This document shows, piece after piece, positions 1-27,323 of a DNA stretch of 27,323 bases; position 1 is the first letter of the stretch; each line of letters begins with the position of its first letter. This DNA comes from an uncultured Gammaproteobacteria bacterium (GTDB lineage: Bacteria > Pseudomonadota > Gammaproteobacteria > HTCC5015), in the NCBI GenBank assembly GCA_964479305.1, contig CAYZLE010000001.1, positions 1 to 27,323 on the forward strand, given 5' to 3'. The translations under genes were made by a program, and so were the position numbers. The notes under the pieces were generated by a model, which ran no database searches, was not told the DNA's origin, and saw only the letters and a list, made by a program, of their open reading frames with translations.

Positions 1-242
1 AAGATATTAAAAGCTTTATGACAGAACGTTATGGCAACTTTGTTTTATACAAACCACCTTTTAATATTAGTACCGTTATTTTATGGCTAGGTCCTTTTCT
101 TTTATTGTTGTTTGGTTTTATATTTTTATATTTTCATATTAAAAAAAGACAAAGCTCTTCTGCTAAGAACGAAACACTTTCTGAAGAAGAAAAAAATAAT
201 TTAAATGCCATCTTAAACCAGCATAAAGGTAATAAAAAATGA
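1..242 (+). CDS. ccmH: Cytochrome c-type biogenesis protein CcmH/CcmL, C-terminal part (5' end outside window)
   Basis: The frame is open from the window edge (DIKSFMTERYGNFVLYKPP...LWLGP), matching the CcmH RYGxFVLYxPP...LWxxP motif plus a TM helix. Its TGA overlaps the ccmI ATG (ATGA, 239-242). Confidence 0.85.
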   Translation, partial: DIKSFMTERYGNFVLYKPPFNISTVILWLGPFLLLLFGFIFLYFHIKKRQSSSAKNETLSEEEKNNLNAILNQHKGNKK

Positions 243-1519
243 GTACTTTTCTATTTGTAGCTATTTGTATTTTATTACTCGGCGTGTCGCTTTTCTTTAT
301 TTTAAAGTCTTTGCTTAATGTAGACTCATCTAAGAACGCTAGCTTAGAGCAAGAGCGCCAAGCGGCAAATATTGCACACTTTGAAAAACAACTTGCTGAC
401 TTTGAAACAAAATTTAAAAACAAAGAACTAAGTGAAGAAGAGTTTAATAGCTATAAACTTGAAACCGAACGCCGCTTACTAAAAAGCACGCAAAGCTCTC
501 AAGATTTAACATCTAACTTAGATGACAAATCTGAAAATAAATCTCCTCTAGTTTTGCTCATAACTATTTGTACGGTTTTACCTTTAGCCTCTATTCTTTT
601 GTATTTGGGCTTGGGCTCTCCGCTTGCTGTTAAAGACCAAGCAACCTCAGCGAAGCCTATAGTTGCTGATCAAAGTGCGCCAGCTACTATTCAAGACGCA
701 TTTAAAAAAATTGAAGATGAATTAAGACGTGACCCTGAAAGCGTGGATGCAAAATTTGCCTTAGGTAATCTTTATTACGCCAATAATCAATTTGAAATGG
801 CGCGTGATGTTTATAAATCTTTATTTGCTCAATTACCCGACCGCCCAGATGTATTAATTGCTTATGCCGAAGCCGAAGCCAGAACACAAAATAATTTCTT
901 TAAAGGTTTGCCTCTCGAGTTAATTGAGCGTGTTATTCAATTAAACCCAACACACAAAAAAGCAAACTGGTTATTAGGTATTGCTGCTTTTCAAGAAAAT
1001 GATACTGACGAGGCTATTAGTATTTGGAAGGAACAATTAAATCGCAGTGACAACACGCCACAAGAATCACAAATGCTAAGCAACATGCTTAAACAAGCCG
1101 GCGCTAGTTCCGAAAAGGCTGTTGCAAGCTCAAGTAAACCAGAAACTGCTACAAGTGAAAATAAAGACTTTAATCAGCCTCATTTAACTGTAAGCGTGTC
1201 TATAAGCCCTAAACTCCAAGGTAAATACTCTGAATCTGATAGTGTTTTCATTTATGCTAAAGCCACCAATGGCCCTGCTGTACCACTTGCTATTCACCGC
1301 ACCACGGTAAGTAAATTGCCTTTAACGCTAACATTAACTGACAATGACGCAATGGCACCACAGTTTACGCTGTCTAAATTTGACTCTGTCGATGTAATTG
1401 CTAGAATATCTAAATCTGGTGAAGCTATTCGCCAGCCTGGCGACTTGATTAATAATCAACAGCCTTCTGTTTCACCTAACGACAAAGTATCTATCACTAT
1501 TGATTCTGTTTTGCCTTAG
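239..1519 (+). CDS. ccmI: c-type cytochrome biogenesis protein CcmI/CycH (two TM segments, TPR region, C-terminal beta domain)
   Basis: N-terminal TM, E-L-E-R-R-L-L-like motif (ETERRLL), second TM (LPLASILLYLGLGSP), TPR-like helices, C-terminal VFIYAKA...PLA...LPLTLTLTD..AM...ARISKSG typical of CcmI; follows ccmH. Confidence 0.85.
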   Translation: MSTFLFVAICILLLGVSLFFILKSLLNVDSSKNASLEQERQAANIAHFEKQLADFETKFKNKELSEEEFNSYKLETERRLLKSTQSSQDLTSNLDDKSENKSPLVLLITICTVLPLASILLYLGLGSPLAVKDQATSAKPIVADQSAPATIQDAFKKIEDELRRDPESVDAKFALGNLYYANNQFEMARDVYKSLFAQLPDRPDVLIAYAEAEARTQNNFFKGLPLELIERVIQLNPTHKKANWLLGIAAFQENDTDEAISIWKEQLNRSDNTPQESQMLSNMLKQAGASSEKAVASSSKPETATSENKDFNQPHLTVSVSISPKLQGKYSESDSVFIYAKATNGPAVPLAIHRTTVSKLPLTLTLTDNDAMAPQFTLSKFDSVDVIARISKSGEAIRQPGDLINNQQPSVSPNDKVSITIDSVLP

Positions 1520-1559
1520 GTTGACCTTAAGTAAGACAATATATGCAGGATTGCAATAG

Positions 1560-2282
1560 ATGAGCATTAACCGCTTAGACTTAGGCGAAAGATCATTTAA
1601 CTCTCGACTTATTATAGATGTAGATAACTTTAATACGCCAGCTGAAACAGCCTGCGCAATTGTTTCATCTGGCGCGGAAATTGTAGCCTTTCCTGCGCGA
1701 AGAACTAATATTGGCCAAATGCCTGACCAGGCTAATTTTTTAGATATTGCCCCTCCTGACAACTACACTTTACTACCCACAACGGCTGGCTCATACGATG
1801 CCAAAAAGGCCGTGCGTACATGTAAATTAACCCGCCAATTATTAGGTGGGCATAATTTGGTTAAGTTGGAAATTTACCAGAATGAGAATTCTCTTGCGCC
1901 GAATATAGACGAAACTATTATTGCAGCCAAGGCACTTGTTGAAGCCGGTTTTGATGTAATTGCTTATACTGATGCCAACCTTGATTCTGCTACACAACTT
2001 CAGGATGCAGGTTGTATAGCGCTTATGCCAAACATGAACTTTCAAACAGGCTCAATCTCAATAGAAGAACATAAAGAGTTTATTAACAGTACCAACATAC
2101 CTGTAATTTTAAGTGGTAAAATTAATTCTACGAGCGAAATTACTCAGGCTATGGAAGTGGGTTGTGACGCTGTTGTTGTAAATTCAATATTAACGCAAGC
2201 TGCTGACTCTATCTTAATGGCATCAGCTAGCAAATCGGCAGTTGAGGCCGGACACCAAGCTTTTCTTGCTAGCGCCAAATAA
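1560..2282 (+). CDS. thiG: Thiazole synthase ThiG homolog with degenerate active-site motifs
   Basis: SGAEIV...RRTNIGQ, LP(T)TAG(S)YDA..AVRTC, GHNLVKLE and GC.A.MP are ThiG hallmarks, and it sits directly before trmB. The GTGKY, IGSGLG and DAG motifs are replaced (see findings). Confidence 0.85.
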   Translation: MSINRLDLGERSFNSRLIIDVDNFNTPAETACAIVSSGAEIVAFPARRTNIGQMPDQANFLDIAPPDNYTLLPTTAGSYDAKKAVRTCKLTRQLLGGHNLVKLEIYQNENSLAPNIDETIIAAKALVEAGFDVIAYTDANLDSATQLQDAGCIALMPNMNFQTGSISIEEHKEFINSTNIPVILSGKINSTSEITQAMEVGCDAVVVNSILTQAADSILMASASKSAVEAGHQAFLASAK

Positions 2283-2304
2283 TTTTTATCTGTACCTATA
2301 ATTT

Positions 2305-2991
2305 ATGTCTAAAATTGAAAACTTTCGCCGTATAAAAAGCTTTGTGCTGCGCGAAGGCCGACTTACCCAGGGGCAACAACGTGCTCTGGACTCTCAGTTT
2401 CCACTCTTTGGTCTGCATTATGACAAAGATAAACGCTTTGACCTCGAGAGCATTTATAAGCGAAGCGCTCCAACCATACTAGAAATTGGCTTTGGCAATG
2501 GTGAGTCTTTGCATACCATGGCCGTCGAACACCCTGATTGGAACTTCCTTGGTATTGAAGTGCATGGTCCTGGTGTAGGAAACCTACTGGTTCAGGTTGA
2601 AGAGTCCGGCATTCAAAATTTACGTGTAATGCGTGATGATGCTGTACCTATTTTGCAAGACTGTATTCCAGATAATAGCTTGGACCGTTTAAACTTATTC
2701 TTCCCGGACCCGTGGCACAAAACCAAGCATTACAAACGTAGACAAGTGCAAGTTGATTGGCTTGAATTAGTGATGAAAAAGCTAAAGCCTGAAGGAATTT
2801 TACACATCGCAACAGATTGGGATGATTATGCTCAACATGTTCGTGCTAAAATAAAAGAACACGCTAAGTTTGTTTTAGTTGAAGATCAAGGCGACATTAA
2901 AGCCTGGCTAGAACGCCCAACAACTAAATTTGAAATTCGCGGCCTTAAACTCGGCCATAACATCACAGATTTAGCTTACAAAAAACCTTAA
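2305..2991 (+). CDS. trmB: tRNA (guanine-N7)-methyltransferase TrmB
   Basis: IKSFVLREGRLT, LEIGFGNG, FLGIEVH, FFPDPWHK..HYKRR, HIATDW..YA, RPTTKFE motifs. Confidence 0.95.
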   Translation: MSKIENFRRIKSFVLREGRLTQGQQRALDSQFPLFGLHYDKDKRFDLESIYKRSAPTILEIGFGNGESLHTMAVEHPDWNFLGIEVHGPGVGNLLVQVEESGIQNLRVMRDDAVPILQDCIPDNSLDRLNLFFPDPWHKTKHYKRRQVQVDWLELVMKKLKPEGILHIATDWDDYAQHVRAKIKEHAKFVLVEDQGDIKAWLERPTTKFEIRGLKLGHNITDLAYKKP

Positions 2992-3012
2992 ATAAGCATT
3001 AGGAGATAGAAA

Positions 3013-4824
3013 TTGTCGATTACCCCTGAGATTTTAGTTATGTTGTCTCTGCTTGGGTTAACAATTTTCATCTTTACTAAAGAGGTAGTGCGCATTGATA
3101 TTGCCGCCCTGCTTATCTTAGTTATTCTTGGTCTTGTTGGTCTGATACCTGGCCTAGAAGACATGATCTCAGAAGACATCCTGTTTAGCGGCTTCTCTAG
3201 TAATGCCGTTATTGCCATTATGGCGGTGATGATTCTTGGCGCTGGAATGGACAAAACAGGCGTACTCAATAGCGTTGCCAAATATATCAGCCGAAAAGGC
3301 AAAACCGAAAAACGCCTTACCTTTCTTACAGGTACCTCAGTAGGTGTAATTTCTAGCGTTATGCAAAACACAGGCGCTGCTGCTTTATTTATTCCTGTAG
3401 TAAGCCGTATAGCCTCACGTACCGGTATGCCATTACGTCGCCTGCTAATGCCTATGGGTTGTTGCGCGATTACTGGTGGCACCATGACAATGGTGGGCTC
3501 TAGCCCTCTTATCCTACTAAACGATTTATTACCAAATGACATGGAGCCTTTTGGGCTGTTTTCAGTAACGCCAATTGGTATATGTTTACTAACAGCAGCT
3601 ATCTGTTATTTTTTGTTTCTAGGCAAATATGTACTACCGAAGAAAGAAAAGAAAAGCAGCAAGCATTTAAGTGCCGCGAGTTACTTTAACAAGGTATATG
3701 GCCTTAACTCTCATATTTACGAACTTGATGTAGGACCGGAAAGCGCTCTAACGGGTAAAAGCATCGAGCATATCGAAAATGTATTTGGTTTACGCGTTAT
3801 TGCAGCACAAGTCGGCAATGAAAGTCGTATTGCACCATCTAGAGATGTCTTAATTGAAGGCAATAAGTCTATCGCCATTATTGGTGGTACAAATGTGATA
3901 TCACAGCTAGAAGAAGATCCGTATATTACTATTCATAAATCAACTCGTATTTTTTCTGATCAGCTCAGCCCACTTACTGCGGGTATGGCAGAAGTCCTTA
4001 TTCCACCCAACTCAGAACTGATCGGTAAAACTCCAGCTGAATTGGTTATGCGTTCTACTTTTGGTCTAACAGTACTGAGTATTCGTCGCGGTGAAAAAAA
4101 CATCTTTGACGAAATTCGTTCTACCGAACTACAAGCAGGCGACACTCTTGTTTGTCACACAACGTGGAATCAATTAGCACGTCTACTTAAGAATCGTGAC
4201 TTTGTTGTTATAACGCGTAACTTCCCGCACGAACAACAACGCCCAAATAAACTTAAACAAGCCACCGCGTCTATCCTTGTCGCCTTTGGTTTAGTTTTCT
4301 TTACCGACGTGCCTCTAGCCCTAGCACTTATGACCGGCGCAGTTGGGATGGTATTAACCGGCGTTATGCGAATTGATGAGGCCTATGAAGCCATTAGTTG
4401 GAAAACTGTATTCTTGCTTGCCAGCCTTATTCCTTTAGGTGCAGCCGTGCAATCAACAGGAACAGCTGCGTGGATCGCTTTCCATATACTAGAAAACTTT
4501 TCTGGCGTTCCCGAAATTGTTTTGCAGTTTACTGTAGCCATCACTACTATTTTCTTTACCTTGCTAATGACCAATGTGGGCGCAACCATTATTGCCGTGC
4601 CGTTAGCCATTACCATTGCACAAGCTAGTGGCTACTCACCCGAGCTGTTCGCACTTATTGCTGCCTTATCCGCATCTAATGCTTTCATTTTACCTACCCA
4701 CCAAGTCAGCGCGTTGATTATGGGTCCGGGTAATTATTCTGTGAAAGACTTTATGCGAGCAGGTGGCGGTTTAACCGTGCTGCTTATGGTGGTGCTTATT
4801 ATTGTTTTAAACATACTATACTAA
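3013..4824 (+). CDS. SLC13/CitMHS-type permease with two central TrkA-C (RCK_C) domains
   Basis: TTG start with AGGAG at 3001-3005. Hydrophobic N- and C-terminal blocks ([47 protein letters not shown]) flank two soluble RCK_C-like repeats. Confidence 0.85.
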
Positions 4825-4828
4825 ATTT

Positions 4829-5158
4829 ATGTCTCTACCCGCCTGTCCAAAATGTAACTCCGAATATACTTACGAAGATTCACCTCTATACATTTGCCCA
4901 GAGTGTGGACATGAGTGGCCACAAGATTCTGCTGAAGAAGATACTGTTGTAATCAAAGATTCAAACGGTAACACGCTTAATGATGGTGACAGCGTAACGG
5001 TAATTAAAGACCTTAAAATTAAAGGTTCATCTTCAGTAGTTAAAGTGGGCACCAAGGTTAAAAATATTCGCCTTGTTGATGGAGACCATGACATCGACTG
5101 CAAAATTGATGGCATTGGCGCCATGAAGCTCAAATCACAATTCGTTAAAAAAATCTAA
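4829..5158 (+). CDS. yjdM: PhnA/YjdM zinc-ribbon domain protein
   Basis: CPKC...CPEC.HEW zinc ribbon, then [20 protein letters not shown]...[11 protein letters not shown]...[20 protein letters not shown]. Confidence 0.9.
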
Positions 5159-5164
5159 AATAGC

Positions 5165-5192
5165 TTGCTTTTCATTTTTATTGGCCTATAGT
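5165..5192 (+). promoter_or_regulatory. Candidate sigma70 promoter for the leader/EamA unit
   Basis: TTGCTT (5165-5170), 16 bp, TATAGT (5187-5192), then a GC-only 7-mer CGGGCCC and the ATG at 5200. Pattern match only. Confidence 0.4.
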
Positions 5193-5199
5193 CGGGCCC

Positions 5200-5286
5200 A
5201 TGAAATTTTATACATTAAAACCTGTCGCACGAATTAATACAGCTTGGCTGATGGCCAAGAGGTTCTGCTGTGCGTACGTGACTTAA
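5200..5286 (+). CDS. Putative 28-aa leader peptide MKFYTLKPVARINTAWLMAKRFCCAYVT
   Basis: Translated by hand (below the ORF-track cutoff). Tandem Cys codons TGC TGT at 5266-5271. It lies between a candidate promoter and a terminator that precedes the EamA gene. Confidence 0.5.
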   Translation: MKFYTLKPVARINTAWLMAKRFCCAYVT

Positions 5287-5313
5287 TGTTAAATTAATTA
5301 AGACCCATTTTTT

Positions 5314-5347
5314 AGCCGCAGCTTCACAAGAACTGCGGCTTTTTTTT
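5314..5347 (+). terminator. Rho-independent terminator / putative attenuator
   Basis: AGCCGCAG-c-TTC / ACAA loop / GAA-CTGCGGCT stem followed by a T8 run (5340-5347), about 40 nt before the EamA ATG. Confidence 0.85.
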
Positions 5348-5386
5348 CGCCGCGATTTTGTAAGCTACTTTTATACAGGATATATT

Positions 5387-6286
5387 ATGAAAATCGCTTT
5401 AGCTTATATTAGCGTCATAATAATTTGGAGCACGACTCCTTTAGGAATAACATTCAGCATTAGTGATGGAGATATTTTATTTCCATTAATTGTGCGTATG
5501 ATTATTGGTTTATTACTTAGCTTAATTTTTTTGGCTTTTGTTAATCAACGCATCACTTTTAGTAAAGATGCTATCGCAACTTATGCTGCTTCAGCTTTAG
5601 GTGTGTGTGGCGCTATGCTTGTTACGTATTGGTCGGCGCAGTATGTTCCTTCTGGTCTGATTTCCGTGCTTTACGGTTTATCGCCTATTCTTGCGGGAAT
5701 ATATGCTGTTCCAATATTGAACGAATCTTTTTTATCTAAGCGTAAATTAATAGGCATTACTTTAGCGCTTGTTGGCTTGCTCATTATTTTTATTGATGAC
5801 CTTATAATTAACGACGAAAGTAGCGGCCTTAAAGGTGTTCTTGGAATAATTGTAGCTGTTAATTTATACGCCATGAGTACAGTACTAATTAAGCGTATAA
5901 ATAGCCAGGTATCTGCTGTATCAATTAATGCAGGAGCCTTACTGTTATCTATGCCTATTTTTGCTTTAGCATTTTTTAGTAGCAACAGTAGTATTCCTGT
6001 TGCGCCATCAAACACCTCCGTTTACGCCATTATATATCTGGGTATTTTTGGTTCATTTTTTGGTTTTGTTGCTTATTTTTATATTTTAAAAAACTTGTCA
6101 GCAACTAGCGTAATGCTAATACCTTTAATAACACCGGTATTCGCTTTAATTTTAGGTAATATTATTAATAATGAAGCCTTAACTTTTCATATTGTTTTAG
6201 GGGCATTCTTTGTTTTAAGTGGTTTGCTGGTTTATCAAGTTAAAAATTCTTATATAAATAATATTAGTAACAAGCTTAATTTTTAA
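5387..6286 (+). CDS. DMT/EamA-family transporter (two EamA repeats, about 10 TM)
   Basis: AY..VI.IWSTTPL, Y.P.SGLISVLYGLSP, YLGIFGS..GF..YF..L, LITPV.AL.LG motifs. RBS CAGGA at 5376-5380. Confidence 0.9.
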   Translation: MKIALAYISVIIIWSTTPLGITFSISDGDILFPLIVRMIIGLLLSLIFLAFVNQRITFSKDAIATYAASALGVCGAMLVTYWSAQYVPSGLISVLYGLSPILAGIYAVPILNESFLSKRKLIGITLALVGLLIIFIDDLIINDESSGLKGVLGIIVAVNLYAMSTVLIKRINSQVSAVSINAGALLLSMPIFALAFFSSNSSIPVAPSNTSVYAIIYLGIFGSFFGFVAYFYILKNLSATSVMLIPLITPVFALILGNIINNEALTFHIVLGAFFVLSGLLVYQVKNSYINNISNKLNF

Positions 6287-6293
6287 GGACCAT

Positions 6294-6324
6294 AAAAAAG
6301 GCTCATTACAAAATGAGCCTTTTT
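6294..6324. terminator. Bidirectional intrinsic terminator between the convergent EamA and DUF1456 genes
   Basis: AAAAAA-GGCTCATT-acaa-AATGAGCC-TTTTT. Confidence 0.85.
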
Positions 6325-6340
6325 CTAATTCGGAGAAGTT

Positions 6341-6850
6341 TTATATTTTGTACGGAGAGTTAGGGTCTCTTTCTTCTTTTGCTTCATCAAGATCTTTACG
6401 AAACTGCAGTTGTAATCCATTTAAAAAATTACGCAGAATTTGATCCTTACATTCGCGGTAATGTTTATGGCCTGGTTTTCTAAACAAAGCACTAAGCTCG
6501 TGCTTACCAAAGTTAAAATCTGATAAAGCAAGTATGTCTAAAATATCTTCGGCTTTTAAATTAAAGGCAATTTTTAATTTTGTAAAAATAATATTGTTAT
6601 TTATTTTTTTCTCAGCAACAGGTTGCGGCCCTTCACGTTTGCCACGTTTATCAATAATTAAGCCGTTTAGGAAACTAGCCAAGTTAAAATCACTGCAACT
6701 TTTATAGTCTTCATCGTCATCTTTTTTTAACCAGCTACTTAATTCTTTGCGCGATACTTTTAATTCAGCATTAGAAAATAGGCTCATCATTTTGTCATCA
6801 CCATAGTCAAAAATATAGCGCACTCTTCTTAATACATCATTATTGGTCAT
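6341..6850 (-). CDS. DUF1456 family (YehS-like) protein
   Basis: MTNNDVLRR.RY.FD, FLNGLI..KRG, NN.IF.KLKIA..L, KHELSA.FRK..HK.YREC.DQ.LRNFL.GL. Confidence 0.9.
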   Translation of the reverse strand: MTNNDVLRRVRYIFDYGDDKMMSLFSNAELKVSRKELSSWLKKDDDEDYKSCSDFNLASFLNGLIIDKRGKREGPQPVAEKKINNNIIFTKLKIAFNLKAEDILDILALSDFNFGKHELSALFRKPGHKHYRECKDQILRNFLNGLQLQFRKDLDEAKEERDPNSPYKI

Positions 6851-6891
6851 TTAATATTTCTCTTAACTTTATCGTGTATGGTTAGGTTAAT

Positions 6892-7386
6892 TTATTTTGT
6901 TTCAACAAACTGATATTTATCGTAATCTTTTTTACACTTATCTGGGTCAAATACTTTGCCGTGCATAACAATGTAAACACCTGCACTTAAGGTTTGAACA
7001 GCCATCACCGCCGAACCAACATTAAAAATCGCGTCAGAATTTTCTAGTAGCCTAGGAGTCATTGCACCTGTAAGCACAATCGTTTTTTTATCAAAACTTT
7101 TTAACTCTTGTGCGGTATCAATCAAAGTATCGGTGCCGTGTGTAATTATTATTTTATTATTGTCTATTTTACTTACGGCTTTTTTAATTTGGCTTCTTTC
7201 TTCCGCCTTAATATTTATGCTGTCTTTGCGCATAAGTTCTATATGTTCAAACTCTATGCTTGCATTACCCTGTTTTAGAATGGGTAAAATTTGTGGCGCA
7301 CCAATCTGCTCATCAATGTCACTTACAAATTGATATTTATCAATAGTGCCACCACAACTTAGAAGGGTTATTTTTTTGTTTGTCAT
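6892..7386 (-). CDS. Short, single-domain asparaginase-family protein
   Basis: GGTIDK, RKDS, ITHGTDT and VLTGAM motifs in only 164 aa. Its ATG overlaps the argH stop (TAATG). Confidence 0.8.
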   Translation of the reverse strand: MTNKKITLLSCGGTIDKYQFVSDIDEQIGAPQILPILKQGNASIEFEHIELMRKDSINIKAEERSQIKKAVSKIDNNKIIITHGTDTLIDTAQELKSFDKKTIVLTGAMTPRLLENSDAIFNVGSAVMAVQTLSAGVYIVMHGKVFDPDKCKKDYDKYQFVETK

Positions 7387-8771
7387 TAACTTAAAAGTTT
7401 TTTCGCTTCTACAATTCTAGCTTGCACTTGTGCTGGTGCCGTTCCACCAATATGGTGGCGTGCTTTTAAAGAACCTTCAAGTGTTAGCACTTCAAATACG
7501 TCGCTAGTTATTTTTTCATTATAGCTTTGTAGTTGCTCTAAACTCATTTCACTTAAGTCGATATTTTTATCTTCACAATAGGCAACAGCACTACCAACAA
7601 TTTCATGCGCATCTCTAAACGGAATACCTTTTTTAACAAGATAATCTGCGAGGTCTGTTGCTGTTGCAAAACCTTTTGCTGCAGCCGCTTTCATGTTGTC
7701 TTTGTTAACTTGAATGTTTGGAACCATGTCTGCAAATGCGCGTAAGCAATCATGCAGTGTATCGATTGAATCAAACAGTGGCTCTTTGTCTTCTTGGTTA
7801 TCTTTGTTATAAGCCAAAGGCTGCGACTTCATTAATGTTAATAAGTTAATTAAGTTGCCGTTTGTTCTACCCGCTTTACCACGAACAAGTTCTGGCACGT
7901 CTGGGTTTTTCTTTTGCGGCATAATTGAAGAGCCTGTGCAAAAGCGATCTGGCAATTGAATAAAGCTAAATTGTTGTGAAGACCAAATTACTAATTCTTC
8001 AGACTGCCTTGAAAGGTGCATTAGGCAAGTTGCTGCAATACTGCAAAACTCAATAGCAAAATCACGGTCACTTACTGCATCCAAGGAGTTTAATGTTACG
8101 CCATCAAAACCAAGTTGTTCAGCGACAAACTCACGATCAATAGGGTATGTTGTGCCCGCTAAAGCAGCAGAGCCTAATGGTAGTTTGTTAAGACGTTTAC
8201 GACAGTCATTTAATCTATCAGCATCGCGGCCTAACATTTCATACCATGCCATTATGTGATGAGCAAAGCTAACAGGCTGCGCAACTTGTAAGTGAGTAAA
8301 GCCTGGCATGATAGTTTCGGTGTGAGACTCTGCTAGCTGAACATAGCCCTGTTGTAAGCGTGTCATTTGCGCGCTAATTGCATCTATAGCATCGCGAAGA
8401 TACAGGCGTACGTCAGTGGCAACCTGGTCGTTTCTAGAACGGCCCGTGTGAAGTTTTTTACCAACATCACCTATCTTTTTAGTTAAGGCAGCTTCGATGT
8501 TCATGTGAACATCTTCTAGCTCTACCGACCAATTAAACTCGCCGTTTTCAATACTCTTTTGAATATCTTCTAGACCAGAACAAATTTCTGCAGCTTCATC
8601 TTTCGTTAATACTCCTACTTTCGCCAACATGGTTGCATGCGCTATTGAGCCCGCAATATCTTGCTTGTACATGCGTTGATCAAACTCAACACTAGCGGTA
8701 AATGCTTCAACAAATGCGTCGGTGTTCTCCGAAAACCGACCGCCCCATAATTTTTGTTCACTTTGGCTCAT
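7386..8771 (-). CDS. argH: Argininosuccinate lyase
   Basis: [59 protein letters not shown]. Confidence 0.97.
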
Positions 8772-8872
8772 GCGTGTAACTCTTAATTAATTAAATTTAT
8801 GCTTATATTATAGGTGAAAGCCACTTGTTTAGGCTCTTTTCCTTTTATTTTCCTTTAAAAGTCGTGTTTTTT

Positions 8873-8901
8873 TTGACTATTAGAATGCCGCAGCTGATAA
8901 T
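8873..8901 (+). promoter_or_regulatory. Candidate sigma70 promoter for fimS-algR
   Basis: TTGACT (8873-8878), 17 bp, GATAAT (8896-8901), followed by a purine-rich RBS (GAGAGAGGG, 8908-8916) and an in-frame TTG at 8924. Confidence 0.5.
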
Positions 8902-8923
8902 ACAGTCGAGAGAGGGAAAAATA

Positions 8924-9973
8924 TTGACTACTAAAACAATAAACGAAAGTCCGCTTGTTGCAAATACTGGCGTACTACCCAATTTTTGCAGCAGCCAAAC
9001 TGTGTTTATCATTATTGTTGTTGCTGAGTTATTAGCTATTGTTATTTCTTTAGCAATAGTTGGTTTAAACAAGCAATTTTTTGTTGTGCTTGCCTCTTCG
9101 TCTTTATTTATTCAAACGGTTGCTTTATTAGACGCTGCCTTTTTGTGCTTTCTTCGTCGCTTTGAAGATACCCTTGAAAACCGGTCCATGATTATTGTTT
9201 CTTATTTGCTAATGCAAGTTACCACCTTGCTGGTGACTTTTGGAAGCCGTGTAGTTTTAGACTCTCTTCATATACCCAATGGTTTTTCTAGCGGAGCTAG
9301 TATCTATATTACTAATCTTTGTATTAGTTTAATAATTTCAGCCATTATCATGCGCTACTTTTATGTGATGCATCAGTGGCAAAAAAAGCAATTAACAGAA
9401 ACCACAAGCAAAATTGCGGCCTTACAGGCGCGTATTCGTCCACACTTCCTGTTCAACAGCATGAATACCATTGCTAACTTAATCCACGATGACCCTAACA
9501 AGGCTGAGGATGCGGTTTTAGATTTAGCTGACTTATACCGTGCGACCTTGTCGGGCGCTGAAATGGTAACCTTAGAGCAAGAGCTGCAACATGCAAATGG
9601 TTATTTACGTATTGAGAAAATTCGCCTAGCTGAACGTTTATCTATTTCTTTAGCTATTGAAGAAGAAAGTAAAAAGCTTTTAATGCCATCTATGATTTTA
9701 CAACCGCTCGTTGAAAACGCGGTTTATCACGGTATTGAGTCGATAGGTGAAGGTGGTACTTTAGAAATTACAGCCTCGACCTACAATAATCGTTTAGAAA
9801 TTCAAATTCGTAACCCTCTAGGCGCAACGAAGGCTGGCCGTCGCCATCAGGGCAATCAAATTGCTTTAAGCAATATTAAGCAGCGCTTACTGTTAACCTA
9901 CGGTAAAAAAGCCTATTTACAAGCGGCACCTAGTGAAACCCATTACACAGTTCATTTGTGTATTCCTATTTAA
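8924..9973 (+). CDS. fimS: LytS-type sensor histidine kinase, FimS/AlgZ ortholog (start re-assigned from 8825 to TTG 8924)
   Basis: N-terminal TMs, ALQARIRPHFLFNSMNTIA, LQPLVENAVYHGIE; ATP lid reads IRNP...GNQIAL. The argH-divergent fimS-algR-hemCDXY order is the one known from Pseudomonas. Confidence 0.8.
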   Translation: MTTKTINESPLVANTGVLPNFCSSQTVFIIIVVAELLAIVISLAIVGLNKQFFVVLASSSLFIQTVALLDAAFLCFLRRFEDTLENRSMIIVSYLLMQVTTLLVTFGSRVVLDSLHIPNGFSSGASIYITNLCISLIISAIIMRYFYVMHQWQKKQLTETTSKIAALQARIRPHFLFNSMNTIANLIHDDPNKAEDAVLDLADLYRATLSGAEMVTLEQELQHANGYLRIEKIRLAERLSISLAIEEESKKLLMPSMILQPLVENAVYHGIESIGEGGTLEITASTYNNRLEIQIRNPLGATKAGRRHQGNQIALSNIKQRLLLTYGKKAYLQAAPSETHYTVHLCIPI

Positions 9974-9993
9974 TTTTACGATAGAATAATAAT

Positions 9994-10731
9994 ATGAATA
10001 TATTAATAGTTGATGACGAAAAACCCGCTCGCGACCGTTTACGCCGACTAATAGAAGGCCAACCTGGCTTATCTGTTTGTGGCGAAGCCGAAAATGGCGT
10101 TCAAGCCCTAAAGGCTTTTGAAGAAAATCCTGCGGACCTTATTTTGCTTGATATTCGTATGCCGGTTATGGATGGAATGGAAGCCGCTAGACACTTAATG
10201 GCTAATGAGCAACCACCCGCTATTGTTTTTACAACCGCTTACGGAGAGCATGCTCTGCAAGCTTTTGAAGCACACGCTGTCGATTATTTGGTTAAACCTA
10301 TACGTGCTGAACGTTTAGAAGATGCGGTTAAATCAGCACAGCGCCTAAATCGCGCACAGCTTGAACAAGTTTCTACTGACTTTACTGAAGACACCGCTAG
10401 AACACATATCTGTATTCGTAAAGGTAACACACTAGAGCTTATTTCAATTCATGATGTTTATTACTTTATGGCCGACAACAAATACGTTTCTATTGTACAC
10501 AGCGGCGGAGAAGCTCTTTTAGATGAGGCTCTCATTAATTTAGAAGAAGAGTTTGATAAAAACTTTTTCCGTGTACACCGTAATGCACTTGTAGCACTTG
10601 ATCAAATTTCTGGCTTAAGCAAAGACGCTGAAGGCGCGCACACTGTTTTACTTAGGGATTCAGATACCGCTATTGAAGTAAGCCGTCGCCACTTGCCCGC
10701 TGTACGTAAATTAGTTCGTAGCAAATCGTAA
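9994..10731 (+). CDS. algR: LytTR-family response regulator AlgR
   Basis: Receiver domain (DDE, LLDIRMP, FTTAY, DYLVKP) plus LytTR domain (YF.ADNKYV, F.RVHRNALV, VSRRH). Confidence 0.85.
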   Translation: MNILIVDDEKPARDRLRRLIEGQPGLSVCGEAENGVQALKAFEENPADLILLDIRMPVMDGMEAARHLMANEQPPAIVFTTAYGEHALQAFEAHAVDYLVKPIRAERLEDAVKSAQRLNRAQLEQVSTDFTEDTARTHICIRKGNTLELISIHDVYYFMADNKYVSIVHSGGEALLDEALINLEEEFDKNFFRVHRNALVALDQISGLSKDAEGAHTVLLRDSDTAIEVSRRHLPAVRKLVRSKS

Positions 10732-10736
10732 AGCAT

Positions 10737-11660
10737 ATGACTGACTTAATTCGTATAGCGACTAGAGCTAGTCCTTTAGCGCTTTGGCAGGCTGAAGAAG
10801 TTAAACGCCTTCTACTTAAAGAACACAAGGGTCTCGCAGTTGAACTAGTACCTATGGTCACTAGAGGTGATAAAATTTTAGACCGCGCACTAAATAAAGT
10901 AGGTGGAAAAGGTTTATTCATTAAAGAACTAGAACATAGCCTTTATGAAAACACTTCTGACATAGCGGTTCATTCTATGAAAGATGTTCCAATGGAGCTG
11001 CCTGAAGGTTTATCGCTACCCGTAACATTAGAGCGTGCTGACCCAAGAGATGCTTTTGTTTCAAACAATTTTACATCTTTAAATGACTTGCCTGCTAATG
11101 CTCGCGTTGGTACCTCTAGCCTACGTCGCCAAGCTTTATTGGCATCTAAGTTTCCAGGTTTCACAATTCTTGATTTACGCGGCAATGTAGGTACTCGCTT
11201 GTCTAAATTAGACAACAACGAATACGATGCCATTATTCTGGCTGCCGCCGGCTTACAACGCCTCGAAATGCCTGAACGTATCGCATCTTTTATTGAAGCA
11301 GAGCAATCACTACCCGCTATAGGCCAAGGTGCTGTTGCTATTGAGTGCCGTAGTAACGACCAAGGCATCATTAAACTCATCGAACCTTTGAACCACCAAG
11401 ACACCTACATCCGCGTACAGGCTGAAAGACAACTTAACTTACGCATGCACGGTGGCTGCCATGTTCCCATTGCTGGTCATGCTGTGATTGATGGTGAAAC
11501 ACTGACTCTCGACGGCTTTATTGGCCTACCCGATGGTAGCAAAAGCTTATCTAGCCGGCATATTGGGCATATTTCTGACCCTATTAGCCTCGGCAATGTC
11601 GTGGCAGATGACTTGCTTTCTCAAGGCGCTCAAGCACTGCTAGACGCTATCGACGCATAA
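10737..11660 (+). CDS. hemC: Hydroxymethylbilane synthase (porphobilinogen deaminase)
   Basis: TRASPLALWQA, GKGLF.KELE, DIAVHSMKD, GTSSLRR, RGNVGTRL, GGCHVP (cofactor Cys). Confidence 0.97.
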   Translation: MTDLIRIATRASPLALWQAEEVKRLLLKEHKGLAVELVPMVTRGDKILDRALNKVGGKGLFIKELEHSLYENTSDIAVHSMKDVPMELPEGLSLPVTLERADPRDAFVSNNFTSLNDLPANARVGTSSLRRQALLASKFPGFTILDLRGNVGTRLSKLDNNEYDAIILAAAGLQRLEMPERIASFIEAEQSLPAIGQGAVAIECRSNDQGIIKLIEPLNHQDTYIRVQAERQLNLRMHGGCHVPIAGHAVIDGETLTLDGFIGLPDGSKSLSSRHIGHISDPISLGNVVADDLLSQGAQALLDAIDA

Positions 11661-11675
11661 ATACAAGGCCGAACC

Positions 11676-12392
11676 ATGAGTACTTTTATCATTACTCGGC
11701 CTCTTGAACTTGGCACCAAGCTACAACAACAACTTTCACTTAAAGGCATAGATAGTCTATTGTTTCCAAGTATAGATATTCTGCCGCTTGAACCTCAGCC
11801 TGCTACTATAAAGCTTAAAACTGATTTCGCCGTTTTTGTTAGCCGAAATGCGGTTAAATATGGCGCTTCACTGCTAGAAAAGGGCCAAGCTACTCTCGCC
11901 ATTGGTGAAACCACCTACAAAGACCTTTCAAACCTAGGCTTTACACCTGTTTTTATGCCCAACAAGCCTTATACCAGCGAAGAATTTTTAGCCCACCCTA
12001 AGCTCGCTATTAACAAAGAGCATAATGTGACTATTATTAAAGGTATTGGTGGGCGCGAGAGTTTGAAACAAGGCCTAAACCAGCTAGCCAAATCTCTTAC
12101 CTCGGTTGAGGTTTACAAGCGTGTTCCTAGCCAGCCCAATATAGCGCTGGTTAATGAGTATCTGTCTCTTCTACAAGCATCATGTGCGGGTATTATAGTT
12201 AACAGCATAGAGACTTTAGATAACCTTTTGGCCATTACCCCCTCTGACTACCATTCGCTACTTAAAGAGCAAGAAATTATTACCGGCAGTCCTCGTGTCG
12301 TTCACGCTCTACGTTCACACAACTTCCTTAAGCCAGCAAAACTTGCGCTTAGCGCCGCTGATACAGATATTCTAAACACCATAAAAACATAA
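11676..12392 (+). CDS. hemD: Uroporphyrinogen-III synthase
   Basis: ITRP, FVSRNAV, AIGETT, SE..L, KGIGGRE.L...L, VYKR, NS.ETL; follows hemC. Confidence 0.85.
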   Translation: MSTFIITRPLELGTKLQQQLSLKGIDSLLFPSIDILPLEPQPATIKLKTDFAVFVSRNAVKYGASLLEKGQATLAIGETTYKDLSNLGFTPVFMPNKPYTSEEFLAHPKLAINKEHNVTIIKGIGGRESLKQGLNQLAKSLTSVEVYKRVPSQPNIALVNEYLSLLQASCAGIIVNSIETLDNLLAITPSDYHSLLKEQEIITGSPRVVHALRSHNFLKPAKLALSAADTDILNTIKT

Positions 12393-12500
12393 GATACTAT
12401 TCTTAATATTTTCCTCTCCTAAAAACCATATAATGTTGTTATAGCGTCTTCTTTAGAAGCGATATACAATGCTATTAACTATTACTGATATAGGCTTGAT

Positions 12501-13700
12501 ATGACTGACAAGACTAAAAAAAACAATGCTGCCAAACCAGCTGATAAAGCTTCTAAGGAAACTGCAAAACCTGCGGACAAAGCAAGTGATAAAGCATCAG
12601 CCCCAAAAGCCACTATAGACAAAAAACCTTCAAGCAAAAATAAAGCTGCGGACAAACCCAAAAAACAAAAAAGTATTAGTTTTTTTAACATCCTTACTTT
12701 TTTAATTGCTTTGTTTACTTTAGTTATGACCTTTCTTTTTGCCTACGAAGGTTACAAGTTTTATCAGAAATATAAAAACTTTAAAAAAGAAACACAATCA
12801 CTTCGCCAGAGCATGTCTAAATTAGAAATTGAATTATCGCAACTGCGCCTATTGGACCAGCAGCCTATAATTCAAAAGCTCATGAACGAAGCAAATGAAC
12901 AAAAGCAATATCAAGCCAACATTCAAGAAACTATAAATAAACGTTTTGAAGACTTTGCACTATCTAATAATGAAACCCGTACTCTTTCAGAACGTACGCG
13001 CAACGACTGGTTTTTGCACGAAATATCTTACCTGCTTCGAATGGCTTCTACGAGATTGTATTTAGCAAAAGATATCGACTCATCAATTGCAGCCTTAACC
13101 CAGGCAGATCTACGAATTAGTGAATTACGAAACCCAATTTATTTACCTGTTCGTAAAACTTTGAGTGAAGAAATTACAGCCTTGCAAGCATTAAGTAAGC
13201 CTGACATAGACGGTACAATTTTAAAAATTGTTGCGATCTTAAATAAACTTTCAACTTTGCCTAAAGCAAAGGTTGAAGAAGAAGGTGAAAAGTCTACTGT
13301 CGCGATTACTAGTGCTAAAGCAGAAGACTGGCTTTCTAAACTATTTAAGCTAATCGGCTTAAAGCGAAACTCAACAGAAGTTGTTATACCTAAAGCTGAT
13401 GATGATATTTTGTTTTTAGAACAGCAGGCGCGCGTTTATTTACGTGAAGCGAAAGAAGCTTTAATTAGCCGTAATGGTGAAGACTTTTCAAAACTTATTT
13501 CTCAAACACAAGCTTTAATTAACGAGCACTACTTGGCCGATGATGAATCTGTAGTTTCAGTTTCTGAGCAACTTCAGAAAATTTCTGAAGCAAACCTTTT
13601 TCCAGAGTTGCCTGATATAACAAAATCTTTAAATTTATTACAATCTATTTTAAACCAGTACAAACGTGTTGATAGCGATAACGAAGCAGTTAAAAATTAG
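12501..13700 (+). CDS. hemX: HemX-family membrane-anchored coiled-coil protein
   Basis: Lys/Ala-rich N-tail, a single TM, coiled coil, W.L.E..YLLR.A..RL.L..D...SIAAL..AD.R and C-terminal LPDIT.SL; sits between hemD and hemY. Confidence 0.75.
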   Translation: MTDKTKKNNAAKPADKASKETAKPADKASDKASAPKATIDKKPSSKNKAADKPKKQKSISFFNILTFLIALFTLVMTFLFAYEGYKFYQKYKNFKKETQSLRQSMSKLEIELSQLRLLDQQPIIQKLMNEANEQKQYQANIQETINKRFEDFALSNNETRTLSERTRNDWFLHEISYLLRMASTRLYLAKDIDSSIAALTQADLRISELRNPIYLPVRKTLSEEITALQALSKPDIDGTILKIVAILNKLSTLPKAKVEEEGEKSTVAITSAKAEDWLSKLFKLIGLKRNSTEVVIPKADDDILFLEQQARVYLREAKEALISRNGEDFSKLISQTQALINEHYLADDESVVSVSEQLQKISEANLFPELPDITKSLNLLQSILNQYKRVDSDNEAVKN

Positions 13701-13721
13701 CCAGGTCTTGAGTAAAGAATT

Positions 13722-15014
13722 ATGAAACATAAAATACTTTTATTTATTATTTTTATTTTGCTACTAAGTGGCTTAGCTGCTTATTTTTGGCAACTCAATA
13801 ATGGCTACGTACTATTAAGTAATAATGACTGGCGCCTTGAAACTTCGTTAAGCCGTTTTATTATTATTGCTATACCTTGTCTGTTTATTCTTTACATGCT
13901 TCTTCGTGTCGTTAATTATTTCTTTGGACTTGTGCCACGCCTAAAACGCTATAGCAAAAACAAACATATTAGCAACGCACATAAATCTACCATATCGGGT
14001 TTAATGTTTTTATTAGAAGGCCGCTGGGCAAAAGCCGAAAAATCTTTTCTAAAAGATATTGAGCACAATAAATCTAGTTTGCTAAATTACTTACTTGCTG
14101 CGCGTGCGGCACATAATTCTGACAATCTAGAAAAACGCGATCAATTTTTAAAAGCAGCGCATGAATCTACACCAGAAGCAGATGTTGCAATAGGCATTAC
14201 ACAAGCGGACTTACAAATCTCTGCTCAGCAATATGACATGGCTTTAGCAACATTAGAGCAACTATTAAAAATTTCTCCTAAACACCCTTATATTATTAAG
14301 CAAATTTCACGCTTATATGTTCAGTTGAAAGACTGGGAAAAATTCTTAAATATATTGCCTTCGGCCCGTAGCCATAAAGTATTTAAAAAAGATGAACTAA
14401 TTTCCTTAGAGTATCAAGCTTATCATTCTATTCTTGTTGCTAAGTCTGCCAGCAAAAATGTAGATGTGCTTTCATCTATATGGAAAGAAGCACCCAGCGA
14501 ACTCAAGTCTGACTCACGCTTTATTAATACGTATACAACCGAGTTAAACAAGTTTGAACAAACCTCAAAGGCTCAAGCAGAAAAAATCCTTAGACAATAT
14601 ATTAATAAAAGCTGGGATGAAGACCTAGTTAGACAATACGGTCTGATTAAACTTGAAGATGCGACCAAGCAGTTAAAAACAGCTGAAAAATGGAATAATG
14701 GTCACGGAAGAAGCCCGATGCTTATGCTGACCTTGGCTCGTCTATGCAGTCGCCTACAGCTGTGGGGCAAAGCTCGCGTGTATTATGAGTCGTCTATAGC
14801 CTTGTTGCCTACCTCAGTTGCTTATTTAGAACTAGCTGAACTATTGAGTGAGAAGTTAGATGAAAAAGACAAGTCTACCGATGTTCTTCGCGCCGGTTTA
14901 GATTTGGCATGTCAAAACAATCAAGACCGGCGCACAAGCGACAAGGTTGCTTCTGACTCTGCATCTGCATTAGACACAACAAGTTCAAGTGCTCTACTAG
15001 GCCGTCGTGACTAA
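13722..15014 (+). CDS. hemY: HemY-family TPR membrane protein (gammaproteobacterial type)
   Basis: NGYVL, two TMs, GL..L.EG.W..AEK, LNYLLAARAA, TPR repeats, LARLC...QLWGKA..Y.E.S. Confidence 0.8.
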   Translation: MKHKILLFIIFILLLSGLAAYFWQLNNGYVLLSNNDWRLETSLSRFIIIAIPCLFILYMLLRVVNYFFGLVPRLKRYSKNKHISNAHKSTISGLMFLLEGRWAKAEKSFLKDIEHNKSSLLNYLLAARAAHNSDNLEKRDQFLKAAHESTPEADVAIGITQADLQISAQQYDMALATLEQLLKISPKHPYIIKQISRLYVQLKDWEKFLNILPSARSHKVFKKDELISLEYQAYHSILVAKSASKNVDVLSSIWKEAPSELKSDSRFINTYTTELNKFEQTSKAQAEKILRQYINKSWDEDLVRQYGLIKLEDATKQLKTAEKWNNGHGRSPMLMLTLARLCSRLQLWGKARVYYESSIALLPTSVAYLELAELLSEKLDEKDKSTDVLRAGLDLACQNNQDRRTSDKVASDSASALDTTSSSALLGRRD

Positions 15015-15900
15015 TCTACTCCTTGGTGCCGGTTATGCTGCTCAACATATTTATAAGCAGCTAACCGCACAAGCTGATTACCAAAACCAAGTTACGTTTT
15101 CTCTCTCACGATCCTCGTCTTTTCTAGACAATAATCATCACTTTTCCGCTGACCTTGATAAGCCAAGTTCTTTAGATGTTTTGTCTACAGACATAAGCTC
15201 CGTAGAAACCATTTTTTATCTTGCTCCACCTAGAAACGAAGGCCTTGAAGAAACTCGCGTTAAACACTTTATTAACTTTTTAAAACGACACTCTTTCGCT
15301 GGTCGCATAATTTATATAAGCACCAGCGGTGTTTATGGAAACTTAGATGGCGCCTGGGCAGATGAAAGCACACCCCATAATCCCGAAACTATTCGTGCTA
15401 AACGACGTGTTTCCGCCGAATCACAATTTTTAGATATTGCCTCGCACACTATTCAAGCCATTATATTACGTGTGCCAGGCATATACGGACCTGGCCGCCT
15501 GCCTATCAATAAAATTATTCAAGGTAATAAAATACTTCGAGAGTCAGAATGCCGTTTTACAAATTTAATCCATGTTAATGATTTAGCAAGTGTTTGCATT
15601 GCGGCGGCAAAAAATGGTTTATCTGGTCAAATTTATAATGTTAGCGACACCAAGCCTGTGACTAGCAGCCTGTACTACAAATTAGTGGCGGAAGTGGCGG
15701 GCCTGCAGCCACCAGAAGAACTCAGCTTTGATGAAGCTGTTGAAATTTTTGATGAAAAGCGCCTTAGCTTTTTAAAAGAGTCAAGGCGCTTAGTTGTAGA
15801 CAAGATGTTATTGGAATTAAAACCGAATTTAGCCTTTACTGATTTACGAAAAGGTATTCAACATGCCTTAGCTAACTCAGACTTTAAAGGTCTTACTTAA
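15007..15900 (+). CDS. NAD(P)-dependent epimerase/dehydratase (extended SDR, YeeZ-like)
   Basis: GTG start overlapping the hemY stop. [17 protein letters not shown]...[25 protein letters not shown]. Confidence 0.8.
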
Positions 15901-16519
15901 TACCAATCCAGTCAAGTAAAGGTTTCCACTCTTCACGGTCAACTGCCGTAGCCTTATTATAAAGCTCCAATATTCCCACACCAGTCGTAGCTGATTTAAT
16001 ATAGTTACTATTTTCGCGAAGAGCTGTTATGTATGGCACACCTTTTAGGTCGTCTAAAAAGTTATCTAAATCTAAAAATATATTAGTGTGTCCACGTGCA
16101 CGGTTGGCCACTACACAAAACTTTGTTTTCTTGCCTTTTATTGCACTGGTGTTTTTTAGCTCTTTAATAAAGCTAGCAGCCGCACGCATATCAATGGGAG
16201 AAGGCAAAACAGGAATAATAAATGTATCGGCACGTTTGGTATATTTCTCTAAATCTTTGCCATGAATTGAAGCTGGCGCATCCATAATCACAATGTCTGT
16301 GCCTCTGGCTTGTACAGCACCTCCATCATGTGCAACATTGCCTTTAATCATTGCTCGAGATTGAGGACGCTCATCAAGCCAGCGCATGCTCGACTCTTGC
16401 GGGTCATAGTCAGCCAATAAAACATTTTTACCTATTGAAGCATAGTAAGCAGCTAAATTTGTAGCAACCGTTGTTTTACCTGAGCCACCTTTAGCATTTA
16501 GTACCATTATTTTACGCAT
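15893..16519 (-). CDS. Stand-alone ParA/MinD-family ATPase (start re-assigned to ATG 16519)
   Basis: Deviant Walker [31 protein letters not shown] lies 7 nt upstream of ATG 16519. Overlaps the epimerase stop convergently by 8 bp. Confidence 0.85.
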
Positions 16520-16602
16520 AATGAATCCTCCATCTATTAACTCAACCACTAACTTAACAAAGCTTTAGCGCTTGCGCCAGTAGAAGTTTATATTTTAAAT
16601 TG

Positions 16603-17385
16603 TTATTTTTTAAATTCAGCCCATACAGGTGTATGGTCTGAAGGCCTTTCCCAGGTACGCGGTTCAAGATCTATACCGGCTTTTACACACTTTTCTCTTA
16701 AGCTGTCACTTGCCAAAACCAAATCAATACGTAAACCACGTTTACGTCTAAATGACATGCCTCTATAGTCCCACCAGCTATATGATCTTTCTTCTTGATC
16801 AAATAATCTAAAGGTGTCGCTAAAACCTAGGCTGAGTATTTTGTCTAAAGCTGCACGTTCTTCATTTGTGCAGTGAATTTTATTTAGCCACTCTTCTGGG
16901 TCATGAACATCTTCGTCTTTTGGAGCAATATTAAAGTCACCCAAAATAATGTAGTTTTCATACTGCTGTATTTCAGCAGCAATAAACTGTGTAACCTTAT
17001 CTAACCAATTAAATTTATACGCAAACTTTTCCGTTTCGGGTGCCTGACCATTTACAACATACAAATCTAGTACTCGAACTTTCCCTAACTCTGGGTCATT
17101 AATAGTAGCGGCCATAATCCGTCTTTGCGGGTCATCTAAATCAGGCACGTCAGTTACTATATCTGTAAGTGGCAGCTTACTAATAATAGCCACACCGTTA
17201 TAAGTCGCTTGACCAGAATACTCCACAAAGTAGCCGGCGTCTTTAATGGCTTCTACAGGAAAGTTTTCATCTTTAGTTTTTGTTTCTTGAAGAGCTAAAA
17301 TATCCATTCCGCTAGTCGGCAGCCATTCTAAAACCTGATCTATTCTAATTTTTAAGGAATTTACATTCCAGCTGGCAATTTTCAT
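16603..17385 (-). CDS. xth: Exodeoxyribonuclease III (AP endonuclease)
   Basis: SWNVNS, LQETK, YNGVAI, GDFNIAP, YSWWDYR, GLRIDL, ERPSDHTPV. Confidence 0.95.
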   Translation of the reverse strand: MKIASWNVNSLKIRIDQVLEWLPTSGMDILALQETKTKDENFPVEAIKDAGYFVEYSGQATYNGVAIISKLPLTDIVTDVPDLDDPQRRIMAATINDPELGKVRVLDLYVVNGQAPETEKFAYKFNWLDKVTQFIAAEIQQYENYIILGDFNIAPKDEDVHDPEEWLNKIHCTNEERAALDKILSLGFSDTFRLFDQEERSYSWWDYRGMSFRRKRGLRIDLVLASDSLREKCVKAGIDLEPRTWERPSDHTPVWAEFKK

Positions 17386-17416
17386 TATGTATGTTTTTAT
17401 ATTGTGGCTGTTTGCT

Positions 17417-18013
17417 TTACCAAACTTTCATGCCACTAAATTTTGTTTTAATTCTTTTAGCTAGTAATGAGTAACCCGCAATAAAGCCCATAGTAAATGC
17501 AAACAAACCTACAGCTATCGCCATAAATAAATTACGTGCTTTACCGTTATTGGCATCATCAATTTGTCTTTGCAATGCCATTTTTTCTTGTTCGTAATTA
17601 AACACTTCTGCTGCAGACAAGGCAGGCTCTTCAACTTTTTTTGTTTCTACTTTTACTTCGGGCTTATTTTTAAGCTTATCAATTTCTTTTCTAAGCGCAG
17701 TGTTCTCTTTTTCTTTTTCTGCCAAACGTAAGGCTGCCGGTTTATTGCTTGTTATGTATGAACTTCTTACCCAACCTTCCGTTCCATTTTCTAAACTCAC
17801 TTTCGTGTAGCGCTCACCTTTTTCTATAAACTTTAATTTTGCACCATTCTTAATGGTCGTGAGTCTTTCACCGTCTGAGCTTGCTGTTGGATAAACACTT
17901 AAAAACAATCTATCTCTAACATATAATTGTTGAGCCAAACTTTGTGTGCTTATGCTAATTAATACAAGCGTTAAAACTATTCCTAAGCCTATTCTGAAAT
18001 TCATTATTTTCAT
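17417..18013 (-). CDS. SH3b domain membrane protein (YgiM-like)
   Basis: Signal peptide, YV.D.L...V...GWV..SY SH3b region, coiled coil, C-terminal TM with basic tail. ATG overlaps the prlC TGA. Confidence 0.75.
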   Translation of the reverse strand: MKIMNFRIGLGIVLTLVLISISTQSLAQQLYVRDRLFLSVYPTASSDGERLTTIKNGAKLKFIEKGERYTKVSLENGTEGWVRSSYITSNKPAALRLAEKEKENTALRKEIDKLKNKPEVKVETKKVEEPALSAAEVFNYEQEKMALQRQIDDANNGKARNLFMAIAVGLFAFTMGFIAGYSLLAKRIKTKFSGMKVW

Positions 18014-20040
18014 GCTGCCAATCCTGTGTCCTTTAATAATGCGTCTATAGAAGGTTCACGACCCCTAAACTTTATAAACAATTCCATGGCCTTCTCCGAG
18101 CCACCTTTTTGTAATATATTTTGTAAAAACTGCTTGCCTGCTTTTTCACTAAATACGCCTTCTTCCTTGAACAACTCAAAGGCGTCTGCAGACAATACTT
18201 CTGCCCACTTATAGCTGTAGTAACCAGCCGCATAGCCACCTGCAAAAATATGAGAAAAACCATTTTGAAAACGATTCCATTCTGGTGGTTTAATAACAGC
18301 AACTTCATTTCTTACTGCATCAAGTGTTTCTTGAACTTGTTTAGCACTTTCTATTTTTGGGTTTGCATGTATAGCTAAATCAAACAATGAAAATTCTACT
18401 TGTCTTAGTAATTGCATAGCAGCTTGAAAGTTTTTGCCCGCAATCATTTTTGTATACATATCATCAGGCAGGCTTTCACCTGTTTCATAATGCTTTGCAA
18501 ATAAGTTTAAAGCTTCACGTTCCCACGCCCAGTTTTCCATAAACTGTGATGGTAGTTCAACCGCATCCCACTCTACTCCAGCAATACCAGATACTGCAGG
18601 GTAATCAACTTCTGTAAGCATGTGATGCAGACCGTGACCAAACTCATGGAACAAAGTAATAACCTCGTCATGAGTAAAGAGAGCTGGCTTGCCATCTAAT
18701 GGCGGCGTTAAATTACAAGTCATGTAAGCAACGGGTAGTTGTAGTGCGTCGCTTAATTTAAAACGGCTTAAACAAACATCCATCCACGCACCACCTCGTT
18801 TATTTTCACGCGCGTATAAATCAAAATAGAAGCCTGCTATTTTTTCATCTTGCTGGTTATATACATCATAAAATTTTACATCTTTATGATAAGTACTTTG
18901 TTCATCACTTACTTTAATCGTAACTCCATACAAACGATTCACGATAGTAAACAAACCATTGATAACTTCGTGTTCTGGGAAGTACGGCTTTAATGCTTCT
19001 TGTGAAAGCTCGTAAAGCTCAATACTTAATTTTTCTGAGTAATAAGCGGTGTCCCAAGGCTGCAGTGTTTCGCCTTGTAAACTTTTAGCTGCATACTCAT
19101 GTAGTTCTTTTAAATCTTTTTGTGCTGATGCTTTAGCTTTGCTAGCAAGGTCTAATAAAAAACTTTGTACGGTTTTCGTATCCTTAGCCATTTTTGTATA
19201 AATAGAACGTTCAGCATAATTTTCAAAACCTAAGAGCTTAGCTGCTTCTTGTCGCAAGCTTAAAATTTCTGCAATAACGTCATCGTTGTTGAATTCTGCT
19301 TTATTATTTTTTTGATTAGAAGCTCGTGTGCTAAATGCTGTGTACATTTTTTGACGCAACTCACGATTATCAGCATAAGTCATAACTGCAATGTAGCAAG
19401 GCATTTGCAAGTTAAGCATAAAGCCTTTTTTGTCTGCTTGTGCCGCTGCTGCTTCTGCCATACTTACGGCGTAATCAGGCAAGCCCGCTAATTCATTTTT
19501 ATCTGTTATATGTAATGACCATGCTTTAGTAGCATCTAAAACATTCTGTTCAAACTTTGAAGTTAAAGCTGAAAGTTTTTGTTTAATTTCTTTATAGCGT
19601 GCTTTTTCTTTTTCGGGCAAAGCAACACCGCTAAGCTTAAAGCCATCAACTTCATCTTCTAAAATTTTTATTTGAGTAGCATTTAGTTTTTTATTTTTTG
19701 CTTTCTCTAAAACAGATTTTATTGCTTCGTATAAGCCAGCATTTTGACCCATCTCTGTTGAATAAATACTAAGCTCTTCTAGGCAACTGTCATAAGCATC
19801 GCGAAGTTCATCTGTATTCATTACCGAATTCATGTGGCCTATAGGAGACCAGAAGCGACTTATGTCATCATTAATTTTATCTAAAGGAATAATTAAATTT
19901 TCCCAGGTAAAATCTTTTTGTTTTAAAAGAGACTTAACTTCATTACGGTTGCGATTAAGCAAACCCAGCAAAGTTGTTTTAATATTAGACGGTTCCAGTG
20001 ACCCAAAGTCGGGCAAAGTATTGAAGGCATTCGGTGTCAT
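18010..20040 (-). CDS. prlC: Oligopeptidase A (M3 peptidase)
   Basis: LKPYFP, KRGGAWMD, TLFHEFGHGLHH, WDAVELPSQFMENW, FSHIFAGGYAAGYYSYKWAEVLSADAF. Confidence 0.95.
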   Translation of the reverse strand: MTPNAFNTLPDFGSLEPSNIKTTLLGLLNRNRNEVKSLLKQKDFTWENLIIPLDKINDDISRFWSPIGHMNSVMNTDELRDAYDSCLEELSIYSTEMGQNAGLYEAIKSVLEKAKNKKLNATQIKILEDEVDGFKLSGVALPEKEKARYKEIKQKLSALTSKFEQNVLDATKAWSLHITDKNELAGLPDYAVSMAEAAAAQADKKGFMLNLQMPCYIAVMTYADNRELRQKMYTAFSTRASNQKNNKAEFNNDDVIAEILSLRQEAAKLLGFENYAERSIYTKMAKDTKTVQSFLLDLASKAKASAQKDLKELHEYAAKSLQGETLQPWDTAYYSEKLSIELYELSQEALKPYFPEHEVINGLFTIVNRLYGVTIKVSDEQSTYHKDVKFYDVYNQQDEKIAGFYFDLYARENKRGGAWMDVCLSRFKLSDALQLPVAYMTCNLTPPLDGKPALFTHDEVITLFHEFGHGLHHMLTEVDYPAVSGIAGVEWDAVELPSQFMENWAWEREALNLFAKHYETGESLPDDMYTKMIAGKNFQAAMQLLRQVEFSLFDLAIHANPKIESAKQVQETLDAVRNEVAVIKPPEWNRFQNGFSHIFAGGYAAGYYSYKWAEVLSADAFELFKEEGVFSEKAGKQFLQNILQKGGSEKAMELFIKFRGREPSIDALLKDTGLAA

Positions 20041-20042
20041 GC

Positions 20043-20828
20043 TTAGAGTCCGCTTTTAGATTTATAAGCAATAAGTGCAACAAAGGAAAGTAGTAATAAA
20101 ATAAATCCTGCTGCCAACATTAACTTACTTTGCTTAGCAAGTTTTTGATCTATCTTGTCGATATTTTCATTTGATATAAACAAAGGATGCTGTTTATTTT
20201 TCGGCGCCGAAATTAAACACTTAGCCCCTGTTTCTTGTTGATGCTTTTCAAGGTATGCCGGCACATTTGTAGCTTCACCTATAATGTGAATGTTTTCATT
20301 TGCTTGAACAATAACTTCTGTAAAACGATAATCCGCCAAGTTAGTGTTAGCCTGTTCTGTTCCTAAGCTTGGAATATTATTGGGCTTACTATCTGCCTCA
20401 TACCAAACGCGTTTTTGCACAGTTAGCCATTCGGCATCATCAGGATTTACTAAACAACTTTCACTGCCGTTTTTTAACAGGAAAACATCTGAACTTTGTT
20501 CACCATCAATTTGGTGATAAGAGTCTGGGCCTTCTTCATCTTCAAGCGGCTCTTCAATTGAATAGCTATACCAAACTGCGGGCGTTTTGCTTAAAGGTGA
20601 ATAGGTTTCAGCATTAGACAATGATGATACTTGGCCTTTAACTTTTACCGTTTGTGTTTGAGTAAACGAATGTAAAGAAGAGTATTGAAGGTTTGTAAGT
20701 AAGCCTGCCTGTGTGTGCTTTTGCATTGCAAAGTATAAAAGAACACCTCCAAACAAACAGGCAATCATTGCATAAGATTTTAATTTTGACGGGCTCATAT
20801 CAGCAAACAACTCTAGCAGTAAATCCAT
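20043..20828 (-). CDS. Two-TM protein with a probable GIDE (MUL1/SP1-like intermembrane) domain
   Basis: TM - V.VKG.V...SPLS..P.VWY.Y.IEE...F.L..G...CLVNP..AE...FTE......I.IIG - TM layout, recalled from bacterial GIDE proteins. Not verified by HMM. Confidence 0.55.
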   Translation of the reverse strand: MDLLLELFADMSPSKLKSYAMIACLFGGVLLYFAMQKHTQAGLLTNLQYSSLHSFTQTQTVKVKGQVSSLSNAETYSPLSKTPAVWYSYSIEEPLEDEEGPDSYHQIDGEQSSDVFLLKNGSESCLVNPDDAEWLTVQKRVWYEADSKPNNIPSLGTEQANTNLADYRFTEVIVQANENIHIIGEATNVPAYLEKHQQETGAKCLISAPKNKQHPLFISNENIDKIDQKLAKQSKLMLAAGFILLLLSFVALIAYKSKSGL

Positions 20829-20875
20829 ATCGTTAATTTATGCCTCGCTTAATTTTATCGTTAAAGAGAGGCCCG

Positions 20876-23461
<2,586 letters not shown>

Positions 23462-23476
23462 TTATTAGATAACACT

Positions 23477-23485
23477 TTATCCACA
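23477..23485 (+). promoter_or_regulatory. Perfect DnaA box in the recF-gyrB spacer
   Basis: TTATCCACA. Confidence 0.65.
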
Positions 23486-23505
23486 GCTTTTAAACATTCG
23501 AGACA

Positions 23506-23521
23506 TGTTCCACGTGGAACA
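23506..23521. promoter_or_regulatory. parS site 1 (intergenic)
   Basis: Perfect palindrome TGTTCCACGTGGAACA, matching the bacterial parS consensus. Confidence 0.9.
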
Positions 23522-23551
23522 CGGGAGCCGAAGAAAGAGTAAAGCAAACAC

Positions 23552-24628
23552 TTATTGGTTTGTGATTACACCCTGTTTCACGTGGAACAATTTAGTGTTT
23601 TCCGACGCTTCACTCAAAGATAAACTATTAACGTCGATACAAGTAATAAACAACTGCGTGTTCAGTTTAGATAAAGTACTAAAGACTGTTTCCCTACGGT
23701 CGGCGTCCAACTCTGAAGCAAAGTCATCGAACAACAAAGCGCAAGGTTTATTAGTTTGTTGTGAGTATGTTTTGATTTGAGCCAGTGTCATCAAAACAAC
23801 TAGGTTTTTTAATTGCCCTCTCGACAAGAACTCTGTGGCCTGGTGTTTGTCAGTAAAAAAACGAATGTCAGCTCTATGCGGTCCAGCGCTAGTAAAGCCC
23901 TGCTTTTTATCCCTGTCTAAGTTTTTATCTAATACAAGCTGAAGGTCTTCTTTTATATCCCAGCCCGGCTGATAATCTACTTCTAGCTCAGCATCTGGAA
24001 ATAGTTCGCCTTTTAAGTTTTGTGTGTTTGTTAGTAAAACATCTAAATAAGTACTGCGATATTGATGTAACTCCGAACCGGACTCTGCCAATTGCTTATC
24101 CCACAGTTTAATTTGAGAATCAGCAAGTCTTGACTTAATAGCAGCATTTCGTTGTTTTAATACCGTATTATAGTTTTGCCAGACTTTATGAAAACCATGT
24201 TCCACGTGGAACACTCCCCAATCTATAAAGCGGCGCCGATTACTGGGAGAGCCCGAAATAAGCTCGTCACTTTCAGGGTGAATTATGCGTAAAGGAAATT
24301 GCTGAGCTAAATGAGAAGCCTTGCTGACTTTCTCTCGATTAACATGAAGTTCTACTTGAGAACCCTGTCTTTGGTAGCCTAAGGGTATTTTTACATTATC
24401 ATCTTCAAGAATACCTGCAACTAAGCAGCTTTTCTTTTTATATTGAATAATGTCTTGAAAACGTCGACTTCTAAAGGATCGGCCTGTGCCGAGTATATGT
24501 AAAGCTTCTAGAATAGAGCTTTTACCGCTAGCATTAGCGCCATGAAAAACATTAATGCCAGCAGATAAAGGTAGGGTTTGGTCGCTTAAGTTTCTAAGCC
24601 CTTGAACAGTTAAACGGGATAAATGCAC
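23552..24628 (-). CDS. recF: DNA replication/repair protein RecF
   Basis: GTG start; GANASGKSSILEAL..L..GRSFR, RRRFIDWG.FH, GPHRAD, LSRGQ.K, LLFDD..SELD. Confidence 0.97.
   Translation of the reverse strand: MHLSRLTVQGLRNLSDQTLPLSAGINVFHGANASGKSSILEALHILGTGRSFRSRRFQDIIQYKKKSCLVAGILEDDNVKIPLGYQRQGSQVELHVNREKVSKASHLAQQFPLRIIHPESDELISGSPSNRRRFIDWGVFHVEHGFHKVWQNYNTVLKQRNAAIKSRLADSQIKLWDKQLAESGSELHQYRSTYLDVLLTNTQNLKGELFPDAELEVDYQPGWDIKEDLQLVLDKNLDRDKKQGFTSAGPHRADIRFFTDKHQATEFLSRGQLKNLVVLMTLAQIKTYSQQTNKPCALLFDDFASELDADRRETVFSTLSKLNTQLFITCIDVNSLSLSEASENTKLFHVKQGVITNQ
23574..23589. promoter_or_regulatory. parS site 2 (in recF 3' end, encodes FHVKQ)
   Basis: TGTTTCACGTGGAACA. Confidence 0.9.
24198..24213. 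promoter_or_regulatory. parS site 3 (inside recF, encodes FHVEH)
   Basis: TGTTCCACGTGGAACA. Confidence 0.9.
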
Positions 24629-24643
24629 AAGTTAAAAACTAAT

Positions 24644-25747
24644 TTATAGACGCATTGGCATAATAACGTTCTTGCAGTTAACTAAGCCTTTTTCTTGTAT
24701 TAAACAACTGCTTTTAGAATCAATAAGCCCAAACTCAACATTCTCAGAGTCAATGTTATTTAGCACGTCAATTAAGTAAGTTACATTAAAACCAATATCA
24801 ATCTCATCGCCAGAGTAATTAATCTCTACTTGATCAAGTGCTTCTTCTTGGTCTGGGTTTTGAGCTTCAATTTGAAGTTGGCCCGGTTCAAACTTTAAGC
24901 GCACGCCCTTGTACTTCTCATTAGATAAAATTGAAGTTCGTTGTAATGACTGCTTTAACAAGTCGCGGTCAATAATGGCAATATGTTTAACTTCAGCAGG
25001 AACAACACGACTGTACTCAGGGAAGCGACCATCTATTAACTTAGATGTCATAACCAAGCCATCAATAACAAATTGAATATGGTTTTTAGACAAGCGAACA
25101 GTTACTGCATCTTCAGAGTCTTTACTTAAGAAACGCTGTAATTCTAAAATACCTTTACGAGGAACAATAACCTGCATGTTATCTATAGAGCCTGTATCTA
25201 AAGGGTTTTCAGAAAGTGATAAGCGATGCCCATCAGTAGTAACGGTAAGCAACTTGCCTTCTTCAATAGCTAACAATAAGCCATTTAAGTAATAACGCAC
25301 ATCTTGTTGCGCCATAGCAAAACTTGTTTTAGACAATTGTTGAGATAAAACATTTTGAGGTAAAGAAAACTCTACAGAGAAGTCCATCTTGTCTAGCGAA
25401 GGAAAATCTTTACTTGGTAAAGCAGCAAGACTAAAACGGCTACGGCTTGAAGTAAGAATTGCTTTAGTATCATCAACATTCAAATTAATTAAAGCATCAT
25501 CAGGTAAGTTCTTCGTGATATCAGCAAGCTTACGAGCTGAAATTGTAAACTCACCATCTTGATCAGCAGAGGCGTTTGTTTCACAAACAAGTTCAATTTC
25601 TAAATCAGTTGCTGTAAGCACTAATTTTTCGCCTGTCATTTTAAAGAGGATGTTCCCTAAAATAGGCATCGTTTGTTTTCTTTCTACTGCACCTATTACA
25701 TTTTGTAAGGGTGTTAATAATTGTTCTCTACTGATGGTTAGTTTCAT
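24644..25747 (-). CDS. dnaN: DNA polymerase III beta clamp (alternative start 25753)
   Basis: QT.PIL.N, ATDLEIE, FAMAQQDVRYYLNG, TDGHRL, SKLIDGRFPEY, IGFNV.YL, VIMPMRL. Confidence 0.97.
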   Translation of the reverse strand: MKLTISREQLLTPLQNVIGAVERKQTMPILGNILFKMTGEKLVLTATDLEIELVCETNASADQDGEFTISARKLADITKNLPDDALINLNVDDTKAILTSSRSRFSLAALPSKDFPSLDKMDFSVEFSLPQNVLSQQLSKTSFAMAQQDVRYYLNGLLLAIEEGKLLTVTTDGHRLSLSENPLDTGSIDNMQVIVPRKGILELQRFLSKDSEDAVTVRLSKNHIQFVIDGLVMTSKLIDGRFPEYSRVVPAEVKHIAIIDRDLLKQSLQRTSILSNEKYKGVRLKFEPGQLQIEAQNPDQEEALDQVEINYSGDEIDIGFNVTYLIDVLNNIDSENVEFGLIDSKSSCLIQEKGLVNCKNVIMPMRL

Positions 25748-25753
25748 TTCCAT

Positions 25754-26025
25754 TCTCTTTCTGTCTAATTATTAATATATATGTTATTTATTAAATATTA
25801 TTATTATTAGTAAGGCCTGTTTTTGTTAACAAGTCTAAATAATCTTTATAAATCAAACACTTAAATTGGTTTTTGCCTTGAACTTTTAGTTCAGAAACAT
25901 CTTTTTAGCTTGTGGATAAGTTGTGCTTGTTTTACCCTCTTAAACTTACTTACAAAACAATGACAAACTATTCACAGTTTCAACATCAGCTTAAACACAA
26001 GTTATTCACAATGCGCTAAATGTCG
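25754..26025. other. oriC: Probable chromosomal replication origin (oriC) in the dnaA-dnaN spacer
   Basis: AT-rich tract 25766-25813; TAT-TAT-TAT-TAT-TAG-TAA-GGCC-TGT at 25796-25820; IHF consensus at 25851-25863; DnaA boxes TGTGGATAA (25911-25919) and TTATTCACA (26002-26010); one-mismatch boxes CTATTCACA (25968-25976) and TTAAACACA (25991-25999). Confidence 0.7.
25851..25863 (+). promoter_or_regulatory. IHF binding site
   Basis: AATCAA-ACAC-TTA matches WATCAANNNNTTR exactly, with an AT-rich flank on the 5' side. Confidence 0.6.
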
Positions 26026-27323
26026 CTAACTTGTTAGTTTTCTATCCAATTTAATGTAATCTTCGTCGATCGTGTAATTTTCTTTTCTTAATTCTTTAAT
26101 TTTACGACAAGCGTGAAGAGCAGTTGTATGGTCTCTTCCGCCAAAAGCATCGCCAATTTCAGGCAAGCTATGGTTCGTTAATTCTTTTGCTAGCGCCATT
26201 GCCATTTGTCGTGGACGCGTAATAGAGCGACTACGGCTTTTAGACAAGAGGTCACGTTGAGCAATCTTATAGTATTCAGCTACCGTTTTTTGAATATTTT
26301 CAATGGTAACCTGGCGGTCTTGTAAAACAATTAAATCGCGTAAAGTATCACGTGCAAAGTCTAGGGTAATATCTTGGCCACTAAAGTGTGCGTTAGCAAT
26401 AACACGTTTAAGAGCCCCTTCTAGTTCTCGTACATTAGTACGTAAACTTTTAGCCATAAAGAAAGCAACATCACTTGGTAAGCGAGTTTGTGCCGCATCT
26501 GCTTTTGTTTGCAAAATAGCTACACGTGTTTCAAGTTCTGGTGGATCAATACAAATAGCTAAACCAGAACCAAAGCGAGATTTTAAGCGTTGGTCGAGGC
26601 CATCCACTTCTTTCGCATTACGGTCACTGGTTAAAATAACTTGGTTTTGCCCTTCTAATAAAGCATTAAAGGTGTGAAAGAACTCTTCTTGAGAGCGGTC
26701 TTTCTTGGCAAAAAATTGAATATCGTCAATAAGTAAAGCGTCAACGGATCGATATAGACTTTTAAAGTCGTTAATTGCGTTGTGTTGTAAAGCTTTAACC
26801 ATATCGCCCACAAAACGCTCAGAATGTAAATATACAACGCGAGCATCTGGCTTTGAACGCAAAATTTCATTACCTACAGCATGCATTAAATGCGTTTTAC
26901 CTAAACCAACACCGCCATATAAAAATAAAGGGTTGTAACCGCCACCTGGGTTTTGGCTTACTTGTTGCGACGCTGCGCGCGCTAGCTGGTTAGATTTACC
27001 TTCAACAAAGCTGTCAAAAGTAAAAGCAGGGTTAATATTGTGATTAATCTGCGGTAATAAATCTTTGGTTTCAACCACTGTAGAGTCAATGGCAGAATTA
27101 TTTGTTTCGTAAATAGGCGTATTAACCGCGCCACCTACTTCAAGAGAAACACTGTTAATACCGTTTGTGTCGGCTAGCTCAGCTATGCGAGCATAAAAAT
27201 TACGGTTTACAGAGTCAACAACAAATTGGTTGGGCGCAAGCAAACGCAAAACACCACCCACAGCAGTTCCCTGCAAAGGTCGTATCCACGTATTTAAGTC
27301 TTGTTCAGACAGTTCTACCTCTA
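26026..27323 (-). CDS. dnaA: Chromosomal replication initiator DnaA (5' end outside window)
   Basis: The frame stays open to the window edge ([17 protein letters not shown]), so the ORF-track start at 27276 is not the real one. [42 protein letters not shown]. Confidence 0.98.

Follow-up and report, generated by a model that had tools for sequence, protein, structure and literature searches.

A predicted leader-peptide attenuator with a single conserved Trp codon ahead of EamA/DMT-family transporter genes

What does the spacer between phnA and the adjacent transporter gene do? The window, the whole stretch of DNA that was analysed, comprises 27,323 nucleotides from an uncultured Gammaproteobacteria bacterium. 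In it a short ORF and a strong hairpin lie between the two genes, and the original prediction took them for a cysteine-sensing leader-peptide attenuator. Is the arrangement conserved? Do the RNA pairings support a switch? Is the ORF selected as coding sequence and, if so, which codon would a ribosome be held at? The features concerned, all on the forward strand where a strand is given, are listed below.

4829-5158: phnA/YjdM gene, read directly from the sequence.
5159-5386: phnA-EamA spacer, 228 bp.
5165-5170, + strand: -35 box TTGCTT of the leader's own predicted promoter, identical in the same-genus genome G001.
5187-5192, + strand: -10 box TATAGT, followed by a 7-nt GC-rich discriminator, CGGGCCC (5193-5199).
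5200-5286, + strand: leader ORF of 28 codons plus the stop codon (5284-5286), probably leaderless.
5204-5218, + strand: 5' strand of the outer helix P0, predicted in the minimum free energy (MFE) fold to pair with 5283-5295, around and just past the stop codon.
5223-5231, + strand: region 1, the anti-antiterminator strand, paired with 5269-5278 in the MFE fold of 5200-5313.
5243-5259, + strand: apical hairpin of the 1:2 structure (5243-5249 with 5253-5259, 7 bp, -9.3 kcal/mol).
5245-5247, + strand: single in-frame Trp codon (W16), a possible control codon sited at the apex of the 1:2 hairpin.
5266-5271, + strand: tandem Cys codons TGC (5266-5268) and TGT (5269-5271), inside region 2.
5267-5275, + strand: region 2, the antiterminator 5' strand, with alternative partners in region 1 or the terminator 5' arm (5315-5322).
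5314-5347, + strand: intrinsic terminator (region 3, 5314-5321; region 4, 5333-5340; U8, 5340-5347; -16.4 kcal/mol).
5377-5380, + strand: Shine-Dalgarno sequence AGGA of the transporter gene, 6 nt 5' of the ATG at 5387.
5387-6286, + strand: EamA/DMT-family transporter gene, the putative regulated gene.

The spacer, ORF, apical hairpin and terminator are all placed as originally predicted. The terminator begins 155 nt past the phnA stop and ends 39 nt ahead of the transporter ATG, and the folding energy of the spacer surpasses that of dinucleotide-shuffled sequences (z -3.5, none of 200 as good). A simple terminator scan missed the 5314-5347 hairpin solely through a loop above the limit set for the scan. 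The transporter matches Pfam EamA (PF00892) in two stretches with an E value of 5e-32, and at least 588 related stretches occur in the genome collection. No NCBIfam equivalog fits; the best matches are all far below the cut-offs, at 78 bits for 2A78 (cut-off 230), 56 for YedA (270) and 29 for YddG (300). The E. coli EamA protein is an exporter of cysteine and O-acetylserine. The identification of the transporter as an exporter of this EamA/YdeD type did not survive these comparisons, and the protein is not an orthologue. Genes downstream of the transporter vary among loci (an MltF-like gene in 7 of 42), and the neighbouring genes of those 42 loci gave no hint to its function.

About 65 of 87 related loci, from Gamma-, Zeta- and Betaproteobacteria and the Magnetococcales, carry the same unit irrespective of the upstream gene: a sigma-70 promoter, an ORF of 22-43 codons, a long 1:2 hairpin, a co-varying region 2 and a terminator. 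Conservation on this scale indicates that the arrangement is not due to chance. In the same-genus genome the unit precedes the EamA orthologue with the same synteny; it also precedes the orthologue in seven other genera of the family, where the upstream genes are unrelated, and in most of 80 loci from the wider groups just named. Of 11 genomes of the family, eight have an orthologue, and the unit always stands immediately 5' of the EamA gene in the same orientation. When a covariance model of the 3' module was applied to genomes carrying the orthologue, the EamA leader was the top match, the other matches being ordinary gene-end terminators. Across 12 genomes of the family no further copies of the unit were found; it occurs once per genome, and there is no regulon. 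Rfam searches of the window gave no match at the gathering score, and in 5100-5450 only chance-level similarities (E about 0.7 or more); nothing relevant was found with Rfam in seven related loci. A full-text literature search yielded no account of any leader peptide or attenuator ahead of EamA/DMT genes.

The leader promoter is predicted to be of the sigma-70 type. In most other loci the corresponding -35 box is TTGACA or TTGACT and the promoter spacer is 15-19 nt. The -10 box lies 5-9 nt ahead of the ATG in 51 loci, and this proximity leads us to place the start of transcription at, or adjoining, A5200, such that the leader RNA would probably be leaderless. Loci of the Colwelliaceae type differ in having a 5' UTR of about 35 nt, with ORF, Trp codon and antiterminator all retained. 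The terminator is 15-87 nt from the transporter start (median about 35 nt), leaving no room for a second promoter between them. A promoter-like match at 5358-5386 was rejected; its -10 box ends 1 nt 5' of the transporter ATG and mRNA arising from it could not include the Shine-Dalgarno sequence. The sequencing runs containing the window are of DNA only, and one metatranscriptome for a Mariprofundus locus gives partial coverage of a relative's coding region only.

Two alternative partners for region 2 are predicted in the RNA. The pairing of 5267-5272 with 5317-5322, put forward originally as the antiterminator, proved to form the central part of the most stable duplex joining the end of the ORF to the terminator arm, and is conserved and co-varying. 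The complete 2:3 duplex joins 5267-5272 and 5274-5275 with 5315-5322, leaving C5273 bulged, with an energy of -11.1 kcal/mol. Averaged over 49 leaders this duplex has an energy of -13.1 kcal/mol when region 2 is paired with its own terminator arm and -10.2 kcal/mol with the arms of other leaders, and none of 5000 permutations reaches the former value; for the 1:2 duplexes 27 of 5000 permutations reach the energy of the true partners, which is weaker support than for 2:3, and both tests are inflated by relatedness among the sequences. Aligned 2:3 columns are 68% paired, compared with 20-35% when the strands are slid. Equivalent pairs of the GCACAC/GUGUGC type for regions 1 and 2 are seen in the folds of relatives, and long-range 5'-end pairings comparable to P0 in the MFE folds of many. 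In a hand alignment the apical hairpin is retained in G001 with one U-A to C-G exchange. RNAalifold applied to a MAFFT alignment of whole leaders recovered the terminator alone (10 pairs, six with compensatory changes) because the 5' halves align poorly, and per-sequence folds and duplex permutation were used instead. The leaders, taken up to the terminator, fold better than mononucleotide shuffles with a mean z of -1.8.

Is the ORF read by ribosomes? All 49 aligned leaders have an open ATG frame whose end falls 24-37 nt 5' of the terminator; the other two frames are open to the same range in only four and 11. The composition is also specific to this frame, which is depleted in acidic residues, Gly and Gln and enriched in Lys, Val, Ile and Met. 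Glu, for example, occurs three times in the ORF frame and 19 times in each of the others, Gly 15 times against 61 in each, and Lys 66 times against 22 and 20. Such a basic and hydrophobic, acid-poor make-up suggests some constraint on the peptide itself and would also fit nascent-chain arrest. Closely related leaders differ mostly by nonsynonymous changes and the peptide is not conserved; the 28-residue leader peptide belongs to no Pfam or NCBIfam family. The pattern of open frames indicates that the short ORF between promoter and regulated gene is kept open by selection. The expectation that orthologous loci would share an upstream ORF and a terminator with stem covariation was thus borne out, whilst the tandem Cys codons and C-terminal residues that formed part of it are not conserved. 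Similarly, the AGG codon to which attention had been drawn is present, as Arg21 (5260-5262), and is not conserved in relatives.

We consider it very probable that the spacer is a ribosome-mediated transcription attenuator; the conservation of the unit and the co-varying 2:3 pairing support the leader ORF with competing hairpins first proposed. The switch may be envisaged as follows. Transcription would begin at A5200 and the leader ORF would be translated from its leaderless AUG. With no ribosome present, region 1 (5223-5231) would pair with region 2 (5267-5275), the terminator would form and transcription would stop 39 nt ahead of the transporter gene. A ribosome that reaches the stop codon (5284-5286) would cover region 2, with termination again the outcome. 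Should a ribosome halt within the initial two thirds of the ORF, it would instead part regions 1 and 2, and the freed region 2 could pair with the terminator 5' arm as it emerges, allowing RNA polymerase to read through. The fold model behaves in this manner: the terminator state results when the RNA is free of ribosomes or a ribosome occupies the stop codon, and when 5230-5258 are masked, as for a ribosome at the UGG, the MFE fold of RNA ending at 5324 contains the 2:3 helix. The likeliest stall site would be the single conserved Trp codon (5245-5247), and the transporter would then be switched on when charged tRNA-Trp is scarce or, more loosely, when translation slows. Taken whole, as an attenuator with its own promoter and a leaderless ORF in which a stall at the Trp codon turns the transporter on, the scheme is one towards which we incline slightly.

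The Trp codon is the only conserved codon besides the start. An in-frame UGG lies 5' of region 2 in 48 of 49 leaders, compared with 19 and four in the other frames; these 48 leaders hold 52 Trp codons in total, mostly exactly one each. One lineage (L014, genome G005) lacks it. The codon is 10-36 nt ahead of the region-2 core, with 10 nt as the closest approach, so that a ribosome decoding it would leave region 2 clear. It falls in a 5' arm in about 20 leaders and in a 3' arm in about 28; its place in the fold thus varies, and it does not constitute a structural motif. Close pairs of leaders that differ mostly by nonsynonymous changes retain it. In classical attenuators the control codon is repeated, in runs or in tandem. 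No such run of codons for a sensed amino acid is present in these leaders, and no codon besides the single Trp is consistently repeated. That the Trp codon is the control codon, at which stalling switches the transporter on, is a reasonable proposal to which we give somewhat less than an even chance.

Several other explanations deserve consideration. The promoter, ORF and terminator might constitute an independent gene for a small RNA or small protein, or the hairpin might simply terminate a phnA operon. With its own promoter and strong terminator an RNA of about 148 nt would accumulate, and released attenuator RNAs can act in trans, as with rnTrpL (PMC6614838). Against this, the unit is always directly 5' of the EamA gene on the same strand whatever lies upstream, including where phnA is absent, which sets aside an operon terminator as its sole role; the space is too short for another promoter to serve the transporter, region 2 and the terminator arm co-vary, the peptide lacks conservation and none of the 12 genomes of the family holds a second copy. 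We regard this as extremely unlikely. A riboswitch or protein-bound leader RNA in which the ORF is fortuitous would suit the extended nested fold of outer helix, 1:2 helix and apical hairpin, but we give it very little credence: there is no Rfam match even at permissive thresholds, no conserved unpaired nucleotides are found in the 5' half, in every leader the ATG frame is open and its end keeps a fixed distance to the terminator, and the in-frame Trp codon and frame-specific composition would be unexplained. The signal originally proposed was cysteine, acting by an inverse logic: stalling at Cys-Cys would block the antiterminator strand and hold the transporter gene off, and plentiful cysteine would release that strand and switch on an exporter of cysteine or O-acetylserine. 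In the window the two Cys codons do lie within region 2, a few relatives (L009, L053, L074) have Cys-rich stretches in the same place, and mycobacterial leaderless polycysteine sORFs sense cysteine (bioRxiv 10.1101/834739). But only one Cys occupies that place in the same-genus genome, and several leaders, such as L040 and L088, have none. The region-2 motif falls in frames 0, 1 and 2 in 15, 17 and 17 leaders, respectively, Cys codons number 67 in the ORF frame against 135 and 63 in the others, and the motif UGYGYGCC alone yields Cys in most frames. The close pairs L023/L043 and L056/L068 exchange Cys and Arg with the RNA pairing retained. Furthermore region 2 remains covered by a ribosome that has reached the stop codon, so plentiful cysteine would not free it, and the transporter is no orthologue of the E. 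coli exporter. Sensing of cysteine is therefore highly improbable. The tandem Cys codons are incidental, following from the RNA motif of region 2, and we caution that where terminators have GCCRCRG stems, nearby Cys codons are a product of the RNA motif by itself and are not to be taken for cysteine sensors.

Two further readings retain the attenuator and dispense with Trp codon starvation. SpeFL and the leaders of antibiotic-resistance genes, in which leader-peptide stalling depends on a small molecule, are the model for one of them: the basic, hydrophobic peptide with its one Trp would stall the ribosome in response to the transporter's substrate or a translation inhibitor and so favour the antiterminator. 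Exactly one Trp in most leaders, the frame-specific bias in composition and the frequent occurrence of basic residues one to five places ahead of the Trp are all in keeping with arrest, and control induced by substrate suits an exporter better than control by starvation. Yet the peptide varies freely among close relatives, mostly through nonsynonymous changes, and no spacing between Lys7, Trp and stop is fixed, the Trp-to-stop distance being about 8-16 codons. The geometry of the switch would also require the ribosome to be at or before the Trp codon, placing the Trp at the peptidyl-transferase centre and not at the tunnel constriction, where it lies in TnaC and SecM. Arrest appears unlikely, though less so than any other alternative weighed here. 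In the remaining reading the leader would be a general gauge of translation that reports ribosome loading or speed, as set by initiation capacity, any hungry codon or stress, and responds to no specific amino acid. A predicted leaderless AUG start with a GC-rich discriminator fits such a role, as does a single copy per genome with no regulon; in the model a stall at any codon from about the fifth up to the Trp codon gives the on state. A gauge of this kind would leave unexplained why 48 of 49 leaders hold an in-frame Trp codon at a permitted distance from region 2, and we judge it quite improbable.

Returning to stalling at the Trp codon, comparison with known systems is informative. The trpL leader of E. 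coli, together with the his, phe, thr, leu and ilv leaders, is a classical amino-acid attenuator. In common with trpL, the window's leader has its own promoter, a short ORF and alternative 1:2, 2:3 and 3:4 helices. In both, an intrinsic terminator comes immediately ahead of the regulated gene, and Trp is encoded at a point where a stalled ribosome would leave region 2 accessible. The differences are that the window's leader is probably leaderless and lacks a Shine-Dalgarno sequence, that its ORF passes through region 2 and stops beyond it, that it has one Trp codon and no tandem or run, and that a DMT transporter replaces the biosynthetic operon; no similarity of sequence links them, and no Rfam family matches, Trp_leader included. 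In TnaC the spacing of Trp, Asp and Pro is fixed and a stall at the stop codon blocks Rho. The leaders described here resemble the TnaC/SecM type in having a short peptide, a single Trp and, as predicted, control of transcription downstream. They depart from TnaC in a variable Trp-to-stop spacing, depletion of acidic residues, last residues that are not conserved and a terminator that is intrinsic.

Mycobacterial polycysteine leaderless sORFs have conserved runs of Cys codons, are found at cysteine-metabolism loci and act translationally, unmasking a ribosome-binding site (Canestrari et al., bioRxiv 10.1101/834739). The likeness lies in a predicted leaderless first-cistron sORF in which ribosome position would decide downstream expression; the differences are that here Cys is not conserved, tandem Cys codons being confined to the window and a few others, that control would be exerted through a transcription terminator, and that the target is a transporter. 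A further parallel is offered by YcbK, which we take to be an EamA-family protein. In B. subtilis the TRAP protein, once activated by tryptophan, represses translation of ycbK (Yakhnin et al. 2006, via PMC3971595; PMC13170310). If the Trp reading is right both would be putative efflux or transporter genes that are on at low tryptophan; unlike the window's leader, ycbK is controlled by a protein that binds the RNA and blocks the ribosome-binding site.

The broader proposal, that leaderless attenuators with a lone Trp codon point to a so far unrecognised tryptophan-linked DMT transporter across the Gamma-, Zeta- and Betaproteobacteria, is tentative and we hold it to be doubtful. Such a transporter might perhaps take up tryptophan or a precursor, or export something harmful at low tryptophan. 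The host carries trpB, trpA and trpE, so a need for tryptophan uptake is not obvious. The link would parallel TRAP control of ycbK in Bacillus, by convergence.

What the finding provides is a regulatory handle on an orphan transporter subfamily; iron oxidisers, purple sulfur bacteria, methanotrophs and marine heterotrophs are among its hosts. Leaderless translation is regarded as uncommon in Proteobacteria, to which the present loci add a family of probably leaderless leader-peptide attenuators. If the Trp codon is the control codon, then the transporter would gain a physiological context and a single control codon would be seen to suffice.

The 228 bp spacer between phnA (yjdM) and the EamA/DMT transporter gene carries a promoter, a leader ORF, a hairpin and an intrinsic terminator.

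Features of the phnA-EamA spacer (forward strand, window positions)
5158, 3′ end of phnA/YjdM
5159-5386, phnA-EamA spacer, 228 bp
5165-5170, −35 box TTGCTT, 16 nt from the −10 box
5187-5192, −10 box TATAGT, followed by seven GC-rich bases and the ATG
5200-5286, leader ORF, 28 codons
5243-5259, 7 bp hairpin, −9.3 kcal/mol
5260-5262, AGG codon, preceding the Cys codons
5266-5271, tandem Cys codons
5314-5347, terminator, −16.4 kcal/mol, 39 nt 5′ of the EamA start
5387, EamA start

Read directly from the sequence, the ORF, Cys codons, hairpin and terminator lie where the original prediction placed them; the promoter directly 5′ of the ORF was absent from that account. The strongest duplex that the ORF end can form with the terminator 5′ arm (−11.1 kcal/mol) has at its core the complementarity given in that account, 5267-5272 with 5317-5322. 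The spacer fold is more stable than those of dinucleotide shuffles (z −3.5). Judged by the promoter spacing, transcription is expected to start at or next to A5200, which would leave the ORF without a 5′ UTR; its start is probably leaderless. In minimum free energy folds the leader RNA pairs through its initial 5-20 nt, adjoining the start AUG, with the spacer just 3′ of the stop codon (5204-5218 with 5283-5295 in the window; comparable pairings occur in the related loci L005, L021, L088 and L090). Such pairing could hide a leaderless start once the full leader is transcribed.

The source genome of the window is a 1.63 Mb MAG, 83% complete, from an uncultured gammaproteobacterium. A genome of the same genus has an identical phnA-spacer-EamA order and retains the promoter boxes, ORF, terminator and hairpin, the last with one U-A to C-G exchange in a hand alignment. 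Seven further genera of the family have an EamA orthologue (36-49% identical) with unrelated genes upstream, yet the unit is still present: a TTGACA-type promoter, an ATG 6-8 nt past the −10 box, a 22-36-codon ORF and a terminator close to the 5′ end of the transporter gene. Scanning a genome collection, one genome per species, gave at least 588 related stretches, the best 80 of which were pooled with the loci of the family for comparison (87 in total). Of these, 51 satisfy a strict definition that requires a promoter, an ATG 5-9 nt past the −10 box, an ORF no shorter than 20 codons and a terminator. By eye we judge the unit present in about 14 more; it is lacking at the loci from Shewanella and at a few more of the 87. 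Carriers include Marichromatium, Thiorhodococcus, Sedimenticola, Thiohalophilus, Methylococcales and Oleiphilus, as well as Mariprofundus ferrooxydans PV-1, other Zetaproteobacteria, Betaproteobacteria and Magnetococcales. From the terminator end to the transporter start is 15-87 nt (median about 35), too little for a separate promoter plus Shine-Dalgarno sequence there, an arrangement that the original prediction had named as grounds for refutation. The spacer is a real, conserved cis-regulatory element.

Variants occur. Four of the loci judged by eye (L026, L031, L071 and L078, from Colwelliaceae and Thalassotalea) retain the ORF, its Trp codon and the switch; here region 2 copies the terminator 3′ arm exactly, with the stop codon immediately after, and the promoter lies about 35 nt 5′ of the ATG, so these are not leaderless. 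At L089 the terminator is 270 nt 5′ of the transporter start, and an insertion may separate leader and gene. In loci L016 and L035 the terminator-to-gene distance is about 90-107 nt, and the short ORF, which lacks Trp, has its ATG overlapping a TATAAT box.

Individual folds reveal a long imperfect hairpin between region 1 (5223-5231 in the window; often GCACAC, GCGCAC or GCACGC) and region 2 (5267-5275; GUGUGC, GUGCGC or GCGUGC). Because region 2 mimics the terminator 3′ arm, it also pairs with the 5′ arm, region 3 (paired positions 5315-5322 in the window), in most cases with one base bulged. Hand-paired examples are CUGUG-C-GCC with GGCCACAG, CCGCG-U-GCC with GGCCGCGG and CCCGUG-C-GCCG with CGGCCACGGG. 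The 2:3 duplex averages −13.1 kcal/mol with a leader's own terminator arm against −10.2 kcal/mol with the arms of other leaders, the own-arm value being reached in none of 5000 permutations, and the ten 2:3 columns of a MAFFT alignment are 68% paired compared to 20-35% when slid by 1-3 columns, with the caution that sequence relatedness inflates both results. The 1:2 test, similarly inflated, is weaker (27 of 5000). The terminator shows compensatory pairs. Relatedness inflates all of these tests, which nonetheless agree with each other. Ordinary gene-end terminators (positions 70-152 of contig C89 in genome G000, and stretches L100, L104 and L105) share the AAAAAGCCGC...GCGGCUUUUUU design of the leader terminator; the conserved stem is therefore a general habit of the family's genomes and not specific to the switch.

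The ATG frame ends 24-37 nt 5′ of the terminator in all 49 aligned leaders, as opposed to 4/49 and 11/49 for the other frames. Ahead of region 2 it is depleted in Glu (3 against 19 and 19 in the other frames), Gly (15 against 61 and 61), Asp, Gln and Tyr and enriched in Lys (66 against 22 and 20), Val, Ile and Met, a coding signature because the other frames use identical nucleotides. The peptide sequence is not conserved, close pairs differing mainly by nonsynonymous changes across all codon positions. Codon 7, exactly 18 nt from the ATG (window 5218-5220), is Lys (AAA) in 17/49 leaders; other leaders have the Lys at codons 8-9, and Pro or Ala, then Val, often come next. Just 3′ of region 2 a YUGAUGUAG/A string is conserved (e.g. 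L023, L043, L060, L087; columns 55-66 of the leader alignment), providing stops in two frames such that the ORF ends at UGA or UAG/UAA according to frame; a purine-rich, GGAG-like stretch often lies between region 2 and the string.

Does the leader sense cysteine? The original prediction expected a conserved short ORF, Cys codons and a terminator upstream of orthologues. ORF and terminator are kept, the latter with compensatory pairs; the peptide and the tandem Cys are not, the same-genus genome having one Cys at that place and some leaders none. The region 2 motif falls in frames 0, 1 and 2 in 15, 17 and 17 leaders, an even spread that marks an RNA motif and not a codon motif; the string UGYGYGCC by itself yields Cys in most frames. 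The ORF frame contains 67 Cys codons, compared to 135 and 63 in the other two, and sister leaders exchange UGC and CGC (Cys and Arg) with pairing preserved. Plentiful cysteine, proposed to expose region 2, would not do so in the window since a ribosome at the stop codon masks it. Nor is the transporter an orthologue of E. coli EamA, to which it had been likened. The cysteine mechanism is not supported.

Apart from the ATG, conservation at the codon level is confined to one in-frame UGG 5′ of region 2 (5245-5247 in the window), present in 48/49 leaders (52 codons in total) compared to 19 and 4 leaders in the other frames, and seen too in the additional loci judged by eye. It lies in a 5′ arm in about 20 leaders and in a 3′ arm in about 28, so is not retained for structure. 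Its distance to the region 2 core is 10-36 nt (median 18), never less than 10, about enough for region 2 to stay uncovered while a ribosome decodes UGG. With 5230-5258 masked, as by a ribosome at UGG, and the RNA ending at 5324, the folded window contains the 2:3 helix; the terminator state is obtained when the ribosome is omitted or placed at the stop codon. That stalling at the Trp codon is the signal is the favoured reading, plausible if short of probable: the control codon is single, one lineage lacks it and the host has trpB, trpA and trpE. The basic, hydrophobic peptide composition hints instead at a nascent-chain role, and a peptide-arrest sensor, which this would suit, appears unlikely; that the leader is a general gauge of translation is more doubtful still. 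About 80 nt 5′ of trpE in the same genome (L115:1298-1345, contig C112) is a 15-codon ORF that has two Trp codons and the C-terminal sequence ..NSWQGWRF. It lies between a promoter-like site and trpE and is a candidate classical trp leader peptide; no clear U-tract terminator was seen after it.

No Rfam family matches the element, and we found no description in the literature of a leader peptide or attenuator before EamA/DMT genes. YcbK of B. subtilis, presumably an EamA-family protein, provides a possible functional parallel. Two reports describe ycbK, a putative efflux gene, as repressed by Trp-activated TRAP (PMC3971595, PMC13170310). Leaderless sensory sORFs exist in mycobacteria (bioRxiv 10.1101/834739); these contain runs of Cys codons and work at the level of translation, whereas here Cys is unconserved and a transcription terminator is involved. 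The spacer element belongs to a known kind of attenuator, sharing the textbook 1:2, 2:3 and 3:4 alternative helices but differing in its probably leaderless start, an ORF running through region 2, a single candidate control codon and a transporter as target.
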